Of a DNA stretch of 64,000 nt, positions 1-64,000 are shown piece by piece. The notes below the pieces were generated by a model that ran no database searches, was not told the origin of the DNA, and saw only the letters and a list, made by a program, of their open reading frames with translations. The position numbers were made by a program, and so were the translations under genes. Source of the DNA: Planctomycetota bacterium (GTDB taxonomy: Bacteria > Planctomycetota > B15-G4); the NCBI GenBank assembly GCA_038212275.1, contig JBBQUR010000010.1:123432-187431 (forward strand). The letters run 5' to 3'. Each line of letters opens with the position of its first letter. Within the stretch, counting starts at the first letter, position 1.

Positions 1-2
1 AG

Positions 3-491
3 ACGCTCTCGGTGCAGGCCTTCGAGTCCATGCTCGGCGGCCCGATCGGCTCGCTGCATTACGGGAGCATGCAGTTCTTCCGCGCGCCGGCGCACCGGCG
101 CCTGCTCGATGACGCGGCGCTCGCCGTGCTGACCACGCCGCTGCCGCGCGTCGAGATCATCTACGCGCACGCCAACATGTGCGGCGAACTCATCGACCTC
201 ACGGTGCAGGCCGGCGCGCGCGGCCTCGTGCTGGCCGGCGTGGGCGACGGCAACGCGAGCCAGACGGCGCTCGCGGCCTTGGCCCGCGCGTCGAAGCGCG
301 GCGTGCCGGTGGTCCGCAGCACGCGCGCCGACGGCGGCGCCGTGCTCCGCAACGCCGAGGTGGACGACGACGCGCAGGGTTTCGTGGCCGCCGGCGTCCT
401 CAACCCGCAGAAGGCCCGCATCCTGCTGGCCCTCGCGCTGCGCACGACCACGGACCCGCGCGCCATCCAGGCGCTGTTCGACACGTACTGA
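3..491 (+). CDS. L-asparaginase (type II-like), C-terminal part, truncated by the window edge
   Basis: LPRVEIIYAH, GLVLAGVGDGN, VVRSTR and LNPQKARILL motifs typical of asparaginase/glutaminase C-terminal domains. Confidence 0.9.
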   Translation, partial: TLSVQAFESMLGGPIGSLHYGSMQFFRAPAHRRLLDDAALAVLTTPLPRVEIIYAHANMCGELIDLTVQAGARGLVLAGVGDGNASQTALAALARASKRGVPVVRSTRADGGAVLRNAEVDDDAQGFVAAGVLNPQKARILLALALRTTTDPRAIQALFDTY

Positions 492-512
492 GGCGGCAGG
501 AATCAGGCCGCG

Positions 513-866
513 TTGCGGGTCAGATTCAGCGCGGGGAAGTCACAGTCCTGCACGTGCCCGATTCGCGACGCAGCGCGTCTCGCATCCACCGAGGGGAAAC
601 GAGACGCGCTGCGTCTCGAATCGGGCGAGGGCACGATCCGCCACATGGGAGGTGGAGAATTGAGCTGGATCCACGACAGGCTGCTGCTGAAGGTCGAGAA
701 CCCTGCGGCTCGCAAATGGCACATGATCGAGGCCGCCGGCCAGCATTGGTCAGCCCGCCAGCTCGACCGGCAGATCGCGGTGCTCCATTGCGAGCGCCTG
801 CTGACGCTGGCGCTGCTGCGCACCCGGGATCCGGTGGCCAACCATGCGCTGTTCGACGCGTGGTGA
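513..866 (+). pseudogene. Fragment of YhcG/DUF1016 (PDDEXK nuclease) N-terminal domain
   Basis: ELSWIHDRLLLKVENPAARKWHMIEAAGQHWSARQLDRQIAVLHCERLL matches the LSWxHY...W-S-R-L-RQI...YERL signature; there is no proper N-terminus and no nuclease domain. Confidence 0.7.
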
Positions 867-890
867 GACAGAGGGGGGCCGGCGCAGGTT

Positions 891-1160
891 TCAATGGGTC
901 GAGGGTGACTCGGACTCAACACCCATCCAGGCACGAGGTGCACATTCTCGGGGTTGATGGGAGGTAGGGGAACCGGCGGCTTGAATGGTTCGGCGCGGAT
1001 CCGGACGACTTCCGTGATGAGTAGGCGTGAGCGCTCGATGGGATCGGCGACCGGGGTGTCGAACACGATGCGCAGGAGCCGCTCTTCCCGCCTCGACCAC
1101 GGGGCATCGATGGCGTTGAGCGCGCGCCATGCGGCCGCTTCGCGGGCCCCTTCAGTCACT
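891..1160 (-). pseudogene. C-terminal remnant of a PLD/SNF2-type helicase of restriction-like (DUF499/DUF1156-type) defence loci
   Basis: AIDAPWSRREERLLR...EPFKPPVPLPPINPENVHLV, then WMGVES in the adjacent frame (frameshift near 930); recalled similarity to the PLPPI..IHLICWM C-terminus of such helicases. Confidence 0.5.
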
Positions 1161-1542
1161 GCGCGTGAACGAGATCTGGGCAACGCAGGCAACTGGGGCA
1201 GAGGTGGTTTCCGCGAGTTCAATCGCTCCGCGATCCGATCCGGCGCCAAGGAGCACAGTCTCGCTTCAGAATCACGGCTTTCGTGAAAGGTCTCGATGGC
1301 GTGAATCCTCCGGCTTGCCTGGACGCTGCGAGGCCTCCGGGCGCGGCTCGGCGCCGGGCAGCAGGTGCACCCGAAGCAGGCAACTCCGCAGGACTAGCGC
1401 GCGGGTTCCCGCCAAGCCGCCGCGCCCGGCGTCGAAGGAATTGCGAATCGGTCAACGCTGCGCCAGTGCTTGGGCTTCCCGACAGCCTGGCCGCGTCAAG
1501 GAAGGTCCATCGTTCGCTCGCAGCCATCGTTATCATCCCCCC

Positions 1543-2277
1543 ATGCCAACGATCCGACACCTTTCACGCGCACCCGTCGTTGAGGCGCTGATCGACTACC
1601 GTGTCAAGGCACGCCCGGATCTGGATGTCGCCGAATTTCTTGCATGCCGCCCTAGCGTCATCTCCCGGTTTCCGAGGCATCACGAGCAGCGACGGATCGA
1701 GGCGCAGATCAACATCTCGGACGCGAAGGCGAAGGCGCCCGTGTTGGAGGATCTGGGCGTCCTCGGTCACGTATTCGTCAGCGAGGACGGGAAGACGTTC
1801 GCACAGTTTCGCGCCGATGGCTTCACGCTCAACAAGCTCCAGCCCTATTCGAGCTGGGATGAGCTGTTCCCCTTGGCCACGGAACTATGGAAACTCTATT
1901 CGACGGTGGCCCGGCCGGTGAGCGTGACGCGGGTGGCGGTTCGCACGATCAATAGAATCCGCATGCCTGTTTCAGACGTTCATTTTGAGGACTTTTTCGT
2001 TGCATCTCCCAGCATTCCTCCCGAATTGCCGCAGCATGTGAGTGGTTTTTCAAGTCAACTCACGATCCCTGATCCTGCACGGGGGGTCGCAGCGCACATC
2101 GTCCAGGTGTTGGAGCGCGGTGCAGAAGGCATCTCCGTGATTCTCGACGTGGACGCCTTCAAGGACGGTCCGATTGTCGACGCGCAGCTTCCAACCGCCT
2201 TCGCAACGCTTCGTGAATTCAAGAACCTCATCTTCTTCAGCATGGTCACTGACCGATGCCTGCGAGACTTTGACTGA
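1543..2277 (+). CDS. TIGR04255 family protein (244 aa)
   Basis: APVVEALIDYR, AQFRADGFTLNKLQPYSSWDE, RVAVRTINRI, ILDVDA and REFKNLIFFSMVT motifs; ATG at 1543 inside ORF 1129..2277. Confidence 0.8.
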   Translation: MPTIRHLSRAPVVEALIDYRVKARPDLDVAEFLACRPSVISRFPRHHEQRRIEAQINISDAKAKAPVLEDLGVLGHVFVSEDGKTFAQFRADGFTLNKLQPYSSWDELFPLATELWKLYSTVARPVSVTRVAVRTINRIRMPVSDVHFEDFFVASPSIPPELPQHVSGFSSQLTIPDPARGVAAHIVQVLERGAEGISVILDVDAFKDGPIVDAQLPTAFATLREFKNLIFFSMVTDRCLRDFD

Positions 2278-2771
2278 TGATGCTCGCTTGCCCAGCCGTC
2301 GCTCCCGCCGCACCTGACGGCACAGTCTCCTACGCGATCTACGATGAAGGTGCCGGGGTTTGGGATCCGATGGACTCCGCGATCGACCCAGGCAGAAGCG
2401 TCTCCGTGGGTGATGTGAATCGCAGAGTAGTATTCACACGGTTCGTGGCGGCGGCTGCGGCGGCTCAGCATGACAATTGGGATGCGCTTGGATCCGCCCG
2501 AGTGCAGCCAGGCTCCTTCATCTACGCGCGGCGGTTCCTGAATGCGCTTTCAAGTTCGATACCGATGCCCAGTGTTGCCGTCGAGACCGACGGCGAGATC
2601 TGCTTTGATTGGCATCTCGGTCCTCGAAGAACCGTGGCCGTTTCCGTTGGCAGGGATGGCACGCTCGGTTTTGCAAGCCTGATCGGCGACGAGAGTCTGC
2701 ACGGCATCTCTCAGTATCGGGACGGCGTCCCGACAGCTATTGCCGCACTTTTGGAACGGCTGGATGCCTGA
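2277..2771 (+). CDS. Hypothetical protein, NWD..G / P.P....DG.I.F.W family (candidate antitoxin)
   Basis: DNWDALGS...RFLNALSSSIPMPSVAVETDGEICFDW; TGATG overlap with the upstream gene. Confidence 0.75.
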   Translation: MMLACPAVAPAAPDGTVSYAIYDEGAGVWDPMDSAIDPGRSVSVGDVNRRVVFTRFVAAAAAAQHDNWDALGSARVQPGSFIYARRFLNALSSSIPMPSVAVETDGEICFDWHLGPRRTVAVSVGRDGTLGFASLIGDESLHGISQYRDGVPTAIAALLERLDA

Positions 2772-3171
2772 TTGTCCTGACATCGCGGGTGACGAGCAGC
2801 TCACTCGGTACGTGTTCCAAAGCAATCAGCTGAGCGGGGAACCTGCTCATGCGACCTATCGAGCTTTCATGCCGGACGGCAAGGACAACGAGACGTCCGT
2901 GTTTCGCACCGAAGAAATGCACATCTTGGAGATCTGGGACCTCGGTGATCGCGAAGTAGCGCCTGTGCGCGGCTTCCCCATCATCGGTCGCGCAACGACG
3001 CGACCATCCAGCATTGCGAGCGTCGCCCTGCGCGTCGAACCGGATGAGCCGCCCACGCGGCATGCGGCCATCCGTGGCTGGCCGGTTCATGTTGACCCTA
3101 CCGCGAAGAAGACCGCAGCCAAGGCGATAGCGATGCGCTTGGCGGCACTCTCTGAGGCTGAAAGGCGCTAG
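2764..3171 (+). CDS. Hypothetical protein with ADP-ribosyltransferase/RES-like R-S-H pattern (candidate toxin)
   Basis: DEQLTRYV...AFMP...ETSVFR...GRA...DEPPTRHAAIRGWP; ATG at 2764 overlaps the upstream stop by 8 nt; fold assignment is inference. Confidence 0.65.
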   Translation: MPDCPDIAGDEQLTRYVFQSNQLSGEPAHATYRAFMPDGKDNETSVFRTEEMHILEIWDLGDREVAPVRGFPIIGRATTRPSSIASVALRVEPDEPPTRHAAIRGWPVHVDPTAKKTAAKAIAMRLAALSEAERR

Positions 3172-3206
3172 TTCGTTCGTGGCCTCGCACGCGGTGCGCT
3201 TGATGG

Positions 3207-3722
3207 TCAGCCAGTGCGACGCTTCCAGTCGCGGACGTACTTCAGTGTCGCGCGCAGTCGGGCCTAATGGTCCCAGCCTTCATGGAAGGTCTCGAAGAGG
3301 TGGATAAGCTGCGGCTCGCTCAGGCCGTAGAGGTGCGCGACGACGGCGTCGAGTTCATGGATGTGGTCTGCCTGCGTGTCTGGAGCGAGCGGACCGCAGG
3401 CGACGCAGACCTACTCGGCCCACGACGCGAATCGATCGTCGGGGCAGGCCGGCTTGGCGTTGAGGGCCACCACGCGCGCGGCATCTGGATCGCGCGGGTC
3501 AGGCCGCGGCACGGGCATCGGATTGAAGATGAAGTAGTTGAGCTTGATCTCGACAAAGCGGCGCGAGTCCCAGTCCAGCGGGAGCGAAGCCTGCACTCCA
3601 AGCAGGAAGGCCTGATCCTTGACGGTGCCTCGGGGCCAGGGGAGGAACGGACCCTTGTTCGTGATGAACACGTTTGGCGTCACGAGTGCCGTGATCACCG
3701 TGCGCGAGTTTGTTCGATCCGC
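3207..3722 (-). pseudogene. C-terminal remnant of a type IIG/Eco57I-like restriction-modification methyltransferase
   Basis: One frame reads RTNSRTVITALVTPNVFITNKGPFLPWPRG...FLLGVQASLPLDW.SRRFVE...DDRFASWAE*...IHELDAVVAHLYGLSEPQLIHLFETFHEGWDH*ARL, with two internal TAG stops and no N-terminus. Confidence 0.75.
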
Positions 3723-3899
3723 CTATAGACCGGGTCGCAAGTCGCCCGGGTTCGCGCGAATCGCCAGCCCACTCACTCGTGGCCTTCGCCCGCGCAGGGC
3801 GCGCGCGCACTGCCCTTCGTCCTGAGGATCCTGAGCCTTTCGGGCACGGCCCGGAGTACAACGTCGACGTCGGCGAGCAGCTTCGGGAGGGACAAGGGC

Positions 3900-6878
3900 A
3901 TGGGCAGGCAACGCAGCGTGGTGCGACTGGCGATCGCGTCGTTCCTCGTGCTGCCCGTGCTCGCGGCCGGCGCGCCCGCGCAACACGCGCACGGCGCCCC
4001 GGACGCGCCCGTGCCGCTGGTGGCCGCACCGGGCGAGGGGCCGCGCGCGCTGGACGGAGTCGCGCAGCGGCCGGAGGGGCTTGTCGACTGGCGCGTCACG
4101 GGGCGCGTGGTGTCGGCGGCGGGCGAGCCGGTGGCTGGCGCGGAGGTCGCTTTCGTCCCGGGCTTTGAGCAGCTTGTCGTGCGCAGGCAGTGGACGAGGG
4201 GCGATGCGGCGGATCACCTGCGCTTGATCGAGTCCCTGGTGCGGACGCGCACCGGGAGCGACGGCCGCTTCGTGCTGCTGGCGCGCCACCCGCTCGTGAG
4301 TGATGCCTACGCTTCCTATCAGTTACGGGGCGAAAGCGCGCTGCGCAACAGTGACCGCCTGGCCGACTGGAGTTTCCTGCTGCCGCAGAGGAGCCTGGCT
4401 TTTCACCCGCAGGTGTTCGTCGCCGCGCGCGGCCACGGCGCCACCGCACGCTTTGCCTCGCTGTGGCAGGGAGAGGCCGACGTCGGCGAGATTCGCCTCG
4501 AGCCGGCGTTCGAGGTGAAGGGTCGGCTGGTGGACGAGAACGGCGCGGGTCTCGCCGGCGCCACGGTGCTGACGCGCTTCATCGCGCCGGCACGGGACAA
4601 GCAGCCTGATGCGGTGCGCCGCTTTTCCGGAAGCGGGCTGGCCTCGCACCTGCAGGCGCGCACCGGAGCCGACGGAAGCTTCACGCTGGAGGGGCTGCCG
4701 CCCGGCAAGCCGAAGTGCGAGGCCGTCACGGCGCAGGGCGTCGCGCTCCGCGTGGACGTGCGCGACGGCGTGCGCACCGCCTCCGGGGTTGAGCAAGTGC
4801 TGCTTGTCGGCACGCGCGACTCGTGGCGCCTCGCGGGCAGCGTGGTCGGCCCCGACGGCGCTGCGATGGCCGGAGTTCACGTGCGCCTCGGTGCACTCGA
4901 CGACGCCACGGGTTTCGTGGACCACGACTGGCTGCTCTCCGGGCCGGATGGGTCGATTCCGGATCCGGTCGGCGCGAACGAGATGCTGACGGATGGCAAC
5001 GGTCGCTTCACCTTCGACGTGCCTCGCGAAAGAAGGGGCGCGGCGAGACTTCAGGTGAGCGCTCTTGCGGCCGGTCACGCACCGGTCGTGTATTCATACA
5101 TCGAACCGGACTCCGGCGACCTGACCCTTCAGTTCGCGCCGCCGGCTGGCCTGCTGCTCGTGGTGCGTGACAAGGACAGCGGGCAGGCGCTGCAGGCGCT
5201 CGCCGGGCAGGCCATGCTCTTCGGCCCGTCCGATGAAGGTGCGGCCGTGAGCCCCACCGTCGTGCTGGTCGGCCCGGCGGCGCTCCACGCGGCGAGCGCC
5301 TTCGGCATTCAGGGGACACCTGGCGATATCGACCCGGCGGCCTGCCTGCTGGTGGTCGGCATCGTGGGCGCGGAAACCGCGGTGCAGGTGCAGGCCGTGG
5401 GCGGCGGCACGCGCGTGTTCAGGTTCCCCGCACTTGAGAAGCATGGCGCGTTGCAGCACGTGGACCTGCCGGCCGGTTACACGCTGCACGCGTGGGTGAG
5501 CGACGGCATCCGCACCGCCGTGCCGGGAGCCCGACTCACGCTGGAGATGGACTGGGGCTACCCGCGCGCCGTGCTCTCGGGCTGGACCGACACCGACGGC
5601 AGGCTGCACCTGCACGACGTGTACTCGACACGGCACATGGTCTCCATCAGCGCGCCGGGCCACGTCCCGGTGAGGGGCTTCGAACTGTGGATGACCCCGA
5701 AGATCGGCACCTTCACCTTTCCCACTCCGGCCACCGGCGCGATCGCAGGGCGCGTGCACCTGCCGGAGGGCGTCAGCCCGTCGGGCGTTGTGGTGCAACT
5801 CAACTGGCAGAGCCCCGGGCCCGATACCTGGGGGCCGTGGTACGTCGAGCCTGACCACGTCGTGGTCCTTGCCGGCGACGACGGCCGCTTCCTGGCGACA
5901 GGCCTGCCGCACGGCAAGTGGACGGCCACCACCGACGCGGGTGGTTCCGCGGAGACTTCCATCGCATGGGGCGAGCTCGGCAGCATGGATTTGCGCGTGG
6001 CCGAGCCGTCGCTGCTGCGCATCCGTCTCGCCGACGCCGACGGCCAGCCGCTCGAGGGCATTTTCTACGCCCTCGACGCCGTGACGAAGGACGTCGTGCT
6101 CGACGCGCGGACTCGCGCGCCGGCCTACGGCTTTGTCCAAGGCGATGCCAGCGTCGAGGTCCGGCTCAAGGCTTCAGCCCGCTGCGTCATCCGCGCCATG
6201 TTGCCGAGCGGCGTGGTGTACGACACAGAGCCTTTCGCGCTCGAACCGGGCGAAGAGCGCGAGCTCGTGGTGCGCGTGCCCGACCTCGGCGGGCTCGAGG
6301 TGCGCTTCATCGGCGAGGACGGCCTGCCCTGCCCCGCAGCCGGCCTGCTGTTCGACGGCCGGGCTCTGACGGCCACCTCGCGCCGCGGAGACATCAGCTG
6401 CTACGCGGGCCTGCCCTCCGGCGTGCACGTGCTGCAGGCCGTGAGTGTGGCCGGAAACGAGCATGCCGAGATCGCGGTGAAGTCCGGGGTGGGCCTCGGG
6501 CGCGAGCTCGACGTTTCGGTGCCCGCGCGCGGCGTGGCTCGCGACGTGGTGCTCGTTGCGCCGCGGCCCGCGCGCGTGACGGTGCGCTGGGATCGGGACC
6601 TGTCCGAGTTCGAGTCCGTGTGGGTCAAGGTCGGCCCCACGAACGCTCGCGTCAGCGAATCCGACGACGACCCGAACCGCGCGGACGGCGAGCCGGCCAT
6701 CCGGTCGATCACGGTCGATGTCCTGCCGGGCGAGTACGAGATCCGGGTGGAGCTGTCTGCTCCGGGGCCCGAGGGGATCAGGGAGCATAGCGTCGTCATC
6801 AAGCCCCTCGAGCTGACCACGCTGCAGGTCCGGCTCGCCAGCGGCGAGGAGCACGTGATCGAGCAGCACCTGCCCTGA
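3900..6878 (+). CDS. Secreted carboxypeptidase-regulatory-like (beta-sandwich repeat) domain protein
   Basis: Signal peptide; repeated G.V....G.P..GA.V and T..DG.F motifs; 992-aa ORF (start may be GTG near 3918). Confidence 0.8.
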   Translation: MGRQRSVVRLAIASFLVLPVLAAGAPAQHAHGAPDAPVPLVAAPGEGPRALDGVAQRPEGLVDWRVTGRVVSAAGEPVAGAEVAFVPGFEQLVVRRQWTRGDAADHLRLIESLVRTRTGSDGRFVLLARHPLVSDAYASYQLRGESALRNSDRLADWSFLLPQRSLAFHPQVFVAARGHGATARFASLWQGEADVGEIRLEPAFEVKGRLVDENGAGLAGATVLTRFIAPARDKQPDAVRRFSGSGLASHLQARTGADGSFTLEGLPPGKPKCEAVTAQGVALRVDVRDGVRTASGVEQVLLVGTRDSWRLAGSVVGPDGAAMAGVHVRLGALDDATGFVDHDWLLSGPDGSIPDPVGANEMLTDGNGRFTFDVPRERRGAARLQVSALAAGHAPVVYSYIEPDSGDLTLQFAPPAGLLLVVRDKDSGQALQALAGQAMLFGPSDEGAAVSPTVVLVGPAALHAASAFGIQGTPGDIDPAACLLVVGIVGAETAVQVQAVGGGTRVFRFPALEKHGALQHVDLPAGYTLHAWVSDGIRTAVPGARLTLEMDWGYPRAVLSGWTDTDGRLHLHDVYSTRHMVSISAPGHVPVRGFELWMTPKIGTFTFPTPATGAIAGRVHLPEGVSPSGVVVQLNWQSPGPDTWGPWYVEPDHVVVLAGDDGRFLATGLPHGKWTATTDAGGSAETSIAWGELGSMDLRVAEPSLLRIRLADADGQPLEGIFYALDAVTKDVVLDARTRAPAYGFVQGDASVEVRLKASARCVIRAMLPSGVVYDTEPFALEPGEERELVVRVPDLGGLEVRFIGEDGLPCPAAGLLFDGRALTATSRRGDISCYAGLPSGVHVLQAVSVAGNEHAEIAVKSGVGLGRELDVSVPARGVARDVVLVAPRPARVTVRWDRDLSEFESVWVKVGPTNARVSESDDDPNRADGEPAIRSITVDVLPGEYEIRVELSAPGPEGIREHSVVIKPLELTTLQVRLASGEEHVIEQHLP

Positions 6879-6983
6879 GCGAGCTGCCCGGTGGGCAGCG
6901 CCGCAGGCCTCCGGTGCTAGACTCCGCGCCTTCCACGTCGCGCCCCGGACCGGGCGCCCCCAACTTGCGCAGGACTGCCCGAC

Positions 6984-8156
6984 ATGAGCGCCTACCGCGG
7001 ACTCGACTACATGCACCTCGACGAACTCCTCACCGAGGAGGAAATCATGGTGCGCGACACGACGCGCAGCTTCGTCACCGAACACGTCATGCCGATCATC
7101 GGCGACGCGTACGACAAGGCCGAGTTTCCGCGGCATCTCGTCGCGATGGTGGGCGAGCTGGGCCTGCTCGGGCCGACGCTTCCCGAGGAATACGGCTGCG
7201 CGGGCATGGGTTCCGTGGCCTACGGCCTCATCTGCCAGGAGCTCGAGCGCGGCGATTCGGGCCTGCGCTCGTTCGTGTCGGTGCAGGGCTCGCTCGTGAT
7301 GTATCCGATCTTCACCTACGGCACCGAGGAGCAGAAGCGCCGCTGGCTGCCCGAGATGGCGAAGGGCAGCAAGATCGGCTGCTTCGGCCTCACGGAGCCG
7401 GACCACGGCAGCGACCCGGGCGGCATGGTCACGCGCGCCGTCAAGGATGGCAACGAGTGGGTCATCAACGGCGCCAAGATGTGGATCACCAACGGCACCG
7501 TCGCGGACGTGGCGCTGGTGTGGGCCAAGACCGACGACGGCATCCAGGGCTTCCTCGTCGAAAAGGGCACCAAGGGCTTCTCCGCGCCGGAGCAGAAGCG
7601 CAAGTTCAGCCTGCGCGCGAGCGTGACCTCCGAGCTGGTGCTCGATCACGTGCGCGTGCCGGACAGTGCGCGGCTTCCCGGCGTGAAGGGGCTCAAGGGG
7701 CCGCTGTCGTGCCTGACCCAGGCGCGCTTCGGCATCGCGTGGGGCGCCATCGGCGCGGCGCAGGCCTGCTACGACGAGGCGCTGCAGTACACCAAGGGGC
7801 GCGAGCAGTTCGGCCGGCCGCTGGCGGGCTTCCAGCTCGTGCAGGCCAAGCTGGCGCACATGGTCACGCAGATCACGGCGGCCCAGCTCATCGCGTGGCG
7901 GCTCGGTCGGTTGAAGGAAGCCGGCAAGATGCGGCCGCAGCACGTCAGCCTTGCCAAGCGCAACAACGTCGCGCGCGCGCTCGAGATCGCGCGCATGGCG
8001 CGTGACATGCTTGGCGCCAACGGCATCACGGCCGAGTACCAGTGCATGCGCCACATGTGCAACCTCGAGTCGGTGTACACCTACGAGGGCACGAACGACA
8101 TCCACACGCTCGTTCTGGGCGAAGACGTGACCGGACTGCCTGCATACGCGGGCTGA
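6984..8156 (+). CDS. gcdH: Acyl-CoA dehydrogenase, glutaryl-CoA dehydrogenase-like
   Basis: ELERGDSGLRSFVSVQ, GCFGLTEPDHGSDP, NGAKMWITNG, LGANGI and YTYEGT motifs. Confidence 0.85.
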   Translation: MSAYRGLDYMHLDELLTEEEIMVRDTTRSFVTEHVMPIIGDAYDKAEFPRHLVAMVGELGLLGPTLPEEYGCAGMGSVAYGLICQELERGDSGLRSFVSVQGSLVMYPIFTYGTEEQKRRWLPEMAKGSKIGCFGLTEPDHGSDPGGMVTRAVKDGNEWVINGAKMWITNGTVADVALVWAKTDDGIQGFLVEKGTKGFSAPEQKRKFSLRASVTSELVLDHVRVPDSARLPGVKGLKGPLSCLTQARFGIAWGAIGAAQACYDEALQYTKGREQFGRPLAGFQLVQAKLAHMVTQITAAQLIAWRLGRLKEAGKMRPQHVSLAKRNNVARALEIARMARDMLGANGITAEYQCMRHMCNLESVYTYEGTNDIHTLVLGEDVTGLPAYAG

Positions 8157-8182
8157 AGTCCACCGACGGGAGGGGGCAGGGC

Positions 8183-9598
8183 GTGAGCGAATCATCGGGA
8201 CGGGGCGGCCTGTGGGTCGCGGTGCTCATCGTCTTGGGCGTGCTCGGCATCGCGGCGTGGATCACGCTGGGCGGCGGGACGACCGCGCCCGACACGGCGA
8301 CAGGCGGCCACACGATCACCAAGCCCGCGCCGGGCGAGCCCGCTCAACCGCCGAATATCCGGGCGACGGAGCTGCCGCCGGTCACGCCCCTCACTCCGTC
8401 GACCCAGCCCGCCGCGCGGCCGACCGCCGTCACGCCTGCCACCGCGGGCGCGCCGCTGCCCGCCGGTTCGCATGTCGTCGCGCGCGGCCACGTCCGCTGG
8501 GCCGGCGGCTCGGTGCCCTTCGAGAGCGACGTGAAGCTCATGGACCTTGAGGGCTCCGACGTCGACATCGCCTACACCGACGCCGACGGCGCCTTCGAGC
8601 TGAGCAGCGACGAGCCGCTTGCGGCGGGCTGGAGCTTCGGCACGGATGTCATCGAGCTCAAGGGCAAGGGAGGCTCGCTGGCTCCGGCGATCGTGTCGGA
8701 CCTGCCGGCACACGCGGTGGGCGAGCCGCCCGTGGAGCGCGACCTGATCATCGGCTTCGCGCCGGTGCTCACCGGCCGCGTGGTGGACAAGCTCACGCTG
8801 CGCCCGATCGCCGGCGCGGAAGTGCACGTCTCGTCCACGCTCGCGGCCTGGTCCTACGACGGCGTCGACGAGCTGACCGACGAAGACGGCCGCTACGTGC
8901 TTCCCATCGAAGATCTGCCGCTCACGGGGATGCTCGTCTGGTGCCGCGCCGACGACTATCAGGCCAGCCTGGTCGGTCCGCTGGACATGCAGCCGGTCGC
9001 GTCGCCCACGGACGTCGTGACGCAGGACTTCGCGCTGTCGGGAGCCGTGGTGATGAAGGGCCGCGTCACGGATCGTCGCACCGGCGAACCGATCGACGGC
9101 GCGACCATCACCGTCGGCAGCCGTTTCGAGGCCTTCCTGGACGCCAACGACTTCGACATCACCGGCGAGTCGGGCGAGTTCGAGCTGGAAGCCTCGGAGA
9201 TCCCCTTCGAAGGCGGATGGATCGTGGTCAGTGCGAGCGACTGCGAGGCGAAGCTCGTGCCTCTGGAGCGCGGCGTCTCCTTCCTCGAGGTGGCGCTGGG
9301 CGAAGCCTTCGTCGTGGCAGGCGTCGTCCAGGATGTCGCGGGCCGTGGCGTGCCGCGCGCGCGCGTGGAGTTCGTGTTTGACGGCGACACGCCGGCCGCC
9401 GACCAGGACATGCTGGATCAGGCGGACTGCGATGCGGATGGCCGTTTCGAGGTTACGCTCGAGCAGGTGCCCGACCAGAATGTGATCGTGCACGTGGATC
9501 AGCTCGGCAAGCAGCCCTTCCGCGGCCGGCTCACCGAGATCGGCCGCCTGCTCAACGGCAATCGCTGGGAGCTCGACATCCGCCTGACCGACGAGTGA
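8183..9598 (+). CDS. Membrane-anchored carboxypeptidase-regulatory-like domain protein
   Basis: GTG at 8183, N-terminal TM helix, Pro-rich linker, repeated GRV.D..T..PI.GA motifs. Confidence 0.75.
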   Translation: MSESSGRGGLWVAVLIVLGVLGIAAWITLGGGTTAPDTATGGHTITKPAPGEPAQPPNIRATELPPVTPLTPSTQPAARPTAVTPATAGAPLPAGSHVVARGHVRWAGGSVPFESDVKLMDLEGSDVDIAYTDADGAFELSSDEPLAAGWSFGTDVIELKGKGGSLAPAIVSDLPAHAVGEPPVERDLIIGFAPVLTGRVVDKLTLRPIAGAEVHVSSTLAAWSYDGVDELTDEDGRYVLPIEDLPLTGMLVWCRADDYQASLVGPLDMQPVASPTDVVTQDFALSGAVVMKGRVTDRRTGEPIDGATITVGSRFEAFLDANDFDITGESGEFELEASEIPFEGGWIVVSASDCEAKLVPLERGVSFLEVALGEAFVVAGVVQDVAGRGVPRARVEFVFDGDTPAADQDMLDQADCDADGRFEVTLEQVPDQNVIVHVDQLGKQPFRGRLTEIGRLLNGNRWELDIRLTDE

Positions 9599-9640
9599 AG
9601 CGCTCGCGGTGCGCCGCGCCCTGCAGCCGCGGCGGGCGGA

Positions 9641-11944
9641 CTACTTCACCTTGAGCTTCAGCGTGTAGCGGCCGCCGGTCAGCCCGCTGTCGGTCACCGT
9701 GATCACGTAGACGCCCGCGTTGTTCACGGTGATCTTGGCCTGGCTCGCGCTCGTGCCGTTGGCGCCCTGCTTCTTGACCTCCGGATAGGTGAAGTCGCCG
9801 GGGCCGTCGTCGCTGGCGAAGTCCACCTGCGTCGCGTCCTGCTTGTCTCCCTTGATGGAGAGCGTGAAGGACTGGCCGGGCGCGAGCTCCAGCGCGAAGC
9901 GGTGCTCGGTGATGCCGCCGAGAAACTCCGACGTGAAGTCGAGCGCGAAGCCGGCCGGATCATCAGAGTTCGCGAAGGTGTAGAGCCGCGAATCGTCGGC
10001 AGTGCCGGTGATGCCGTGGCGAAGGAAGGCGCCGAGCAGCTTGCCGGCGTTCTTCGTGCTTCCCTTGCCCGAGTCGGGCGAGAGCAGGTCTTCCATCATC
10101 GATTCGAAGCACTCGAAATAGAAGGTCGCATAGGCGTCGTTCGCATTGCCGAGGTCGACCGTCGGAAAGCCGGCCTCGTCGTTGCTCTGAGGCCAGCCGC
10201 CCAGGCCATCGAGAATCAGCGCGTCCGCGACCTTGGCCTTCAGCGCGGTGCGGGCGCTCCAGAGCGCGGCGCCGAAGATCTCGCCGGCCTCGTGCTCCTC
10301 GGGAAGTCCCCCGTTGCCCAGCGTGTCCTGCAGGTTGTCGGGCAGCGTGAGCGTTGCGTCGAGGTGGCGCAGCGCGTCGCCCTCCAGCGCGAGGTCGGCG
10401 CCGGAGTGCGCCAGCAGCACCGGGCCGATGCGCGCGTCCTTCAGGAAGCTGCCGGCGGCGTAGTCGGCGATGGCCTCGTTGACCGCGCGCGACGGCGTGT
10501 CGATCGCGCCGTTGCCGAAGGTGAAGCCGGCCTTGTCCACCATGCCGTGCGTGTACTCGTGGCAGACGACGGACGGGTCGCGCGAGAAGTCGTCGGCCGG
10601 GTCGCCGGTCTGCGAGTCGAAGTCGCCGAAGACGAAGTAGCCGGGAGAGAAGCCGCCGAGGCCGCCGTCGAGATCCTGCGGCGAGTAGAAGGCGTTGAGG
10701 AAGCCGTCGCCGCCGTCGTCGAAGTTCACGACGACGGGGATGCAGGTGTCGGACGCGAGCTCGCCCTGCACCTTGCCCAGCCAGGCCGCCATGCGCGTGA
10801 TCCACTGGTAGGTGTTCACGTGGTCGAAGGCCTCGTACTCCGCGATCGAACCGCCGATCGTCGCGTGGCTCGTGTCGGAGAACGGGAAGCTGAGCGGCGG
10901 CGAGAACAGCACGGCGTCGAGGTCGAACACGGTGGCGTAACGGCCCGTCAGCGTGCCGGCGAGCGCGAGGGCGGGCGTGCTGACGTCCACCAGCGTGAGC
11001 TCCGCGAGGCTCGCGTTGCTCTCCTTGCCGGAGATCGCGTTGCCGACCGAGGTGTAGGCGCTGCCCTTTCCCTTGCCGGTGGGGAACGGCAACGCCGCGC
11101 CGTCCCACACCAGCTGGCCCGTGCCGGATGATCGGTTGTCCTTCACGCCGAGCACGGCGCCCGAACGCGCGTCGATGTCCACGGCCAGCGGGCGCAGGCC
11201 GGCGCGCGTCACCAGCTCCACGCGCTGCACGAGCCGCACGCTGCCATCGGCCGCGACCTGCGCACGGCCTGCCACGACGGGCGCGGCCATGAGTGCCCCG
11301 TCGTCGAGCTGCAGGTGAGCGAGTGCCGCGAGTCGGGCCTCCTCGGCATCCACCGACGGCGGAGTCACCGCAGCCGTGCCGGGCAGCAGCACGCCGTGCA
11401 CCTCGCGCACGTGATCCGGAAGCGCGACGACGTCGGCGGGCAGCGCGCCCGCGGCGGCATCGGGCAGATCGCCGTCGAGGCGCAGCAGCAGGGCGTGTCC
11501 TTCGAGCGGGAAGCCCTGCACCAGCTGGGGCACGCGCACCCAGGTCGGACGTCCCGACGCGTCGCGCGAGACGATCTCGGTGGCGCCGAACGTGGCGCCC
11601 GCGTCACCGTCAAAGAGCGGCGCGAAGCGGCGCGCGAAGTCCGCACCGCGCGCCGGCAGGTCGGTGCCCGCCATGGTGCCCGCCATGGTGCCCGCCATGG
11701 TGAAGGCGAAGTGGCCGCGCAGCCGCGACAGCGCACCGGTGCGGGCGTTCACGCGCAGGCGAGAGCCGGCTTGCAGCACGGCGAGCTGTCGCCGGATGTC
11801 CGGGCGCAGTTCGCGCTGTCCGCGCGGTGCAGCGAGGGCACGGGGCGTGGCGCGCGCGGCGGACTGGGCGCCGAGCACGGAACTGCACGCCAAGAAGGCG
11901 AGCACGAGCAGGGGTTCTCTGCAGCTTCTCATGTCCGCCCTCAT
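9641..11944 (-). CDS. Secreted M4/M36 (thermolysin/fungalysin-like) zinc metallopeptidase with propeptide and C-terminal PPC-like domain
   Basis: NAFY, HEYTH zinc motif, NEAIADY and EEHEAG; signal peptide; start at 11932 or 11944. Confidence 0.85.
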   Translation of the reverse strand: MRADMRSCREPLLVLAFLACSSVLGAQSAARATPRALAAPRGQRELRPDIRRQLAVLQAGSRLRVNARTGALSRLRGHFAFTMAGTMAGTMAGTDLPARGADFARRFAPLFDGDAGATFGATEIVSRDASGRPTWVRVPQLVQGFPLEGHALLLRLDGDLPDAAAGALPADVVALPDHVREVHGVLLPGTAAVTPPSVDAEEARLAALAHLQLDDGALMAAPVVAGRAQVAADGSVRLVQRVELVTRAGLRPLAVDIDARSGAVLGVKDNRSSGTGQLVWDGAALPFPTGKGKGSAYTSVGNAISGKESNASLAELTLVDVSTPALALAGTLTGRYATVFDLDAVLFSPPLSFPFSDTSHATIGGSIAEYEAFDHVNTYQWITRMAAWLGKVQGELASDTCIPVVVNFDDGGDGFLNAFYSPQDLDGGLGGFSPGYFVFGDFDSQTGDPADDFSRDPSVVCHEYTHGMVDKAGFTFGNGAIDTPSRAVNEAIADYAAGSFLKDARIGPVLLAHSGADLALEGDALRHLDATLTLPDNLQDTLGNGGLPEEHEAGEIFGAALWSARTALKAKVADALILDGLGGWPQSNDEAGFPTVDLGNANDAYATFYFECFESMMEDLLSPDSGKGSTKNAGKLLGAFLRHGITGTADDSRLYTFANSDDPAGFALDFTSEFLGGITEHRFALELAPGQSFTLSIKGDKQDATQVDFASDDGPGDFTYPEVKKQGANGTSASQAKITVNNAGVYVITVTDSGLTGGRYTLKLKVK
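11663..11700. repeat. 12-nt tandem repeat x3 (GGTGCCCGCCAT; encodes TMAG repeats)
   Basis: Directly visible in the sequence. Confidence 0.9.
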
Positions 11945-12097
11945 CGGCAGGCGGCCGGCATGAGGTGAGCGATGCCTGGAGGCGCGTCGCGGGCCCACGG
12001 ACGAGGCTCACGCACGGGCCCACGGACGGACTCACGGATAGGCGCGCAGACGGGTGCGCAGACGGGTGCGCGGTCGGTTGGGCGGTCAGGCGCGCGG

Positions 12098-12529
12098 TCA
12101 GGCGCCCGGAGCCGCGATGTCCGCCGTGGTGGTTGCGCTGGCCGCGATCATCTGGCCCGCCACGAAGTGCAGCGCCTCGTCCCAGGTCTGCGAGATCTCC
12201 GGCGTCCACGCGGGGCCGCATTCATCCGCCATCGCGGCGAGCATCGACGCCGCGACGTACTCGTAGTGACGCGGCTGCACGCCGAGCTGGGCGTGCTGCC
12301 GGCCCATCGTCGCCAGCACGGGCGACAGGGTGGCCGGCTTGTCGGCCAGCGAAACGACGGCCGCCACCGACGCCATGAGCTTGCGACGCTGCTCGTTGAA
12401 GTCCGTGTCCTTGAACATCGGCCGCACCTGCGGATACGTCGCGAAAAGCCGCGCGTAGAAGCGGCGCGCGAGCGCGTCGGCCGAGGGTTGCAGCGTGGCG
12501 AAGGTCGAGCGGAGCAGGGTGATGTTCAT
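12098..12529 (-). CDS. Single-domain globin (flavohaemoglobin-like globin domain)
   Basis: FYARLFATYPQVRPMF, QRRKLM, MGRQHAQLGV.P.HY and WT.E...W motifs; ATG at 12529 overlaps the regulator stop. Confidence 0.9.
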   Translation of the reverse strand: MNITLLRSTFATLQPSADALARRFYARLFATYPQVRPMFKDTDFNEQRRKLMASVAAVVSLADKPATLSPVLATMGRQHAQLGVQPRHYEYVAASMLAAMADECGPAWTPEISQTWDEALHFVAGQMIAASATTTADIAAPGA

Positions 12530-12987
12530 GCTGCGGGGGCGTCCTTGCGGTTGGTGGAGAGAGCGAGGTTCCGGAGTCCGCCGCGCGGGGCGCGAGGCCG
12601 GCACAGGTCGGCGATGGTGGTGCCGGCCAGCGCGCCGTAGAAGGCGTCCTCGGCAGACATGAGCAGCCGGCGCAGGTCGCAGCCCGGTTCGAGCACGCAG
12701 CTCTCGGGCTGCAGCACGCACGGCAGCACGGTGCGCCGGCCTTCGAAGTGCGCGACGACCTTCGAGACGGTGGCCGCCTTGCCTGCGGCCAGCAGTTCCA
12801 CGCCGCCGCCGCGGCCCGGGCGCGTGCGCACGTAGCCGGCGCGGACGAGCTCCTGCACGACCTTCACGAGGTGCTCGCGCGAGATGGCGAAGGCGGAGGC
12901 CATCGCGTCGACCGGCGCCGGCGCGCCGGCATAGCCGAGGTAGAGCAGCACGCGGAGGGCGTAGTCGGTCTGCAGCTTCAGGTGCAT
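12526..12987 (-). CDS. Rrf2 family transcriptional regulator, NsrR-like
   Basis: TDYALRVLLYL, HLVKVVQEL, RPGRGGG and three Cys (PC...C.....C) for an Fe-S cluster; coupled to a globin gene. Confidence 0.85.
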   Translation of the reverse strand: MHLKLQTDYALRVLLYLGYAGAPAPVDAMASAFAISREHLVKVVQELVRAGYVRTRPGRGGGVELLAAGKAATVSKVVAHFEGRRTVLPCVLQPESCVLEPGCDLRRLLMSAEDAFYGALAGTTIADLCRPRAPRGGLRNLALSTNRKDAPAA

Positions 12988-12994
12988 GGCGCTG

Positions 12995-13025
12995 AACATG
13001 GTATTGCGAATACCATGTTTGTCAA
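12995..13025 (-). promoter_or_regulatory. Rrf2/NsrR-type operator (perfect 11-3-11 palindrome) overlapping a sigma70-like promoter
   Basis: AACATGGTATT-GCG-AATACCATGTT at 12995-13019; TTGACA (13025-13020) and TACCAT (13003-12998) on the minus strand. Confidence 0.75.
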
Positions 13026-13043
13026 GCGCCGGGTGTCGGGCCC

Positions 13044-13802
13044 TCAGCGCGAGGCGGACGCGTCCGTCATGCCGGCCAGCGCGGGCGCCATGGCGGCGGC
13101 CCAGCGCTCGTAGCCGGCGGCCGAGAGATGCAGCGCGTCGGGCATCACGTCCGCGGCGAGGGCGCCGTCGGTCTCGGTGAAGGCCGCACCGATGTCCAGC
13201 CAGCGCACGCGGTCGCCGTCGCAGAGCGCGGCCAGCAGCACGTTGGCGGCCTCGTTGTTGAGTCGGGCGGGGTCGGAAGCCGTCCTGCCGCGCGGGAAGA
13301 TCGCGAGGAGCAGCACGCGCGTGTCGGGCATGCGCGCGTGCACCTCGGCCAGGATGGCGGCCACGCCGTCACGGATGTCCTGAGGCGACTGCATGCCGCC
13401 GCCCGTGTTGTTGGTGCCGATCATGAGCACGAGCACGCGCGGGTTCAGGCCGTCGAGGTGGCCTTCGCGCAGCCGCCACAGCACGTGCTGCGTCTGGTCG
13501 CCGCCGATGCCGAGCTCCACCGCGCCGAGGGGCGCATAGTGCCGCGCCCAGGTCGCGGCGCCATCCGTCTCCCACGCCTCGGTGATCGAGTCGCCGAGGA
13601 AGACGAGGGGCGCGGGCGGCTGCTGCATGGCCGCCTGCGTCGCGCGCTGCTGCAGCGTCACGATGCGGTCCGCGCGCCCCGGATTCGGGCACGGCGTCAC
13701 GGCCGCGGCGGGCGGCGCGACATCGCCGGGTGCGGCGCAGCCGGCGAGGAACAGGAGTGCGGAGGCCGGGATCAACGACGCGATGAGCGAGGTGGTGCGC
13801 AT
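13044..13802 (-). CDS. SGNH/GDSL hydrolase lipoprotein (PAF-acetylhydrolase-like)
   Basis: LAGC lipobox; FLGDSIT, GIGGD.TQHVLWRL, MIGTNN and D.LH motifs. Confidence 0.9.
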   Translation of the reverse strand: MRTTSLIASLIPASALLFLAGCAAPGDVAPPAAAVTPCPNPGRADRIVTLQQRATQAAMQQPPAPLVFLGDSITEAWETDGAATWARHYAPLGAVELGIGGDQTQHVLWRLREGHLDGLNPRVLVLMIGTNNTGGGMQSPQDIRDGVAAILAEVHARMPDTRVLLLAIFPRGRTASDPARLNNEAANVLLAALCDGDRVRWLDIGAAFTETDGALAADVMPDALHLSAAGYERWAAAMAPALAGMTDASASR

Positions 13803-13856
13803 GCCCGGAACGCTACCACGCGCGGGCGCAGCACCGGCAGTCCGGCGCCGGGCGAC

Positions 13857-14963
13857 TCAGCCGGCGGCGAGACGGGCTGCCTCGGCGTATACGGCCAGCG
13901 TGGCCCGCGCGATGGCGTCCCAGCTGAAGTGCTGCGCGACACGCACGGGACCACGCCGCGCGAGATCCGCGCGCAGCGCCTGATCGTGCGCCATCCGCGC
14001 CAGCGCCGCGGCGAACGCGGCCTCGTCGGCGGGGTCGAAGAGCAGGCCGCAGTCTCCGACCGTCTCGGGCAGCGCTCCGCGATTGCTGGACAGCACCGGC
14101 GCGCCGCAGGCCTGCGCCTCCAGCACCGGGATGCCGAAGCCCTCGTGCAGCGACGAGCAGCAATACATCGCGGCGCCGGCCAGCAGCACGGGCAGGTCGG
14201 CCTCCGACACGCGGCCCGGCAGCAGCACACGGTCGTCGGAAAGCTTGCAGGCGCGGGCCTCGGCGCGCAGCGTGTCGGCATCGGCACCCCGCGGGCCGCC
14301 GAGCAGCAGCACCCACTCGGCCGGCAGCTCCGCGCGCGCGAAGGCCGCGAGCAGGCCGCGCTGATTTTTGCGCGGACCCGCGGCGCCGAGATTCAGCACG
14401 TAGGGCCGCGCCTGCACGCCGTGGCGCGCGAGCACCTCGTGCAGCACGTCGGGCGCGGGCCGCCGCAGCACCGCCGTGTCGATGCCGATGGGCACGACGC
14501 GCACGCGGTCGCGAGGAAACTGCAGGTGTTCGCCGAGTGCGCGCGCGCCCTGCTCGCTGTAGGAGATGACGAGGTGCGCGCGCTCCAGCGTCTGCCGGAT
14601 GCGCGCCGTGCGCCGGGCCCGCCACTCGGGCGTGCTCAGCTCGGGGAACTCCAGCACGTTGAGGTCGTGCATCGTCACGACGCGGGCGCAGCCGCGGGGC
14701 GGCAGGCGCACGCCGATGCCGTGCAGCACGTCCAGCCCGGCCAGCGCGCGGCCCGCGAAGGCGTCGACGAGCAGGCGCGGGCGGATGCCAGGCAGCATGT
14801 CGGCGACCAGCTCGCGACGGAACCAGCGATGCGGCCGCACGAAGAGCCGGTACTCGTGCTCCGGCGCCACGCGCGCGCAGGCGGCCACGAGCGACCAGCC
14901 GTAGTTGGAAATGCCGCCGCGTTCGGCCTTCACACACGAGCTGACGTCGAAGCCGAGCCTCAC
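13857..14963 (-). CDS. Glycosyltransferase family 4 (GT-B)
   Basis: VVTMHDL, PRKN and EGFGIPVLEAQACGAPV motifs. Confidence 0.9.
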   Translation of the reverse strand: MRLGFDVSSCVKAERGGISNYGWSLVAACARVAPEHEYRLFVRPHRWFRRELVADMLPGIRPRLLVDAFAGRALAGLDVLHGIGVRLPPRGCARVVTMHDLNVLEFPELSTPEWRARRTARIRQTLERAHLVISYSEQGARALGEHLQFPRDRVRVVPIGIDTAVLRRPAPDVLHEVLARHGVQARPYVLNLGAAGPRKNQRGLLAAFARAELPAEWVLLLGGPRGADADTLRAEARACKLSDDRVLLPGRVSEADLPVLLAGAAMYCCSSLHEGFGIPVLEAQACGAPVLSSNRGALPETVGDCGLLFDPADEAAFAAALARMAHDQALRADLARRGPVRVAQHFSWDAIARATLAVYAEAARLAAG

Positions 14964-15051
14964 GGCAGGACCGGGCCGGGCGGCGCGGCAGGCGTCGGCG
15001 CGTCGGCGCGGCGCGCGAGGAGGTGTGCTCGCGCGCCGTCGCGCGCGGGCC

Positions 15052-15429
15052 TCACTTGCTCTTGGCCACGTAGGCCATGCGCAGGTTCGTGAGCACGCCG
15101 CGCAGGTAGGTGTCCTCTTCCTCGGTGCGATTGCCCGCAGTCTTCTGCTCGAGCATCGCGAGCAGGTCGATCAGGAAACGCGCGGCGGGCAGGTCCTTCT
15201 CGCGCTTGCCGGAGAGCGGGTTCTCCACCTCGCCCAGCGCCATGGTCACCTGCGAGGCCAGGTGGAAAACGTGCAGTTGCAGCGACGGCTCGGGCATCGT
15301 GCGCGTGCCGGCCGCGGTGTCGTGCTCATGCTCGTGGCCGTGCTCGTGAGCTCCGGCGACCTCGTGCTCGTGGCCGTGGTCGTGGCCGCAGGTCTCGCCG
15401 GGGGCGTGTTCGTGCTCGTGCTCGGGCAT
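15052..15429 (-). CDS. DUF1844 domain protein with His-rich N-terminus
   Basis: MALGEVENP, DLPAARFLIDLLAMLEQKTAGN and LRMAYV. Confidence 0.85.
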   Translation of the reverse strand: MPEHEHEHAPGETCGHDHGHEHEVAGAHEHGHEHEHDTAAGTRTMPEPSLQLHVFHLASQVTMALGEVENPLSGKREKDLPAARFLIDLLAMLEQKTAGNRTEEEDTYLRGVLTNLRMAYVAKSK

Positions 15430-15434
15430 GGCTG

Positions 15435-17098
<1,664 letters not shown>

Positions 17099-17102
<4 letters not shown>

Positions 17103-17950
17103 GAGGTGCTGCCTGGAGCTCGGGAGGAGCCGCTGGAGTCGCGCTCGCGGCGCTGGAACCGCTCCACGAAGCGAGCGTAGTCCGCTGGCGTGTCGATTCC
17201 CAGAGAGGCATGGTCCGTGAGCACGACGCCGATGCGCATTCCCAGCGACAGGGCCCGGAGCTGCTCGAGCCGTTCGGCCCGCTCGAGCGCTGCGGGCGGT
17301 GCAGCGGAGAAGGCCAGCAGCGCATCGCGCCGCCAGCCGTAGACGCCGAGATGAGCCAGCGCCCCCGGGGCCAGGGGCCCCGCGCCGTCGAGGCCGTGGG
17401 GAATGGGCGCGCGGGAGAAGTAGAGGGCGTGGCCGGCGTCGTCGCGGACCAGCTTGACGGTGTGCGGATCGCGGTAGGTGTCGGTCTCGTCGGGGCCCAG
17501 CGGGCGGGCCAGCGTCACCAGCTCCTCGCCGGTGGCGGCCAGGCGCTCGACGAGGCGGTCCAGATCGTCGGGGTTCACCTCGGGCTCGTCGCCCTGCACG
17601 TTGAGGACCAGGCGGACGTCGGCGGGAAGGCGCCGGACCACCTCGGCCACGCGGTCGCTGCCGGAGGGGTGGGACGCGTCGGTCAGCTCGACCTGGGCCC
17701 CGAAGTCCCGCGCGACGGCCGCGATGCGCTCGTCGTCGGTGGCCACGATGATCGGGTGCAGCCTGCGCGCACGGCGCACCTGTTCCCAGACGTGACGGAT
17801 GAGCGCCTGCCCGGTCTGGGCGAGGAGCGGCTTGCCCGGCAGCCGCGTCGAGGCGTAGCGCACCGGCAGGATGGCGGCAGCCCGGACGCCCTCCGCGAGG
17901 ACGGCCTCGCCCTGCGAGGGACCTTTCGGCCGGCCTTCCGCCGCCGTCAC
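17099..17950 (-). CDS. kdsB: 3-deoxy-manno-octulosonate cytidylyltransferase
   Basis: [38 protein letters not shown] and LEQLRAL. Confidence 0.95.
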
Positions 17951-18441
17951 GGCGCGCCCCGGAGCTGCTGCTTCTTGAGGAGCGCGCCGCCCTCCGGATT
18001 CTCGATGAACTGCGCCGAGCCGATGTGGCTGTAGTACTCATTCACCGTCAGCTTCATGTAGACGAAGGCGCTGAGCTGGTCGGCTGTCGGTCCGACCGTG
18101 GGCACCGCGAAGGTGCGGCCGGAGCCGTTCCTGCGCACCTCGATCCAGCCGCGCACACCCGAGGCCGGGGGCGCGCCGGGCGTCGACAGCGTCTGGAAGT
18201 TCAGCGTATCGAGGTCCGCGATGAGTTCATCGAGGAGCTCATCCGGGGCCAGCTTCAGGGAGGCGTCGGGCTGCTCCGTGGAGTAGATGTCGGCGAGGTC
18301 GGGATTGCTCTCGTTGGAGAGTTGCAGCAGGACCTTGGAGCGGCCGTCGTACAATCGCACCAGCAGCCGGTCGCCGCCGGAGCCGAAGCCCAGGGCCGAG
18401 CACGCGCTCAGGCTCGAGATCAGGGTCGCGAGGAGCGCCAT
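17947..18441 (-). CDS. Hypothetical lipoprotein
   Basis: LSAC lipobox after a hydrophobic stretch; GTGA overlap with kdsB; start uncertain (18441 or 18474). Confidence 0.7.
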
Positions 18442-18666
18442 CCGCAGGGACCACCTGCGCAGGCTCGGACTCAAGCGGCGACGGGCGGACGACGGAGCGG
18501 CACGCGGCCCCCCGGGCAGCCCGGTCGGTGGCGTCCCGACACACGAATTGTGAGCGCTTGCGATCAAGCGCGCGAGACTAGTGGATTGCGGAAGTAGGTA
18601 CTTCGCGCAAAACAGCCTCGTTTCAGTCGGTTCAACGTCCAAGAGCCCATGCTAGAATACCGGCGC

Positions 18667-18846
18667 ATGACCCGGAAACAGGCTACCCGAAAGCGCGCCG
18701 CTCGCAAGCCGGGACCGCGCGCCCGCATCGTCAAACCCCGCGAGCCGGACAAGACCGGCCCGGACACGTCCCGGCTGGTCATTGAGGGCGGCGACTACGA
18801 GGAAGCCATCCGGAAGGCGCTGGGGAAACCTACGAGGCCGAGGTAG
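18667..18846 (+). CDS. Small basic hypothetical protein of a type seen beside IS1595 transposases
   Basis: GPDTSRLVIEGGDYEEAIRKALGK motif (recalled association); lies just inside the IS end. Confidence 0.55.
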   Translation: MTRKQATRKRAARKPGPRARIVKPREPDKTGPDTSRLVIEGGDYEEAIRKALGKPTRPR

Positions 18847-19075
18847 GCGGTATCGATGTCGGTACGGTGATCGCCCATACCGGCTCGGACTTCGGAGCGA
18901 GGTGTCCTCGGGTCACGGCGATGCCGAGGCCAAGCTCGATGAGGTTGCGGCAGACCTCCGGCTCATCGATGCCGTAATGGCCGCCGAAGATCAGGTCCAC
19001 AACCGACTGACCCTGCCGCATGGTCAGGTTCACGGACACAGAGTAGGATGGCACGTCGTACTTGCTTTTTGGCAT
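18830..19075 (-). CDS. Small putative ribbon-helix-helix DNA-binding protein
   Basis: Beta strand SVSVNLT, then two helices separated by G.YG (GHYGIDEPEVCRNLIELGL). Confidence 0.5.
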   Translation of the reverse strand: MPKSKYDVPSYSVSVNLTMRQGQSVVDLIFGGHYGIDEPEVCRNLIELGLGIAVTRGHLAPKSEPVWAITVPTSIPPTSAS

Positions 19076-19137
19076 GTCTCAACCCGCTAGAGCCAGCTAG
19101 AGCCGCTTGAAGTACAGGTCTATCGGTGATAGGACGC

Positions 19138-19177
19138 ATACCTGTCAAGGGGGCCGCTGGCCCGTCTTGACAGGTAT
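19138..19177. promoter_or_regulatory. Inverted repeat containing two divergent TTGACA boxes
   Basis: ATACCTGTCAAG (19138-19149) ... CTTGACAGGTAT (19166-19177) with inner GGGCC-gct-GGCCC; lies between the divergent RHH and Panacea genes. Confidence 0.6.
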
Positions 19178-19251
19178 CACCTTCGCCCCTATGTCCTTTC
19201 GCCAGAGCCTTGGCGGGCTGGCGAAGGGGCGCACGAGAGAAAGCGAATTAC

Positions 19252-19827
19252 ATGACGGACGGGCCACGGCTCCATTTCCGCTTCAGTGAGCGGAAAGCAA
19301 CGGAAGCGACGTGCTACGTGCTTCAGAAGCTTGGTGGCAAGCGTGACTATCTCTCGGTTATCAAGCTGCTCTATCTCGCGGAGCGCGAGAGCCTGAGCCG
19401 ACACCACTGGCCGATCATCGGCGACGCCTATGTATCGATGCCACACGGGCCTGTCGTAAGTACGGTCTACAGCCTCATCAAGGATGATCGTGCCTGGCTA
19501 GAGAAGACCCCTCAATACTGGCCTGACCACATCCGCCAAGTCGATGAGAACGACATCGAGGTGTATCGGCCCTTGGCCCCGCACGAACTGACCCGGGGGG
19601 ACATGCGAGTCCTCGACGAGGTGTGCGCGAGATATGCACACCTCAGCCGATGGCAGCTACGGGATCTCACGCACACGCTCCCGGAGTGGGAAGACCCGGA
19701 TGGCGGAAGCCTCCCGATCCTTCATGAGGATCTCCTGCGGATAGTGGGTCTCAGTGAATCAGAAATCGAGTCGATCAGGCTTGATACGGAGGAACTCCGG
19801 CGTATCTTCGCCGACACACATCGGTGA
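19252..19827 (+). CDS. Panacea domain (SocA/DUF4065) antitoxin
   Basis: IKLLYLAERESL, IIGDAYVSMPHGPV.S and WQLRDLTH.LPEW motifs. Confidence 0.9.
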   Translation: MTDGPRLHFRFSERKATEATCYVLQKLGGKRDYLSVIKLLYLAERESLSRHHWPIIGDAYVSMPHGPVVSTVYSLIKDDRAWLEKTPQYWPDHIRQVDENDIEVYRPLAPHELTRGDMRVLDEVCARYAHLSRWQLRDLTHTLPEWEDPDGGSLPILHEDLLRIVGLSESEIESIRLDTEELRRIFADTHR

Positions 19828-19839
19828 AGAGTCTCTCCT

Positions 19840-20277
19840 ATGCGGCCAAGACGCGGGCTGACGTTTACTAGTCAACGAAAGAGCCCTTCCGGGAAGCCCC
19901 ACCTCTGGGTCGTGCTGTCCGAGCCCCATGGCATTCCGCCTTCACTTTTGGTGGTGAGCCTCACGTCCTACCAACAGGGCATGTCGCGCGCGTGCATCTT
20001 CAATCAGGGCGAGCATCGTTTCATCAGACACGAGACAGTCGTGTACTACCGCGGCCTCGGATGGCTTGAAGCTGGCGAGCTACAGACGATGTTCTCGGAC
20101 GCGAGCGCGATTCACGATCAGGATGCGACGCCGGACCTCATGCTCAAGATCGTTGATGCCTGCCTCATGGAGGTCTCGGAGCCCGACGGAAAAATCGGCG
20201 TCGGATACGAAAGTTACCTTGTCGAGCAGCGCAACGCCTTGCTTGTGATTCAAGCGGAGGCCAGCGACCAGCTTTAA
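19840..20277 (+). CDS. Putative PemK/MazF-like toxin paired with the Panacea antitoxin
   Basis: PHLWVVLSEP, LLVVSLTS, CIFNQGEHRFIRHETVVYY; 12 nt downstream of the antitoxin. Confidence 0.65.
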   Translation: MRPRRGLTFTSQRKSPSGKPHLWVVLSEPHGIPPSLLVVSLTSYQQGMSRACIFNQGEHRFIRHETVVYYRGLGWLEAGELQTMFSDASAIHDQDATPDLMLKIVDACLMEVSEPDGKIGVGYESYLVEQRNALLVIQAEASDQL

Positions 20278-21263
20278 GCCGCAGTCTGCTGCTTGCGCGT
20301 GAGCCGCTTCCCGTCGCCCTTCTTGATGGCTATGGCGATGCGCTCCCCGTCGTCCAGCCCGCGCGTGTTATAGAGGAAGGCGGCTTCGTCCACGTAGCGC
20401 CAAAGGTGCTTCCGGCTGACGGCGTGGTGAGTGCCGTAGAACTTCCGCTTGAGCAGGGAGAAGAAGCCTTCGACCGTGTTCGTGCAAACGTCGCCGCGCG
20501 CGTATTCGCGGATCGAATGGTTGACACGGGAGTGCTTGGCGAAGCCCCGCGTGGCCTTCCGGTACGAGCGGTAGTCGTCGGTCATGATGTGCGACGACGG
20601 GGCAACGTGGCCCTCAAGCTCCGCGCGCAAGGTCTGCGCGGTCACGTTCGCCACGGGTGACGCCCGAACCTCGCCACCGCGCTCCACCATGGCAAAGACC
20701 GGCACCTTGTCGTGCGCGCGGCCAAGCTTGGTCGGATCGGCCGGGCCAGCGTGATACTGCTTGCGGCGAGGCCGACCGCCCACGAAGGTCTCGTCAGCCT
20801 CCACGATGCCCTTGAGCAGTCGCGGAGCCGGTCCCGCGTCGTCGGACATGGCCCAGCGGATGCGGTGCATGAGGAACAGCGCGGACTTGTAGGTAAGCCC
20901 GGTCTGGCGCTGAATCTCAAGGGCGCTCACACCCTTCTTCCCGGCGCAGGCGGCCCAGAACGCATATGCCCAGTGGCGCAGCGGGATCGGGGAGTCCTCA
21001 AGGATGGTTCCGACCCGGACGCTGTACTGCTTGTTGCAGTCCTTGCAGCGCCAGAGGAAGCGACGATTGCGCTTGCCGCTCGCTCGGTCGGTCATCTGAT
21101 AGACCGACACGCTCCCGCAATGGACGCAGGCCGGGCTACCAGCCCAGCGGATGCGCTCGAAGAACTCGACGGCCATGGTCTCGCCCGAGCAGGTGAGCGG
21201 CATCGCCGCGATGATCTCGGACTGGCCCGACGCGACCTTGGTACGGCTGCCCTTGGCATTCAT
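20274..21263 (-). CDS. IS1595 family transposase
   Basis: Zn ribbon (CVHCG...CKDC), VEADETFVGG, IMTDD, TNTVEGFFSLLKR and HAVSRKHL..Y.DE..F.YN. Confidence 0.96.
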   Translation of the reverse strand: MNAKGSRTKVASGQSEIIAAMPLTCSGETMAVEFFERIRWAGSPACVHCGSVSVYQMTDRASGKRNRRFLWRCKDCNKQYSVRVGTILEDSPIPLRHWAYAFWAACAGKKGVSALEIQRQTGLTYKSALFLMHRIRWAMSDDAGPAPRLLKGIVEADETFVGGRPRRKQYHAGPADPTKLGRAHDKVPVFAMVERGGEVRASPVANVTAQTLRAELEGHVAPSSHIMTDDYRSYRKATRGFAKHSRVNHSIREYARGDVCTNTVEGFFSLLKRKFYGTHHAVSRKHLWRYVDEAAFLYNTRGLDDGERIAIAIKKGDGKRLTRKQQTAA

Positions 21264-21271
21264 GGTTGCGG

Positions 21272-21313
21272 ATCATGCGTCATCACTATCTTTGCGTCAA
21301 GGGTAAAATCATA
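21272..21313 (-). promoter_or_regulatory. Transposase promoter within an internal IR-like sequence
   Basis: TTGACG-17 nt-CATGAT ending 8 nt before the ATG; TATGATTTTACCCTTGACGCAAA shares CTT..CGCAAA with the IS end. Confidence 0.5.
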
Positions 21314-21950
21314 GAGAGCGGTTCATGTCGCGAAGAATGTCATCCAGCTTGTCGAGCGTTCGGAGGATGGCGGCGGATAGGTTCTTGGTATCGCCGGTGC
21401 TTAGCAATTCATCCTTCACCCCAAGGATCGGACCGACACGATAGGCCTCCATGGGGCCACACGCTAAGGGTAGGTCTTGGTGCAGCAGATCAACCCAATC
21501 CGAGTAGCGCTTGCCCCATGGCTCGAAACGAGCGAACGGCTGGAAGTTCGGCGGCAGGTCAATGATTAGCAAGGCTCCATCGCGCTTGAGCCCGGCAACT
21601 ATCGCCAGCTTGTTGCGAGTCACACGGCTTGCCTCAAGATTGCCTTCAAGGGCTCGGATGCGGTTCGCTCGCCCTGCGTCGTTGAGAGCGACGACGCGAA
21701 TCGCCTGGACCACCCAAGCGGCCAGTGCGACCAAGAACAGGGCGGCGCCTGTATATGCGAGGTAGCGAAGCTGGCTCTCGGCCGCTGCGGAGTCGCCAAA
21801 CGCGAGCATCAAGCCGATGGCTACCATGGCGACCACCAAGGCCAACACGGCTCCGCCAAGCGGCCAATGGCCGAGTGCGGCCAGCGCCCGCTTGCGGGAT
21901 TCCCGCAACACCTTGCGCCAATACCGCCAAACGATGCCCTGTTTGCCCAT
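21309..21950 (-). CDS. Hypothetical IS passenger protein with two TM helices, a coiled coil and a helical C-terminal domain
   Basis: 213-aa ORF with two hydrophobic segments, inside the IS boundaries. Confidence 0.65.
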   Translation of the reverse strand: MGKQGIVWRYWRKVLRESRKRALAALGHWPLGGAVLALVVAMVAIGLMLAFGDSAAAESQLRYLAYTGAALFLVALAAWVVQAIRVVALNDAGRANRIRALEGNLEASRVTRNKLAIVAGLKRDGALLIIDLPPNFQPFARFEPWGKRYSDWVDLLHQDLPLACGPMEAYRVGPILGVKDELLSTGDTKNLSAAILRTLDKLDDILRDMNRSL

Positions 21951-22038
21951 AGATCGCGAACCTTACCAACCATGCTCATTCCCCGCTTTCCGGCGCTAAT
22001 TGCGCCAAGTACCCACTTCGCGTGGATTGCCGCAAACC

Positions 22039-22770
22039 TTGTCAAGCCAAGCTGATACGTCCGCTGGAGGTGCCGACCGCGAGGCCTCGGCAGCCGGCGC
22101 GACGCTCTCCGTCGCGGCGCTCCGGAGCCTCCCCTCCACGGTGCTGAAGCACGAGGGCGACGGGGCGGCGCGCGTGGTCCGCATCGACCTTCCCGAGGGC
22201 GCGGTGGTGCTCAAGGAGTGGCGCCCCGAGGGGCTGCTCATGGGCTGGTGGGCGCGCTGGCTCATGCGTCGGGAGATCCGGCACTACCGGCTGCTGCTCG
22301 GTGCGCGCGGCATCCCGCGCTACCGCGGCCACGAAGGTGACCACGCGCTGGTGCTCCAGTGCATCGACGGACTGCCGATCAAGCGCCAGCTCGAGCCGGC
22401 GCGCCTGCGCCTCGGCCTCGACTCGCTCGACCGGGTGCTCGCCGAGCTGCATGCGCGCCGCTTCGTGCACCTCGACCTGCACCAGAAACTCAATGCGCTC
22501 ATCGACCCGACCGGCGAAGCATGGCTCATCGACCTCGGCCAGGGACTCAGCGGCAGCTCCGGCCTCGTGAAGCTGGTGGCGCCGGCGCTCTTCCCGCTGC
22601 TGGCTCGCATCGACCGCAACGCGGTGCTGAAGTTCCGGGCGCGCTATGCGCCTGACACGCTGGACCCGGCACGGCGCGACCGCCTCGTCGCGCGCTTCGG
22701 CGGGCGCAGCACGTGGTGGCCCAAGCTGCTCGGCCGTCGTCTGCGCCGACTGCTCACCGGCGAACGCTGA
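22039..22770 (+). CDS. Protein-kinase-like phosphotransferase (RIO1/Kdo-kinase-like)
   Basis: VVLKEW, RE..HY, GIPR, LHARRFVHLDLH..LN.LI and WLIDLG motifs; start uncertain. Confidence 0.75.
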   Translation: MSSQADTSAGGADREASAAGATLSVAALRSLPSTVLKHEGDGAARVVRIDLPEGAVVLKEWRPEGLLMGWWARWLMRREIRHYRLLLGARGIPRYRGHEGDHALVLQCIDGLPIKRQLEPARLRLGLDSLDRVLAELHARRFVHLDLHQKLNALIDPTGEAWLIDLGQGLSGSSGLVKLVAPALFPLLARIDRNAVLKFRARYAPDTLDPARRDRLVARFGGRSTWWPKLLGRRLRRLLTGER

Positions 22771-22912
22771 GCGGCGGCCGCCGTCCGAGCCCGCGCGCGC
22801 CGCGTCGAAGTCCGCGAGATTCGTCTTTTGCTTCGATTGAAACGGGGTTTTGGGCTGCCTACCATCGCTTCCGGTTGGCGAACAAAAACGGAGGGTGAAT
22901 CAAGTGAGTGGC

Positions 22913-23746
22913 ATGGGCAGTGTCGAGCGCGTTCTCGTGCTCGGAATCGTTGTGGTGATCGTTGCGATCCTCGGAATCACGATCTGGGGTGCGGCGGGTG
23001 ACGAACCGGGTGCTGTGCTGGCCGCGACGGATGGCGGCGTGTCCAACATCGTTCCCGGTTCACTCGACGGCATGACGGGCGCGCAGCCCGCCGTGGCGAG
23101 CGCCGAGTCGAACGTCGCGCCGCTCAGCGAGATCGAGAAGATGCGTGAGCTGAAGGCGGCCGAGGCGAAGGAGCGCGGCGTGCAGCTGGGCAACTCACCG
23201 GTCACGCTGCCTGCCTCGGGCCTCGTCGTCGACGCCGGCGCACCGGCGCCCACGGGCGCCGTGCCGCTCGAGAGCAGCGTGAGTGCGGCGCCCGCCACGG
23301 GCACGCCGATTGCGCTGCCGATCATCGGCCCGGAACAGCCGGCCGCGGGCAAGACCTCCGGCCCGGCAACTCACACGGTCGTGTCCGGTGACAGCATCTG
23401 GAAGATCGCGCATCACGCCTACGGCGACGCGAACATCCAGGAGCACATCGACGCGATCCTGGCCGCGAACCCGCAGGTGGATGCCGAGAACCTGAAGATC
23501 GGCACCAAGCTCACGCTGCCCGGTGCGGATGCCAAGGATGTCGCGCGGCAGTCGCCGGCCAAGCAGGTCGCGGCGCTCAGCGGCAGCCTCTACGAGGTCA
23601 AGAAGGGCGACACGCTCTCGAGCATCGCGCGCTCGAAGCTCGGCAACTCGGCCAAGTGGAAGTCCATCTACGAGCTCAATCGCGAGCGCATCCAGGATCC
23701 GGCGAGCATCAAGGCCGGGACGACGCTGCGCCTGCCCAACAACTGA
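22913..23746 (+). CDS. Membrane-anchored protein with two LysM domains
   Basis: N-terminal TM; HTVVSGDSIWKIA...LKIGTKLTLP and YEVKKGDTLSSIA...IKAGTTLRLP. Confidence 0.92.
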   Translation: MGSVERVLVLGIVVVIVAILGITIWGAAGDEPGAVLAATDGGVSNIVPGSLDGMTGAQPAVASAESNVAPLSEIEKMRELKAAEAKERGVQLGNSPVTLPASGLVVDAGAPAPTGAVPLESSVSAAPATGTPIALPIIGPEQPAAGKTSGPATHTVVSGDSIWKIAHHAYGDANIQEHIDAILAANPQVDAENLKIGTKLTLPGADAKDVARQSPAKQVAALSGSLYEVKKGDTLSSIARSKLGNSAKWKSIYELNRERIQDPASIKAGTTLRLPNN

Positions 23747-23868
23747 GCCGGCTTCGCCAGCCCTGGGTCGTACGAGCGCGGCGCGCGCGATGTCGGAGCA
23801 CGACATCCGCGCGCCGCGCCCTTTTGTGCCTGTGACTTTTCCGGAGCCCGTCGCGGAGCGCGCATGCG

Positions 23869-25197
23869 ATGAACGACGCCTCGCCCGACGCACCCGCCTC
23901 GCCCGACGCGTCCGCCTCGCCCGCGGCGCAGCGCGGCCTCCACCGCGACGCGTCGCGCGTGCTCGTCGGCCTGATGTCGGGCACCTCCGCCGACGGCATC
24001 GACGCCGTGGTCGTGCGCCTGACGGGTGCCGGCGAGGCGCCGGACGTGATCGTGCTGTCCCACGAGCACGCCGGGTTTCCGCCTGAATTCAGGGCCAGAC
24101 TGCTGGCGCTTCCCGAGGCGCGCGCGGCCGAGCTCGCCCTGCTGCACGTCGCGCTCGGCCGTCGCTTCGCCGCCGCAGCGAAGGCTGCGCTTGCCGCGGC
24201 GGGCGTCTCGGCGGACGAGGTCGCGGGCATCGGATCGCCGGGCCACACCGCCGTGCACCTGCCGCCGCGCGTGCACGAACACGACGCCGCCGATCACGCC
24301 GCCGATCACGATGCCGGGGGCGCGACGCTGGCGCTCGGCGATGGCGACGTCATCGCCGAGCTCACGGGATGCACCGTCGTGTCGGACATGCGCGCGGCGG
24401 ATCGCGCGGCCGGCGGCCACGGCGCGCCGCTCGTGCCCTGGGCCAACGCCCGGCTGTTGCGGAATCGCGGCGGGGCGCGTGCCGATGCCGGCGCACGCCG
24501 CCACGACGTCGTGCGCGGCGCGCTCAATCTCGGCGGCATCGCGAACATCACCGTCGTGCCGCCGCAGGGCGATCCCGTCGCCTTCGACACGGGCCCCGGC
24601 AACATGCTGCTCGATGCGGCCATCGCGCAGCTCACGCACGGCAGCCAGTTGTTCGATCGCGACGGCGCGCTGGGCCTCGCCGGTCGCGTCGACGAGGTCT
24701 GGCTGGAACAGCTCGTGCGCGACGACGACTTCTTCGCGCAGCGGCCGCCGCGCTCGACGGGACGCGAGCGTTACGGCGAGGCCTGGCTCGCGCGGCATGC
24801 GGCGCGACTGACGCGCGGCCCCGCGAGCGAGGTCGCCGCGACGCTGGCGGCCTACACGGTGGAAGGCGTCGTGCTCGCCCTCGAGCGCTTCGTGCAGCCG
24901 CGTCCCGCGGACCTCGTCGTGTCGGGCGGTGGCGCCTTCAATCGCTGTCTCATGGCGCGTCTCGCCGAGCGTCTGCCGGACGTGAAGGTGTGGACCAGCG
25001 AACAGGCGCTGGGCATCCCGGTGCTGGCGATGGAGGCGCTGGCCTTCGCGCTCATCGCGGACGCCACGCTGCGCGGCGAAGCTTCCAACGTGCCGTCCGT
25101 GACGGGCGCGCGCCACGCGGCCATCCTCGGCAAACTGAGCGCGCCGCCGCCCCGGCAGGGCCCTCGTGCTTGCGGCCCGCGCGGAAGCCCGGCATGA
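23869..25197 (+). CDS. anmK: Anhydro-N-acetylmuramic acid kinase
   Basis: GLMSGTSADGID, GG.GAPLVP, LNLGGIANIT, FDTGPGN, STGRE and SGGGA.N. Confidence 0.95.
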   Translation: MNDASPDAPASPDASASPAAQRGLHRDASRVLVGLMSGTSADGIDAVVVRLTGAGEAPDVIVLSHEHAGFPPEFRARLLALPEARAAELALLHVALGRRFAAAAKAALAAAGVSADEVAGIGSPGHTAVHLPPRVHEHDAADHAADHDAGGATLALGDGDVIAELTGCTVVSDMRAADRAAGGHGAPLVPWANARLLRNRGGARADAGARRHDVVRGALNLGGIANITVVPPQGDPVAFDTGPGNMLLDAAIAQLTHGSQLFDRDGALGLAGRVDEVWLEQLVRDDDFFAQRPPRSTGRERYGEAWLARHAARLTRGPASEVAATLAAYTVEGVVLALERFVQPRPADLVVSGGGAFNRCLMARLAERLPDVKVWTSEQALGIPVLAMEALAFALIADATLRGEASNVPSVTGARHAAILGKLSAPPPRQGPRACGPRGSPA

Positions 25198-25206
25198 TCC
25201 CGCGCC

Positions 25207-26067
25207 ATGCAACCCGTACACATCGGCGTCATCGGCGGCAGCGGTCTCTACGAGATGGAAGGGCTCTCGGACATCGAGCGCGTCAAGCCGAACACGAGTT
25301 TCGGCCCGCCGTCTGACGAGATCACCGTGGCCTCGCTCTCGGGCGTGCGCCTCGCCTTCCTGCCGCGCCACGGCCGCGGCCACCGCCTGCTTCCCACCGA
25401 GGTGCCGTCGCGCGCGAACATCGCCGCGCTGAAGAGCCTCGGCGTGCAGAAGATCCTGTCCTTCTCCGCGGTGGGCAGCCTGCGCGAGGACCTCGCGCCG
25501 CGCGACTTCGTCATCCCGGACCAGGTGGTGGACCGCACGCGGCATCGCCCCGACACGTTCTTCGGCGACGGCATCGTCGGGCATGTCGGCTTCGCGGACC
25601 CGTTCGCCAACAAGCTGGGCGACGTGATGTTCGACGCGCTGAAGGGCATGCCCGTCAAGTCGCATCGCGGCGGCACGCTGGTCTGCATGGAAGGGCCGCT
25701 GTTCAGCACGCGCGCGGAGTCCGAGCTGTATCGTTCGTGGGGCTGTCACCTCATCAACATGTCGGCGATCCCGGAGTCCAAGCTCGCGCGCGAAGCCGGC
25801 ATCGAATACGCGCTCATCTGCATGGTCACGGACTACGACTGCTGGCACACCTCGCACGCCGACGTGGACATCCAGATGGTCATCGCCAATCTCACGGCGA
25901 ACGCCGGCAATGCCTGCGAGCTGATCCGCCGGGCGCTTCCCGCCGTGGCCGCCGCGCCGCGCGACATGGCCATCGCCAACGCAAGCGAGTTCGCCGTGAT
26001 CACCGCGCCGGACAAGCGCCCGCCGGCCGCCGTCGCCAGACTGCACGGAATCATCGACGGGATCTGA
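25207..26067 (+). CDS. mtnP: S-methyl-5'-thioadenosine phosphorylase
   Basis: IGVIGGSGLY, LPRHGRGH, AVGSL, EGP.FSTRAES and TDYDCW. Confidence 0.95.
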   Translation: MQPVHIGVIGGSGLYEMEGLSDIERVKPNTSFGPPSDEITVASLSGVRLAFLPRHGRGHRLLPTEVPSRANIAALKSLGVQKILSFSAVGSLREDLAPRDFVIPDQVVDRTRHRPDTFFGDGIVGHVGFADPFANKLGDVMFDALKGMPVKSHRGGTLVCMEGPLFSTRAESELYRSWGCHLINMSAIPESKLAREAGIEYALICMVTDYDCWHTSHADVDIQMVIANLTANAGNACELIRRALPAVAAAPRDMAIANASEFAVITAPDKRPPAAVARLHGIIDGI

Positions 26068-26121
26068 GGCGGGCCGCGAGAGATCCGCGGCGAGGCGCAG
26101 CGGAAGCGGCATGGCGCGCGT

Positions 26122-26697
26122 TCAGCGCGGTGTGCCGCCGCGTTCGAGCAGCATGAGCAGCTCCTGCACGATTGTGCGGCCGGCATCCTGTGCATACCAG
26201 GCCATGACCGGCGCGTAGAAAGCACCGAGTGTCTCCTTCGTCGGTGCGCCGAGAAGCGCGCGACGCGCCCGGAACAGCGCCTGCAGCGGAGCGGGGCGCG
26301 GGCCCCACGCGCCGAGACACTCGCCGTGTTCGTCGCGCACGATCGCGATGGGAATCGCGCGGCCGCCGTGCGTGAGGAAGCGGCTCAGCAGATCCGGGTG
26401 ATCGTCCGATGGCAGGCATCGCAGCGTGAGCGACGGCGCGACCTCCGCGGCGCGTGCGAGGAAGGGCACGGAGCGGAGCGCATCGCCGCACCAGTCCTCG
26501 GTGAGCACGAGCACCTCGCGCGGGCCGGGGAGCGCAGCGAGGCGCGCGGCTTCGTCGGCGTGCACCGTCGCGCGCTGCCAGTTGGCCTCCCAGAGCTCGC
26601 GCTTGTCGTGCACGGACTCGAGGTAGGCGGGCCAGGAGAGGGCGGCATTCCAGCCTGCAGTGATGAGTGTGGACGCGGCGGGCTCGGAGCTGTTCAT
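26122..26697 (-). CDS. Thioredoxin family protein (WCGD type)
   Basis: VLTEDWCGDA, LTHGGRAIP and WGPRP. Confidence 0.88.
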   Translation of the reverse strand: MNSSEPAASTLITAGWNAALSWPAYLESVHDKRELWEANWQRATVHADEAARLAALPGPREVLVLTEDWCGDALRSVPFLARAAEVAPSLTLRCLPSDDHPDLLSRFLTHGGRAIPIAIVRDEHGECLGAWGPRPAPLQALFRARRALLGAPTKETLGAFYAPVMAWYAQDAGRTIVQELLMLLERGGTPR

Positions 26698-26801
26698 GGG
26701 GGCCGAGAATAGCCTCGAGGCCGAAGCCCGCTTGTCGCATGTCGGCCGATGCTCGTGGTGGATTACGCTGCGATGTCCTACTCACTCCCCGGAGCCGCCC
26801 C

Positions 26802-26966
26802 ATGTCCGTCCAAGTGAAGATCTTCAGCAGCAACGCGCGCAGCATGGGAGACATCTGCGCGGACGCGGCGGATTTCGCGACCGAGCTGGGGCCTGAGCGC
26901 CTCATCAACATCAGCCACACGAAGGAAGACACCGCGATCTGGGTCGCGGTCTGGTACTGGGCCTGA
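26802..26966 (+). CDS. Small conserved hypothetical protein (54 aa)
   Basis: GGAG RBS; AADFATELGPERLINISH...VWYW. Confidence 0.65.
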   Translation: MSVQVKIFSSNARSMGDICADAADFATELGPERLINISHTKEDTAIWVAVWYWA

Positions 26967-27144
26967 GGCGGCCGCACGGGCACGCGCTGCGGCACGCTGG
27001 CCGGGACCGTCGGGGGCGGGGTATGGTCGCGCGGACGCTCTGCGCCCGCTGTCCGCTTGAGATGCCCGGCATGACGGCCGAAAGAGTCGGCTCGCCGCTC
27101 GCGCCTCCCGCCGCGGGCACGCGCCGTGCAGTGCGCCTCACCCT

Positions 27145-28506
27145 TTGAGGATCCCCGTCTTGACCGTCGACTGGAACGCCGCGAACGCGGCCCACCTGCT
27201 CCGCCGCGCCGGGTTCGGCGGCACGCGCAAGGAAATCGACAAGGCGCTGAAGGCTGGCTTGGACAAGACGCTGGCGTCCCTGCTCAAGCCCGAGAAGTCG
27301 AAGTTCAAGCCGCCCACGTCGGTGGACAACCTGCAGCGGCTGCAGAGCTGGTGGGTGGCGCGCATGCTGAAGAGCAAGCATCCGCTCACCGAGAAGCTCA
27401 CGCTGTTCTGGCACAACCACTTCGCGACCTCGATCGCGAAGGTGGGCGACCTGCAGCTCATGGCGCTGCACATGGGCACGCTGCAGTCATACGCCTTCGG
27501 CACCTTCGAGGACATGCTGCTCGCGGTGAGCCGCGACCCCGCGATGCTCATCTGGCTGGACAACAGGGTCAACTACGCCAACAGCATCAACGAGAACTAC
27601 GCGCGCGAGCTGCAGGAGCTGTTCACGACCGGCGTGCTCGACAGGAACGGGCAACCCAACTACACGGAACAGGAGGTCATCGAGGTAGCGCGTGCCTTCA
27701 CCGGCTGGTCACTGAGCCACGATGAGTTCACGTTCAAGGCCAACAAGCACGACTCCGGCAGCAAGACCTTCAAGGGCGTGACGGGCGCGCTGGACGGCAC
27801 GGACGTCATCGCGATCCTCGCCGCCGATGCGGCCACGGCGCGCCGCATCCCGCAGAAGCTGTGGTCCTTCTTCGCGTACCCGATCGCCCTCGATGATCCG
27901 CTCTGCGACGAGCTTGAACAGCTCTACACGTCCAGCGGCGGCCAAATCGCCGCCGTCCTCGACGGCATCTTCCGGCACGACGCGTTCTACTCCGTCACCG
28001 CGCAGCGCGCGCTGGTGAAGAGTCCGGTGGAGTTCTTCGTCGGCGCGGTGCACCTGCTGCAGGGCAAGCAGCACTCGGGCTACCCGTACGAGATCGGCGA
28101 CGTGCTCGAGGAACTCGGCCAGTCGCTCTTCGCGCCGCCGTCGGTCTTCGGCTGGAAGGAAGGCCTGAAGTGGGTCTCCACCTCGGGCCTGCTCGCGCGG
28201 AACACCCGCGGCGAATGGATCGCCGACGCGCGCGACAAGGATCATCCGGTCCAGTACAAGCCGGCGAAGCTGCTGGGCAAGAAGAAGGACTGGGCAACGC
28301 TGGACGCCGCGGGCCTGGTGCAGCGCGTGCTGGACGAGCTCGATACGACCGCCTCGCCCGCGACGCTCGCCGCGCTGGCCGCCTACGTGCTGGCCGACGA
28401 CAGCGGCGTGCCGCAGCCGCTCGTCATCGATGACGACTTCGTGGACCGCAAGCTGCGCGGCCTGGTCTCGCTCGTGCTCGGCACTCCCGACTTCCAATTG
28501 GCCTGA
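27145..28506 (+). CDS. DUF1800 domain protein
   Basis: AAHLLRRAGFG, EKLTLFWHNHFATS, NENYAREL.ELFT and PPSVFGW; start 27145 or 27160. Confidence 0.93.
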   Translation: MRIPVLTVDWNAANAAHLLRRAGFGGTRKEIDKALKAGLDKTLASLLKPEKSKFKPPTSVDNLQRLQSWWVARMLKSKHPLTEKLTLFWHNHFATSIAKVGDLQLMALHMGTLQSYAFGTFEDMLLAVSRDPAMLIWLDNRVNYANSINENYARELQELFTTGVLDRNGQPNYTEQEVIEVARAFTGWSLSHDEFTFKANKHDSGSKTFKGVTGALDGTDVIAILAADAATARRIPQKLWSFFAYPIALDDPLCDELEQLYTSSGGQIAAVLDGIFRHDAFYSVTAQRALVKSPVEFFVGAVHLLQGKQHSGYPYEIGDVLEELGQSLFAPPSVFGWKEGLKWVSTSGLLARNTRGEWIADARDKDHPVQYKPAKLLGKKKDWATLDAAGLVQRVLDELDTTASPATLAALAAYVLADDSGVPQPLVIDDDFVDRKLRGLVSLVLGTPDFQLA

Positions 28507-28513
28507 CGCCACC

Positions 28514-29755
28514 ATGACCATCTCACGCCGCGACTTCCTCAGGAACTTCGTGCTCGTCCCGGCCGGCTTCGCGCTGCTTCCGCAGAGCCTGCTGCGCGCC
28601 GTCATGGCGCCGTCCGGCGCCGGCACGCGCAACCTCGTGCTCATCGACCTGCGCGGCGGCAACGACGGACTCAACATGGTCGTGCCCTACGGCCTCGCCG
28701 GCGGCACCTACTCCAGCGAGTTCCGCCCGACGCTCGGCGTGCCGCTCTCCGGCGTGCTCCCGCTCGGCGGTGGCATCGGACTCAACCCGGGCATGACCGC
28801 GCTGAAGTCCCACTTCGACGCGGGCCGCCTCGCCATCGCGCAGGGCGTGAGCTACGCGAACCCGAGTTTCTCGCACGAGGTCGCGCAGCGCGTCTGGGAG
28901 AAGGGCGATCCCGGCGACGCCGCGGCGGACGGCTGGCTCGGCCGCTTCCTCGCGGGCCTCGGCGCGCCGGCCTCACCCAACGCCGTCGCCGTCAGCGACA
29001 CGCTCACGCTCGCGCTCACCGGCTCGGGCAGCTTCGTGCCCAACTTCGACAAGCTGTCGGATTTCGCCTTTCCGTCGGACTCCCATCACCCAGGCGACAA
29101 GGGCAATCGCCGCGCGGCGTACTCGGCGATCGCGTCGGGACTCGCAGGCGCGGACTCGCAGCTTGCGACGATGGCCGCCTCGTCCGCCGGCATCCTCGAT
29201 CTCATCGACGTCTTCGCGACGGTGCCGCCCTTCCCGCACGTCGGCACCTATCCCACGAACACGAGCCTCAGCACGAGCCTGAAGCTCAGCGCGCGACTGC
29301 TCAACGCCGACATCGGCATGCGCTACTTCCACCTGCCGTGGGGCGGCTTCGACACGCACGCCGACCAGGAAGTGGATGGCTATCACACCACGCGCATGCA
29401 GAAGCTCAGCGATGCGATGGACGCGTTCTGGCAGGACCTCTCGTCCGTGGGACTTGCCGGCGACACGCTCGTCGTCGTCGTGAGCGAGTTCGGGCGCACG
29501 GTGTACGAGAATGGCAGCGGCGGCACCGATCACGGTTCGGTGAATCCGGTGCTCGTCTTCGGCAACGGCGCGGCCGGCGGATTCGCTTCCGCGCATCCGA
29601 GCATGGATCCCGTCGATCTGGGTGAAAACGGCGAACTGCCGATGACCACCGACCTGCGCGACGTGCTGGGCACGCTGGTCCAGGAGTGGCTCGGAGGGGA
29701 TGCGGGCGCGGTTTTCCCGGGGCATGTGCTGAGCACGCTTCCGCTCGTCGCTTGA
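28514..29755 (+). CDS. DUF1501 domain protein with Tat signal
   Basis: SRRDFL, GGNDGLN, GGFDTH, SEFGR and GTDHG. Confidence 0.93.
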
Positions 29756-29873
29756 GTCGTCTGCTATCGGTGCGGGAGCGACAGCCGTTCGGGCGGCAGT
29801 TCCCCTTGACCGCGATCCCGGCGTAGTCTCTTGGGACTCAGACAGGCTCCTGCCGGTCCACGGAGCTCCCAAG

Positions 29874-32789
29874 ATGTGCATCCCCCCGAAGACAATCGCC
29901 CCGGCTCCTCGTGCCTTTCGCCGCCGCGCGTCCCTCGCCGTCGCAGCGCTCGCGCTGGCGTGCGTCGCAGGTGGCGCCAGCGCGAGCGCGTCGGCGCAGG
30001 CCGACGGCAATCCGCTGCCGCTGGCCGATCCGCCGACACCGCTGCGCATTCACACCAGCCTTTACCGCAACAGCGGCACCAAGTATCTGCCGTTCACGGC
30101 GGCCAGCAAGTCATCCTTCCAGGTGCTCGTGCGCCTGTTCGACGGCCCCGCCGGAGAACCGATCTACGACGAGTTCGGCGTGCCGTGGGAGGAGCTGATC
30201 ACCATCGCGTCGTCGTCCTCCGCACCGTCGAGTCCCGACAGCGGGCAGCTCTCGGAGCCCGCGGCAGTGAAGGGCGAGGTCGACCTGCTCATCGGCGGCA
30301 GCAGGCCGCTGCCCTCCAACCTGATGCAGCTCGACGTGTGGTTCAGCACGGAGGTGCACACGCTGAAGAACGGCGTCGTCGCCAAGACCTACGCGGCCTC
30401 GCCGCGGCAACCCTTCGGCGTGAGCGGCTTCACCTCGGGACAGAGCCTCGCGCCCCGCAACCTCGTCATCGGCGGGCAGACGGTCATCGACCAGAGCGGC
30501 GCGTGGGTCGGTCCGCCCATCGAGGGCGTCGTCGTCGAAGGCCCGCCCGGTCCCGCCGGCCCCGCGGGCCCGGTCGGCCCGGTCGGCGCGACCGGCGCTA
30601 CGGGTCCGCAGGGGGTGGCCGGCATCGATGGCGCGGCTGGTGCCGACGGTGCCCCGGGACCCGCAGGTCCGCCCGGCGCGACAGGCGCGACAGGCGCGAC
30701 AGGCATAACGGGGCCGCCCGGTGCGAAAGGCGCGACAGGTGACCTCGGTGCGATGGGCCCGCAGGGATTGCCCGGCAACGACGGCGCGGACGGCGCACCC
30801 GGCCCAGCCGGCCCCGTCGGCCCGCAGGGTGACATCGGGCCGATCGGTGCACCCGGCGGCCCCGGACCGACAGGCCCGCAGGGTCTTCCCGGCAGCGACG
30901 GTACAAATGGAGCCGACGGCGCGCCTGGCCCAGCAGGCCCGGCAGGTCCAGCCGGCGACGTGGGTCCGATCGGTGCCCAAGGTGACCCCGGTTCGATGGG
31001 CCCGCAGGGATTTCCCGGCAACGACGGCGCCGCTGGCCCGCCCGGTGTGGACGGTGCGCCCGGTGTGGACGGTGCACCTGGGGCCTCTGGCCTGCCCGGC
31101 GCGGACGGTGCCCCCGGCATGGACGGCGCACCCGGTCCGACGGGCCCCGCGGGACTGCCTGGCGCCGATGGCGCAAATGGAGCCGACGGTGCGCCTGGCC
31201 CGGCAGGTCCGGCAGGTCCGGCCGGCGACGTGGGTCCGATCGGTGCCCAAGGTGACGCCGGTCCGATGGGCCCGCAGGGATTGCCCGGCAACGACGGCGC
31301 CACTGGCCCGCCCGGCGCCGACGGCGCACCCGGTATGGACGGTGCGCCCGGCGCCGACGGTGCACCCGGGGCCGACGGCCTGCCTGGCGCGGACGGTGCC
31401 CCCGGCATGGATGGCGCACCCGGTCCGACGGGCCCCGCGGGTCTGCCTGGCGCCGATGGCGCAAATGGAGCCGACGGTGCACCCGGCCCGGCAGGTCCAG
31501 CCGGCGACGTGGGTCCGATCGGCGCCCAAGGTGACGCCGGTCCGATGGGCCCGCAGGGATTGCCCGGCAGCGACGGTGCACCCGGCCTCGACGGCGCGCC
31601 CGGCGCCGACGGAGTGCCCGGGCCGGCCGGCGACGTGGGGCCAGCGGGCGCGGATGGCGTGGACGGCGCCGACGGCGCGCCCGGCCTCGATGGCGCGTCC
31701 GGTCCGCAGGGACCTGCGGGCCCGACGTTCACGGGCGGCACGGTGAGCAGCCTGACGGTCACGTCGGGCGGCACGAGCATCTCGGCGCAAGGCGACATCG
31801 TCGCGGACGGCGCGCTGTCGTCGGGCGTCGGCACGATCAAGACCGGTGGCGGCATCGCCGGCCCGATGCGCCTCGAGTCCAACTTCGACATCGCGTTCGT
31901 GAGCGATGCGGACAACAACAGCCCCGACCCCTGGTTCCAGTGGTACCGCGGCCCCGTGAGCGCCGGCAATGTCACGGCGCGACTCACGCAGACCGGCAAT
32001 CACTTCATCGATGGCGCGTACTTCGGCGGCGGTGCCGACCTGGCGGAGTACTACCCGACCAGCGATGGCACGCTTGCCGCGCAGCACGGCGCCCTGGTGG
32101 CGATCGACCCGGCACACGCGGCGCACGTGCAGCTTGCGCGTCGCGGCGTCGCGGAGGCGCTGCTCGGCGTCATCTCCACGCGGCCCGGCATGGTGCTCGG
32201 CAACGGCGGCATCGATGGCGATCAGCCCGAGCTGCTGCGCGCGGCGGAGCTGGCGCGCCTTGACGGCAATGACGGCCTCGCCGCGGCGTTGCGCAGCGAG
32301 TGGGATGCGGCGCAGGAGCGCCGGACTGATCGCGTGCTCATCGCGCTGGCCGGCCGCGTGCCGTTGCGCGTGGACTCGTCCGGCGGCGTCATCGCGCCGG
32401 GAGATCGGCTGGGCCTCGGCACCGAGCCCGGCGCCGCCGCGCGCTGGAACGGTGTGGGTCCGGTGGTGGCCGTCGCCCTCGACGCGTGGCACGGCGCGTC
32501 CGGCGACGGCGACACGGTGCTCGCCTTCGTGTCGCTCGAGCGCGGCGGCCCGGTGTCAGCCGCCGCGACACTCGCTCCGCTTACCGGCAGCGGCACGATT
32601 CCACGCGGCGCGACGCAACGCGTCGTGCCGGTCGCGGGCATGACCGCGCAGGGCCAGCCGCTCGTCACGCTCTACGGCGACCCGGGCGGTCGCTGGTGGA
32701 TCGGCGCGCGCGAAGCAGGCCGCTTCACGATCGTGCTCGCGCAGCCCGCGCCGGATGATCTCGACTTCGGATACCTGCTGCAGCGCTGA
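29874..32789 (+). CDS. Secreted collagen-like protein with a C-terminal peptidase-G2/IMC-like (GADLAE) domain
   Basis: Signal peptide; about 390 aa of Gly-[20 protein letters not shown] and IALAGRVP motifs. Confidence 0.85.
30541..31723 (+). repeat. Collagen (Gly-X-Y)n region with three large near-identical blocks
   Basis: CAAATGGAGCCGACGG recurs at 30904, 31174 and 31462 (periods 270 and 288 nt). Confidence 0.9.
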
Positions 32790-32831
32790 GCGCCAACCCT
32801 GCCGCCTCGTGCCGGGCCCTGCGGCCTCACG

Positions 32832-32852
32832 TCCAGACGCGATCCTGATGCG
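32832..32852 (+). promoter_or_regulatory. Putative KdpE (OmpR-type) direct-repeat box, copy 1
   Basis: TCCAGAC-GCGA-TCCTGATGCG, 11-bp periodicity. Confidence 0.45.
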
Positions 32853-32966
32853 CAACGTCCGTCTCTTGCACCTGCCTGATGTCCATGCTGCTTTCATGCA
32901 GGCATGCATCAAATCCGCGTGTACACAGTGCAACCCGCGCGCCGCCGGGCGGCGTGCCGACATGCC

Positions 32967-33755
32967 ATGGCGCGGTGCGTGCCGCCAGGCCTTTTCGCGC
33001 TCGCGCTGCTGGCCGGCGCGTGCACCGCGCCGCCGGCCGACACGCCCGCGGCCACGCCGCAGCGCCCGACTTTCGGCTCCAGCGCGACGACGACGGCGGC
33101 GGGCACCATCGAGGTCGAGTGGGGCGTGCTGCAGGACCCGGGCGACCTGACCGACACGCCGCTGACGGTGAAGTTCGGCGCCGACGAGCACACCGAATAC
33201 TTCGTGCGCGCGTCGCCGCTGATTCACGTCGTGGGTGACAGCGAGAGGCACTCCGGCTTCGGGGACCTCGGGCTGGGCGGGCGCTGGCGCGTGCAGGACG
33301 AGAGTCCGGACAGCGCGGCGTGGGCGCTGCAGGCCGCGCTCAAATTCCCGACGGCGAGCGAGGACGAGGGCCTCGGCACGGGCAACCAGGATGCGCTGCT
33401 CGCCGTGATCCGCACGCGCACGATCGGCGCCGCCACCTTCAACGCCTTCTACCAGCTCGAACTGCTGGGGCAGGATGGCTCGCAGGTGGATGTCGGGCAC
33501 GATCTCGCGCTGGCGCTCGGCGCTCCGGTGGATGGCCGGCTCTCGGCCTTCGGCGAACTGACGGAACACTGGATACCGGAGCAGGACATCCAGGCGCTCT
33601 TCCTGACGACGGGGCTCGCCTTCGCGGTGACTCCCGCGTGGGTGCTCGACACGGCGGTCATCGTCGGCCTGAACGACGACGCGCCGGGACTGCAGGTCAC
33701 CGTCGGCTTCACGCGCAACTTCGGGCGCTTCCGGCCGGAACCGGAGGGCCCGTGA
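32967..33755 (+). CDS. Outer-membrane beta-barrel 'transporter' family protein (MetA-pathway/SphA-like)
   Basis: QRPTF, SGFGD..LG.RWR, KFPTA...GLG.G, alternating beta strands and a terminal GFTRNF. Confidence 0.75.
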   Translation: MARCVPPGLFALALLAGACTAPPADTPAATPQRPTFGSSATTTAAGTIEVEWGVLQDPGDLTDTPLTVKFGADEHTEYFVRASPLIHVVGDSERHSGFGDLGLGGRWRVQDESPDSAAWALQAALKFPTASEDEGLGTGNQDALLAVIRTRTIGAATFNAFYQLELLGQDGSQVDVGHDLALALGAPVDGRLSAFGELTEHWIPEQDIQALFLTTGLAFAVTPAWVLDTAVIVGLNDDAPGLQVTVGFTRNFGRFRPEPEGP

Positions 33756-33785
33756 GGCCGCGCAGCGCGTCGAGCGCACCTCCAG

Positions 33786-33806
33786 TCCTGACACTTTCCT
33801 GATGCG
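33786..33806 (+). promoter_or_regulatory. Putative KdpE (OmpR-type) direct-repeat box, copy 2
   Basis: TCCTGAC-ACTT-TCCTGATGCG, about 40 nt upstream of the kdp operon. Confidence 0.55.
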
Positions 33807-33847
33807 GTGCACGACATGCTTGCAGCGCAGATGATGAGGAGCGCGAC

Positions 33848-33943
33848 ATGGACGACCTGATCTGGTGTGCGGCCGCGGTGGCCTTCTTCGTGCTGACGGC
33901 CGGCATGCTGGCGCTGTTCGAGCGCCTGCGGAGGCAGCCATGA
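33848..33943 (+). CDS. Small membrane peptide preceding kdpF (31 aa)
   Basis: [44 protein letters not shown] overlap with kdpF. Confidence 0.7.
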
Positions 33944-34032
33944 GTTCGCTGGCCGGAATCGGCGCCGTACTCGCGGCGCTGCTGCTGGTCTACCTGCTGG
34001 TGGCGCTGCTCGCACCGGAGCGATTGCAATGA
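33940..34032 (+). CDS. kdpF: K+-transporting ATPase subunit F
   Basis: [30 protein letters not shown] (YL..AL..PE motif); ATGA overlap with kdpA. Confidence 0.88.
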
Positions 34033-35795
34033 ATGCCGCGTTCGGTGCGTGGACTGTCAACGACTTGGAGCGTGTCGCGATCTTTCTCGGGGCGCTGCTG
34101 CTGCTCGCCGGGCCGCTGGGCCTGTTCATGGCGCGCATCTTCACGGGCAAACGCACGTGGGTGTCCGCGCTTCTCGATCCCGTCGAGCGCCAGGCGTACC
34201 GCCTCGCCGGCGTGCGGCCGGACGCGGAGATGACGTGGCGCGGCTACGCGGGTGCGGTGCTGCTCTTCAATCTCGCCGGGCTGCTGCTGGTGTATGCGCT
34301 GCAGCGACTGCAGGGCGCGCTGCCGTTCAATCCGGACGGCCTGCCCGGCGTCGCGCCGGACCTGGCTTTCAACACGGCGGTCAGCTTCGCCACCAACACC
34401 AACTGGCAGGCTTACGGCGGCGAGACCACGATGTCCTGGCTCACGCAGATGCTCGCGCTCTGCGTGCAGAACTTCGTGTCGGCGGCGACGGGCATCGCGG
34501 TGCTGGTGGCGCTCGCGCGCGGCGTGCAGCGCCAGCGCAGCGCGACCATCGGCAGCTTCTGGGTGGACCTCGTGCGCGCCACGCTGCACGTGCTGCTGCC
34601 GCTCTCGGTGCTGCTGGCGCTGGCGCTCGTCGTGCAGGGCGTGCCGCAGACGCTGCAGCCCGCGGCGCACGCCACGCTCACGGCGCCGACCGTGGATGGC
34701 CAGGGCGCGCCGGTCACGGAGCAGGTCATCGCGCGCGGGCCGGTGGCCTCGCAGGTGGCCATCAAGCAGCTCGGCACGAACGGCGGCGGCTTCTTCAACG
34801 TGAACTCGGCGCACCCGTTCGAGAACCCGACGCCCGTGTCCAACCTGCTGCAGATGCTGGCCATCCTGGCCCTCGCCGCGGCGCTGTGCGTGACGTGGGG
34901 CCGGCTGGTGGGCGACGTCCGCCACGGCCGCGCGCTGCTGTGCGTGATGCTGCTGCTCTTCGTGCCTCTGCTCGCGGTCTGCCTCGGGGCGGAGCGTCAC
35001 GCGGGCCCGGCGCTGGCGCAACCCGGCGTGGACGTGGCGGCCTCCGAGCTGGCGCCCGGCGGCAACATGGAGGGCAAGGAGCTGCGCTTCGGCATCGCGG
35101 ACTCGGCGATCTGGGCCAGCGCCACCACCGCGGCGAGCAACGGTTCGGTCAACTCGATGCACGACAGCTACACGCCGCTCGGCGGGCTCGTGCCGATGGT
35201 GTTCATGCAGCTCGGCGAGGTGGTCTTCGGCGGCGTCGGCTCCGGGCTCTACGGGCTCGTGCTGTTCGCGCTGCTCGCGGTGTTCATCGCGGGACTGATG
35301 GTCGGGCGCACGCCGGAGTATCTCGGCAAGAAGATCGAGGCCTTCGAGATGAAGATGGCGTCGCTGGCGATCCTGCTGCCATGCCTCGCGGTGCTGGTCG
35401 GCACCGCGCTGGCCGTCTCGTCGGGCGCCGGGCGCGCGGGCGTCTTCAATCCTGGTGCGCACGGCTTCTCGGAGATCCTGTACGCCCTGTCGTCGGCGGG
35501 CAACAACAACGGCAGCGCCTTTGCGGGGCTGTCGGCGAACACGCCGTTCTACAACGCGCTGCTCGGCCTCGCGATGCTGGTGAGCCGCTACTGGGTCATG
35601 ATCCCGACGCTGGCCATCGCCGGCGCGCTCGCGGCCAAGACGCGCGTGCCGGTGAGCGCCGGCACGCTGCCGACGCACGGGCCGCTGTTCGTGGCGCTCG
35701 TGGCGGGCATCGTCGTTGTCGTCGGTGCGCTCACGTTCTTCCCGGCGCTCGCGCTCGGGCCGATCGTCGAGCAACTGAGTCTTGCGGGAGGCTGA
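34029..35795 (+). CDS. kdpA: K+-transporting ATPase subunit A
   Basis: [33 protein letters not shown] and NNGSAF. Confidence 0.98.
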
Positions 35796-35796
35796 C

Positions 35797-37992
35797 ATGA
35801 GCAGCATGAGTCACGACACGACCTCGAGCCGCAAGTCCGGCACCGGCTCGCCCTGGAGCGGCGCGCTGCTGCGGGAAGCGGTGTTCCAGTCTTTCGTGAA
35901 GCTGGACCCGCGCGTGCAGATCCGCAACCCGGTGATGTTCGTGGTGTGGGTCGGCTGCGTGCTGACCAGCGTGCTGTGGGCGCAGGCGCTGGCCGGCGCC
36001 GGCGAGGCGCCGACGTGGTTCATCGGCAGCGTGTGCCTCTGGCTCTGGTTCACCGTGCTCTTCGCGAACCTCGCGGAGTCCGTGGCGGAAGGCCGCGGCA
36101 AGGCGCAGGCCGACACGCTGCGCAAAGCGCGCAGCGAGAGCGTCGCGCACCGTCTCGCGGGGCCGCTGCGCGAGGCGACCGCAGCCGCGGCCGCCGTCGC
36201 TACGGCGGGCGCAACGGGCGGCACGGCGGGCGCAACCGGCTTGATGGGCGCGAACGCCCGGTCCGCAGGCTCGGGGTCACTGCTCGTCCCGGCCAGCGAG
36301 CTGCGCAAGGGCGACCACGTGCTCGTCTCAGCGGGCGAGTCCATCCCGGCCGACGGCGACGTCGTGCAGGGCGTCGCCTCCGTGGACGAGAGCGCGATCA
36401 CCGGCGAGAGCGCGCCCGTCATCCGCGAGAGCGGCGGCGACCGTTGCGCCGTCACCGGCGGCACGCGCGTGCTGTCGGACTGGATCGTGGTGCGCATCAC
36501 GGCCGAGCCGGGCGAGGGCTTCCTCGAGCGCATGATCGCGATGGTCGAGGGCAGCAGCCGGCGCCGCACGCCCAACGAGATCGCCCTCTCGATCCTGCTC
36601 GCGGCGCTGACGCTGGTCTTCCTCATGGCGACGGTGACGCTGCGGCCGTTCTCGGAGTACGCGGTGTCCGTCGCGGGCCAGGGCCAGGTCATCACGATCA
36701 CGGCGCTGGTCGCGCTGCTCGTGTGCCTCGCGCCCACGACCATCGGTGCGCTGGTGTCGGCCATCGGCATCGCGGGCATGGACCGCCTCATCCGCGCGAA
36801 CGTCATCGCGCTCTCGGGCCGCGCGGTGGAGGCCGCGGGCGACGTGGACGTGCTGCTGCTGGACAAGACCGGCACGATCACGCTGGGCAATCGTCAGGCC
36901 ACGGAGTTCCTGCCGGCCGAGGGCGTGACGGCGGAGCGGCTTGCGGACGCGGCGCAGCTTGCGTCGCTCGCGGACGAGACGCCCGAGGGTCGTTCCATCG
37001 TGGTGCTCGCGAAAGAGAAGCACGGCCTGCGCGGCCGCGATCTCGCGGCGCTGGGCGCGACCTTCGTGCCCTTCTCCGCGCAGACCGCGATGAGCGGCGT
37101 GGACCTTGACGGACGCAGCATCCGCAAGGGCTCGGCAGCAGCCATCGAGGGCTTCGTGACGCAGCGCGGCGGCAGCGTACCGCCGCAGCTCCGGCTCGAG
37201 GTCGAGCGCGTCGGGCGGCACGGCGGCACGCCGCTGCTCGTGGCCGAGGGCGGCGCGGTGCTCGGGCTCGTGCACCTGAAGGACATCGTGAAGGGCGGCA
37301 TCAAGGAGCGCTTCGCGGAGCTGCGCCGCATGGGCATCCGCACGATCATGATCACCGGCGACAACCCGCACACCGCGGCCGCCATCGCGGTGGAGGCCGG
37401 CGTGGACGACTTCCTCGCGCAGGCGACGCCCGAGGCCAAGCTCGCGCTCATCCGTGAACACCAGCAGGGCGGACAGCTCGTCGCGATGGCCGGCGACGGC
37501 ACGAACGACGCGCCGGCGCTCGCGCAGGCCGACGTCGCCGTGGCGATGAACACCGGCACACAGGCCGCGAAGGAAGCCGGCAACATGGTGGATCTCGACA
37601 GCAATCCGACGAAGCTCATCGAGATCGTGCACATCGGCAAACAATTGCTGATGACGCGCGGCTCGCTCACCACGTTCAGCATCAGCAACGACATCGCCAA
37701 GTACTTCGCGATCATCCCCGCGGTCTTCGTGACGACGTATCCGGCGCTCGGCGCGCTCAACGTGATGGGCCTGGCCACGCCGCAGAGCGCGATCCTCGCG
37801 TCGGTGATCTTCAACGCGCTCATCATCGTGGCGCTCATCCCGCTGGCGCTGCGTGGCGTGCGCTATCGCCCGGTCGGCGCGGCAAGGCTGCTGCGCCGCA
37901 ACCTGTTCGTCTTCGGACTCGGAGGACTTCTCGTGCCCTTCGCCGGCATCAAGCTCATCGACCTGGCCCTGGTCGCGATCGGGGCGACATGA
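35797..37992 (+). CDS. kdpB: K+-transporting ATPase subunit B
   Basis: TGES, DKTGT, TGDN and [10 protein letters not shown]. Confidence 0.98.
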
Positions 37993-38651
37993 ATCGCGAC
38001 GACAGCGAACCGGCTGCGCTCGCCGCACCGCTGCGCGAACTCGCGCCGTCGGACCACGCGCCGCCGGCGATGCCGTTCGGCGCGACGCTGCGCGCGGCGG
38101 TCACGCTGCTGCTCCTGTTCACCCTGCTGACGGGCGTGGCCTATCCGCTGTTCGTCACCGCGGTCGGCCAGCTCCTGTTTCCCGGGCCCGCGAACGGGAG
38201 CCTGGTCAGCGTGGACGGCCGGGTGGTGGGCTCGCGCCTCATCGGCCAGGCCTTCGACGGGCCGCGCTGGTTCCACGGGCGGCCGTCGGCGACGGGCCGC
38301 TTCCCCTACGACGCGTCGGCCTCCGGCGGCAGCAACCTCGGGCCGCTGAACCCCGCGCTGCGCGATGCGGTGGCGGCGCGGGTGGCCGCGCTGCGCGCCG
38401 AGGACCCGGCCAACACCGCGCCGATCCCCGTGGACCTGGTGACCACGTCGGCCAGCGGACTCGACCCGGAGATCAGCCCGGCCTCGGCCGAGTGGCAGGC
38501 GGAGCGCGTCGCGCGCGCGCGCGGCCTCCCGCCGGAGACGGTTCGGGCGCTCATCGCCGCGCACACCGAGGAGCGTGTGCTCGGAGTGCTCGGCGAGCCG
38601 CGCGTCAACGTGCTGCTGCTGAATCTCGCGCTCGATGCGTCGCAGCGGTAG
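37989..38651 (+). CDS. kdpC: K+-transporting ATPase subunit C
   Basis: [20 protein letters not shown] and VNVL.LNLALD. Confidence 0.97.
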
Positions 38652-38702
38652 CCTTCCACGGGCCGTGCGGCCAGCGGGCGCGCACCGGAGAGCGCCGCCA
38701 TC

Positions 38703-41591
38703 GTGAGCGAGCCCGAGACACGTCCCGATCCGGACCGCCTGCTCGCGCAGCTCCGCGCCGAGGAGGAGAAGGCCCGTCGCGGCGCGCTGAAGATCTTCTT
38801 CGGCGCGTCGGCAGGCGTGGGCAAGACGTACACGATGCTCGAGGACGGCAGGAAGCAGCTCGCCGCCGGGCGCGATGTCGTCGTCGGTTACGTGGAGCCG
38901 CACGGGCGGCGCGAGACGGAGGCGCTGCTCGCGGGTCTGCCGCAGCTCGCGACGCGCCAGGTCAGTCACCGCGGCGTCGGCATGCTCGAGTTCGACGTGG
39001 ACGCCGCGCTCGCGCGCCGCCCCGCGCTCATCCTCGTGGACGAGCTGGCGCACACCAACGCGGACGGTTGCCGCCACGCCAAGCGCTGGCAGGACGTGGA
39101 GGACCTGCTCGCCGCGGGCATCGACGTGTACACGACGCTCAACGTGCAGCACCTTGAAAGCCTCAACGACATCGTCGCGCAGATCACCGGCGTCACCGTG
39201 CGCGAGACCCTGCCCGATGCGGTCTTCGAGCACGCCGACGACGTGGAGCTCATCGACCTCCCGCCGGACGACCTGCTCGCGCGGTTGCGCGAGGGCAAGG
39301 TCTACCTGCCGCAACTCGTGGAGCGCGCGCTGGCCGGCTTCTTCCGGCGCGGCAACCTCGTCGCGCTGCGCGAACTGGCGCTGCGCCGCACCGCGGATCG
39401 CGTGAATGCCGACGTGCTCTCCGTGCGCCGCCTGCAGGCCAGCCCGGGGCCGTGGCCGACGCGCGAGCGCGTGCTGGTGTGCCTCGGCCCGGACCGCGGT
39501 TCGGCCCGCGTCGTGCGCGCCGGGCGCCGCCTCGCCACGGCGCTGCGCGCGGACTGGATGGCAGCCACGGTGGAGACGCCGTTCACGAGGCGACTCTCGG
39601 AGGCGGGGCGCGCGCGCCTCGCGCAGAACCTGCGCCTCGCGGAGCGCCTCGGCGCGGAGACGATGACGCTCTCCGGCCAGCACATCGCCGACGAGATCCT
39701 GAGCTGCGCGCGCGCGCGCAACGTGACGCAGATCGTCGTGGGGGCGCCGGGAAAGCCGCGCTGGTTGCGCGCGGTCATCGGGTCCACCACCGACGACCTG
39801 ATCCGCTCGGGCGGCGACATCGACACGCACGTGGTGCCGCACGGCCGCGACGACGACGAGGACGCGGAGGCCGGTCGCGGCGAACAGGGCGACATGCGGG
39901 CGCCGCTCGCGCCCCGCCTCGCTCCGGGGGCCGAGCCCGAGGATGTGACGTCGCCGGCGCTGGGACCCGGCTATCGCGCCGCGGCGCTCGCCGTGCTCGC
40001 GAGCAGCGTGTTCGCCTGGCTGATGGACTGGGCGGGCCTCACCGAGGCCAACGTGATCATGACCTACCTGCTCGGCGTGGCCTATGTCGCGGCGCGGCAC
40101 GGGCGCGGCCCCGCCGTCGCGACGTCGGTCGCCAGCGTGGTGGCCTTCGATCTGCTCTTCGTGCCGCCGGCGTACACGCTCGCGGTGTCCGACACGCAGT
40201 ATCTGCTCACGTTCGCGGTGATGACCGGCATCGCGCTGCTCATCTCCGCGATGACGGTGCGCATCCGCGAGCAGGCCGAGGCCTCGCGCGAGCGCGAGCA
40301 GCGCACCGGCGCGCTCTTCCGCATGAGCCGCCACCTGTCCAGCACGACGGGCACGCTCACGCTCGTGCACGTCGCGCTGATCCAGCTCGCGGACGTGTTC
40401 GGCAAGGAGGTCACCATCCTGCTGCCCGGCGCCGACGGCCGGCTCGCGCCGCCGCCCGGCGCGCCGGCGGACTTCGTCGCGGTCGACGAACGCACGGGTG
40501 TCGCGCGCTGGGTCCTCGAGCACGGCCAGGCGGCGGGGCACGGCACGGACACGCTGCCCGGCTGCCAGGCACTTTACATGCCGCTGGCCGCGTCGCAGGG
40601 AACGCTCGGCGTGCTGGGCATCCGGCCGCCGCAGGGCGTGCAGCTTTCGGCGCCGGAGCAGCGCCAGCTTCTGGAGACGCTCGCCAACCAGATCGCGCTG
40701 GCGCTCGAACGCGACGCGCTGGCGCGTGCGGCGCAACAGGTGCAGGTGGCCGCGGAGACCGAGCGCCTGCGCAGTTCGCTGCTTGCCTCCGTCAGCCACG
40801 ACCTGCGCACGCCGCTGGCCGTCATCAGCGGCGCGAGCGGCGCGCTGCTCGACGAGGACGCATCGCGCGAGGGTGTCGTGCGGGACCCCGCCACGCGCCG
40901 GCAGATGCTGCAGAGCATCCACAGCGAGGCCGAGCGCCTCTCGCGCCTCGTGCGCAACCTGCTCGACATGACGCGCGTGGAGTCGGGCGCGCTGGTGCCC
41001 GAGTGCGAGTGGTTGCCGGTGGAGGAAGTCGTGGGGTCCGCGCTCAACGCGCTCGGCGGTCGACTTGCCGGGCGCGCGGTCAGCGTGGAGCTGCCTGCGG
41101 ACCTGCCGATGCTGCATGCCGACGGCGTACTGCTCGAGCAGGTCTTCATCAACCTGCTCGAGAATGCGCTGCGCCACACGCCCGAAGGCACGCCGATCGA
41201 GATCCGCGCACGCGCCGAGACCGCCTCCGGCAGCGCGCCGCGCGACGCACCCGGCGCGCCTGGCGCACTTGGCGCGCCTGGCGCACCCGGCGGCGCGACC
41301 TCCGGTGCGACGTCCGACGTGCGCGACGTCGTCATCGACTTCTCCGACCGCGGGCCGGGCATTCCGCTGGACGAGCTGCAGCGCGTGTTCGACAAGTTCT
41401 ACCGGAGCGAGCGCGGGCGCGGCGGCACGGGCCTCGGCCTGACCATCTGCCGCGGCATCCTGCAGGCGCACGGCGGCGGCATCGAGGCGCTTCCGCGCGA
41501 GGGCGGCGGCGCCACGTTCCGCCTGCGCATCCCGGTGAGCGGCCAGCCGCCCGCGCTTGCACCGGATCCCGCGCCGGATCCCGCGCCATGA
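38703..41591 (+). CDS. kdpD: Sensor histidine kinase KdpD
   Basis: GVGKTY, LVDELAHTN, USP domain, four TM, GAF, SHDLRTPL and HATPase. Confidence 0.97.
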   Translation: MSEPETRPDPDRLLAQLRAEEEKARRGALKIFFGASAGVGKTYTMLEDGRKQLAAGRDVVVGYVEPHGRRETEALLAGLPQLATRQVSHRGVGMLEFDVDAALARRPALILVDELAHTNADGCRHAKRWQDVEDLLAAGIDVYTTLNVQHLESLNDIVAQITGVTVRETLPDAVFEHADDVELIDLPPDDLLARLREGKVYLPQLVERALAGFFRRGNLVALRELALRRTADRVNADVLSVRRLQASPGPWPTRERVLVCLGPDRGSARVVRAGRRLATALRADWMAATVETPFTRRLSEAGRARLAQNLRLAERLGAETMTLSGQHIADEILSCARARNVTQIVVGAPGKPRWLRAVIGSTTDDLIRSGGDIDTHVVPHGRDDDEDAEAGRGEQGDMRAPLAPRLAPGAEPEDVTSPALGPGYRAAALAVLASSVFAWLMDWAGLTEANVIMTYLLGVAYVAARHGRGPAVATSVASVVAFDLLFVPPAYTLAVSDTQYLLTFAVMTGIALLISAMTVRIREQAEASREREQRTGALFRMSRHLSSTTGTLTLVHVALIQLADVFGKEVTILLPGADGRLAPPPGAPADFVAVDERTGVARWVLEHGQAAGHGTDTLPGCQALYMPLAASQGTLGVLGIRPPQGVQLSAPEQRQLLETLANQIALALERDALARAAQQVQVAAETERLRSSLLASVSHDLRTPLAVISGASGALLDEDASREGVVRDPATRRQMLQSIHSEAERLSRLVRNLLDMTRVESGALVPECEWLPVEEVVGSALNALGGRLAGRAVSVELPADLPMLHADGVLLEQVFINLLENALRHTPEGTPIEIRARAETASGSAPRDAPGAPGALGAPGAPGGATSGATSDVRDVVIDFSDRGPGIPLDELQRVFDKFYRSERGRGGTGLGLTICRGILQAHGGGIEALPREGGGATFRLRIPVSGQPPALAPDPAPDPAP

Positions 41592-42298
41592 GTGCCGACG
41601 TGCCGGCCAACCTGCCGCTCGTGCTCATCATCGAAGACGAGGCGCCGATCCGCAGCTTCCTGCGCGTGGCGCTCACGGGCCACGGCTATCGCGTGGTGGA
41701 GGCCGAGCGCGGCGACACCGGGCTCATCCACGCTGCAACCTACGTGCCGGACGTCGTGATCCTCGACCTCGGGCTGCCCGACATGGACGGACTGTCGGTG
41801 ACGCGGCGCCTGCGCGAGTGGAGCGCGGTGCCCCTCGTCGTGCTCTCTGCGCGCGGCCAGGAGAAGGACAAGGTAGCGGCGCTGGATGCCGGCGCGGACG
41901 ACTACCTCACCAAGCCCTTCTCCATGCCGGAGTTGCTTGCGCGACTGCGCGTCGCGCTGCGGCATGCGGCGGCTCGACAGCGGGGCGATGCCGGCGCCAC
42001 GGTGGAAACAGGTGGCCTGCGCCTCGACCTCGCCGCGCGCCGCGTGACGCTGGATGGCGCCGAGGTGCGCCTCACGAATCTGGAATACAAGCTGCTCGCG
42101 CACCTCGCGCGGCATGCGGGCCGGGTACTCACCCAGCGCCAGATCCTCAAAGAAGTGTGGGGCCCCGGCAGCGCCGGCCAGGCGCACACCCTGCGCGTCT
42201 TCATGTCGCAGCTCCGGCACAAGCTGGAGGCCGACCCCGCGCGCCCGCGCTACCTGCTCACCGAGCAAGGTGTCGGCTACCGCATGGCGGCGGAGTGA
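41588..42298 (+). CDS. kdpE: Response regulator KdpE
   Basis: IIEDE, DLGLPDMDG, GADDYLTKPF and OmpR-type wHTH ending TEQGVGYR. Confidence 0.96.
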   Translation: MSADVPANLPLVLIIEDEAPIRSFLRVALTGHGYRVVEAERGDTGLIHAATYVPDVVILDLGLPDMDGLSVTRRLREWSAVPLVVLSARGQEKDKVAALDAGADDYLTKPFSMPELLARLRVALRHAAARQRGDAGATVETGGLRLDLAARRVTLDGAEVRLTNLEYKLLAHLARHAGRVLTQRQILKEVWGPGSAGQAHTLRVFMSQLRHKLEADPARPRYLLTEQGVGYRMAAE

Positions 42299-42359
42299 TG
42301 TGACTCGCCGTCCCGCGAGCCGTCCACCGTAACTGGCCTCGCCGAGGTGCGCCGGTGCG

Positions 42360-42378
42360 TTGCATGGAGTCCATGCAA
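42360..42378. promoter_or_regulatory. Palindrome upstream of higBA, putative HigA operator
   Basis: TTGCATGGA-G-TCCATGCAA. Confidence 0.55.
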
Positions 42379-42427
42379 GCGCTAGTCTGGCTCACGTCGA
42401 TGCGAAGCCCGCGGGAGGAACGCGTCG

Positions 42428-42718
42428 ATGATCGCCAGCTTCGCGGACGAAACGACGGAGGCGCTGTTTCGTGGCGAGCCGTCGCTCGCCCTTCGACGAT
42501 TGCCGCCTCAGGTCCTGCGCCTGGCCGGCCGGAAACTCGACATGCTCGATGCCGCCACGGCGTTGCGCGATCTGCTGAAACCGCCCGGGAATCGGCTGCA
42601 TCCGTTGTGGGGCGACCTCCACGGCCTGTATGCGATTCGCGTGAACGACCAGTGGCGCATCGTGTTCCGCTGGGCAGGCGGCGACGCGCACGACGTAAGC
42701 CTGACGGACTATCACTGA
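42428..42718 (+). CDS. higB: HigB (RelE/ParE family) toxin
   Basis: MIASF, RKLDML, PPGNRL, IRVNDQWRI.FRW and DYH. Confidence 0.93.
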   Translation: MIASFADETTEALFRGEPSLALRRLPPQVLRLAGRKLDMLDAATALRDLLKPPGNRLHPLWGDLHGLYAIRVNDQWRIVFRWAGGDAHDVSLTDYH

Positions 42719-42733
42719 ATTGCGGAGATCCCC

Positions 42734-43021
42734 ATGCGTCCCACCAAGCGAATGCCGACCCATCCTGGCGAGGTGCTGCTCGAGGAATTCCTGGATCCGA
42801 TGGGGCTGACACAGGTGCAGCTCGCGCGGCACGTCGGCGTTCCCATTCAGCGCATCAACGAGATCATCCGCAAGCGGCGTGGCGTGTCGGCGGAGACGGC
42901 ATGGCTGCTCTCCCAGGCGCTTGGGACAACGCCCGAATTCTGGATGAATCTCCAGGTCAACCACGACCTCGTCGCGATGCGGCCGCCCCGCAGGATTTCA
43001 CCCCTGCGGCCTGCCAGCTGA
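42734..43021 (+). CDS. higA: HigA antitoxin (HTH)
   Basis: PTHPGEVLLEEFL, RINEII and FWMNLQ. Confidence 0.93.
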   Translation: MRPTKRMPTHPGEVLLEEFLDPMGLTQVQLARHVGVPIQRINEIIRKRRGVSAETAWLLSQALGTTPEFWMNLQVNHDLVAMRPPRRISPLRPAS

Positions 43022-43091
43022 GTGCACCGGTATTGAGCATCCGCTGAATGCACCAGCTGAGTTCGCCTGCGGGCGCCGAGTCCTGGCCCGA

Positions 43092-43649
43092 TCAGAAGCG
43101 CGCCTCCAGGCTTCCGGCGTCTTCCGCCTGCGCGGCCGCGGGCGCCGAGACCTTCGCCGTGGCGAGCAGCCGCGGCGGCTGCGCGAACCAGCGCTCGGCG
43201 AAGTGCAGCGAGGCCGCTTCGATGAAGTCCTGCAACTCCGCCCACGGCAGCTCGTCCGTGCCGAGGCGCAGATGTTCCGTGGGCAGGTCGCGATCGAAGA
43301 CCGTCGCGTGGCAGGCCAGATGGATCTGCCGCCGCACCATGTCGATCTCGAGCGTGAACTCGCAGCGGCTGTAGGGGCGCGACGCGCGGCCCTTGCGCTG
43401 CTCGGGATCCAGCGGCTGCGCCAGGCCCAGCCTCCACGCGCCCGAGTCCATGCGCCGCACCGGCTGCAGCGACGGCAGCGTCTCGTGCAGCGACTGCAGG
43501 CAATCCGCCAGTCGCGCCTGCACCTGCTCGAGGATGGCGAGCGACGCCAGCGCCTCGCTCGTCACCGGGCCGCGCCGGCCTTCGGTGACGCGGCGTTCGC
43601 GCCGCGCGTGCAGCTCATGCAGCTTGTGGGTCAGGTCGTCTGCGGACAT
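43092..43649 (-). CDS. Hypothetical protein (185 aa)
   Basis: GGAGG RBS before ATG 43649; coding-like codon usage; no family recognised. Confidence 0.65.
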   Translation of the reverse strand: MSADDLTHKLHELHARRERRVTEGRRGPVTSEALASLAILEQVQARLADCLQSLHETLPSLQPVRRMDSGAWRLGLAQPLDPEQRKGRASRPYSRCEFTLEIDMVRRQIHLACHATVFDRDLPTEHLRLGTDELPWAELQDFIEAASLHFAERWFAQPPRLLATAKVSAPAAAQAEDAGSLEARF

Positions 43650-43715
43650 CACGCACCTCCGATTCATGCGGCGGGAAGGGTCTGAGGAAGTACGCGACGG
43701 CGAGGCCGCAAGTCC

Positions 43716-43790
43716 GCAACGCGCCGCCTGGCAACGCGCCCGCCGGAAACGCGCCTGCCGGAAACGCGCCTGCCCGCCGCGAAACGCCTC
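43716..43790. repeat. Degenerate 15-nt tandem repeat (G[AC]AACGCGCC-N5) x4-5
   Basis: Directly visible in intergenic DNA. Confidence 0.75.
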
Positions 43791-43848
43791 CACGCGCCGT
43801 GACTGCAACGCGCCGCTTCACCGGCCAGGCGAGGGTGCGGCGCGATGG

Positions 43849-43886
43849 AAAAAAAGGAGGCCACCGGCATGTGCCGATGGCCTCCT
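43849..43886 (-). terminator. Rho-independent terminator
   Basis: Minus strand AGGAGGCCATCGGCACATGCCGGTGGCCTCC followed by T7. Confidence 0.85.
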
Positions 43887-44035
43887 GAGTTCCGCGGGCT
43901 GCTGACGGGGGAAGGGGGAGGAGACGTCAGCGTCCGAGAGAGTTCCGGCTGTGCCGGAGGGGAACTCGTGGCCTTTCGTGAGGAGTGCGCGAAGGGCCGT
44001 CTGGATGTCGCCGGGTCCCACCAGACCCGGCTTGC
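43849..44035 (-). ncRNA. Candidate structured small RNA or leader (four hairpins with CU-rich loops plus terminator)
   Basis: Stems at 44010-44031, 43970-43998, 43940-43967 and 43901-43931, then a terminator. Confidence 0.55.
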
Positions 44036-44123
44036 TTCTCTACGCGACGTCCCGCAGGAAAGTCCGCAGCGGGAGGGCCGGGATGCGTTGTCCGGCCCGG
44101 GGCCGGCAACTACAGTCCGGAGC

Positions 44124-45002
44124 GTGCAATTCCCCGTCACGCTGCAGTTCGGCGCCTTCGCGCTGTCGGTCCATGCGCTGCTGGAGCTGGCGGCGTATGC
44201 GATCGGCTTCGCGCTGCTGCGGCGCGGGCAGCGCAGGCACGGCGATGTCGTGGGGGCCGATGCGCGCTGGTCGCTCAACGTGGCGGCCATTCTCGGCGCG
44301 GCCGTCGGCTCCAAGCTCGTGCACGTCGCCGGCGATCCGGCTGCGCTGGTGGCGCACGCGACCGAGCCGATGTTCTGGCTCGGCGGCAAGTCGATGGTCG
44401 GCGGGCTGATCGGCGGCGCGGCGGCCGTGGAGTTCATGAAAGCGCGGATGGGCATCACGCGCCGCACCGGCGCCGGCCTCGTGCTGCCGCTGATCGCCGG
44501 GATCGCGGTCGGCCGCGTCGGCTGCTTCCTGTCGGGGCTCGACGACCAGACCTTCGGCACGGCGACGTCCCTGCCGTGGGGCGTGGACTTCGGCGACGGC
44601 ATCGCGCGCCATCCGACGCAGCTCTACGAGATCGCGTTCCTCGCGCTGCTCGGCCTCGCGCTGGCGCGCCCGCGCCCGCGCACGACGGCGCACACGCACG
44701 ACCCCACGCACACGCACGAACCCGCGCACACGCACGAACCCACGCACGCGCACACGCACGCAGGCTGGCTCGCTGGGCGCGAGGGCTGGCGATTCGACGC
44801 CTTCTTCTTCGCCTACCTCGGCTTCCGCTTCGGAGTGGATTTCCTCAAGCCATACGAGCATCTGGCCGCCCCGGTCGGTGGCGGCCTCGCGGCCACGCAA
44901 TGGGCCTGCCTCCTCGGCATCGTCGCGCGCTGTGCGTGGCTCGCGCGCACGCCGCGCTCGGCGGCGTCGATCGCACCGGTCGCGCAGCGAGGCGCGTCGT
45001 GA
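44124..45002 (+). CDS. Prolipoprotein diacylglyceryl transferase (Lgt) paralogue
   Basis: GGKSMVGGLIGG, GRVGCFL.G, LPWGVDFGDG..RHPTQLYE and Y..FRF..DFLK; GTG at 44124. Confidence 0.85.
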   Translation: MQFPVTLQFGAFALSVHALLELAAYAIGFALLRRGQRRHGDVVGADARWSLNVAAILGAAVGSKLVHVAGDPAALVAHATEPMFWLGGKSMVGGLIGGAAAVEFMKARMGITRRTGAGLVLPLIAGIAVGRVGCFLSGLDDQTFGTATSLPWGVDFGDGIARHPTQLYEIAFLALLGLALARPRPRTTAHTHDPTHTHEPAHTHEPTHAHTHAGWLAGREGWRFDAFFFAYLGFRFGVDFLKPYEHLAAPVGGGLAATQWACLLGIVARCAWLARTPRSAASIAPVAQRGAS

Positions 45003-46414
45003 CGGAGCGCGTGCGGCCATGGCTCTACTACGACATCGCGGTGTCGATCTGCTCGACGTGCTTCCGCAAGGTCGAGGGCAAGATCGTTTTCCAGGACGAC
45101 TGCGTGTTCATGCACAAGCGCTGCCCCGAGCACGGCGAGCAGCGCGTGCTCATCGCCGACGACGTGGCGTACTGGCGCCGCGCGCGCGAGGTGTTCATGA
45201 AGCCCTCGGAAATGCCGAAGCATTTCCAGACCGAGGTGAAGCACGGCTGCCCCTACGACTGCGGGCTGTGCGCGGATCACGAGCAGCACTCGTGCCTGAC
45301 GCTCATCGAGGTGGGCGACGGCTGCAATCTGCAATGCCCCATCTGCTACGCGGCGAGCGGGCCGCAGCGCATGAACTGGCGCTCGCTGGAAGACATCGAA
45401 CGCATGCTCGACGCGCTGGTCGCCAGCGAGGGCGAGCCGGACGTCGTGCAGATCTCCGGCGGCGAGCCCACGCTGCATCCGCGCTTCTTCGAGATTCTGG
45501 ACGCCGCGCGCCGCCGTCCGATCCGGCACCTGATGATCAACACCAACGGCACGCGCCTCGCGAACGAGGACGGCTTCGCCGAGCGGCTCGCGCCGTACAT
45601 GCCGGACTTCGAGGTGTATCTGCAGTTCGATTCCTTCGAGCGCGACGCGCTGGTCGCGCTGCGTGGCACGGACACGTCTGCGGTGCACGCGCGCGCGCTC
45701 GAGCGGCTCAACGCACTGAACATTTCGACCACGCTGGTGGTCACGCTGGCGCGCGGACGCAACGACCACGAGATCGGGCGCATCGTGGACTTCGCGCTGC
45801 AGCAGCGCTGCGTGCGCGGCGTCACGCTGCAGCCGGTGCAGGTGGCCGGGCGCGTGGAGGGCTTCGATCCCGCGCGCGACCGGATGACGCTGACCGAGGT
45901 GCGGCGGCGCCTGCTCGCGCAGACCTCCGTGTTCCGGCCCGAGGACGTGCTGCCCGTGCCGTGCCACCCCGACGCGATCGCGATGGCCTACGCGCTGAAA
46001 CTCGACGGCAAGGTGGTGCCGCTCACCGGCCTCATCGAGCCGCAACTGCTCATCGACGGCGGGCGCAACACCATCGCCTACGAGCGCGACGCCGGCCTGC
46101 AGAGCAAGCTCTTCGCCGCGTTCTCCACCGCGCACTCGCCCCAGTCGGGTGCGCAGAGTCTGCGCGAGCTGCTCTGCTGCCTGCCGCGCGTGCAGCTCGG
46201 GGCCGGTCTCGGTTATGACAACCTCTTCCGCGTGATCATCATGCAGTTCATGGACGCGCACTCCTTCGACGTGCGCTCCGTGAAGAAGAGCTGCGTGCAC
46301 ATCGTGCATCCGCGCGACCTGCGCATCATTCCCTTCGACACCTACAACCTCTTCTACCGCGACGAACTCGAGCGCACGCGCCTCGCGCCGCTCATCGCAG
46401 CGGGAGCGCGATGA
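44999..46414 (+). CDS. Radical SAM protein, tetraether-lipid-synthase (Tes/MJ0619)-like
   Basis: N-terminal CxxC...CPEHG, GCPYDCGLC..H, CNLQCPICYA, ISGGEPT and C-terminal SC.H...IIPF; GTGA overlap with the lgt-like gene. Confidence 0.85.
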   Translation: MTERVRPWLYYDIAVSICSTCFRKVEGKIVFQDDCVFMHKRCPEHGEQRVLIADDVAYWRRAREVFMKPSEMPKHFQTEVKHGCPYDCGLCADHEQHSCLTLIEVGDGCNLQCPICYAASGPQRMNWRSLEDIERMLDALVASEGEPDVVQISGGEPTLHPRFFEILDAARRRPIRHLMINTNGTRLANEDGFAERLAPYMPDFEVYLQFDSFERDALVALRGTDTSAVHARALERLNALNISTTLVVTLARGRNDHEIGRIVDFALQQRCVRGVTLQPVQVAGRVEGFDPARDRMTLTEVRRRLLAQTSVFRPEDVLPVPCHPDAIAMAYALKLDGKVVPLTGLIEPQLLIDGGRNTIAYERDAGLQSKLFAAFSTAHSPQSGAQSLRELLCCLPRVQLGAGLGYDNLFRVIIMQFMDAHSFDVRSVKKSCVHIVHPRDLRIIPFDTYNLFYRDELERTRLAPLIAAGAR

Positions 46415-46731
46415 ACGACGTGCCGCCACCCGACCAGGGTTCCATCAAGCAGGGACTGCTGCTCACGCTGGCGCTGCATGCGGCCGCCGTCGTGGCGTGC
46501 TGCCTGATCGCCGCGGTGACGGCCGGTGGCGCGGCCGGCGGCCTGGCTCCGTTCCTCGGCATCGGCCTGTTTCAGCTCCTGTACGTCGTGCCGGCGTTCG
46601 TGGTCTGCACGAAGAAGGGCCTGCTGCGCACGCGCAAGGGGCTGGCCCTCGGCGCCGGCATCACCTTCCTCGTGAATGCGGCGTGCACCGGCATCGTGCT
46701 GTACACGTTGCAGCTCGGCGGTGTCCGGTGA
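46411..46731 (+). CDS. Small three-TM membrane protein
   Basis: ATGA overlap with the radical SAM gene; last helix GITFLVNAACTG. Confidence 0.75.
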   Translation: MNDVPPPDQGSIKQGLLLTLALHAAAVVACCLIAAVTAGGAAGGLAPFLGIGLFQLLYVVPAFVVCTKKGLLRTRKGLALGAGITFLVNAACTGIVLYTLQLGGVR

Positions 46732-46852
46732 GATCGCGCCGCGAGAGTTCCGGCGGCGCGGTCACGTTCGCACCCGGCGGCTCGCGAGGCGCGCCGGCGG
46801 GGGCTAGGATGGCCGTCCCGTTCGCTCACCTTCCCGCATTCCCGGAGTCCCG

Positions 46853-47209
46853 ATGGACATCGAAATTCGTCCCCGCAACGTGCGCCTGACTCCGGCCCAG
46901 CGCGACCTCGCCGGGAAGCGCGTGCATTCAGCGCTCGACCGCTTCGAGGGCAAGCTCCGTCGCGTGATGGTGGTGCTCGAGGACATCAACGGCCCCAAGG
47001 GCGGCGCCGACAAGCGCTGCAAGATCCGCGCGACCGGCGAGCGCGGTTTCGCGGTGCAGGCGCAGGCCACGGACATCTCGGTGACCGCCGCGGTGGACCG
47101 CGCCGCCGACGCCATCGGCCGCAATGTGTCCAAGGCCGTGAGCCGCCGCCGCGACTTCGCCTCCCGCGACCGCACCTCGATGGCCGGCGAGCGCCGCGCG
47201 CGGCGGTGA
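46853..47209 (+). CDS. HPF/RaiA family ribosome-associated protein
   Basis: ALDRF...V.LEDINGPKGG.DKRC...AAVDRAAD. Confidence 0.85.
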   Translation: MDIEIRPRNVRLTPAQRDLAGKRVHSALDRFEGKLRRVMVVLEDINGPKGGADKRCKIRATGERGFAVQAQATDISVTAAVDRAADAIGRNVSKAVSRRRDFASRDRTSMAGERRARR

Positions 47210-47245
47210 GCGGAGCGGCGTGGCGCGCTCCACAGGCCCGCGCTC

Positions 47246-47353
47246 TGATCTTGCCCCGGTTTGGTGACACCCCGATAGGAGCCGAAGATGCTCCGAGAAG
47301 GAGTGCCCATGGGATCACGTCGCAAGTACAGCACCGAGTTCAAGCAGGAGGCA
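47246..47353 (+). mobile_element. IS3-family left-end remnant
   Basis: TGATCTTGCCCCGGTTTGGTGACACC IR-like end; AAGGAG RBS; orfA start MGSRRKYSTEFKQEA (47309) truncated after 15 codons. Confidence 0.7.
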
Positions 47354-47357
47354 GAAG

Positions 47358-47750
47358 GTGTCGCACTCCCTCATAGTCCATGAGGACACGTTTCAAGCGC
47401 ACTTCGAGCCGTATCGGCACCCGGAAGCGCAGCACGACATCTGGGGAGGTCTCGGCTTGGAGACCTTCGGCCCCGATCTCGAACTGGTTCACCATGTCGA
47501 TCCCGACCACGTGTGGACCGTCGTCGACGGCGACTCCGGCCACGACCAGTGGATCGTGCCCGGCGTCCACCGCGTGAATCGCATCTGCTACCTCGTGACG
47601 CGCAAGCCGCACCACGAACTCGATCTCAGCGTTGCCGTGAGGCACCGCCTCACGTCGCTGACGCCTCGCGGGCTTCAGCGCCAGTTGACCCAACTCCGCC
47701 GCGCACTCGAAGCCCACGAAGCGGCCGCCACGCGACTCGCCCGGCTGTGA
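47358..47750 (+). CDS. Hypothetical protein of a phage/ICE-type family
   Basis: ETFG.DLE.V, VWTVVDGD and G.H.VNRI.Y..T..P motifs; 5' end abuts the IS3 remnant. Confidence 0.6.
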   Translation: MSHSLIVHEDTFQAHFEPYRHPEAQHDIWGGLGLETFGPDLELVHHVDPDHVWTVVDGDSGHDQWIVPGVHRVNRICYLVTRKPHHELDLSVAVRHRLTSLTPRGLQRQLTQLRRALEAHEAAATRLARL

Positions 47751-48036
47751 GGTCAGGCCCCGCAGCGCGCCGGAAGCGTCACCCCGATGCTCCGGGGGCC
47801 GGCAATCTCGGCTGAGCAGGCTGATGTTGCAACCTGTACGGCCACGCGCTCGCCGGCGGTGGAGCCGTCCACGCCGAGCAGGATCCGGAAGCGCCCAACT
47901 AACGGCCCGCTTCGAAAGGGCGCGCTCACTGCGGTGAGCGCAGGCATCGTCGGCGACTCGGTGCAGCTCGGTGATGACTGCCGCGGGTCTCGGCGGACCG
48001 GCAGCAGCCCTTGGTTCGGCCGACCCTCGCCGCCCC

Positions 48037-48756
48037 CTACACCGCCCCGACAAGTCTCCGCGCGAACAATCCGAGCTGACCACCCAGCCCCGTGTTGCCG
48101 CCCTGCACGTGCGTCGGATCCGGCGGCGTGAAGGGCACGGGAATCGTCTCGATCTTCAGGCTGTGCTTGCCGCGCAGCTTGCCGAGGCGCGCCATGACCT
48201 CGGCCTTGATGCCGCTGTCGCCGCTGCGCAGGGTTTTGGGCTTGAGCAGCTCCAAGGCGCGGCGCGAGAAGCCGCGGTAGCCGCTCTCGTAGTCCGTGAC
48301 CGGCGCGCCGATGAGCGCCTTGCCGGCGCCCCAGGCGCGGCGCGGCGTCTCGGGGCCGCCGCCCGGCGCGGCGCTGCGCTCGCACACCACGACGTCGGCG
48401 CCGGCTTCCAGATTGGCGATGATGGCCGGCAGGAAGGCGGGGTCATCGGTGCGATTGCCCGCCATCACGATGACCTGCTCGTAGCGCGGCGTGTGGTCCA
48501 GCGCCCAGGCCCAGGCCTCGCGCAGCGCGAAACCCTGGCCCTTGTCGTGGCCGGGCCGCCGCATGAGGTGCACCTTGTCCGTGTCCGCGGCGTATTTCGT
48601 GCCGTAGGTGCGCCAGGTGCCGTCGAGGCTGTCGTCGTCCGCGACCAGCACGTGGAGTCGATCGTCCTTCAGCGCGACGATGCGATCCATGAACCAGTCG
48701 AGGTTGCTGCGCTCGTTGAGCGTGGGAATCGTGACCAGCGTCAGCTTGTGACTCAT
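48037..48756 (-). CDS. Glycosyltransferase family 2 (polyprenol-phosphate mannosyltransferase-like), divergent
   Basis: IPTLNERSN, VADDDSLDGT and TDYESGYRGF; the expected DxD is replaced by MAGN. Confidence 0.75.
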   Translation of the reverse strand: MSHKLTLVTIPTLNERSNLDWFMDRIVALKDDRLHVLVADDDSLDGTWRTYGTKYAADTDKVHLMRRPGHDKGQGFALREAWAWALDHTPRYEQVIVMAGNRTDDPAFLPAIIANLEAGADVVVCERSAAPGGGPETPRRAWGAGKALIGAPVTDYESGYRGFSRRALELLKPKTLRSGDSGIKAEVMARLGKLRGKHSLKIETIPVPFTPPDPTHVQGGNTGLGGQLGLFARRLVGAV

Positions 48757-48784
48757 GAGTGATGCCCGCAGTTCGGCGTTGAGG

Positions 48785-49687
48785 TCATGCCGGAACGAGC
48801 GCGCCGCGGTTGGCTTTCTCGGCGCGCGCGAGGAGCTGACCGGCCAGCGCGGCGTCCAGCGCCGGCAGCCCGAAGGCCAGGTACAGGATGGTGGGGTTGT
48901 CGGCGCCGCGTCCGGGCGCCTTGCCCGCGACGATCGCGGCGAGGTCGCAGTCCGGTGTCGGCTCGCCGGCAAAGCGCGTCGGCGCCTGGGCCGCGTGCGC
49001 CTCCAGGTTGTCGGTGACGCGGCGGTGGGCCTCGCTGCGCGCGGCGGCCGTGAGGCCGGCCCCCGGCTTGAGTCCGAGCACCAGCGTGCCGCGCTGCAGC
49101 CATTCCGACTCGATGACCGGCGACGGCCAGTTGCCGCCCAGCGCCAGGTTGAGCACGAGCACGTTCGCGCCCTCGACGGCCTCGCGCGGTTCGGGCGGGA
49201 TGATCGAGGCGAGGTTGAGCTGGGTCATCACGTCGTCCGCGAACTTCTCCTGCCGCGCGATGTCCGGATCGAAGCAGAGCATGCGCTCCGTGTTCGGGAG
49301 GACGGCGACCAGCGCGTCGATGAGCTCGCGCCCGAGCTCGTCGCAGCCGAGCAGCGTGATGACCTCGAAGGACTTCATGTCGCCGAGGTACTTCACGGCG
49401 ACGGCCGCGGCGGCCGCGTCGCGGCGGCGTTCGAAGGAGGCGGCGTCGAGCAGCGCGCGCGGCGCGCCGTCAGGTCCCAGCAGAGCGGAGACGGCGCCGG
49501 TGCCGGCGGGAAGCTTCAGCCCAGGCGCCGTGAAGGCCGCCTTGAACGTCGCGCCGCCCGTGGCCGACGCAGCGCCCGCCGTGCCGATCTGCCGGAAGCA
49601 GTCCTCCACGAGGGCAACCCATTCTCCGGCGTTCGGAAGCATCGTCTTGAGGTCGGCGGCAGTCAGAAGTCGAGGCTGAGCGGGCAT
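48785..49687 (-). CDS. Ornithine cyclodeaminase/mu-crystallin family protein, divergent
   Basis: RRDAAAAAVAVKYL, EAVEGA.V, DLAAIVAGKAPGR and GL...DAA. Confidence 0.7.
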   Translation of the reverse strand: MPAQPRLLTAADLKTMLPNAGEWVALVEDCFRQIGTAGAASATGGATFKAAFTAPGLKLPAGTGAVSALLGPDGAPRALLDAASFERRRDAAAAAVAVKYLGDMKSFEVITLLGCDELGRELIDALVAVLPNTERMLCFDPDIARQEKFADDVMTQLNLASIIPPEPREAVEGANVLVLNLALGGNWPSPVIESEWLQRGTLVLGLKPGAGLTAAARSEAHRRVTDNLEAHAAQAPTRFAGEPTPDCDLAAIVAGKAPGRGADNPTILYLAFGLPALDAALAGQLLARAEKANRGALVPA

Positions 49688-49725
49688 GGAAGGTCCGTGT
49701 GAGAGAGGCGTGCCGGGGGGCGGGG

Positions 49726-50256
49726 TCAGGTGTCGGTGTGAAGCGCGGCACGGATCGCATTCGCGTCACGCACGGGTCCCTGCCCGACACCCGGGCAGAA
49801 TGATGCCACATCGCGCTGCCACGTGCGCTCGTCCGTCAGCAGTTCGGGCCAGAAAGGGAAGGTGCGGCACTGGCTCGGGCGCAGCGTGTAGACCGAGCAG
49901 CGGCCGCCTTCGAGAAAGACGCAGCCCTGGTTCACGGACTTGAAGGACAGGTGGCCCTCGATGCGCTCGCAGTACTTCGCCTCGAAGGCGCGCTCCGAGA
50001 TCCCGAAGTGCGCCGCCAGGGCGCGTCGCTCGGCGCGGGTCGAGTACACGTATTCGAAGCCCTCGCCGTGGTTTTCGCAGCACTTGCCGCAGGCCGTGCA
50101 CTGGAAGCGCAGCCCGTCGAACCACCACGGCGCGGCTGGATCGCGAGGCGCAGCCGGATCGCGAGGCGCAGCCGGATCGCGGGGCGCGGCGGGGCCCGCG
50201 GCATGCGCGGCGGCGCGAGGGGCGTCGGGCGCGGCATCGGAGGTGGTGTCGCTCAC
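49726..50256 (-). CDS. YkgJ family (CxxCxxCC) cysteine-cluster protein
   Basis: GLRFQCTACGKCC, CVFL, CSVY..RP.QCRTFPFW and CPG; GTG at 50256. Confidence 0.9.
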   Translation of the reverse strand: MSDTTSDAAPDAPRAAAHAAGPAAPRDPAAPRDPAAPRDPAAPWWFDGLRFQCTACGKCCENHGEGFEYVYSTRAERRALAAHFGISERAFEAKYCERIEGHLSFKSVNQGCVFLEGGRCSVYTLRPSQCRTFPFWPELLTDERTWQRDVASFCPGVGQGPVRDANAIRAALHTDT

Positions 50257-51653
50257 GTCGGTGCGTTCCACGACACGCTGAGCGGGCGGCTGAACTGCCG
50301 GTAGCCGTCGGGACTGCCGAGGAAGCCGAAACCGCTCTGCTTCACGCCGCACCAGGGCGGGTCGCCTGCGCCGCCAAGCCCGCGGTTTACGCCGACCTGC
50401 CCGGACTCCAGCCGGCTGGCCAGCGCCACGCCGCGCTCCGTGTCGCCGCACCACACGCTGGCGCCGAGGCCGTAGGGCGACGCGTTGGCGAGGCCGATGG
50501 CCTGCTCGGCATCGTCGACGGCGCGGATGGCCGCGACGGGGCCGAAGGTCTCGCGCTGCATGAGGTCCATGTGCTCGTCGACGTCGGCCACGACGGTGGG
50601 CGGCAGGAAGGCGCCGGGGCCGGGCAGTTCGTGGCCGCCGAGCAGGATGCGCGCGCCGCGGCGACGCGCGTCTTCTACCTGCGCGAGCACCGCCCGGCGC
50701 TGGGCCTCGCTGGCCATCGGCCCCATGAAGGTGTCGGGGTTGCTCGTGTCGCCGACCTTGAGCGCGCCGGCCTTCTCGACGACCAGGCGGGTGAAGCGCT
50801 CCGCGACGGCGCGCTCGACGTAGATGCGCTCCACCGAGCAGCACACCTGCCCGCTGTTGCGCATGGACTCGCGCACGGCGTACTCGGCCGCGCGCTCGAG
50901 ATCCGCATCGGCGCAGACGATCATCGGGTCCTTGCCGCCCAGCTCGAGCACCATGCGCTTCAGCGAGCCGGCGCAGGATTGCATGATGTGCCGGCCTGCC
51001 TCCGAACTGCCCACGAACGCCACCATGTCGATCGGCGCCGCGACGAGCGCCTTGCCGGTGAGGTCGTCGCCCTGCACCATTTCCAGCACGTGGGCGGGCA
51101 GTTCCGCGGCGAAGGTCTCGTGGAGCGCGGCGCCCGTGAGCGGCACGATCTCGGAGGGCTTGAAGACGACCGTGTTGCCCGCCATGAGCGCCGGGATGAG
51201 CAGCTCGCGCGCCATGCCGAGCGGGAAGTTCCACGGGGTGATCGCGGCCACCACGCCCAGCGGCTCACGCGAGAGGCGCGTCATGAGTTTGTCCGTGCGG
51301 GCCTCGACGGGCGCCAGCGCGGCGCAGGCGGACTCGCCGAGCGAGCGGATGCCCCGGGCCATGGCGCCGGCTTCACCCCGCGCCGCCGTGATGGGTTTGC
51401 CCATTTCGGCACTGATCAGGCCGGCGACGCGCTCCACGAGCGCCGGGTCGTCCCAGCGCCGCGCGACACGCTCGAGCACGGCGGCTCGCCCGGGCAGGCC
51501 GAGTCCGGCCCATGGACCCAGCGCCGCGCGCGCCCGGGCCACCGCTCGGGCGACGGCGGCGGCATCGGCGCACGGGACCCGCGCCAGCACGGTGCCGGTG
51601 GCCGGGTTGATGTCCACCAGTTCGCGTACGGTCGCGGTCGCCTCACCGGTCAT
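50253..51653 (-). CDS. Aldehyde dehydrogenase
   Basis: ITPWNFP, KPSE, LELGGKDP, SGQVC and ETFGPV. Confidence 0.95.
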   Translation of the reverse strand: MTGEATATVRELVDINPATGTVLARVPCADAAAVARAVARARAALGPWAGLGLPGRAAVLERVARRWDDPALVERVAGLISAEMGKPITAARGEAGAMARGIRSLGESACAALAPVEARTDKLMTRLSREPLGVVAAITPWNFPLGMARELLIPALMAGNTVVFKPSEIVPLTGAALHETFAAELPAHVLEMVQGDDLTGKALVAAPIDMVAFVGSSEAGRHIMQSCAGSLKRMVLELGGKDPMIVCADADLERAAEYAVRESMRNSGQVCCSVERIYVERAVAERFTRLVVEKAGALKVGDTSNPDTFMGPMASEAQRRAVLAQVEDARRRGARILLGGHELPGPGAFLPPTVVADVDEHMDLMQRETFGPVAAIRAVDDAEQAIGLANASPYGLGASVWCGDTERGVALASRLESGQVGVNRGLGGAGDPPWCGVKQSGFGFLGSPDGYRQFSRPLSVSWNAPT

Positions 51654-51706
51654 GCCCTGTCTCCGGAATAATCCCACGCCTTGGCAAAGCCCGGTATCTT
51701 ACGGAC

Positions 51707-51876
51707 AGGTTGCCTGCGTGGCGATTGCTGGCTCGACTCCCTCGAGTGAGCCCGAAGAATCCTTGGCACTGCCTCTGCTCGATCCGGTTCCTGGGTGGTA
51801 CACGGTGAAGGCGAAGCTGCGGGGGCGATTCTACGGGACTGACCTGAGCGTCGGCGGTGTCCCCCGCGGGCTGCCT
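51707..51876 (+). ncRNA. ssrS: Probable 6S RNA
   Basis: About 170-nt rod: 5' AGGTTGCCTGCG..ATTGCTGGC pairs with 3' GTCGGCGGT..CGCGGGCTGCCT; central bubble; inner stem CCCG-AGAATC / GATTCT-CGGG; TATCTT -10 upstream and T8 downstream. Confidence 0.6.
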
Positions 51877-52001
51877 TTTTTTTATGGGGCATGTGCAGGT
51901 TCGCGGCGCGCTTCTTCACGTGCGCTGCCGCGCCTTCCCGTCCGCCGTGACGTCGATCTCGCCGCGGACCGGGACGCGCGCGACCACGGGGCGCGGGCCA
52001 C

Positions 52002-54899
52002 GTGAGGGCTTCCATGCGCAGCACGCTGCTCGCGACGATGGCCGCGGTCTCGCTGCTCTGCGTGCTGCTGTTTCCGGGCGCGCTGTTTCGCGGCGAGGTG
52101 CTGAGCCAGGCCGACTTCCTGCTCGAACATGAGCCGTGGCGCGCCGTCGCGCCGCCGGGCTTCGTCGCCGGCAACAGCGAGCTGTCGGATCAGGCCGCGC
52201 AGTTCCAGCCCTGGAATCTGTTGCTGCGCGAGCGGCTCGCGAGCGGCGCGCTGCCGCTCTGGAATCCGCTGGCCGGCGGGGGCGAGCCGCTGCTCGCCAA
52301 TCTGCAGAGCGCGCTGCTTTCGCCTTTCACGGCGCTGGGCCTGCTGTTTCCTTTCGGCGCGGGGCTGCTCGTCATGGCGCTCGCGCAACTGCTCTGCGCC
52401 GGGCTCGGCACGGCACTGTTCGCGCGGCGGCTGGGGTGTTCGCTGCCGGCCTGCGTCTTCGCGGCGCTGGCCTTCACCTTCGGCGGCTTCCAGTTCCTCT
52501 GGCTGCAGCATCCGCACGCGGCCGTCTCGTGCCTGCTCCCGTGGTTGCTGCTGTTCGCGGACCTGTGGGTGGAGGCGCCGCGGGCGTGGTTGAGGCCCGT
52601 CTTCGCGCTGGGAGTCGCGGCGCTCATCCTGTGCGGGCATATCGAGACGGCGCTGCACGTGGCGTTGACGGTGGCGGCCTGGGCCGTGCTGGCGAGTGCG
52701 GGCCGACCGCTCGCCGCGCGCGCGCGCCTGCTCGCCGACATCGGACTCTGGTCGCTGCTCGGTGCGGCGCTCGCGGGGCTGCAGCTGCTGCCCTTCGTGG
52801 AGTATCTGCATCTGTCCGAGAGCTATGCGAAGCGCAGCAGCTTCCAGGACATGTGGCGCCGCGTGCCGTGGGAGCACGCGCCGATGATGGCCGGCGCGAC
52901 GGCGCTCGCCGCAGGCGCGGCCTTCGCGTGCCGCCGCGCATTGCGCGGCGTGACACACGCGACGCCAGCGCCGCGCGCGCCGCACGCGCCGCACGCGCCG
53001 CACGCGACACACGCGACACACGCGACACACGCGACACACGCGGCGCACGCCGCGCATGCGGCACCCGCAGCACGTGCGACACGCGCCACGGTGGCGTGCG
53101 CGTGGTTCGCGGTGGCCATCGCGTTGGGCGCGCTGTTGCTGCATGCGCTTGATGCCGCGGGCTTCTCGCCTTTTCACCGGCTGCTCTTCCATCCCGATGC
53201 TTACGGTCACCCGGTGCCGGCACGCGGCCTGCCCTTCGAGGGGCCGCGCTCCTACGTGAACATCAACAACGGCTATGCGGGCCTGCTCACGCTGCTGCTG
53301 GCGCTTTTCGCGGTGGTGTGCGGGCCGCGCGGCGACGACGGTCGGCGCCGTCCGCGCGGTGCAGGCACGCTGGCCTGGTTGTGGTTGCTCTCGTTCCTGA
53401 TCGCCTACGAGTTGCCGGTGGTGAGCCAGCTGGTCAATCGCCTGCCGCTGCTGAACCTTGCGCTCAACTATCGCTTCACGCTCGTGGTCGGCTTCTGCGG
53501 CGCGCTGCTCGCGGCGATCGGACTCGATGCGCTGTGCCGGCCGGCGACACGGGGGCGGCCCGCCGCGGCGTTCTGGCTCCTGGGCGGCGTGCTCGTCGGC
53601 GCCCTGGCGCTGGCGCCCGATGTCGCAGGCGCCCGCAGCCCCGAGCCGCGCTGGTGGGCGTTGGGGGGCGGGGCGCTGCTGATCATGCTGTGGGGTTCGC
53701 TGCGCGGCTCGAGTTCCGGACCGGCTGCGGGCTCGCGACGGGTGTTGCTGCCGCTGGCCGCCCTCGCGCTGCTGGGCACGGACATGTTCCTGTTTGCGCG
53801 CGGCGTGCACCCGAGCGCGCCGGCCAGCCGGATCTTTCCGCCGACGCCGGTCACCGACTTCCTCGCGAGCCAGCCCGACGGCGGCCGGCTCTGGGCCGTG
53901 CGCCGCGACACGCTGCTGCCGAACACCGCCGGCGTCTACGGACTGTCCGACCTGCGCGAATACGATGCCCTCGGCGTGGAGCGCATGGCGTGGTTGCGCG
54001 AGGCGCTGCGGCCCGCGCCCGATGCTTCCGGCGCGCGCGGCGATGGCCTGGACACGGGCAGCGCGCTCTTCGATGTGCTCGACGTGCGTTTCGTCCTGAC
54101 GCCCTCCGACTGGGCGCCGCCGCGCGGCAGCGATCTGAAGCAGGTCTTCGCTTCCGGCGACTGCCTGGTCTGGCGCAACGGGCGCGCGCACGGCCGGGCT
54201 TTCGTGGCCGGCTCGGCCAGCTCCATCGAGGCCTACCTGCAGGCGAGCCAGGCGCCGGGCGCGGCCGTGCATCCGTCACTGGCGGAACTGCCGGCGGAGG
54301 CGGCCTTGCGCCAGCGCACGCTCGGCATCGCCACGGCCATCGGCTCGGCGTATCGCGCGCCGGCCGTCGCGGGGCGCGAGTTGCTCATCGAGGGCGATGC
54401 GCCGCTCGCCCAGCTTGCCGGGGCGCATGCCGCGCCACCGGGCGGCGCGGCGCCGTCGCCTGCGGGCACGGTGGCCTGGCTCAAGGATGAGCCGGAGCAC
54501 CAGGAGCTGGACGTCACCGCGATCGCGCCGGGCTGGTTGTGTGTCGCCGACACCTTCTATCCAGGCTGGACGGCCAGCGTGAACGGCGCGCCGGCCACCA
54601 TCGTGCCGGCCTTCCTCGCGTTGCGCGCCGTGCGCGTGCCGGCCGGCAGCAGTCGCGTCGAGTTCCGCTACGAGCCGCGCAGCGTGTGGTTCGGGTGGTG
54701 GTTGTCGGCCGGCGCGGCGGCGTGCGTGCTGGGCGGCGCGCTCGTGGCGCTGCGGAGCTGGGCGAGGGCACGAGCGTCCCGTGGCCGAGGCTCCCGCGGT
54801 GTGGCAGAGTCTGCGCTCGAGCAAGGCGTGCCGCGCGCGGCGTCCGGGGCAGGGGCGCCGTCCGCAGCGTGCGCAACCTCCGAGCAGGGAATGGCATGA
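52002..54899 (+). CDS. YfhO family (GT-C-like) membrane protein
   Basis: LPLWNP..GG.PL.AN.Q, multiple TM segments and C-terminal DTFYPGW.A.VNG...F.Y.P. Confidence 0.88.
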   Translation: MRASMRSTLLATMAAVSLLCVLLFPGALFRGEVLSQADFLLEHEPWRAVAPPGFVAGNSELSDQAAQFQPWNLLLRERLASGALPLWNPLAGGGEPLLANLQSALLSPFTALGLLFPFGAGLLVMALAQLLCAGLGTALFARRLGCSLPACVFAALAFTFGGFQFLWLQHPHAAVSCLLPWLLLFADLWVEAPRAWLRPVFALGVAALILCGHIETALHVALTVAAWAVLASAGRPLAARARLLADIGLWSLLGAALAGLQLLPFVEYLHLSESYAKRSSFQDMWRRVPWEHAPMMAGATALAAGAAFACRRALRGVTHATPAPRAPHAPHAPHATHATHATHATHAAHAAHAAPAARATRATVACAWFAVAIALGALLLHALDAAGFSPFHRLLFHPDAYGHPVPARGLPFEGPRSYVNINNGYAGLLTLLLALFAVVCGPRGDDGRRRPRGAGTLAWLWLLSFLIAYELPVVSQLVNRLPLLNLALNYRFTLVVGFCGALLAAIGLDALCRPATRGRPAAAFWLLGGVLVGALALAPDVAGARSPEPRWWALGGGALLIMLWGSLRGSSSGPAAGSRRVLLPLAALALLGTDMFLFARGVHPSAPASRIFPPTPVTDFLASQPDGGRLWAVRRDTLLPNTAGVYGLSDLREYDALGVERMAWLREALRPAPDASGARGDGLDTGSALFDVLDVRFVLTPSDWAPPRGSDLKQVFASGDCLVWRNGRAHGRAFVAGSASSIEAYLQASQAPGAAVHPSLAELPAEAALRQRTLGIATAIGSAYRAPAVAGRELLIEGDAPLAQLAGAHAAPPGGAAPSPAGTVAWLKDEPEHQELDVTAIAPGWLCVADTFYPGWTASVNGAPATIVPAFLALRAVRVPAGSSRVEFRYEPRSVWFGWWLSAGAAACVLGGALVALRSWARARASRGRGSRGVAESALEQGVPRAASGAGAPSAACATSEQGMA

Positions 54900-55249
54900 A
54901 GAACCGGCCGCTTCACCAACGCATGGGCTTCGCGCTGTCGGGGCTGCGCACCGCGCTCGCGACGGAGCATTCCGTGCGCACCGAGGCCGCCGCGCTCGTC
55001 GCGTGGATCGGTGTGCTGTGCTGGCTGCAGCCCGCGCCCGTGTGGTGGGCGCTCTCCATCCTCTCGATGGTCGTCATCATCGCGGTGGAGCTGCTCAACT
55101 CGGCGCTCGAAGCGGCCGTGGATCGGCTGCATCCCGAGCTGCACCCGGCCATTGGCGCGGCCAAGGACATGGCGGCCGGCGCCGTGTTCCTGACGGTGCT
55201 CGCCGGCCTCGTGGTCGGCGCGCTCACGCTGTGGAGCGTGCTGGGCTGA
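54896..55249 (+). CDS. dgkA: Diacylglycerol/undecaprenol kinase
   Basis: VELLNSALEAAVD and AKDMAAGAV; ATGA overlap. Confidence 0.92.
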   Translation: MKNRPLHQRMGFALSGLRTALATEHSVRTEAAALVAWIGVLCWLQPAPVWWALSILSMVVIIAVELLNSALEAAVDRLHPELHPAIGAAKDMAAGAVFLTVLAGLVVGALTLWSVLG

Positions 55250-55327
55250 GGACACGCGCCGCGCGGGACCGGTGCGGGAGCGACCGGCGTCGGCGCGCGT
55301 GTCGGGCTCGGCCGGGCCGGCCGCTGC

Positions 55328-56239
55328 TCACTCCACGCTGATGCTGGCCTTCTCGATGACCAGCGACTCCGAGGGCGGCGCCGGGTCGGAGTTCTTGCCC
55401 ACGGCCTCGATCTTTTCGAGCGTGTCGAGGCCGCTGACGATCTCGCCGTAGATCGAGTAGCCGCCGTCGAGGCCTGCGTTGGCCTTGAACATGATGAAGT
55501 ACTGGCTGCCGTCCGTGTTCGGGCCGGAGTTGGCCGTGGAGAGCACGCCGCGCTTGTCATGCTTCAGCTTCGGGCTGAGCTCGAGGTTGATCTTGTAGCC
55601 CGGGTTGCCCGTGCCGTTGCCCAGCGGGCAGCCGCCCTGCGCCATGAAGTTCTTGATGACGCGGTGCATCGTCGTGCCGTCGTAGAAGCCGAGGCGCGTG
55701 AGGTAGATGCAGTTGGTGACGTGCATCGGCGCGTACTCGGGCAGCAGCTTGAAGCGCATGTCGCCCTTGTTCGTCTTGAGGTCCCAGAAGTAGGTCTTGC
55801 CCTTGTCGAAGCTGGCGAGTTCCGGCTTGGGCAGCGACGACTTCCAGCCCTTCCCGGACTTGTCGATGTTCTTCGAGGCGATGAAGGCATCCACCTGTGC
55901 GACGGCGTCGCCGGAAGCCGCGACGGCGTTGCCGGAAGGCGACGCGGCAGCTGGCGCATCCGACTTGGCGGCGGTCGCAGCCGGCGCGTCGGGCTTGGCC
56001 GGAGCTGCCGGCGTGGTCGGCGCTGCCGGCGCGGTCTGCTTGGCCACTTCCGCGTCCGGCTTCGCCGAAGCGGCGGCGGCGGCCGCTGCGGGCGCGGCGT
56101 GCGACTCCACGGCCTTCACCGGCGCCTTGGCGGCGGGCTCGGAGCTGTCGCATGCGGCCAGCGCCAGTCCGAGGGACAGCGAGGCGGCGAAACGAGCGGT
56201 GATGCGGAGGCTGCGGGACGTGGACGTGGTGATCTGCAT
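55328..56239 (-). CDS. Cyclophilin-type peptidyl-prolyl isomerase, lipoprotein
   Basis: LAAC lipobox, Ala/Pro linker, GFYDG..HRVI.NFMAQGG and GSQYFI. Confidence 0.92.
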   Translation of the reverse strand: MQITTSTSRSLRITARFAASLSLGLALAACDSSEPAAKAPVKAVESHAAPAAAAAAASAKPDAEVAKQTAPAAPTTPAAPAKPDAPAATAAKSDAPAAASPSGNAVAASGDAVAQVDAFIASKNIDKSGKGWKSSLPKPELASFDKGKTYFWDLKTNKGDMRFKLLPEYAPMHVTNCIYLTRLGFYDGTTMHRVIKNFMAQGGCPLGNGTGNPGYKINLELSPKLKHDKRGVLSTANSGPNTDGSQYFIMFKANAGLDGGYSIYGEIVSGLDTLEKIEAVGKNSDPAPPSESLVIEKASISVE

Positions 56240-56276
56240 GTGAGTCTTCCGGAAACGGCGAGGCGTGGGTTGCGGT

Positions 56277-56888
56277 TCAGTCGACGACGATGGTCGCCTT
56301 GTCGATGCTCAGCTTCGCCTTCGTGGCGCCGCTGTCGGAGCCGAGGCTCTCCAGCTTCTTGAGCGTGTCGTGGCCGGAGACGACCTCGCCGAAGACGGTG
56401 TGCTTGCCGTCGAGGAAGGTCGTGGGCACGAAGGTGAGGAAGAACTGGCTGCCGTCGGTGTTCGGGCCAGCGTTCGCCATCGACAGCATGCCGGGCTTGT
56501 CGTGCTTCGCCTTGCCGCTGAACTCGCCGGCGTATTTGTAGCCGGGGCCGTCGCGGCCGGTGCCGCTGGGGCAGCCGCCCTGCGCCATGAAGCCCGGGAT
56601 CACGCGGTGAAAGCTGAGCCCGTCGTAGAAGCCGAGGCGCGTGAGGAAGATCGTGCTCGCGACGTGCATCGGCGACGCATCCGCCAGCAGCTTGACGCGG
56701 ATCTCGCCCTGGTTCGTCGCCAGCACCCAGGTGTAGGTCTTGCCCGCGGTGAAGGCCGGCTGCGGCGGCTTGGAGAGCGACGTGCGCCAGCCGCTCTTCG
56801 ACGTGTCCACCTTCGACTGCGTGATGAAGGCATCGAGCGCCGCGACGGCGGGATCGTTGGCGGGAACGGGCGGGGTGGCGATGGACAT
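56277..56888 (-). CDS. Cyclophilin-type peptidyl-prolyl isomerase, cytoplasmic
   Basis: FHRVIPGFMAQGG, SMANAGPNTDGSQFF and LDGKHTVFGEV. Confidence 0.95.
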   Translation of the reverse strand: MSIATPPVPANDPAVAALDAFITQSKVDTSKSGWRTSLSKPPQPAFTAGKTYTWVLATNQGEIRVKLLADASPMHVASTIFLTRLGFYDGLSFHRVIPGFMAQGGCPSGTGRDGPGYKYAGEFSGKAKHDKPGMLSMANAGPNTDGSQFFLTFVPTTFLDGKHTVFGEVVSGHDTLKKLESLGSDSGATKAKLSIDKATIVVD

Positions 56889-57024
56889 GAGCGTCTCTCC
56901 TGGGAAGGAACACGCGACGATACCCGCTCGGCGCGGCGCACTTCCAGCGGCCGCGCTTGAGCGGCCGAGCCGTGCGGCCGCATGATGGGCGGCGCGCGCG
57001 CCACGTCGCGCCCGGAGTCCCGTC

Positions 57025-57852
57025 ATGAGCGAGAAGAAGGAAACCACCGGATACCTGCACGGTTTCACGCCGGAGGAGCAGGATCGGCTGCGGAGGCAGG
57101 CGCGCTTCCTCTCGTACAAGGTGCACGACCAGCTCCCGTTCCGGCGCGCGCGGCAGTTGCTCGAAGTGGGTTGCGGCGTCGGCGCCCAGACGGAAATCCT
57201 GCTGCGCCACTTTCCCGAGATGCACGTCACGGGCATCGACGCCTCGGACGCGAATCTCGGCGCGGCGCGTACGCACCTCGGCCAGCTCGGCTGGGCCGAC
57301 GGCCACTACGAGCTGCTCAAGATGGACGCGACGCGGCTGCAGTTCGGCGCGGATCGCTTCGACGCGGCCTTCCTGTGCTGGGTGCTCGAGCACGTCGGCA
57401 ACCCGATGCAGGTGCTCTCCGAGGTGCGGCGCGTGCTGCGCCCCGGTTCATCCATCGTGGTGACGGAGGTCCAGAACGCGACCTTCTTCATCGACCCCTA
57501 CAGCCCGAACACGCTGGCCTACTGGCGCGCCTTCAACGACTACCAGATTGACATGGGCGGCGACCCCTTCGTCGGCGCGAAGCTGGGCAACCTGCTGCTC
57601 ACGACGGGCTACCGCGACATCACCACCAAGGTGCGCACCTTTCACCTCGACAACCGGCACGGCGGCGAACGCGCGGAGTTCCTCGCCTACTGGACCGAGC
57701 TGCTGCTCTCCGGCTGCGACGGTCTCATGGCTGCGGGCCGCGTGAGTTCCGAGACGGTGGAAGGCATGAAGGAAGAGCTGCGCGAGGTCGCGCACAATCC
57801 CAACGCGGTCTTCTTCTATTCCTTCGTGCAGGCCCGCGCGAAGACGGGGTGA
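57025..57852 (+). CDS. Class I SAM-dependent methyltransferase
   Basis: LEVGCGVG, WVLEHV and RVLRPG. Confidence 0.92.
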   Translation: MSEKKETTGYLHGFTPEEQDRLRRQARFLSYKVHDQLPFRRARQLLEVGCGVGAQTEILLRHFPEMHVTGIDASDANLGAARTHLGQLGWADGHYELLKMDATRLQFGADRFDAAFLCWVLEHVGNPMQVLSEVRRVLRPGSSIVVTEVQNATFFIDPYSPNTLAYWRAFNDYQIDMGGDPFVGAKLGNLLLTTGYRDITTKVRTFHLDNRHGGERAEFLAYWTELLLSGCDGLMAAGRVSSETVEGMKEELREVAHNPNAVFFYSFVQARAKTG

Positions 57853-57903
57853 GCCTGGCCGCGATGTGGATGTTGTCGGAATTCGTCGCTAGGATCGCCA
57901 TCG

Positions 57904-58740
57904 ATGCTTGAGTTCAAGATCGAGGCGACGCTGGATCCCGGCTCGATGTCGGCAATGCTCCAGAAGTGGGCAGCGGTTGCCGACGAGCGCGACGTGTTGT
58001 TCGTGTTGCCGGAGCAGCCCATGCATGCCTCGGCGCTCGTGCTTCTCGGAGCGATGGCGGCCGGGCGTCTGCGACGCGGGTTGCGGAACCGCATCAGCGA
58101 TGTCGCGGACGAAAAGGTGGGCGTGAATCCCATGGCCTGGTTCCTGCTCAGTTTCGGCACCGGAATGACGCATGGTCGGCAGTCAGGTGAAGCCGTCGAA
58201 CGACTTCAGCCGATCTCGAGTTTGCGTGCGGCAAGGGAGCTGGCTGACAAGACCGCTGACGCCATGACGGCCATTGCACCGTCGCTCTCGCCGAGCATCG
58301 TGCGCATGGCGCGCTTCGTTTTCGAGGAGCTGGGCGCCAATGTCGTGCAGCACTCGGGCAGCCCGGAGACCGGATACGGATACGCCAGGATCGACCCCGC
58401 GCGCCGACGATTCGAACTGGCGTTCGCCGATGCCGGCATCGGTTTCCGTGCCAGTCTTCAGCGCAACCCCGAACTCGAAGGGCGTGTCTCCGACGACGCC
58501 GAGGCCTTGCAACTCGCGTTGACCCCGCGCATCACGGGAACCTCGGCGCCGCGCACGAACATGGGCATCGGTCTGAAGCTGCTCACCGAGTTCTCCGACC
58601 TGCTCGGCGGCGAGCTGTGGCTTGCGTCGGGCTCCGCGATGCTGCATCGCAGGACGGCGGCCGGTCAGCGCATCAACTCGATGCGCTCGATCCCGCCGTG
58701 GCAGGGGAGCTGCGTCTGCCTCGAGGCAGCCGTGGTCTGA
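57904..58740 (+). CDS. Stand-alone HATPase_c (GHKL) ATP-binding protein
   Basis: ELGANVVQHS, DAGIG and NMGIGL motifs; no HisKA domain. Confidence 0.8.
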   Translation: MLEFKIEATLDPGSMSAMLQKWAAVADERDVLFVLPEQPMHASALVLLGAMAAGRLRRGLRNRISDVADEKVGVNPMAWFLLSFGTGMTHGRQSGEAVERLQPISSLRAARELADKTADAMTAIAPSLSPSIVRMARFVFEELGANVVQHSGSPETGYGYARIDPARRRFELAFADAGIGFRASLQRNPELEGRVSDDAEALQLALTPRITGTSAPRTNMGIGLKLLTEFSDLLGGELWLASGSAMLHRRTAAGQRINSMRSIPPWQGSCVCLEAAVV

Positions 58741-58768
58741 AAGCGCGCGACGGCGAACGGCCGGCGCC

Positions 58769-59029
58769 TCAGGTCAGCGTGGCGAGCAGCTTCGCGAGGG
58801 CGCCGAGGTCGCGCTCGTCCACGATGGTCTTCGTCTGGTGGGCGTGGACGCCGGCGAGCAGGAGCTGCTTGTGCACCGTCTTCCAGGCGCGGTCGATCTT
58901 TGCCTCGGACGTGGCCAGGTAGAGGTCGGAGACGAGCTCGCCCAGGCGCTGGATCGCGAGCGTGTCGCGATGCTCGTAGAAGCGCTTGATGATGCCCTGC
59001 TGATGCTTGCTGAAGTCTTCCTTGACCAT
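58769..59029 (-). CDS. Conserved hypothetical protein (86 aa)
   Basis: AAGGA RBS; QQGIIKRFYE.RD....RLGELVSDLYLA. Confidence 0.75.
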   Translation of the reverse strand: MVKEDFSKHQQGIIKRFYEHRDTLAIQRLGELVSDLYLATSEAKIDRAWKTVHKQLLLAGVHAHQTKTIVDERDLGALAKLLATLT

Positions 59030-59067
59030 GGTGCGCGCTTCCTTTCGGCCTCACGTCGGTGAGGGAG

Positions 59068-59472
59068 TCAGAGCGACCGCGAGCCGCGGGCGCCGGTTCC
59101 GTGATCGTCGTCGCCCGCCTCGTCCGTTGCGAGAGAGCCTCCGAGCGCGACGATGGCCTCGTCGTCGCTCTCCACCATGACGAAGAGGTGCTCGAGGTGC
59201 AGCGACTCGACGGCCTCACGCACCGTCGTGCCTGGGTTGCTCACGAGCATGTTGCCGTCCGAGGCGAGGCACTGCTTGCGCACCTTGAGCATCGCGCCGA
59301 GCGCCGTGCTGCTGATGAACTTCACGAAGCGCATGTTCAGCACGAGGCGGTGCATGCCGCTGCCGTGAATCGCCTCGACCTCCTGCATGAAGGCGGCGGT
59401 CACGAAGGAATCGAAGTCGCCCCGGAGGGTGAGCACCACGACTCCCGATCGTTCCTGCTTGTGGACCTTCAT
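59068..59472 (-). CDS. STAS domain anti-sigma-factor antagonist
   Basis: VLTLRGDFD, LVLNMRFVKFISSTALG (phosphoacceptor Ser region); ATG at 59472. Confidence 0.88.
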   Translation of the reverse strand: MKVHKQERSGVVVLTLRGDFDSFVTAAFMQEVEAIHGSGMHRLVLNMRFVKFISSTALGAMLKVRKQCLASDGNMLVSNPGTTVREAVESLHLEHLFVMVESDDEAIVALGGSLATDEAGDDDHGTGARGSRSL

Positions 59473-59537
59473 GCGCTGGCGCTCACGATAGAGAAGGCTC
59501 GGGCTCCGCGGCGAATCGCGTGGCCGCTGCCGTGGAT

Positions 59538-60626
59538 TCAGCGACCCCGCAGGCGTCCGCCGCCGACAATCCAGCCGCCGCCGCTGTCGTCCGAGGTCGC
59601 TGCGGTCACGCGGTTCATGGCGCCGCGCAGGCTCTCGTTCTTCGGGTACTCGGCCAGGCCGGCCTGGACGACGTCGGCTGCCTGCTTGTAGGAGCTGCGG
59701 ATCAGGTAGTTGTCCACGAGGTTGATGCGCACGTCGACGACGGCCTCCTCCAGCTTGCTGTCCACCAGTGCGAGGGCCTCGACGACCTCGTCGTTGTTGG
59801 CCGTCTGCGGCTGCAGCTTCTCGGCCATCTTGCGGATCTTGTCGCCTTCCTTGAGCGCCTTCTCGAAGTCGTCGATGCCCGAGCTGCCGCCCTTCCTGAG
59901 GCCGGTCTGCGTGGCGCCGAGCAGCCGCTTGTAGGAGTCGATCACGGGCTGGAAGAGCGCGCGCGTCGCATCGCTGAACGGCTGGCCGTCTTCCTTCAGC
60001 GGCACGGTGCTGCCGGCGCCCGGCTCGCCGCCTGCCGAGGAGCTCCCCGCTGCACGGGCGGACTTCCGGGCCAGGGCGCTCTGCTCGCGCTGCGCCGTCT
60101 CGTCCGCCAGCATCTGCGAGGCCTCCTTGCTGGCCTCCTCGTCCGGCAGTTCCTGCACCATCGCGCTGAGGATGCGTCGCGCCTCCTGGCTGTTGCCGGA
60201 CGCGGAGAGCGACTTGGCGCGCGCCAGCAGCTCGGTGGCCGCGGTGGTGCGGGCTGCGTCGAGCCGGGCGTTGATCTCGTCCGCCATCGCCTCGTCGGAG
60301 GCGAGTGCCTTGCGGAACAGGGTCCGCGCCTCGATGTAGAGCGTCTTGCCGACGCACCAGTCGGCCAGGTCGAGCCGGCTCTTCGTGTCGGCGGGCGTCT
60401 CCGCCAGCTTCAGGCGGTACTGGGTCTTGAGGGTGAGGCCTTCGATGGGGAACTTCAGCGTCGCGCCTTCGTTCGTCCGGATCTCCACCGAGGTTCCATC
60501 GTTGGAGATGACCTTGCCCTCGTAGGTGCGGCCCGACAGCGCTTCGAGCGAATCCTGGGCCTGCACGAGCGGCCCGGACGCGAGGAGGCAGAGGCACGCG
60601 GCGAACAGTGCTGAGGCGAGGCTCAT
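59538..60626 (-). CDS. Secreted helical (TPR-like) hypothetical protein
   Basis: Signal peptide from ATG 60626; GRTYEGKV beta domain, LADWC motif and helical repeats. Confidence 0.75.
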   Translation of the reverse strand: MSLASALFAACLCLLASGPLVQAQDSLEALSGRTYEGKVISNDGTSVEIRTNEGATLKFPIEGLTLKTQYRLKLAETPADTKSRLDLADWCVGKTLYIEARTLFRKALASDEAMADEINARLDAARTTAATELLARAKSLSASGNSQEARRILSAMVQELPDEEASKEASQMLADETAQREQSALARKSARAAGSSSAGGEPGAGSTVPLKEDGQPFSDATRALFQPVIDSYKRLLGATQTGLRKGGSSGIDDFEKALKEGDKIRKMAEKLQPQTANNDEVVEALALVDSKLEEAVVDVRINLVDNYLIRSSYKQAADVVQAGLAEYPKNESLRGAMNRVTAATSDDSGGGWIVGGGRLRGR

Positions 60627-60829
60627 GGCTCGATTTCCTGTGAAGGAGTACCGGAGGTACTCAGGCGAAAGTTCAGGGTAGCAACCCCGCCCGGGCGTCG
60701 GGGAGGGAGCGGCCATCACCCCGGCCGCCGATTTTCCTGTCCAGTTGCGGGCGCGCGGGTCAATAGCTGCTCAGGCCCGGTCTTGCCGGTCTCCGTTTTC
60801 TCCGCCGCCCTGCTCAGGAACCACCTTTG

Positions 60830-63800
60830 ATGAACGCCCCGCGCATGTCCCGCCTTGCCCTCACGCTCGCCCTGGCCTTCAGCGCCTCCGGAGCCGCGCT
60901 GCACGCGCAGACGCCGCTGTCGGGAAGTCTCTCCGATGACACCACGGGCCCCCTTTCCGCGGGTGTCTACACCGTCGGCGGCAACATCGACGTGCCACCC
61001 GGCAAGACGCTGAACATCGCGGCCGGCGCGATCCTCAAGTTCAACGGCAGCATCTTCTCCTTGAACGGCACGCTCAAGGTCAACGGCACGGCACCCAATC
61101 CGGTGATCTTCACCTCGATCCATGACGACGCCGCGGGCGGCGACACGAACGGCAACGGTCTGGCGACCGCGCCTGCGGCCGGCAACTGGGGAGGCGTCGT
61201 CGTGAACGCCAGCGGCGCGGCCAGCGTGCTGAATCACATGGACCTGCGCTACCACGGGTCAGGCGGCTGGTCGGGCCTCTACATCAACCAGTCCGGCGCC
61301 AACATCACCGTGACCAACAGCATCATCCGCAACGGCGCGAACAGCGGCATGCGCTGCAACCTGCTCACGGTCTCCCCGACCATCTCCGGTTGCAGCTTCA
61401 CGAACAATGCAAGCGCGGCCGTCGAGGGACTGCGGCTGGAGTCCGTGCCGGGCTTCAGCGCCAATACGGCAAGCGGCAACGGCGGCAACTACATGCACGT
61501 CACGTCGGCCGAGGCCAACAGCGAGTTCTCGATCGGTCCCGTCAACTGCATGAACGGCGCGCTCGTCGTCGGAGGGAACTTGAACGTGAACGGCGGCGCG
61601 ACGCTCAGCCTCGGCGCAGGGACGGTGATCAAGATGGAAGGCGGCCTCGTCAACCTCAACGGCACGCTCCTGGTGAACGGCACGACGCCCGCACCGGTGG
61701 TGTTTACCTCGATCCATGACGACACCGCGGGCGGCGACACGAACGGCAACGGTGTGGCGACCGCGCCCGCCGCCGGAGACTGGAGCGGCATCGCCGTGAA
61801 CACCGGCGGGGCGGCCAGCGTGCTGAACCATGCGGACCTGCGCTACCACGGGGCGGGTGGCTGGTCGGGCATCTACATCTACCAGGCCAACGCCAACATC
61901 ACCGTGACCAACAGCATCATCCGCAATGGCGCGAGCAGCGGCATGCGCTGCAACACGCTCACGGCCTCACCGACCATCTCCGGCTGCAGCTTCACGAACA
62001 ATGCGGGCGCGGCCGTCGAGGGCCTGCGGCTGGAGTCCGTGCCGGGCTTCAGCGCCAACACCGCGAGCGGCAACGACGGCAACTACATGCACGTCACGTC
62101 GGCCGAGGCCAACAGCGTGTTCTCGATCGGAGCCGTCAACTGCATGAACGGCGCGCTCGTCGTCGGAGGGAACTTGAACGTGAACGGTGGCGCGACGCTG
62201 AACCTCGGTGCAGGGACGGTGATCAAGATGGAAGGCGGCCTCGTCATCCTCAACGGCACGCTCCTGGTGAACGGCACGACGCTCGCACCGGTGGTGTTCA
62301 CCTCGATCCATGACGACACCGCGGGCGGCGACACGAACGGCAACGGTCTGGCGACCGCGCCAGCGGCCGGAAACTGGAGCGGCATCGCCGTGAACACCAG
62401 CGGGGCGGCCAGCGTGCTGAACCATGCGGACCTGCGCTACCACGGGGCGGGTGGCTGGTCGGGCTTCTACATCAACCAGGCCAACGCCAACATCACCGTG
62501 ACCAACAGCATCATCCGCAACGGCTCGAACAGCGGCATGCGGTGCAACGCGCTCTCGTTCTACCCGACCATCTCCGGTTGCAGCTTCACGAACAATGCCG
62601 GCGCGGCCATCGAGGGCCTGCGCCTGGATGCCGTGCCGGGCTTCAGCGCCAACGCGGCGAGCGGCAACGGCGGCAACTACATGCACGTCACGTCGGCCAA
62701 CGCCGACGGCGCGCTCTCGATCGGTCCCGTCAACTGCATGAACGGCGCGCTCGTCGTCGGAGGGAACCTGAGCGTGAACGGTGGCGCGACGCTGAACCTC
62801 GGCGTGGGCACCGTGATCAAGATGGAGGGCGGTCTCGTCTTGGTGAACGGCTCGTTGAACGCGGAGGGCTCCGCATCGGCGCCGGTGGTCTTCACCTCGG
62901 TGCATGACGACACCGCAGGCGGCGACACGAACGGCAATGGAAGTGCGAGCATTCCCGCCAAGGCCCACTGGTCCGGCATTCTGGTCAACGCGGGTGCGGG
63001 ACCCTCCACGCTGAAGCACGCGCGCATCCGCTACGCAGGCGCCGGCGGCTGGACCTCGCTGTCCAGCAGCTCGCCGCTGCTCACCCTGGAAGGTGTGCGC
63101 GTCGAGCACAGTTCGACCCAGGGCTTCGTCTGCAGTGCGATCGCCGATCCGGGCCTGGACTGGACGGCCTGGGACTGCGACGGCGGCGGCGTCGTGCTCA
63201 CCGGCGGAAACTTCACCGTCAAGCGCATCACCGCAGCCAACAACGCCGGCGGGGGCATCGTCCGCACCGCTTTCAACGGCACGCTCCGGAGCTCGATTGC
63301 CTGGGGCAACGGAGGCGGCGGCAACATCAGCGGCTTCGTGGCCGGCAGCGTCCACGAGTCCAACGGCTCGGCAGTGCTCGCGGGGAGCAACGGCAACATC
63401 AACCTGGACCCGCAGTTCGTGAACGCCGCGGCCGGCGACTTCACGCTGCAGAAGACCTCGCCCTGCGTGGACAGCGGCGATCCGTCCGACCTCGGCTTCA
63501 GCCTCGAGGAGTCCGGCTACCCGCGCTTCATGGACGGCAATCTCGACGGCGTCAAGGTCATCGACATGGGCGCGTACGAGTTCGACAACGTGCATCTTGC
63601 CGTGACGGGCAGCGCGACGCCGGGCGGCACGCTGAACCTCGCCACCTCGACGAGCGTGCCGGGCCTCACGCGCTGGATGTTCATCGGCGTGGTGCAGGAG
63701 GAGGTGCAGCTCAAGCGCTTCGGCCCGCTCTTCATGAGCCTCACGGCGCCGTACCTCCTGCTCTCCTGGCCAGCGGCGCCGGACATCATTCCGGTGTCCA

Positions 63801-63916
63801 TCCCGCTCTCGCTGCCCGTGCCGCTGCCGATCATCTTCCAGGAGCTGGGCGTGATGGGCGCCACCGGCAACAGCCCGGGGAACCTGTCCAACCCGGTCTA
63901 CCTCACCATCCAGTAA
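60830..63916 (+). CDS. Large secreted right-handed beta-helix repeat protein with a choice-of-anchor-Q-like domain
   Basis: Signal peptide; repeated PV.FTS.HDD..GGDTNG.G...W.G; NINLDPQFV...SPCVDSG...IDMGAYE. Confidence 0.88.
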   Translation: MNAPRMSRLALTLALAFSASGAALHAQTPLSGSLSDDTTGPLSAGVYTVGGNIDVPPGKTLNIAAGAILKFNGSIFSLNGTLKVNGTAPNPVIFTSIHDDAAGGDTNGNGLATAPAAGNWGGVVVNASGAASVLNHMDLRYHGSGGWSGLYINQSGANITVTNSIIRNGANSGMRCNLLTVSPTISGCSFTNNASAAVEGLRLESVPGFSANTASGNGGNYMHVTSAEANSEFSIGPVNCMNGALVVGGNLNVNGGATLSLGAGTVIKMEGGLVNLNGTLLVNGTTPAPVVFTSIHDDTAGGDTNGNGVATAPAAGDWSGIAVNTGGAASVLNHADLRYHGAGGWSGIYIYQANANITVTNSIIRNGASSGMRCNTLTASPTISGCSFTNNAGAAVEGLRLESVPGFSANTASGNDGNYMHVTSAEANSVFSIGAVNCMNGALVVGGNLNVNGGATLNLGAGTVIKMEGGLVILNGTLLVNGTTLAPVVFTSIHDDTAGGDTNGNGLATAPAAGNWSGIAVNTSGAASVLNHADLRYHGAGGWSGFYINQANANITVTNSIIRNGSNSGMRCNALSFYPTISGCSFTNNAGAAIEGLRLDAVPGFSANAASGNGGNYMHVTSANADGALSIGPVNCMNGALVVGGNLSVNGGATLNLGVGTVIKMEGGLVLVNGSLNAEGSASAPVVFTSVHDDTAGGDTNGNGSASIPAKAHWSGILVNAGAGPSTLKHARIRYAGAGGWTSLSSSSPLLTLEGVRVEHSSTQGFVCSAIADPGLDWTAWDCDGGGVVLTGGNFTVKRITAANNAGGGIVRTAFNGTLRSSIAWGNGGGGNISGFVAGSVHESNGSAVLAGSNGNINLDPQFVNAAAGDFTLQKTSPCVDSGDPSDLGFSLEESGYPRFMDGNLDGVKVIDMGAYEFDNVHLAVTGSATPGGTLNLATSTSVPGLTRWMFIGVVQEEVQLKRFGPLFMSLTAPYLLLSWPAAPDIIPVSIPLSLPVPLPIIFQELGVMGATGNSPGNLSNPVYLTIQ
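61065..62990 (+). repeat. 594-nt (198-aa) tandem repeat, about 3.2 copies
   Basis: ACCTCG.T.CATGACGAC recurs every 594 nt (near 61112, 61706, 62300, 62894) with high nucleotide identity. Confidence 0.9.
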
Positions 63917-64000
63917 GAAGGCAGGCCAGCAAGAAGGCTGGGGAACCACCAGCAACGCCGGGGTGCGCGACGCGGCGCGCACCCCCGCGGTGGGTTCGTG

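Follow-up and report, generated by a model that had tools for sequence, protein, structure and literature searches.

The usual view of Lgt is of one housekeeping enzyme that has a single task, and enzymes of the Tes type are regarded as the makers of archaeal tetraethers. The locus described here raises the question of what a gene for an Lgt-family paralogue (g1), one for a radical SAM enzyme resembling GDGT-MAS (Tes) (g2) and one for a small cysteine-bearing membrane protein (g3) would do together in a bacterium. The three genes lie in the window, by which we mean the whole 64,000-nucleotide stretch of planctomycetal DNA that was analyzed, and were compared with a set of 80 related loci from at least eight phyla. 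A search of the full-text literature found no description of such a cassette. Our analyses indicated that the trio is a widespread bacterial module that probably makes a specially lipidated membrane protein.

Organization of the Cassette

The gene coordinates bore out the proposal of the first-pass annotation that the trio is coupled through overlapping codons on the plus strand, with GTGA shared by the stop of g1 and the start of g2 and ATGA by the stop of g2 and the start of g3 (Table 1). Its recurrence in other phyla puts this arrangement far beyond what chance would give. In the window the cassette adjoins a HigB/HigA pair.

Table 1. Positions in the window of the three genes and of the features discussed in the text.
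Feature	Position	Strand	Description
g1	44124-45002	+	GTG start, 292 aa; Lgt-family paralogue, predicted multi-helix membrane enzyme
g1 codon 117, GCC (Ala)	44472..44474	+	Every other family member (31 of 32) has Asp here
g1 signature G130-R-V-G-C-F	44511..44528	+	Aligns with the beginning of the signature motif of E. coli Lgt (5AZB; R143, N146)
g1 His/Thr/Pro-rich insert, ~29 residues	44685..44771	+	Gap columns against 63 homologues
g1 C-terminal motif Y231-x3-R235-x3-D239-x2-K242-P	44814..44852	+	Spacing as in E. coli Lgt Y235/R239/E243/R246
g2	44999-46414	+	GTG start, 471 aa; radical SAM enzyme with GDGT-MAS (Tes) architecture
g2 C18-x2-C21-x20-C42-x2-H45	45050..45133	+	Rubredoxin-like iron site; kept in 80-81 of 81 clade members
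g2 C84, C88, C91 (with H94, H97, C99)	45248..45295	+	N-terminal auxiliary [4Fe-4S] motif; 81/81
g2 C109-x3-C113-x2-C116	45323..45346	+	Radical SAM cluster; 81/81 clade members, 49/49 rows of the wider alignment
g2 C-terminal domain, C322, C393, C394, C432	45962..46294	+	Four Cys kept in 81/81
g3	46411-46731	+	ATG start, 106 aa; membrane protein with three hydrophobic helices, candidate substrate
g3 signal-like segment	46612..46686	+	Basic loop K68-K76, hydrophobic stretch 78-91, N89-A-A-C92

The Lgt-Family Paralogue

The g1 product matched the Pfam LGT family (PF01790) with 77.3 bits, above the gathering cut-off of 24.9, over residues 4-180 and model positions 1-176 of 240. The match stops at position 176 because of the insert in g1, which was not found in other family members in the alignment of 63 homologues and had a pLDDT of 55-59 in the AF2 model; in the homologue from Chitinophaga rupis, positions 1-230 of the Pfam model were matched. 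The g1 product fell below every NCBIfam Lgt cut-off, scoring 27.4 bits against the TIGR00544 equivalog (cut-off 118.9). A second Lgt, encoded on another contig of the same genome (184.6 bits against Pfam LGT), passed that equivalog with 123.1 bits, and the genome also encodes LspA. The earlier label of g1 as an Lgt paralogue was therefore apt, as the canonical enzyme is present elsewhere in the genome. An hhalign comparison of the two gave a probability of 99.2 over 226 columns, and a Foldseek search with the AF2 model of g1 (pLDDT 86.5) identified E. coli Lgt (5AZB) as the only match at E<=0.001 (E 5.1e-7, TM 0.54/0.56).

Residues R131, Y231, R235, D239, K242 and E169 of g1 were the counterparts of R143, Y235, R239, E243, R246 and E202 of E. 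coli Lgt, of which R143 and R239 are described as catalytic and Y235, E243 and R246 as intolerant of mutation (PMC4728403). The catalytic and mutation-intolerant residues were thus all matched in g1, with two conservative exchanges, D239 for E243 and K242 for R246. G130, R131, G133 and C134 were invariant in all 32 family members, as were Y231, R235 and K242, and the C-terminal motif aligned with a Y-x3-R-x3-E-x2-R of the genome's canonical Lgt. The Lgt signature itself (G142-R-L-G-N-F-I-N-G-E-L-W-G154) was not matched by g1, which reads G-R-V-G-C-F-L-S-G, and the HGGL motif is V-G-G-L. These deviations are weak discriminators in this lineage because the canonical Lgt of the same genome likewise has Cys at the N146 position and lacks the His of HGGL. 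A contig from a second sample covered 44385-44849 with 0 differences and so carried the same letters at the codon for the alanine at position 117. The E. coli counterpart of this position is D129, where D129A and D129N are reported to be tolerated (PMC4728403).

The Radical SAM Enzyme

Pfam identified a Radical_SAM domain (99.4 bits) and a Zn_ribbon_HMPTM domain (59.1 bits) in g2, and the CxxC..CxxH, CPxDCGLC and CxxxCxxC motifs that had been noted in it previously were all found. The spacing of the first is identical to C9X2C12X20C33X2H36 of GDGT-MAS, and the C84, C88 and C91 of g2 (C84-P-Y-D-C88-G-L-C91) match the auxiliary ligands C73/C77/C80 plus His of that enzyme (PMC9433317). A phmmer comparison with 7TOL gave an E of 8.3e-61. 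The AF2 model (pLDDT 86.8, pTM 0.88) matched 7TOM in Foldseek with an E of 1.2e-37 (TM 0.81/0.77), and VIA-align superposed it on GDGT-MAS with a Z of 47.3 and an rmsd of 2.9 A over 426 residues, the next entry having a Z of only 19.6. The structural comparison with Tes, which the first-pass annotation had put forward as a check, thus returned a match over the whole length of the fold. Together, the motifs and the predicted model suggest that g2 is an enzyme with the four-cofactor architecture of GDGT-MAS/Tes.

In the C-terminal domain the invariant cysteines form a different set from those of the Tes row, and residues 376-399 were modelled poorly (pLDDT below 50). M415 aligned with the labile Met439 of GDGT-MAS in the 7TOL alignment; of the 81 clade members, 58 have M, 19 have V and 4 have L at this position.

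Against the NCBIfam models, g2 scored 263 bits for Tes (NF045702; cut-off 450) and 295.1 bits for TrsS (NF045646; cut-off 490), the latter being the best-scoring NCBIfam model, with nearly full-length coverage. Only one of 69 full-length relatives, P0297 (556 bits), passed the Tes cut-off. In a FastTree analysis of 70 rows, a quick method with an arbitrary root and one Tes row only, g2 of the window fell in a 12-row clade (support 99) together with an Lgt fusion protein, distant from the Tes-passing row and from the TrsS rows. Based on the score and the separate clade, we rejected g2 as a Tes orthologue. Its description as Tes/GDGT-MAS-like therefore stands for the fold and the cofactor motifs and does not extend to orthology; the proposed check by phylogeny went against a grouping with Tes. 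Since g2 lies outside both the Tes and the TrsS equivalogs, Tes chemistry is not simply transferable to it.

The Small Membrane Protein and Its Cysteine

The g3 product had no match in Pfam or NCBIfam and is the sole copy in its genome; its family was found by jackhmmer in 23 of the 80 loci. A lipobox is an N-terminal signal peptide that ends in [LVI][ASTVI][GAS]C. The lipobox-like VNAAC reported in the terminal helix of g3 is present as V88-N-A-A-C92, and conservation of the cysteine, on which the idea of a lipidated protein leaned, was considerable: C92 was kept in 19 of 20 aligned members, where it is one of only four conserved positions, and in 23 of 27 database matches. G77 was invariant in the aligned members, and polar residues within the helices (G52-x2-Q-x2-Y-x2-P and N89) were conserved in the family. 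The mean column identity of g3 was 28%, and the enzymes are 58-85% identical across phyla.

The K+R counts of g3 pointed to an N-in, C-out topology. In the family the mean count of these residues was 0.2 for loop 1, 3.5 for loop 2 and 0.1 for the 14 residues leading up to the cysteine. The cysteine lies 14 residues past a basic cytoplasmic loop, where a lipobox cysteine would sit. The predicted topology would place it on the same side of the membrane as the Lgt active site, as the latter is described in PMC4728403. Compared to a classic prolipoprotein, the pattern departs in that the segment with the cysteine is the third helix rather than N-terminal and in that Asn occupies position -3. The underlying logic, a basic stretch followed by an uncharged hydrophobic stretch and a conserved cysteine on the outer side, is found in g3.

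Recurrence across Genomes

A g1-type gene was located within 5 kb of the radical SAM gene in 67 of the 80 loci, among them loci of Planctomycetota, Acidobacteriota, Bacteroidota, Cyanobacteriota and others, and genomes with no linked copy had an unlinked one in 5 of 5 tested (292-326 bits). Among 61 relatives, g1-type matches of at least 100 bits were identified in seven and a partial match of 80 bits in an eighth; these are exactly the eight genomes with a radical SAM enzyme of the g2 clade. A natural fusion of LGT, Zn-ribbon and Radical_SAM domains was also identified (P0151, 733 aa). Linkage, co-occurrence at the level of genomes and this natural fusion indicate that the three genes form one module. 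The radical SAM family is large, as every one of the 8000 candidates scored in the database was significant and E<=1e-30 was reached by 653 representatives at 50% identity.

Small proteins that combine a basic loop with a hydrophobic stretch, small residues and a cysteine adjoined the enzymes in at least 52 of the 80 loci, a figure that is the union of homology and a relaxed rule which matched 106 of 4588 background ORFs. Under a strict rule (at least two K/R, 12 uncharged hydrophobic residues and a Cys within the last 26 residues), the downstream ORF matched in 38 of 77 loci compared to 27 of 4588 other ORFs. Tandem copies of g3-type genes, two to four in number, occurred in at least nine loci. 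The position of the motif varies between the C-terminal and the N-terminal end; in eight further Acidobacteriota loci (of 23 inspected by eye) an ORF located between g1 and g2 carried it N-terminally. Between phyla the small proteins share only the cysteine and the small residues before it. No Cys-protein was identified by any criterion in 20 of the 80 loci, at least five of which have under 350 bases of downstream sequence.

A Proposed Mechanism and Its Alternatives

The reading that we favor, to which we give a little less than an even chance, is that the cassette is one module in which the g1 paralogue S-lipidates dedicated small proteins and the Tes-like g2 remodels the lipid. In the first step, g1 would move the diacylglyceryl group of a phospholipid onto the conserved cysteine thiol of g3-type proteins. 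The helix with this cysteine is preceded by a basic cytoplasmic loop, and the cysteine lies in its outer half, much as a lipobox cysteine follows its signal peptide. In the second step, which is the weaker of the two, cytoplasmic g2 may work in a complex with g1, with 5'-deoxyadenosyl radicals attacking an unactivated carbon of the g1-bound lipid, be it in the donor before transfer or in the anchor after it. The product would have a new C-C (or C-S) bond, as in a closed-ring or tail-to-tail coupled anchor. A specific form of this idea, that g2, docked on or fused to g1, joins the acyl-chain ends of the Cys-bound diacylglyceryl group through a C-C bond, in the manner of Tes on archaeal lipids, to give a protein-bound macrocyclic or membrane-spanning (bola-type) lipid, seems to us rather unlikely.

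Several observations count against the favored reading. One of 20 aligned members and 4 of 27 database matches lack the cysteine, the motif is non-canonical (Asn at -3 in the window, with the cysteine internal or near the C-terminus), and a quarter of the loci (20/80) showed no Cys-protein by any criterion. The geometry is also awkward, as the radical SAM enzyme would be cytoplasmic and the Lgt site and the cysteine would face the outer leaflet. In addition, the C-terminal cluster region of g2 is unlike that of GDGT-MAS in its Cys set and its Met (58/81), and in the window g1 has Ala at a near-invariant Asp position and carries the 29-residue insert.

It is somewhat improbable, in our estimation, that g1 and g2 instead build an unusual free membrane lipid, such as a tail-to-tail coupled (membrane-spanning or macrocyclic) diacylglycerol lipid of the iso-diabolic acid or brGDGT type, with the small proteins as mere accessory membrane partners. 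Coupling of lipid tails and binding of ester phospholipids have been described for Tes (PMC9433317, PMC13274423), and brGDGT synthesis has been proposed for bacterial Tes homologues (PMC8941075). Such a pathway would also suit the presence of Acidobacteriota (33 of the 80 loci) and the VTT/DedA-domain gene found upstream in eight loci. However, it would account for neither the recurring Cys motif nor the tandem small genes, and the clade is found in Chitinophaga, Cyanobium and Leptolyngbya, which are not known to make membrane-spanning lipids. Tes homologues were reported in only 3 of 14 acidobacteria that produce iso-diabolic acid (PMC13159169), and transfer to protein cysteine is the only known activity of Lgt-family enzymes in the account of PMC4728403. 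Tandem, fast-evolving small genes beside a radical SAM gene resemble precursor peptide arrays, many of the small-protein tails end in N-[F/M]-H, and the structures nearest to g2 after GDGT-MAS included the RiPP maturases SuiB and SkfB (Z 19.4-19.6), all of which would fit modification of the small protein itself by g2, for example by forming a thioether or a C-C bond on or close to the cysteine in the way of RiPP maturases, with g1 supplying lipid or only anchoring the complex. We regard this peptide-directed chemistry as distinctly unlikely given that SuiB and SkfB matched only the common radical SAM core (TM 0.36-0.39), that the whole-length match is to a lipid enzyme, that Pfam reported no SPASM-type or peptide-recognition domain, and that only the cysteine and its preceding small residues are common between phyla.

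The small proteins could also serve a g1-g2 complex as membrane adaptors or scaffolds, with a catalytic, redox or metal-binding cysteine. The conserved polar residues in the helices of the g3 family agree with such a role, as does the direct adjacency of the small genes to the enzymes, often with overlap of stop and start codons. Yet the motif moves between the C- and N-terminus of otherwise unrelated proteins, the copy number varies from one to four and the remaining sequence is poorly conserved, so that a portable recognition signal fits better than a fixed subunit, and we hold a subunit role to be clearly improbable. It is very improbable that the cassette of this genome was acquired horizontally and is now a decaying, non-functional relic. 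Ala117 and the unique insert of g1, the adjoining HigB/HigA pair, a search of 15 genomes of the same family that did not find the cassette and an in-frame TAG in the radical SAM gene of a relative (G033) would accord with decay. Against it, the three frames are open with their overlaps intact, the cofactor ligands of g2 are all in place, E. coli Lgt is reported to tolerate D129A/N (PMC4728403), and an identical sequence was present in the contig from the second sample.

Significance

A separate clade of Lgt-family enzymes and a separate Tes-like clade are firmly coupled over at least eight bacterial phyla, in carriers that include cyanobacteria and cultured aerobes (Chitinophaga), and a lipobox-like cysteine is the one feature common to the small proteins that travel with both enzymes. 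If the lipidation reading is correct, bacteria would have a second, specialized route of protein lipidation with a radical tailoring step, and a very abundant, unnamed radical SAM family would gain a testable function. It would also advise caution in the use of bacterial Tes homologues as genomic markers of brGDGT producers, which matters for palaeoclimate proxies. A tail-coupled anchor, if real, would be without precedent as a Tes-type tail coupling, both on bacterial ester lipids and on a lipoprotein, and many of the "bacterial Tes homologues" counted as brGDGT-producer markers would then do something else.

Comparison with Known Systems

Of the systems compared, GDGT-MAS/Tes (MJ0619; 7TOL/7TOM) has the same four-domain architecture and fold as g2. 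The CX2CX20CX2H spacing is identical, the CX3CX2C+His auxiliary motif and the CX3CX2C radical SAM motif are shared, and Phe417 and Asp419 of the FxD segment are kept beside the residue aligned with the labile Met. In contrast, the identity is about 28-30%, the C-terminal domain of g2 is shorter with another Cys set, and only 58 of 81 members retain the Met. Whereas GDGT-MAS is archaeal, g2 is bacterial and tied to an Lgt paralogue, a tie that the portions of the Tes literature drawn on here do not describe. TrsS, a radical SAM (seleno)protein named in a review table (PMC13188914), is of the same superfamily as g2, but the four representatives above the TrsS cut-off sit near the Tes row and far from the clade of the window. 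Mss of Thermotoga and Clostridia is a radical SAM enzyme that couples the acyl tails of bacterial ester lipids (PMC13159169, PMC13459092), which makes it a bacterial example of such chemistry. Its relationship to Tes is only a remote one (PMC13159169), and it is likened to g2 here by description only; the parts of these two reports that we drew on mention neither an Lgt partner nor a Cys-protein.

E. coli Lgt (5AZB/5AZC) and g1 have a common fold, with a TM-score of only about 0.55. The counterparts of R143, Y235 and R239 are invariant and E202 is kept, with D in place of E243 and K in place of R246. After GRxG of the signature, N146 is replaced by C and N149 by S, E151 has no aligned counterpart, and the His of HGGL is replaced by Val. 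The g1 type also differs from Lgt in being paired with a radical SAM enzyme, to which it is fused in one natural protein. Relative to canonical lipoprotein maturation by Lgt, LspA and Lnt, the acceptor logic is alike (basic and hydrophobic stretches, small residues and Cys), and some Acidobacteriota motifs are N-terminal and read L-S-S-C or G-G-C. In the window and most loci, however, the motif makes up the final helix of a small polytopic protein with only 3-25 residues beyond the cysteine, and position -3 is often Asn or Phe. The cassette further departs from canonical maturation in its dedicated transferase and in the extra radical SAM step that we propose.

Gene layout and surroundings of the cassette

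The cassette comprises g1 (an Lgt-family paralogue, 292 aa), g2 (a Tes-like radical SAM enzyme, 471 aa) and g3 (a membrane protein, 106 aa). The first-pass annotation had described three genes coupled by GTGA/ATGA overlaps, and both overlaps were indeed found, with all three genes on the plus strand. The starts of g1 and g2 agree with the alignments of their families, which begin at residues 1–4, and the G+C of the window is 63–75%. The genes flanking the cassette look unrelated to it. A scan for promoters and terminators gave nothing usable for the operon, its yield being a promoter-like site within g2 and a pair of hairpins ahead of g1. No RNA records carrying the stretch were listed; all its carriers are DNA contigs, from metagenomes of sediment and water.

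Features of the cassette and its surroundings, in window coordinates
Feature	Position	Strand	Remarks
KdpD sensor kinase	38703-41591	+	962 aa; upstream of cassette
KdpE-type response regulator	41588-42298	+	4-base overlap with KdpD gene
HigB-like toxin	42428-42718	+	Pfam HigB-like_toxin 63.2 bits; upstream, adjoins cassette region
HTH_3 antitoxin-like gene	42734-43021	+	HigA of HigB/HigA pair; upstream, adjoins cassette region
ORF without family	43092-43808	-	upstream of g1
Strong hairpin	43886-43855	-	14 pairs then seven T; between ORF without family and g1
g1	44124-45002	+	GTG start
Insert in g1	44685-44771		His/Thr/Pro-rich, repetitive, ~29 residues; absent from 63 homologues; modelled with low confidence
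g2	44999-46414	+	GTG start; GTGA common to g1 stop
g3	46411-46731	+	ATG start; ATGA common to g2 stop
Hibernation-factor-like gene (S30AE)			downstream of cassette
CxxCxxCC-domain protein gene and aldehyde dehydrogenase gene	49726-51677	-	overlapping pair; adjoined by ornithine cyclodeaminase-like and family 2 glycosyltransferase genes

g2 resembles Tes in fold and lies in a separate clade

Searches with g2 identified an HMPTM zinc ribbon and a radical SAM domain, and a match to the archaeal tetraether lipid synthase Tes (GDGT-MAS, 7TOL) at E 8.3e-61. The Cys/His motifs of g2 are spaced as Lloyd et al. 2022 (PMC9433317) report for three sites of GDGT-MAS: its rubredoxin-like site, N-terminal cluster and radical SAM cluster. 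The AF2 model of g2 (pLDDT 86.8) superposed on 7TOM with a TM of 0.81 (Z 47.3, rmsd 2.9 A over 426 residues), and the next-best structure after GDGT-MAS reached a Z of only 19.6.

Against the family models, g2 scored 263 bits for Tes (cut-off 450) and 295 bits for TrsS, the radical SAM (seleno)protein family NF045646 (cut-off 490). An exhaustive search of database representatives listed 150 proteins, of which 69 were kept (at least about 420 aa, with a match over most of the query) and 81, which were shorter or matched only partially, were dropped. The Tes cut-off is reached by just one of the 69 and that of TrsS by four, leaving 64 below both. A FastTree of these 69 rows plus the window, a quick method with only one Tes row, on which the root was set, placed g2 in a clade of 12 rows (support 99), within a subclade of six (support 96) that includes a naturally occurring fusion with Lgt; the rows for Tes and TrsS fall elsewhere. 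Thus, the description of g2 as a Tes/GDGT-MAS-like enzyme stands for its fold and motif spacing and does not extend to orthology: judged by the sub-cut-off scores and the separate clade, g2 is not a Tes orthologue. In their source annotations, clade members bear generic or borrowed names ("radical SAM protein", "tetraether lipid synthase", "7,8-dihydro-6-hydroxymethylpterin dimethyltransferase").

Bacterial Tes homologues have been noted before, with a proposed role in brGDGT synthesis, in Zeng et al. 2022 (PMC8941075), and a 2026 review (PMC13459092) describes them as still detected only bioinformatically. Among the papers searched in full text, we found none joining Lgt with a radical SAM enzyme, tetraether synthase or GDGT-MAS.

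g1 is an Lgt paralogue with counterparts of the catalytic residues

The protein g1 matched Pfam LGT at 77.3 bits and the Lgt equivalog TIGR00544 at 27.4 bits (cut-off 118.9). A second Lgt in the same genome passes TIGR00544 at 123.1 bits, and g1 is therefore a true paralogue, as had been proposed from the sequence; a gene for the signal peptidase LspA is also present. Profile comparison aligned the g1 family to the canonical Lgt of the genome over 226 columns (probability 99.2). Residues that are catalytic or intolerant of mutation in E. coli Lgt, according to Mao et al. 2016 (PMC4728403), have counterparts in g1: R143, E202, Y235 and R239 are kept as R131, E169, Y231 and R235, while E243 corresponds to D239 and R246 to K242. 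The sole significant structural match of the AF2 model of g1 (pLDDT 86.5) was E. coli Lgt, at a TM of about 0.55.

Two residues of g1 were considered separately. Cys134 was rejected as a feature specific to the paralogue because the canonical Lgt of the same genome has the same Cys. Codon 117 encodes Ala in g1, and Asp in all 31 others of the 32 members aligned as well as in the canonical Lgt. An assembly error was rejected as its source, since identical letters occur in a contig that the same study obtained from another sample. By analogy with E. coli Lgt, whose D129A/N variants are active (PMC4728403), Ala117 is unlikely to inactivate g1.

The Lgt paralogue and the radical SAM gene are linked across phyla

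Scanning a single genome for each species identified 299 relatives, and the best 80 loci of these, at 58–85% identity, were analyzed: 10 from Planctomycetota, 33 from Acidobacteriota, 25 from Bacteroidota, six from Cyanobacteriota, two from Myxococcota and the rest single members of other phyla. Cultured carriers among them are Chitinophaga rupis DSM 21039 and C. agrisoli (loci L076 and L088). In 67 of the 80, the radical SAM gene has a g1-type gene no more than 5 kb away. Three of the 13 loci without a linked g1-type gene have fewer than 600 bases upstream, and all five further exceptions tested carry one elsewhere in the genome (292–326 bits). All-against-all clustering of ORFs found no other neighbor in more than nine of the 80 loci beyond g1, g2 and shadow frames. 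Eight Acidobacteriota loci have a VTT/DedA-domain membrane protein gene upstream of the cassette (e.g., L028:2457-3215, Pfam VTT_dom 37.4 bits).

Of 61 genomes related to that of the window, ten have a radical SAM match at E<=1e-30; the 15 belonging to the same family all lack one. The eight genomes with an in-clade radical SAM gene are exactly those with a g1-type match (seven at 107–320 bits, one partial at 80 bits), and the two genes adjoin in all eight, counts that are not independent as these genomes are kin. In four Planctomycetota loci (L008, L010, L012 and L013) the Lgt paralogue follows the radical SAM gene; that of L013 encodes a protein only 40% identical to g2, with the Lgt partner still present. 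The L012 radical SAM gene (G033:C48:16536-17690) is interrupted by an in-frame TAG and its match is confined to residues 2–383, and the g1-type gene of this locus is the partial one; this cassette may be a decaying copy.

The search of representatives also returned P0151, a protein of 733 aa with LGT, zinc ribbon and Radical_SAM domains in one chain. This fusion points to physical cooperation, with the C-terminus of the transferase on the cytoplasmic side. No fused forms of at least 826 aa were found, which is weak evidence.

g3 and a portable Cys motif

No known family was found for g3 in Pfam or NCBIfam, and it is a single copy in its genome. It has three hydrophobic helices, and K+R residues in its family are most numerous at the N-terminus (mean 2.8) and in loop 2 (3.5), with means of 0.2 for loop 1 and 0.45 for the tail, a distribution that predicts an N-in, C-out topology. 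Cys92 would thus be in the last helix, in its outer half, 14 residues past the basic cytoplasmic loop and on the same side as the Lgt active site (PMC4728403). Prediction of a g1+g3 complex scored 0.02 against a mark of 0.32, a result that counts neither for nor against a complex.

Relatives of g3 were identified by jackhmmer in 23 of the 80 loci, with two to four tandem copies in at least nine of these. The family conserves only G15, G52, G77 and C92, so that the Cys, whose conservation the first-pass annotation had proposed as a check, is one of four kept positions (23 of 27 database matches, all 27 unnamed). In Bacteroidota, the gene after the radical SAM gene, whose stop it frequently overlaps by 4 bases, encodes a three-helix protein of 85–112 aa, at whose end L-L-x-G-F-[S/G]-x-C is followed by a short tail. 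We refer to small proteins with a basic loop, a hydrophobic stretch, small residues and a Cys as Cys-proteins. A strict rule for this motif matched a downstream ORF in 38 of 77 loci versus 27 of 4588 other ORFs, and a relaxed rule matched 106 of the 4588 background ORFs; homology and both rules combined identified a Cys-protein in 52 of 80 loci. All three parts of the cassette are present in 10/10 Planctomycetota loci.

Of the remaining loci, 23 were examined by eye. Eight, from Acidobacteriota, have a small ORF between g1 and g2 with an N-terminal basic and hydrophobic stretch and G-[G/L/S]-[S/G/A]-C. In nine loci, a polytopic protein of 281 aa that shares this N-terminus is present instead. 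Since the motif varies in position and host protein, the common feature is a portable motif rather than a protein family.

The tail of many Cys-proteins, from three phyla, ends in N-[F/M]-H, in some cases with G-H added, 8–15 residues after the Cys (loci L019, L035, L070-L072, L074, L076 and L088), and the 281-aa Acidobacteriota protein L028:4145-4987 has M-N-F-N-G at the same distance. This tail may be a second conserved element. One 161-aa protein (L043:1726-2211) has two copies of the basic/hydrophobic/S-S-[A]-C motif, as a fusion of two substrate units would.

Proposed role of the cassette and comparison with known systems

Based on anatomy and conservation, we tentatively propose as the most likely joint reading that g1 S-lipidates the motif Cys and that g2, bound to g1, modifies lipid. 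In this scheme g1 would transfer diacylglyceryl from a phospholipid to the Cys, and g2 would perform radical chemistry on the lipid. Its main difficulties are that g2 is cytoplasmic, opposite the outer-side active site of g1, that the motif Cys is not invariant, that 20 loci have no detected Cys-protein, and that the C-terminal cluster of g2 does not appear Tes-like.

A pathway acting on free lipids is weakened as an explanation: it leaves the Cys motif unexplained, and of 14 acidobacteria producing iso-diabolic acid only three have Tes homologues (Sahonero-Canavesi et al. 2022, PMC13159169). Chemistry directed at the peptide is a rival to lipid modification, and another is that the small proteins are subunits; the Cys-proteins diverge fast and vary in number while the enzymes are highly conserved, a pattern that suits substrates. 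A further rival is that the cassette is a relic in the window's genome.

The N-terminal motif of the eight Acidobacteriota small ORFs resembles an ordinary lipoprotein signal. In the g2 clade, C322, C393, C394 and C432 are invariant in 81/81 members, and the position aligned with the labile Met439 of GDGT-MAS holds Met in 58 members, Val in 19 and Leu in four. The C-terminal domain of the g2 clade differs from that of Tes.
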